In this document: one piece after another, positions 1 through 10,856 of the stretch
Numbering within the stretch: the first letter of the stretch is position 1
How the letters are laid out: every line of letters starts with the position of its first letter
Notes under the pieces: generated by a model
Told to the model about the DNA's origin: nothing
What the model saw: the letters and a program-made list of their open reading frames with translations, nothing else
Databases searched by the model: none
Translations under genes and position numbers: made by a program
NCBI GenBank assembly: GCA_002794465.1
Contig: MTSL01000068.1
Span: 1-10,856 of the forward strand
Source: Paramicrosporidium saccamoebae KSL3
Taxonomy: Eukaryota > Fungi > Cryptomycota
Direction of reading: 5' to 3'
DNA: 10,856 nucleotides

Positions 1-173
1 CCCCCAGGAAGCACTAATAATCGACACGTCTCCTCCCACGGCTCCTGGCCGAGCATTATCGCCGTCACTGTTTTGATGTCGCAGCAATGTCCAACAGAGC
101 TGCGCAGAGAGTCGAGCGTACGATGCAGCGATTCGGGCGAAATGCCATTTCCCGAATACACTAGAACATTCAT
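1..173 (-). CDS. BPL1: Biotin-protein ligase (holocarboxylase synthetase), 5' part with BPL_N domain; continues off the left edge
   Basis: Manual translation from ATG at 173 gives MNVLVYSGNGISPESLHRTLDSLRSSVGHCCDIKTVTAIMLGQEPWEETCRLLVLPG(G). This matches the N-terminus of fungal Bpl1 as I recall it (yeast MNVLVYNGPG...EPW...VFPGG). There is an in-frame stop upstream and no earlier ATG. Not in the ORF track. Confidence 0.9.
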   Translation of the reverse strand, partial: MNVLVYSGNGISPESLHRTLDSLRSSVGHCCDIKTVTAIMLGQEPWEETCRLLVLPG

Positions 174-217
174 TCTCCGTCTCACCAGGGCTGCTCCAGT
201 GGGTTGATTGTGTGATC

Positions 218-304
218 TCAGAGATAAGGACTATATTGTAAGAGAGAGTATATCGAATCAAGGATGAGGGTCATATTGTAAGAGAGAGTATATCGAGTCA
301 GAGA
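218..304. repeat. Tandem 40-nt repeat (2 units plus a partial third) upstream of BPL1
   Basis: Units 218-257 and 258-297 match at 33/40 positions. The core ATATTGTAAGAGAGAGTATATCGA is identical at 233-256 and 273-296. Confidence 0.85.
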
Positions 305-340
305 GCAAGAGTCTACTATGAGTATAGGACGGATTAACAC
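284..340. repeat. Dispersed ~60-nt element, copy A (copy B at 6278-6344)
   Basis: Shares the collinear words GAGAGTATAT, TCAGAGA, AAGAGTCT, TATGA, GGAT and AACAC with 6278-6344. Confidence 0.6.
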
Positions 341-426
341 TCGGCGGGCCATATTATAAATATATATCTTGCATATAATACAAACCTCATAATCATCTCT
401 ACGTGGCTATTGTAATGTGTGGTCGC

Positions 427-1596
427 TTACCAATTCAACGGGTCGCTGTAGGCACTTGGGAATCTTAAATGGGCCCAAACAACCATATTATGATGACCAT
501 CTTCACGGGCCTTTGCCAGCGCATCTTTGCTTGGTGGATTCATCTCGGGATTACAGTAGGCACACCATTTTAGAAAGCTCCAATATCCTCTTGAAGCGGC
601 AGTGTCGATTTGGGATTGTCTCAGCCCACATTTGGGCTCGAGAATAACTATACAATATTGGTACCATTTTTTCAGGCAAAATTCGAGAACACTGAAATAA
701 TTCAACTTTTGGGCTCTTAGGAGTGCAAGTCTGCTGGGTTGCAGCTTAGGATTCTTAAAAAAGTAAAATTTCAACGCGTCTTTCCATCCATAGGCGCAAG
801 CTTCATCAATGTCCTCTTGACTCGGTCTCCAGTCCGGGTTGGACTTGATGATTTGTTCAAAGGCTTCGTAGCTTTTATTCTTGATCAAGAGGCTGAGCCA
901 ATAAGCCGAGGGTACCTTTGCCACCTTGTTCAAAAGATACAGCAAGCTGGCCTTTGCGTTGCATTTGATTGCAATGTGAACAGAAGTCATGCATGGTGTC
1001 CAGATTTCTCTTTTAATATATTCTTCAAGAGCATAGATATTTTCAGCTTTGATTGCAAATTCCAGATTGAAATTAATGTTGGTGCGCCCCCTATGCAGCG
1101 TTAGGATTCGCAGGGGACATAATCCATAAGTTTTTTTCATCCTGTCCGAATTGAACACTGCCAGTTGGGACCACGTTCTTGCAAGACCGACGGCATCATA
1201 TTTGGCCAATTTAACGGGGTCCATCACCTTGTGGCCAATGGATGGTGGCAAATCGTCAACGAACGCTGGGTTGTCGGCAAGTACGATGGAATCGATATTG
1301 TCTTCCAGGTCCGCTGTCGAAACCAAACTAGCGTTGGCTTGCCAACAGGTTTTGTAATATGCAGCAGTGTACCACACCCGCTTCTCGGCAGACACTATGT
1401 GCAGATTAGGGATTTTCTCTAAAAGGTCCCGTCTGTTATCCCTTACCATTCGTTCGATAGTCGCCTTGAATGCTTCAAGCGTCTGGTCTTTTGAAAAATC
1501 CCAAAAATTCGACTTTCTAGGAGCGATTCCCGAAAAAGAACTCGATATGAGCTTGAGCAAGACGGAAAGGCACAACGCAACGAGCAATAGCCTCAT
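427..1596 (-). CDS. Putative secreted protein (389 aa): signal peptide, uncharacterised N-terminal domain, ~7 degenerate ankyrin-like repeats (paralogue 1)
   Basis: Intronless ORF. I place the start at ATG 1596 (ACCATGA; MRLLLVALCLSVLLKLISSSFS, signal-peptide-like) rather than 1758, because it aligns with the paralogue start. The C-terminal half has ~28-31 aa units such as PSQEDIDEACAYGWKDALKFY, QSQIDTAASRGYWSFLKW and PSKDALAKAREDGHHNMVVW. About 59% identical to paralogue 2 (hand count 230/389). Confidence 0.8.
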   Translation of the reverse strand: MRLLLVALCLSVLLKLISSSFSGIAPRKSNFWDFSKDQTLEAFKATIERMVRDNRRDLLEKIPNLHIVSAEKRVWYTAAYYKTCWQANASLVSTADLEDNIDSIVLADNPAFVDDLPPSIGHKVMDPVKLAKYDAVGLARTWSQLAVFNSDRMKKTYGLCPLRILTLHRGRTNINFNLEFAIKAENIYALEEYIKREIWTPCMTSVHIAIKCNAKASLLYLLNKVAKVPSAYWLSLLIKNKSYEAFEQIIKSNPDWRPSQEDIDEACAYGWKDALKFYFFKNPKLQPSRLALLRAQKLNYFSVLEFCLKKWYQYCIVILEPKCGLRQSQIDTAASRGYWSFLKWCAYCNPEMNPPSKDALAKAREDGHHNMVVWAHLRFPSAYSDPLNW

Positions 1597-1648
1597 GGTG
1601 AACGGGATTCTCGATCCACCCGCACGGCAATTTATCCGTGGAGGACTG

Positions 1649-1658
1649 CAATGATTGG
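1649..1658 (-). promoter_or_regulatory. CCAAT box (CCAATCATTG) upstream of paralogue 1
   Basis: Reads GACCAATCAT on the - strand, matching the NF-Y/HAP consensus. It ends ~55 nt before the ATG, with the same sequence and spacing as in paralogue 2. Confidence 0.6.
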
Positions 1659-1940
1659 TCGAATAATAAGCCCGAGTGCAGAAATACATTAAGAATACTG
1701 GGTCGCGCTGTAAACAGCCGGAAGGGCTCTCTAACCAGTATGCCAGTTCTATTAGCATGAGCCCAACTGTCTGTTATTTAGTCGAGCAGCTGAAAATTGC
1801 AGATAGGACAAGACTATTGGCCCATCACATTTAAAGGTGACACTGCCTATTAGACCCAGTGCACGACTCTTTAGATGATCGCTCTAGTCAATGTGACTTT
1901 ACTAAGTAGATGCCGACCAGTTATCGCTAATACTTTTATG

Positions 1941-1946
1941 TTTATT
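1941..1946 (-). terminator. AATAAA polyadenylation signal of paralogue 2
   Basis: TTTATT on the + strand, 22 nt past the stop codon. Confidence 0.55.
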
Positions 1947-1968
1947 GTAGTGTGCTGTTGCCTACCAA

Positions 1969-3129
1969 TTAAACGAGGTCGTTATAGACACCCGGAAATC
2001 TTGAGTAGGTCCAATCAATAACATTGTGATGGCCACTTTTACGAGCCTCCCCCAACGCATCCCTGCTTGGTGGAAGCATACTGGGGTTGCAGTCGGCGCA
2101 CCATCCCAAAAAGCGCCAGTTTCCTCTTGCGGCGGCATTGTCGATTTGAAATTGTTTCAACGCACAGCTGGGTTTAAGCGTAGCTAGACAATACTGATAC
2201 CATCTTTCCAGGGAAAATTCAAGAACGCCAAAGCGGTTCAATAGTTGTGCTTTTAAAAGTGCAGCGCTGCTGGGACGTTTGTCAGGATTCATACCAAAGT
2301 AAAATTTCAACACGCTTTCCCACCCATAGGCGCAGGCTTCATCAATATCCTCTTGGCTCGGTTCCCATCCTGGGTTAGATTCTTTGATATACTCAAGAGC
2401 TTCGTGCCAATTCTTAGTAATCAAGAGATCGAGCCAGTAAGCTGAGGGTATTTTCTGCACCTTTTTCAGTAGATATAGTAGGCTGTTTTTTGCATTGCAT
2501 TTGATCGCGATATAAATATTATCCATGCATGGTGTCCAGACCTCTTCTTTAATGTAACGGTCAAGAGTGGAGAGTTGGTTATTTTTTATCGCAGATTCCA
2601 GGTTAAAGCTCTCCCTTTTGCGAGCCTCAATCAACTCTAGAATTTTTGGAGGAGATAATTTACGCTGCTTCATCTTCTCAGACTCGAATACCTCCAAGTG
2701 CGACCACGTCTTTGCAAGACCCACAGCATCATATTGGGCGAGTAACATTGGGTTTGTCAACATAGAACTAATGGATGGTGGCAAGTCAGCGACAAACTTT
2801 GAGTTGTCTGCAAGCACGATGGAATCAATATTACTTTCCAGGTCCTTTGTTGAAACCAAACCAGCGTTGGCTTGCCAACAGGTTTTGTAATATGCAGCAG
2901 TGTACCACACCTGCTTATCAACGGATAACATGTGCATATCAGGCATATTCTTTAGGATGTCCCGGCAGTTACGCTTTACCATTTGTCTTACGGTCACCCT
3001 GAATTTTTCAAGCGTTTGGCCCTTAGAAAACTCCCAAAAGTTCTGTTCCTTCGTATCAATTTTCAAAGAAGCTCCATAGGTAAGCTTGTTTGAAAGGAAA
3101 AGACAGAATGCAACGAGCGACAGCTTCAT
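1969..3129 (-). CDS. Putative secreted protein (386 aa): signal peptide, uncharacterised N-terminal domain, ~7 degenerate ankyrin-like repeats (paralogue 2)
   Basis: Intronless ORF. Start at ATG 3129 (ACCATGA; MKLSLVAFCLFLSNKLTYGA); the track start at 3156 is a GTG. Collinear with paralogue 1, with a single 1-aa internal gap. Confidence 0.82.
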   Translation of the reverse strand: MKLSLVAFCLFLSNKLTYGASLKIDTKEQNFWEFSKGQTLEKFRVTVRQMVKRNCRDILKNMPDMHMLSVDKQVWYTAAYYKTCWQANAGLVSTKDLESNIDSIVLADNSKFVADLPPSISSMLTNPMLLAQYDAVGLAKTWSHLEVFESEKMKQRKLSPPKILELIEARKRESFNLESAIKNNQLSTLDRYIKEEVWTPCMDNIYIAIKCNAKNSLLYLLKKVQKIPSAYWLDLLITKNWHEALEYIKESNPGWEPSQEDIDEACAYGWESVLKFYFGMNPDKRPSSAALLKAQLLNRFGVLEFSLERWYQYCLATLKPSCALKQFQIDNAAARGNWRFLGWCADCNPSMLPPSRDALGEARKSGHHNVIDWTYSRFPGVYNDLV

Positions 3130-3181
3130 GGTCGGTAGGGGTTCCAATTCAGCCACAGGGTCACTTAGTAATGACGCGCTA

Positions 3182-3191
3182 CAATGATTGG
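3182..3191 (-). promoter_or_regulatory. CCAAT box (CCAATCATTG) upstream of paralogue 2
   Basis: Reads AGCCAATCAT on the - strand, ~55 nt before the ATG, at the same offset as in paralogue 1. Confidence 0.6.
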
Positions 3192-3350
3192 CTGTTTCAT
3201 CGTATGGGGCAAATTAAAAGTCTGAAAACTTGCTCAAGTGCAGTGTATCTGTGGCGTGGTGGATCCATCGACAAAGACACTTGGAAGGGAAAGCTAAAGC
3301 TAGAAGAACTAAAATGATGGCTTTATTGGTAATAATAAAAGCTCCCTTGT

Positions 3351-3408
3351 TGTGACGTAGAGGACTGATTAGTTGGCTATGTGACGTAGAGGGTTGATTA
3401 GTTGGGTA
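3351..3408. repeat. Tandem 29-nt repeat x2, each unit with a CRE/ATF-like TGACGT
   Basis: TGTGACGTAGAGGACTGATTAGTTGGCTA (3351-3379) versus TGTGACGTAGAGGGTTGATTAGTTGGGTA (3380-3408), 26/29 identical. Confidence 0.85.
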
Positions 3409-3731
3409 TTTGAGTGGTAGAGTGGATCGCTTTGCTGAGTATTTGAGGACAGTGAGATGTGTATCCATATTATTCTAGGATTAGCAGTAAACAGGCTCTC
3501 TTCTCGCCTAAACTGGGCCGTGGTATTATCCCCACTACGCGACAAGTCTGTTAAACAGTATCCGTTTGTTATCAGTCGGGCCGACCCAGATAGCGGTCCC
3601 ACAGGCCAGTTTGGTTATATTAAGAATGGCTACCTATATGCCACATACTTTTGTAAGAACAAGCTCACCCATCAACGCAGTCTTTAAAGCAATTTTACGA
3701 CTCGGCTTCAATGACCAATAATTTAACGTCT

Positions 3732-3831
3732 TGGCCACTCATCGTGTGGCAGCCAATCATTTCATGCCCTGGCCACTCACCTGCCGCCACCAATCATTTT
3801 GCATCTTGGCCACTCATTCAATGTGTATAAA
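3732..3831 (+). promoter_or_regulatory. AsnRS promoter: ~37-38-nt repeat (TGGCCACTCA x3, CCAATCATTT x2) followed by TATAAA
   Basis: TGGCCACTCA at 3732, 3770 and 3807. CCAATCATTT at 3753 and 3790. TATAAA at 3826-3831, 25 nt before ATG 3857. Confidence 0.65.
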
Positions 3832-3856
3832 TATCGATACAAATGTGCCGTCGATA

Positions 3857-5560
3857 ATGGATTCTATAACCACTGATTTGCAAACCATGTTCACAATTGA
3901 GAAACCAACGAGAGTGGTACATGTCTGCACCCTATCCGGAAGCGATGAAAGTGGCGATGGGAGTCGAACAAGACCATACGGATCATTGGCCCACGCGCTA
4001 TCCCGAACAATTGACGGAGGAGAGATATCAATCCCCAAAGACTCCAAGTTTCTAATCTGGTGCAGCGAAGATGGAGAGTTCCGGGAAGCATCCAAGTCTG
4101 CCATGAAGAAGGCGATCGGCCAGCTCGAACTGATGACGAGAAAAGCCCTGAAGCAGACGCCCCTAGCGATGACTGATGACACCCCATCGCAATTGGAATA
4201 CAAAACACTTGTTGAGGATCCCACTCTGCCTGCTGCTCAGAAGATTAAAATTCGTGCAGCTGAAAAGGCCCGCATCGATGGTAAGCGCGTGGTCATCTTT
4301 GGATGGGCGCATAGGGTGAGGATGCAGGGCAAGAGCATGATGTTCGTGACTCTCCGAGACGGAAGCGGATATCTTCAATGTCTTCTTGGAAAGGAAATGT
4401 GCAAATCATCGGATACTCCAAGACTCACTGTGGAATCGACGGTAGCTTTATATGGAACGCTCGTCACAGTACCCGAGGGGAAATCGGCTCCTGGGGGACA
4501 CGAATTAATTGTTGATTATTGGAAGATTATCCATGCTGCACCCTCTGGATTAGACGCATTTGAGACGAAACTTAACAAGGAGGCAGGCCCCGAAGTCATG
4601 TATGATCAGCGCCATTTGGTCCTGCGTGGTGAGACGGCCAGCTCACTGATGAAACTGCGCAGTGTTTTCTTGCAGGCGTTCCGTCAGCATTATGATGAGC
4701 AGCACTATGTTGAACTGACTACTCCCTGCCTCACTCAGACTGAATGTGAAGGGGGATCAACCCTGTTCAAGTTGGATTACTATGGTGAGCCTGCGTATCT
4801 CACTCAAAGCTCTCAATTGTACTTGGAAACTGCCATTCCCTCCATGGGAGATGTATTCAGCGTTCAAATGTCGTTCCGTGCTGAGGCATCCCGCACTCGT
4901 CGACATCTCTCGGAATTCACGCACATTGAAGCCGAAATGCCATTCATCACGTACGATGAGCTCTTGGAGCGCTTGGAATTTCTCGTCTGTGATGTGATTG
5001 AGAAGGCTTTGAGCAGTCCCGCCCGCGGCATGATCCTGGAATTGAACCCCGATTTGAAGGTTCCGCAGCGCCCCTTCCGTCGCATGCAGTACAAAGATGC
5101 AATTGAATGGCTCCGTCAGGCCGATTTCCGCAAGGACGACGGCACCCTCTACGAGTTTGGCGAGGACATTCCTGAGAAGCCTGAGCGGTTCATGGTGGAC
5201 ACTTTGGGAGAGCCGATATTCCTTTGTCGTTTTCCAGCTGCCATGAAGGCGTTCTACATGTTCCGCGACGAGGAGGATCCCACTCTGACCCATTCAACCG
5301 ACTTGCTAATGCCCGGTGTGGGAGAAATTATTGGTGGCAGTATGCGTATTTGGGATTATGATGAAATCATGGCAGGATATGCACGCGAAGGAATCGACCC
5401 CAAGTTTTACTATTGGTACACTGACCAGCGCAAGTATGGATCTTGTCCACATGGTGGATACGGACTTGGCTTTGAGCGATTCCTTGCGTGGGCCCTCAAA
5501 CGTGACCATGTCCGCGAGGTATGCTTCTATCCGCGCTACACGAAACGCTGCACCCCATAA
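3857..5560 (+). CDS. DED81: Cytosolic asparaginyl-tRNA synthetase (class IIb), 567 aa
   Basis: Has the eukaryotic AsnRS N-terminal extension (GSDESGDGSRTRPY), an OB-fold anticodon domain (GWAHRVRMQGKSMMFVTLRDGSG), motif 2 FRAEASRTRRHLSEFTHIEAE, motif 3 HGGYGLGFERFL and the terminal YPRYTKRCTP. The track start at 3731 is a TTG; ATG 3857 is preferred because it follows the TATA box. NARS1 orthologue. Confidence 0.96.
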   Translation: MDSITTDLQTMFTIEKPTRVVHVCTLSGSDESGDGSRTRPYGSLAHALSRTIDGGEISIPKDSKFLIWCSEDGEFREASKSAMKKAIGQLELMTRKALKQTPLAMTDDTPSQLEYKTLVEDPTLPAAQKIKIRAAEKARIDGKRVVIFGWAHRVRMQGKSMMFVTLRDGSGYLQCLLGKEMCKSSDTPRLTVESTVALYGTLVTVPEGKSAPGGHELIVDYWKIIHAAPSGLDAFETKLNKEAGPEVMYDQRHLVLRGETASSLMKLRSVFLQAFRQHYDEQHYVELTTPCLTQTECEGGSTLFKLDYYGEPAYLTQSSQLYLETAIPSMGDVFSVQMSFRAEASRTRRHLSEFTHIEAEMPFITYDELLERLEFLVCDVIEKALSSPARGMILELNPDLKVPQRPFRRMQYKDAIEWLRQADFRKDDGTLYEFGEDIPEKPERFMVDTLGEPIFLCRFPAAMKAFYMFRDEEDPTLTHSTDLLMPGVGEIIGGSMRIWDYDEIMAGYAREGIDPKFYYWYTDQRKYGSCPHGGYGLGFERFLAWALKRDHVREVCFYPRYTKRCTP

Positions 5561-5589
5561 ACTGCCAATGCAGACGCATAATCAGCATG

Positions 5590-5595
5590 AATAAA
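5590..5595 (+). terminator. AATAAA polyadenylation signal of AsnRS
   Basis: AATAAA 29 nt after the stop codon. Confidence 0.55.
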
Positions 5596-5801
5596 TCGAC
5601 TTGCCCTATGAAATGCCATTTCCTAATTTGTCCAAATTGCATAAATTCCATGTAATGGGAGAATTACCACTAGTGTGTGGGGAGATGAATTCATTTTATT
5701 GAGCATATTGCACTCTTCTCATCGAATCACGCATCTCTCACTTTTATAAACATTCTGCCAAACAATCGATTACTTTACAAATATATTTAACTTTAGCAAC
5801 A

Positions 5802-6256
5802 ATGCGGCTGTTGGAGGAGCTCCGGTCGGGAAAGTGTTCAATCTATGGTCAGTGGACCGCCGTCCTCACCATCCCTCGTAGTTATTAGCGACGGACTGAC
5901 TGTTAGTGCTGGTGATCCTGCCATTTTCTTACCTGCAGGGCTCCGGCCTGCTGTTTATCTGGTCGCTGATAAGTTGGTCGCTCGCTCCGCTACTTGTGCT
6001 CATTGAATTCCCCATCCTACAACGTCTCCTCCCCTCAGGCACCGCACTTGCTGGACTCGCCAACTCGCTACGCGGCTACATGTTCCGATGCATTTCCTAC
6101 GCATTGTTCGCGGTGATGCTGGGGGTGTCGATGGTAGTAGGCTTTTCTTGGTTTGTGGGCATAGCAGGAATGCTTGCAGCAGCTGCAGCATGTTACGCAA
6201 TGGCTCTGGTGAGGGGCGAAGACAATGAAGAGAGTGTAGTCAAATTCAGTACCTAA
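5802..6256 (+). CDS. TVP18: Golgi membrane protein Tvp18 (Flower/Cg6151-like family), 141 aa; exons 5802-5877 and 5907-6256
   Basis: Removing a 29-nt intron joins MRLLEELRSGKCSIYGQWTAVLTIP to the track ORF 5906..6256 in frame. The motifs SIYGQW, LIEFPIL and FRCISYA correspond to yeast Tvp18 SVYGRW, FIEIPFL and WRCLFYL as I recall them. Several hydrophobic segments. TATAAA at 5745-5750. Confidence 0.85.
5878..5906 (+). other. Spliceosomal intron, 29 nt (TVP18)
   Basis: GTAGTTATTAGCGACGGACTGACTGTTAG, branch site CTGAC; removal restores the frame. Confidence 0.85.
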
Positions 6257-6277
6257 GAGATGGTGATTCAGTTCCAC

Positions 6278-6344
6278 GAGAGTATATAGTGAATCAGAGA
6301 TAAAGAGTCTCGATTATTATGAAAAGGGTGGTGGATCAAAACAC
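6278..6344. repeat. Dispersed ~60-nt element, copy B (copy A at 284-340)
   Basis: GAGAGTATATagtGAaTCAGAGAtaAAGAGTCT versus copy A GAGAGTATATcGAgTCAGAGAgcAAGAGTCT. Confidence 0.6.
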
Positions 6345-6347
6345 CCC

Positions 6348-6364
6348 AATAAAGAGTCTTTATT
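6348..6364. terminator. Palindromic bidirectional poly(A) signal shared by convergent TVP18 and SCOT copy 1
   Basis: AATAAAGA-G-TCTTTATT is a perfect 8-bp inverted repeat that places AATAAA on both strands. Confidence 0.65.
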
Positions 6365-6407
6365 ACAAACACAATCCCCATACGGCTCACAAATCTTACA
6401 TGGCCTG

Positions 6408-8029
6408 TTAGTAGAATTTCAGATCCGGCGCTATGTGAAAGGGACATTCTGTAGAGGCCTTGATCTGTTCCACAGTAACCTCTTGGGCCAACTCTACCAA
6501 CGTTAATCCTTTAGTTTGGTCCACATCAAAGACACACTAAAACAAAAGAACACATTAGGAGATTACCAAGTCAGTGATGATTCGATCAACGCAGGCCCGT
6601 CCAGTCAAAGGTAGCCTACATTCTTTCAGGATCTTTGGCTTTCCACTCCGACTGACATGCTCCATTGTGATGACGATCCGGGCGCCACTTGCTGCCAAGT
6701 CCATTGCCCCGCCCATTCCCTTGACCATCTTTCCTGGAATGATCCAGTTGGCCAAGTCCCCAAACTGGGACACTTCCATTGCTCCCAAAATGCTCAGTTG
6801 CACATGACCCCTAAACCGTCAATCACCAGCGCTATGACGCACCCGCGAATCATTGCAAAGGAGTCATCGCTGGCAAAATAAGATGCACCCGGCAGGACAG
6901 TGACAGTCTCTTTTCCCGCATTGATCAGTTCCGGATCGACTTGATTCTTTGCAGGAAAAGGACCCAAACCCAAAATGCCATTCTCACTCTGCAGATGCAC
7001 CGTCATCCCCTCGGGAATGTAATTGCTCGCCAACATTGGCATTCCGATTCCCAAATTGACGCACATTCCATCACTAAATTCCTTTGCTGCTCTTTGCACA
7101 ATCCTCTCTCGCTTAGAGTCCTGGTCGGTTGTTTTGTTACTAGCGAGGGTTAATCTTTCGATTCGTTTTTCGTATCCCTTACCCAGGACCAACTTGTCAA
7201 TGTATATTCCTGGGAGATGGATGGCTTCGGGATCCAATTGTCCCATTGGGACAATCTCCTCCACCTCGGCAATTGCCACTTTTGCAGCCCGTGCCATCAA
7301 TGGATTGAAATTCCTGGCCGTCTTTCTGAACAGCAAGTTTCCAGTCTCATCCGCCTTCCAAGCTTTCAAAAGGCCGTAATCGCCGGTAATGGACTCTTCC
7401 ATTATATACTTTTGGCCCTTAAACTCGCGTTCCTACAATTAGGGACAGCCAGGACACGGTACTTCTCGTGGCTTGCTGGTAACCGCGGGCTTTCCATCTT
7501 TGGTATGACGGATCACTAGGGATCCCTTCATAATGTCTGTGCCCACTCCGGTCTGTGTGTAGAATGCCGGTATGCCTGCGCCACCCGCCCGTAGTCTCTC
7601 CGCCAAGGTGCCCTATAGCTCAGTATGTGCGGCGTTGGTACCTGCGGGGTCAACTCTACATCCAACTCGCCCGTCAAATACTGACGCTCAAACTCTTCAT
7701 TCTCCCCAACATAGGACGACACCATCTTTTTAATCTGTTTGCTCTTGAGCATCACTCCCAATCCAAAGTCATCCACGCTACAACTTGGGATAGCCTTTAT
7801 GGTGATACCCTGCATTGTTGCTGACTACTGTCAATCCCGACAGGTCCCTTCTCGAGTGCATGGCGGCTATTAGCTTTTCCGGTATTCCGCATAATCCAAA
7901 ACCACCCACCAGGATAGTAGAGCCGCTTGCAATACTGCGCACCGCCTCTTCTGCAGTCACCACCGGCTTTCGCTCAGAAGAGTACCATCTCTGAACCAAG
8001 CGCACTAACAGTCCCCGCGATGTGTTCAT
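6408..8029 (-). CDS. OXCT1: Mitochondrial succinyl-CoA:3-oxoacid CoA-transferase (SCOT), canonical copy 1, 489 aa; exons 8029-7809, 7777-7642, 7612-7463, 7432-6843, 6810-6567, 6536-6408
   Basis: Five 29-32-nt GT-AG introns join the fragmentary ORFs into one 1470-nt frame. Motifs [39 protein letters not shown], catalytic QSENG and KGMGGAMDL are present. The Arg-rich, acid-free N-terminus ([18 protein letters not shown]) resembles a mitochondrial presequence. Confidence 0.93.
6537..6566 (-). other. Intron 5 of SCOT copy 1, 30 nt
   Basis: GTAATCTCCTAATGTGTTCTTTTGTTTTAG, phase 0, joins IITDL to CVFDV. Confidence 0.88.
6811..6842 (-). other. Intron 4 of SCOT copy 1, 32 nt
   Basis: GTGCGTCATAGCGCTGGTGATTGACGGTTTAG, phase 2, within MIRG/GH. 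Confidence 0.88.
7433..7462 (-). other. Intron 3 of SCOT copy 1, 30 nt
   Basis: GTACCGTGTCCTGGCTGTCCCTAATTGTAG, phase 0, joins KPRE to EREF. Confidence 0.88.
7613..7641 (-). other. Intron 2 of SCOT copy 1, 29 nt
   Basis: GTACCAACGCCGCACATACTGAGCTATAG, phase 0, joins LTPQ to GTLAE. Confidence 0.9.
7778..7808 (-). other. Intron 1 of SCOT copy 1, 31 nt
   Basis: GTATCACCATAAAGGCTATCCCAAGTTGTAG, phase 2, within SNNAG/VDDFG. Confidence 0.88.
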
Positions 8030-8054
8030 CAGCCCCGACGAGCTACTTTTACGG

Positions 8055-8060
8055 TTTATT
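8055..8060 (-). terminator. AATAAA polyadenylation signal of SCOT copy 2, inside the 35-nt spacer
   Basis: TTTATT on the + strand, 4 nt after the TGA of copy 2 and 25 nt before the ATG of copy 1. Confidence 0.55.
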
Positions 8061-8064
8061 ACAA

Positions 8065-9656
8065 TCAGAATGTCCCCAATTTGGGAGCCACGGTGAATGG
8101 ACAGCCCGTCTTGCTTCGAAGGGAATCTATCGTTTCGCTACTGACCTTTTCCACCAAAGTCAGTCCCTTTTGGGGATGTACATCAAACACTGCCAACTCG
8201 GTTATTATGCGTTTCACACATTTCGGCGCCGTGAGGGGCAAACTGCATTTGGAAACAATCTTGGGCCGTCCATCCTTGGAGAGATGTGTCATGGTTACAA
8301 TGATTGTACTTCCAGAATTTGCCAGATCCATGGCACCTCCCATGCCCTTGACAATCTTTCCCGGGATAATCCAATTAGCCAAATCGCCAAACTCACTCAC
8401 CTCAAATGCGCCCAACATGCTCATGTCGAAATGGCCCCTATTTGGTCAGTGTTTGTTCATCCCAGTTACCCTCTGATCATTGCAAATGATTCGTCGCTGG
8501 AAAAATAGGATGCACCGGCGTAGACAGTCACCGTCTCCTTTCCAGCATTCACCAAGTCGGGGTCGACCTCTTCTGGCCTTGGAAAGGGTCCCTATGGTCA
8601 GAGTCTTTTCCTTTGGAGCTACTAATCCAAGAACGCCATTCTCGCTGTCAATGTTTATACTCGCGTTTTTTGGTATGAAATTGCTTGCATGTTCTGGCAT
8701 TCCAATCCCCAAATTCACTAGGATCATAACACGGTATTGCGCACCTTACCGTACATTCCGGTTCTAAATTCCTTTGCAGCTCTCCTGGCAATTTTTTCTC
8801 TGGGCGGCATTGTCCCCTTGGGTGTTTCCTTTTCAGCATCCCCATCTCTTGAAACGGTCAAGTGCATAATCTGCTTCTCATATTTTCCTCCCAAGACCAT
8901 TCCGTCCACGTAGATTCCGGGGAGGTGAATCTCATCTGGATCAATTGCCCCCGTCGGCACCAACTCTTCTACCTCTACTAACGTAGTCCTCGCAGCCTTG
9001 GCCATCACCGGGTTGAAGTTGCGTGCCGTCTCTCTAAATACCAAATTTCCAAATTCGTCTCCTTTCCAGGCCTTTATCAACGCCACATCACCGGTGCGGG
9101 CGTGTTCTTGGAGATAATCGTGTCCGTTCCAGGACAGAGTGTTCTTTTTGGGAATGCATGTTCCGTTGGAGTAATTGGTGACCAAATCTCCGTTGGCGTA
9201 GATTGTGCCGGCGCCGCTTCGGGTGTAGAAAATGGGGATTCCTGCCCCTCCCGCCCGAAGAGATTCTGCAATCGTTCCCTAAGCGCTCAGGAAGCCCGTC
9301 TTCTTTACCTGAGGAACAAGGTCAATCTCCAATTTTCCCTCCAAATAATCCTTGACGCATTGTCGGTTTTCACCAATGTAAGAGGCGGTAACTTTTGAGA
9401 CTTTTCCTTCCCTGATCAGTGGCCCAATGCCGAAATCTTCTGTTCCCGTGTCGTTGCTGACAATTTTCAAGTCGGTCACATTCCTCTTTGCCAAAGCCTT
9501 TAGCATCTTTTCGGGAATTCCCGTCAAGCCAAAGCCACCCACTAACAAGGTAGCACCGCTTTTGATGGATGCCGCAGCTTGACTGGCCGACAAAAGCGGC
9601 TTCCGAAAGATTCTCCCATTCGAATGGATTGCAAACCAGCGTCTAATCACAGTCAT
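8065..9656 (-). CDS. SCOT-family (family I) CoA-transferase, diverged copy 2, 488 aa; exons 9656-9309, 9278-8750, 8717-8623, 8591-8470, 8437-8065
   Basis: Four 30-32-nt GT-AG introns give one 1467-nt frame. Retains GGFG, SYIGEN, NLGIG, catalytic SENG and KGMGGAMDL. Start at ATG 9656 ([19 protein letters not shown], presequence-like); the track start at 9668 is a TTG. About 55% identical to copy 1 (hand count). The family is certain; the substrate is not. Confidence 0.9.
8438..8469 (-). other. Intron 4 of copy 2, 32 nt
   Basis: GTAACTGGGATGAACAAACACTGACCAAATAG, phase 2, within MIRG/GH (same site as copy 1 intron 4). Confidence 0.88.
8592..8622 (-). other. Intron 3 of copy 2, 31 nt
   Basis: GTAGCTCCAAAGGAAAAGACTCTGACCATAG, phase 0, joins VLGL to GPFP. 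Confidence 0.88.
8718..8749 (-). other. Intron 2 of copy 2, 32 nt
   Basis: GTAAGGTGCGCAATACCGTGTTATGATCCTAG, phase 1, within GMY-V-NLGIG. Confidence 0.88.
9279..9308 (-). other. Intron 1 of copy 2, 30 nt
   Basis: GTAAAGAAGACGGGCTTCCTGAGCGCTTAG, phase 0, joins LVPQ to GTIAE (same site as copy 1 intron 2). Confidence 0.9.
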
Positions 9657-9884
9657 GCCACAACCCAATCTAATAAAGCCTGATAGAGCGACTTGTAGAC
9701 CGATTCAGGCCAGCATTAAATATTGCCAAATCTGCTATCATGCCCTCATCATATTAGGCCGACGCGGCGACCGGATGAGTCGAAATACTCTAAATATTTA
9801 CAATCTTTATAACATTGGTCGACCTTTGGAAAGTGTGAGATGCTGAATTCGGGAGGATATGCTCGACTGTAACTTACAAATTGA

Positions 9885-9890
9885 TTTATT
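9885..9890 (-). terminator. AATAAA polyadenylation signal of CHS5
   Basis: TTTATT on the + strand, 77 nt past the stop codon. Confidence 0.5.
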
Positions 9891-9967
9891 AACAAGAGAG
9901 TCGGCTCTTTGGGTGTACTCACTCGCACAAACTTGCATGGATAGACTCGATTGCAGTACCGGTTGGC

Positions 9968-10777
9968 TTATTGACAGTAGAATTGGCTTACTGATTGCAT
10001 TCGGCCCGCCTCTTTGCAGGCCTGCACCCATTCCTTTGTGACCACAGGCACGTTGAATTCATCTGCCATCCGCATCAACTGTCCATCATCAACACCACTC
10101 GCAAGCTCATCCCGCGTCCTACCCGTCACTACAACTGCCGTCTTGTCGCCCTGAAAGTCAACAAGTTGCACGCCCAACTGTTGGAGTGCCGCCATGGCGT
10201 CATCAGAGAGACCATCGGGATGCACTTTCAGACATGAGAAATCCTCATACGAGGCTGTTGCGACACTTAGATTGGTAGTGGTGAATCTTCCTGCAGTGGT
10301 CCGAAAGATTAAAATGACATTATACTTTGTGCCGGGTGTAAGGCCAGTGAGTCGGAGAGAGGTCTCATCCGTGGCCATGACTGGCAACTTTCTTCCATCC
10401 ACATAGGCGTCAATGGACTTTAGCGTCGCTTGACTCGTTCCTCGCAACACCTCCCATTGCGGCCACCCCACAGTTACGGTCGTGTGTGTATTGTCCATCA
10501 TTGTCAGACATCCTTCAATCTTCCCCTCGTCTGGCCGGCCTCCAAAGTTTCTCAGAATCGCAGTCTGCAACGCCAGAAAGTCAGCCTCACGAGCTAGTTG
10601 CAAGTCGGAAGCACTAGTAATGCGGATTTTGAGGACAGTGCCCACAGTGGCATTCGGAAGGAGGGAAGAAGGAATCTCTAACATGTGTAGATCATCTGTC
10701 AGCACTATTGCGGCACCCGACTCGACTTTTCCCACTGTCAATGGCACTATTATTTCATGCTCCGCCGTTGTCGGCAT
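9968..10777 (-). CDS. CHS5: Exomer core subunit Chs5 (Chs5_N + FN3 + BRCT), 269 aa
   Basis: LTVGKVESGAAIVLTDDLHMLEIPSSLLP matches the yeast Chs5 N-terminus as I recall it ([29 protein letters not shown]). FN3 motif LTGLTPGTKYNV; BRCT end NVPVVTKEWVQAC...FY. Confidence 0.92.
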   Translation of the reverse strand: MPTTAEHEIIVPLTVGKVESGAAIVLTDDLHMLEIPSSLLPNATVGTVLKIRITSASDLQLAREADFLALQTAILRNFGGRPDEGKIEGCLTMMDNTHTTVTVGWPQWEVLRGTSQATLKSIDAYVDGRKLPVMATDETSLRLTGLTPGTKYNVILIFRTTAGRFTTTNLSVATASYEDFSCLKVHPDGLSDDAMAALQQLGVQLVDFQGDKTAVVVTGRTRDELASGVDDGQLMRMADEFNVPVVTKEWVQACKEAGRMQSVSQFYCQ

Positions 10778-10856
10778 ATAAGTAAATGTTTATTGTGAAG
10801 TTGAAAGTACTCTTTATCCCTGGCCCGTAGATGTAAGATGAGATGATGTGATGTGA

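Follow-up and report, generated by a model that had tools for sequence, protein, structure and literature searches.

Two neighbouring genes of Paramicrosporidium saccamoebae, gene A (PSACC_00888) and its paralogue B, encode proteins of a real, previously undescribed and parasite-specific family, of a kind that is already known, the secreted ankyrin effector candidates. The chances are roughly even that both genes are functional members of a family of the Paramicrosporidium lineage that joins a signal peptide, a novel domain and an ankyrin-type solenoid and is directed at the host. The stretch of DNA studied (the window) is an entire P. saccamoebae contig of 10,856 bp, and the features recognized in it are collected in Table 1.

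A and B are arranged head to tail, both on the minus strand, and start at ATG 1596 and ATG 3129, respectively. Their products are identical at 230 of 385 positions (60%; E 2e-174 with one gap, BLASTP), close to the ~59% given in the original prediction, whose positions and strand for the two ORFs also hold. The surrounding genes encode AsnRS, a CG6151-P membrane protein, two CoA-transferases and CHS5, which agrees with the housekeeping neighbourhood that had been described. The open frame of A extends upstream to 1758; an N-terminus of the form M[KR]L.LVA.CL, which is conserved in the sequences of the paralogues, argues for ATG 1596 as the start. A repeat search found no motif common to the regions upstream of A and B.

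Table 1. Features of the A/B locus in the P. saccamoebae contig (positions in the window).
Feature	Position	Strand	Basis or remark
Gene A (PSACC_00888, deposited as partial)	427..1596	minus	389-aa ORF; stop codon 427-429
Gene B, paralogue of A	1969..3129	minus	386-aa ORF; stop codon 1969-1971
Gene A, signal-peptide-like segment, aa 1-20 (MRLLLVALCLSVLLKLISSS)	1537..1596	minus	Kyte-Doolittle maximum, -3/-1 sites
Gene A, N-terminal all-alpha domain, aa ~30-173	1078..1509	minus	AlphaFold2 model, conserved motifs
Gene A, repeat region, aa 174-389, seven units	430..1077	minus	Helix pairs, self-alignment, hhalign, Foldseek
Gene A, GT..AG in-frame stretch, 66 nt	1091..1156	minus	Intron in NCBI model; probably coding
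Spacer, 372 bp, B stop to A start	1597..1968	minus	Presumed promoter/5' UTR of A
Gene B, signal-peptide-like segment, aa 1-20 (MKLSLVAFCLFLSNKLTYGA)	3070..3129	minus	Hydrophobic maximum, -3/-1 sites
Gene B, N-terminal all-alpha domain, aa ~30-172	2614..3042	minus	N-domain HMM E 5.5e-66
Gene B, repeat region, aa 173-386, seven short ankyrin-type units	1972..2613	minus	Collinear with A; C-terminal HMM E 9e-100

At the N-terminus of both proteins, a positively charged n-region (MR/MK) is followed by a core of ~12 hydrophobic residues and by small residues at -3/-1 around positions 19-21. The highest Kyte-Doolittle 9-residue window of the whole A protein (3.01) corresponds to residues 4-14 and positions 18-22 fit the -3/-1 rule; in B the hydrophobic maximum spans residues 3-13 and the rule fits at 19 and 21. 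The hydropathy scan detected no second hydrophobic segment in either protein, residues 1-20 being the sole strong window, and the ER-retention signal K/HDEL is absent from the C-termini (...SDPLNW and ...YNDLV). A signal-peptide-like N-terminus had been proposed for this pair and, by a heuristic assignment based on n-h-c organisation, hydropathy and the -3/-1 rule, the pattern is present in 14 members of the family that share only ~30% identity, whereas AsnRS and CHS5, the two cytosolic proteins of the window taken as controls, lack it. By the same heuristic, about 8 of the 11 P. saccamoebae loci begin in this way. The segment of A and B is probably a cleavable Sec-type signal peptide, with predicted cleavage near residue 19-21.

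In a profile search of 1.84 billion representative proteins, 83 matches were obtained; ~25 of them are family members, and these belong only to P. saccamoebae or to environmental (JGI/Logan) contigs; the ten weaker matches that were examined were generic ankyrin proteins or could not be assigned to a source. As judged from the sequences of this set, the family is clade-specific and, in line with the original prediction, no conserved fungal orthologues were found among these representatives. P. saccamoebae contains at least 11 loci (PSACC_00888, B, 01272, 02050, 00226, 01907, 03337, 03376, 03379 plus two further loci of the L003 array) when subfamilies that have the N-terminal domain (N-domain) are counted together with those lacking it; only 5-6 of these loci carry the domain. 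The family is partly organized in tandem arrays, including a four-gene head-to-tail array in P. saccamoebae, and a second tandem pair occurs on a metagenome contig. The overall dN/dS between A and B is 0.32 (N-domain, 0.41; repeats, 0.26), with a dS of ~0.9 that is near saturation. A dN/dS of ~0.3 shows that both genes are functional, with purifying selection acting on each of them, and the value of dS places their duplication far in the past. Gene-wide positive selection was not seen in the comparison of A with B (dN/dS 0.2-0.4, with dS close to saturation). The dN/dS of 0.3 counts against an effector role, as effectors often show diversifying selection across the gene, of which A and B give no sign, but dS is nearly saturated in this comparison.

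The source organism, P. saccamoebae, is an intranuclear parasite of Saccamoeba (PMC5701793), and the compact-genome endoparasite of amoebae that had been postulated from the DNA is in fact its origin. Signal-peptide proteins were shown to reach the host nucleus (PMC5423893), and plasmodiophorids possess expanded families of secreted ankyrin proteins, one of them with verified host targets (PMC12503489). By the precedent of microsporidia and plasmodiophorids, secretion of A and B into the host nucleus can reasonably be inferred. The signal peptide would direct the protein into the parasite ER and then out of the cell and, as P. saccamoebae grows inside the amoeba nucleus, the mature protein would meet host nuclear contents. 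There the ankyrin-type solenoid may bind a host protein and the N-domain may supply a second activity, while tandem duplication and divergence would give rise to paralogues differing in specificity. On this basis we infer host exposure of A and B and binding of a host target by them, and consider both proteins plausible candidates for a host-directed role.

The spore-wall and polar-tube proteins of microsporidia also bear signal peptides, are clade-specific and contain no recognisable domains, and in these three respects they resemble A and B. A structural role in the parasite itself (spore wall, polar filament or surface), in which the solenoid would be an assembly scaffold instead of a host-binding module, is unlikely but deserves serious consideration, as a signal peptide is equally compatible with spore-wall, polar-filament, surface or ER-resident proteins, moderate purifying selection (dN/dS ~0.3) suits a structural function and the spores of P. 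saccamoebae possess a polar filament (PMC5701793). Nevertheless, A and B contain no transmembrane or GPI-like hydrophobic C-terminal segment and are not low-complexity or Pro/Gly/Ser-rich, unlike typical polar-tube proteins; no cysteine is conserved across the wider family, which is unusual in extracellular wall proteins, and at least 11 diverged copies in tandem arrays are more typical of families involved in host interaction (PMC5423893). If A and B prove to be structural proteins of the spore or residents of the ER, the result would amount to no more than an ordinary repeat family of one lineage.

The great majority of ankyrin proteins are cytosolic or nuclear and the signal-peptide assignment is heuristic, both of which would suit scaffolds of ankyrin type inside the parasite cell, or else type II membrane proteins or proteins of an organelle, whose hydrophobic N-terminus is not a secretion signal. 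In addition, A contains an in-frame ATG at 1758, 54 codons upstream, which would make the hydrophobic segment internal if it were the start; however, B and other members have no equivalent upstream ATG. This interpretation is considered improbable, given that the N-terminal pattern (M-K/R, ~12 hydrophobic residues, K, small residues) is kept at ~30% identity in two subfamilies, that the core of ~12-14 residues falls short of the usual length of a membrane anchor and that AlphaFold2 leaves the N-terminal segment of A detached from the fold, with low pLDDT at residues 13-29.

Downstream of this segment, the AlphaFold2 model of A obtained with 19 family sequences (pLDDT 87.7, pTM 0.77) gives these candidate host-directed proteins an all-alpha N-domain followed by seven helix pairs. 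An unrecognised domain of ~120 aa had been predicted at this place; the domain exists but is longer (~145 aa, spanning aa ~30-173 of A), and it carries the family-specific motifs WY.A, T.W, ADN and YDA. Its pLDDT in A is 74-97 per 10-residue block and mostly >85; in a run with 4 sequences the domain stayed at pLDDT <50 and unmodelled, and the 19-sequence run resolved it. Neither a Pfam match at E<=1 nor a PDB sequence match was obtained for the N-domain, and Pfam, PDB and the profile search of 1.84 billion proteins detected no homologue outside the family. That the domain might continue the repeats in degenerate form was ruled out by hhalign (0.4% against the repeat profile), and so was an ankyrin nature of the domain (probability <=0.4% against ankyrin proteins). 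Protein P0051 was accepted as an N-domain carrier (hhalign probability 91.8%, HMM E 9e-12) and P0058 was rejected as a partial relative (hhalign probability 3%).

The seven helix pairs of the repeat region of A (residues 178-183/187-195, 203-211/215-225, 231-239/243-252, 260-268/272-281, 289-297/301-318, 327-335/339-348 and 357-365/369-378) are regular, with pLDDT ~90, and define units of 27, 28, 29, 29, 40, 28 and 35 aa, in accordance with the ~7 short repeats noticed originally. The model is a helical-repeat solenoid, as expected for such repeats, and contains no beta-hairpin. Self-alignment of the repeat profile gave an E value of 1.2e-21, far above chance, and showed that the units alternate as a two-unit super-repeat.

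The ankyrin-like character that had been ascribed to these repeats stands in part: profile-profile homology (96-98%) speaks for it and Foldseek lists ankyrins, with weak scores, but no Pfam match was obtained and the score of a unit HMM was not significant. A and B match zero Pfam families at E<=1, hence no Ank model above the gathering score, and the Ank_4 cut-off of 22.7 bits is passed by the relatives P0024 (39.6 bits), P0026 (45.3 bits) and P0051, which contains the N-domain (26.4 bits). With a repeat profile built from 15 sequences, hhalign gave probabilities of 98.4% for the paralogue PSACC_03376 (P0024; Ank_4 E 5.8e-10), 97.3% for P0027 (E 2e-11; Pfam Ank_4 E 4e-62), 95.8% for P0032 of Pythium oligandrum and only 51% for the canonical DARPin consensus. 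Ankyrin proteins recognized by Pfam were found by the hmmsearch profile at E values no better than 3e-8, with as many as 9 stretches matched. The unit HMM, derived from 64 oomycete-type 28-aa repeats, reached 1.6-2.7 bits on A and B vs a maximum of 7.0 among 1,000 shuffled sequences, and the PDB sequence profile search produced only noise (MAPK E 0.08, DARPin E 0.32). The top Foldseek matches in PDB and BFVD were almost all ankyrin proteins (probability 0.97-1.00), but these matches are weak (E 1.5e-3 to 0.03, best PDB E 0.028, TM <=0.47, high rmsd) and PPR/TPR solenoids are among them. As Pfam and the oomycete-type unit HMM are negative, the ankyrin assignment is based on profile-profile and transitive evidence together with the weak Foldseek matches. 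The canonical 33-residue unit and the TPLH motif are absent in A and B, whose units measure 27-40 aa and retain only A-x3-G-x4-L-x-[WFY] of the ankyrin core. By sequence comparison, the repeats of A and B are shown to be degenerate, short, W-capped units of ankyrin type. The Pfam-negative "hypothetical proteins" of this family would then be degenerate ankyrin solenoids, which were recovered only by family-profile and structure methods.

The original prediction related these repeats to a W-capped type common in amoebae, giant viruses and oomycetes, and this type was encountered in Pythium oligandrum (an oomycete), in Cavenderia (a dictyostelid) and, as judged from fold similarity, among the proteins of giant viruses that infect amoebae. 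Such repeats (e.g., P. oligandrum TMW58647.1) have in common with those of A and B a unit of ~28 aa, the core A-x3-G-H-x3-[VIL]-x-W and the lack of TPLH, and the profile-profile homology probability between both groups is 96-97%. They are recognized by Pfam Ank at 1e-40 to 1e-70 (Ank_4/Ank_2) and the few examples inspected have no obvious signal peptide, whereas A and B have no Pfam score and show PS/NP linkers, longer alternate units and a signal-peptide-like N-terminus. Horizontal acquisition of the repeat module or the whole gene in the amoebal niche (from the host amoeba, a giant virus or a co-resident protist) followed by expansion, which had also been suggested, found no specific support and is very improbable: outside the family, the repeat profile comes closest, among matches with an organism name, to short ankyrin proteins with W caps from Pythium oligandrum and Cavenderia fasciculata, one match is located on a compact, ORFan-rich contig resembling a giant virus and the structures placed nearest in BFVD are ankyrin proteins encoded by amoeba giant viruses, but the sequence matches outside the family have weak E values (1e-8 to 1e-3) and stem from the consensus of the repeats, the ankyrin content of BFVD is dominated by giant viruses anyway, no donor was found for the N-domain, which has no homologue outside the family, the GC content of A and B (0.43-0.46) is inside the range of the contig (0.42-0.53), the old duplication (dS ~0.9) and paralogues at 30% identity point to long residence, and a scan of viral contigs with a 4-sequence alignment found no relative.

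Rozellomycota are the sister group of microsporidia and a model for their origin and, to our knowledge, nothing is known about how they manipulate their hosts. As a clade-specific family that expands in tandem, A, B and their relatives offer specific candidates for proteins acting where an intranuclear eukaryotic parasite meets its host, and would carry the rule of "signal peptide + clade-specific + paralogous", established in Nematocida, down to the root of this lineage. The NemLGF families of microsporidia (PMC5423893) come from a closely related lineage (Rozellomycota/Microsporidia) and share with the A/B family the signal peptide, clade restriction, paralogous expansion, local arrays and the fact that most members have no annotated domain. 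Each of them has between 18 and 169 members, and proximity labelling demonstrated that they are exposed to the host (PMC5423893), whereas at least 11 loci were seen for the A/B family, whose host exposure is putative; in addition, the microsporidian families contain LRR, kinase or novel domains and the word ankyrin does not appear in that paper (PMC5423893). The ankyrin candidates of plasmodiophorids (PbANK1, Plasmodiophora brassicae; PMC12503489) are also encoded by a eukaryotic obligate intracellular parasite and, like the A/B family as read from its sequences, are signal-peptide-bearing, expanded paralogues with a presumed function in protein-protein binding. Their repeats are canonical (32-33 aa), are recognized by Pfam and MEME and in some cases are fused to SKP1/BTB (PMC12503489), in contrast with the 27-40-aa, Pfam-invisible units of A and B, which form a two-unit super-repeat and are preceded by an N-domain without homologues. 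Type IV Ank effectors of Legionella and Coxiella and the signal-peptide ankyrins of Chromulinavorax (PMC6561590) are likewise found in intracellular parasites of protists and are thought to manipulate the host; unlike A and B, they are bacterial and exported by type IV secretion or by Sec plus vesicles, and no sequence relationship of A and B to these bacterial ankyrin effectors was found.

A more specific version of the host-directed reading, which is possible although doubtful, is that the family consists of nucleomodulins that would be released into the nucleoplasm, where the solenoid would capture a nuclear protein and the N-domain would exert a new enzymatic or chromatin/nucleic-acid-directed activity. 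If true, Rozellomycota would gain their first defined effector family. Secreted proteins, effectors, ankyrins, A and B all go unmentioned in the P. saccamoebae genome paper, its supplements contain no entry for the A/B gene ids, and a literature search found no paper pairing Paramicrosporidium with ankyrin.

The intronless state of both genes, which were noted from the start as uninterrupted ORFs, bears on the deposited annotation. The NCBI model of PSACC_00888 (P0001) does not include aa 148-169, as the GT..AG stretch was removed as an intron. The intronless reading is the better one, since B and two homologues from metagenomes (P0003 and P0004) conserve the removed residues, which form helices with pLDDT >90 in the AlphaFold2 model. 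The stretch is probably coding sequence, and the full-length reading of A corrects the deposited gene model.

The window spans a complete contig of Paramicrosporidium saccamoebae, 10,856 bp long. The two paralogous genes under study, A and B, both lie on its minus strand in head-to-tail order, and their products share 60% identity across 385 residues with one gap (BLASTP, E 2e-174). They are surrounded by genes for asparaginyl-tRNA synthetase (AsnRS), a CG6151-P membrane protein, two intron-containing CoA-transferases and CHS5, and the original prediction of a tandem pair among ordinary genes was right in all particulars, including ORF positions. The deposited model of A (PSACC_00888, P0001) is a 'partial' protein of 274 aa that ends early, leaving out ~94 final codons of the ORF, and from which an in-frame GT..AG stretch is spliced out. 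Since the 22 residues encoded by this stretch are kept in B and two metagenomic homologues (eight positions invariant) and are modelled by AlphaFold2 as helices with pLDDT > 90, the uninterrupted ORF is taken as the true product of A and is better than the deposited model. Translation likely starts at ATG 1596 and not at the upstream ATG 1758, because all paralogues open with M-[KR]-L-x-L-V-A-x-C-L and B has no in-frame ATG upstream of its start.

Coordinates of the features described in the text
Feature	Contig	Positions	Strand	Details
Truncated gene start	MTSL01000068.1	1-171	minus	MNVLVYSGNGISPESLHRTLDSL...
Tandem direct repeat	MTSL01000068.1	218-297		40 nt; downstream of gene A
Gene A ORF	MTSL01000068.1	427-1596	minus	389 aa; ATG 1596; frame open onward to 1758
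Codons left out of P0001	MTSL01000068.1	427-710	minus	
Repeat region of A	MTSL01000068.1	430-1077	minus	
GT..AG stretch	MTSL01000068.1	1091-1156	minus	66 nt; spliced out in PSACC_00888
Gene B ORF	MTSL01000068.1	1969-3129	minus	386 aa; ATG 3129
Repeat region of B	MTSL01000068.1	1972-2613	minus	
Tandem repeat	MTSL01000068.1	3351-3408 (+3421-3447)		29 nt, 2-3 copies; divergent intergenic region of gene B and AsnRS
CoA-transferase gene	MTSL01000068.1	6555-8029	minus	Pfam CoA_trans
CoA-transferase gene	MTSL01000068.1	8065-9668	minus	Pfam CoA_trans
Four-paralogue array	MTSL01000206.1 (L003)	9968-20361	plus	PSACC_03376 to PSACC_03379
Glyco_hydro_47 run	MTSL01000095.1 (L004)	3739-12050		includes PSACC_01272
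P0051	Logan DRR438482 contig (L006)	233-2377		

A Pfam scan of A and B gave zero matches even at E<=1, and an HMM trained on 64 short ankyrin units taken from Pfam-positive proteins did not score them above shuffled controls; judged on these two tests alone, the label 'ankyrin' would be unsupported. A profile search with the four closest sequences as query against 1.84 billion representative proteins returned 83 matches, the ~25 best being family members. The weaker matches that were Pfam-scanned are ankyrin proteins with strong Pfam scores (Ank_4 E 1e-43 to 1e-72, up to nine matched stretches), and Pythium oligandrum and Cavenderia fasciculata are among their source organisms. In hhalign, a 15-sequence repeat profile aligned at 97.3% probability (E 2e-11, 198 columns) with P0027, a Pfam-verified ankyrin protein, at 95.8% with the Pythium protein, at 98.4% with PSACC_03376, a P. 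saccamoebae paralogue that is itself above the Pfam Ank_4 threshold, and at only 51% with a canonical DARPin consensus. Ank_4 is also passed by P0051, a more distant, N-domain-bearing member.

AlphaFold2 with 19 family sequences (pLDDT 87.7, pTM 0.77) placed seven regular helix-turn-helix pairs at residues 178-378, and the best PDB matches in Foldseek were ankyrin-1, ankyrin-B, MIB1 and DARPins (probability 0.97-1.00), while nearly all of the top 50 BFVD matches were ankyrin proteins of amoeba giant viruses. Scores were weak (E 1.5e-3 to 0.03, TM <=0.47) and PPR and TPR solenoids also occurred in the PDB list, therefore the repeat geometry is not canonical. The units, of 27, 28, 29, 29, 40, 28 and 35 aa, contain neither a TPLH motif nor a modelled beta-hairpin. 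As self-alignment of the repeat profile peaks at a two-unit offset, far above other offsets (99.4% probability, E 1.2e-21), the solenoid is described as an alternating a/b super-repeat, in which ~28-aa units (ID.A...G....L.W) alternate with units of ~29-40 aa. We read the repeats as a genuine yet strongly degenerate short W-capped ankyrin variety, so that the ankyrin-like reading originally put forward, though Pfam-negative, is backed by profile search, hhalign and predicted structure.

The N-domain, the helical part before the repeats (residues ~30-173), is all-alpha in the model (pLDDT 74-97 per 10-residue block, mostly > 85), shows no kinship with the repeats (0.4% probability in hhalign) and has no match in Pfam or among PDB sequences. 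Conserved positions include F43, W75-Y76, A78, T83, W85, A107-D108-N109, Y133-D134-A135 and T141, and no cysteine is conserved family-wide. It is carried by A, B, PSACC_01272, PSACC_00226, PSACC_01907 and several JGI and Logan proteins, and partially by PSACC_02050. P0051 combines a predicted signal peptide, two tandem N-domains and Pfam-positive ankyrin repeats, therefore the N-domain can be duplicated and predates the A/B clade; on the compact eukaryotic contig that encodes P0051, the neighbouring gene is Cdc6/ORC1. Our structural description of the family is held with high confidence.

The family is restricted to this lineage: every member with an organism name is from P. saccamoebae, the others stem from metagenomes of JGI and from Logan assemblies, and no orthologue from any other fungus was found among the 1.84 billion representatives. 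It has expanded by paralogous and tandem duplication to at least 11 loci in P. saccamoebae. A second head-to-tail pair, with 200 bp between copies, lies on a contig of metagenome sample 3300042204 (L001), and MTSL01000206.1 bears an array of four ankyrin-type paralogues, likewise head to tail, that lack the N-domain. Three of these four have signal-peptide-like starts, and frames overlap in two of the gene models there, which points to introns or frameshifts. PSACC_01272 lies within a series of five gene models for Glyco_hydro_47 (alpha-mannosidase), which are either tandem copies or the pieces of a split annotation. Between A and B, dN/dS is 0.32 (N-domain 0.41, repeats 0.26) with dS 0.86, and against metagenomic copies it is 0.2-0.35; both genes are therefore maintained by purifying selection and their duplication is old. 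Gene-wide diversifying selection is not visible, a test limited by dS saturation.

The most hydrophobic window of the whole protein falls at residues 3-14 in A, in B and in a third copy from a metagenome contig; Arg or Lys stands before it, small residues fitting the -3/-1 rule at 18-22 come after it, and there is no second hydrophobic segment. Residues 13-29 are unstructured and detached from the fold in the AlphaFold model, and there is no K/HDEL C-terminus. By these heuristic criteria the N-terminus looks like a cleavable signal peptide. P. saccamoebae, a member of the Rozellomycota, lives as a parasite inside the nucleus of Saccamoeba (PMC5701793). The signal peptide would route the protein via the parasite ER and out of the cell where, as the parasite lives inside the amoeba nucleus, it would meet host nuclear contents; the solenoid may bind some host protein, and a further activity may come from the N-domain. 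This host-directed mechanism, argued from precedents, is proposed tentatively, at somewhat below even chances: microsporidian signal-peptide proteins reached the host nucleus (PMC5423893), secreted ankyrin proteins form the largest cluster in the plasmodiophorid secretome, one of them binding host MPK3 (PMC12503489), and signal-peptide ankyrin proteins are proposed effectors of the protist pathogen Chromulinavorax (PMC6561590).

The main rival, a structural role within the parasite, in spore wall or polar filament, is considered unlikely. A non-secretory N-terminus is quite improbable given its conservation, since the same pattern occurs in 14 family members, including ~30%-identical paralogues and members of the subfamily without N-domain. 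AsnRS and CHS5, used as cytosolic controls from the window, do not show it. Horizontal acquisition from an amoebal niche, also suggested originally, is very improbable: the kinds of organism that give the weak ankyrin matches favour it circumstantially, but composition is normal (GC 0.43-0.46 in the pair, 0.42-0.53 in the remainder of the contig), the N-domain has no donor, the A/B duplication is old and a viral-contig scan gave no relative.

In function, the putatively host-directed family comes closest to the secreted ankyrin families of plasmodiophorids and the clade-specific signal-peptide families of microsporidia; in sequence, it comes closest to the short W-capped ankyrins found in oomycetes and Amoebozoa. 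Four features set it apart from all of these: an N-domain without homologues, Pfam-invisible repeats, units that alternate as a two-unit super-repeat, and the amoeba nucleus as host compartment. Our literature search found no paper linking Paramicrosporidium and ankyrins, and secreted proteins are not discussed in the P. saccamoebae genome paper (PMC5701793). The family offers good candidates for an initial study of putative Rozellomycota effectors.

Several minor observations were made. The tandem CoA-transferase genes, a second tandem duplication on the contig, both look like succinyl-CoA:3-ketoacid transferase. The 40-nt and 29-nt tandem repeats may be regulatory or merely repeat slippage. 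The gene start running off the contig end has no Pfam match and may resemble the N-terminus of biotin-protein ligase. P0028, among the closest non-family ankyrin matches, is encoded on a dense, ORFan-rich Logan SRR19749267 contig of 15.8 kb (L005) with a protein kinase gene, a context that looks like that of a giant virus.
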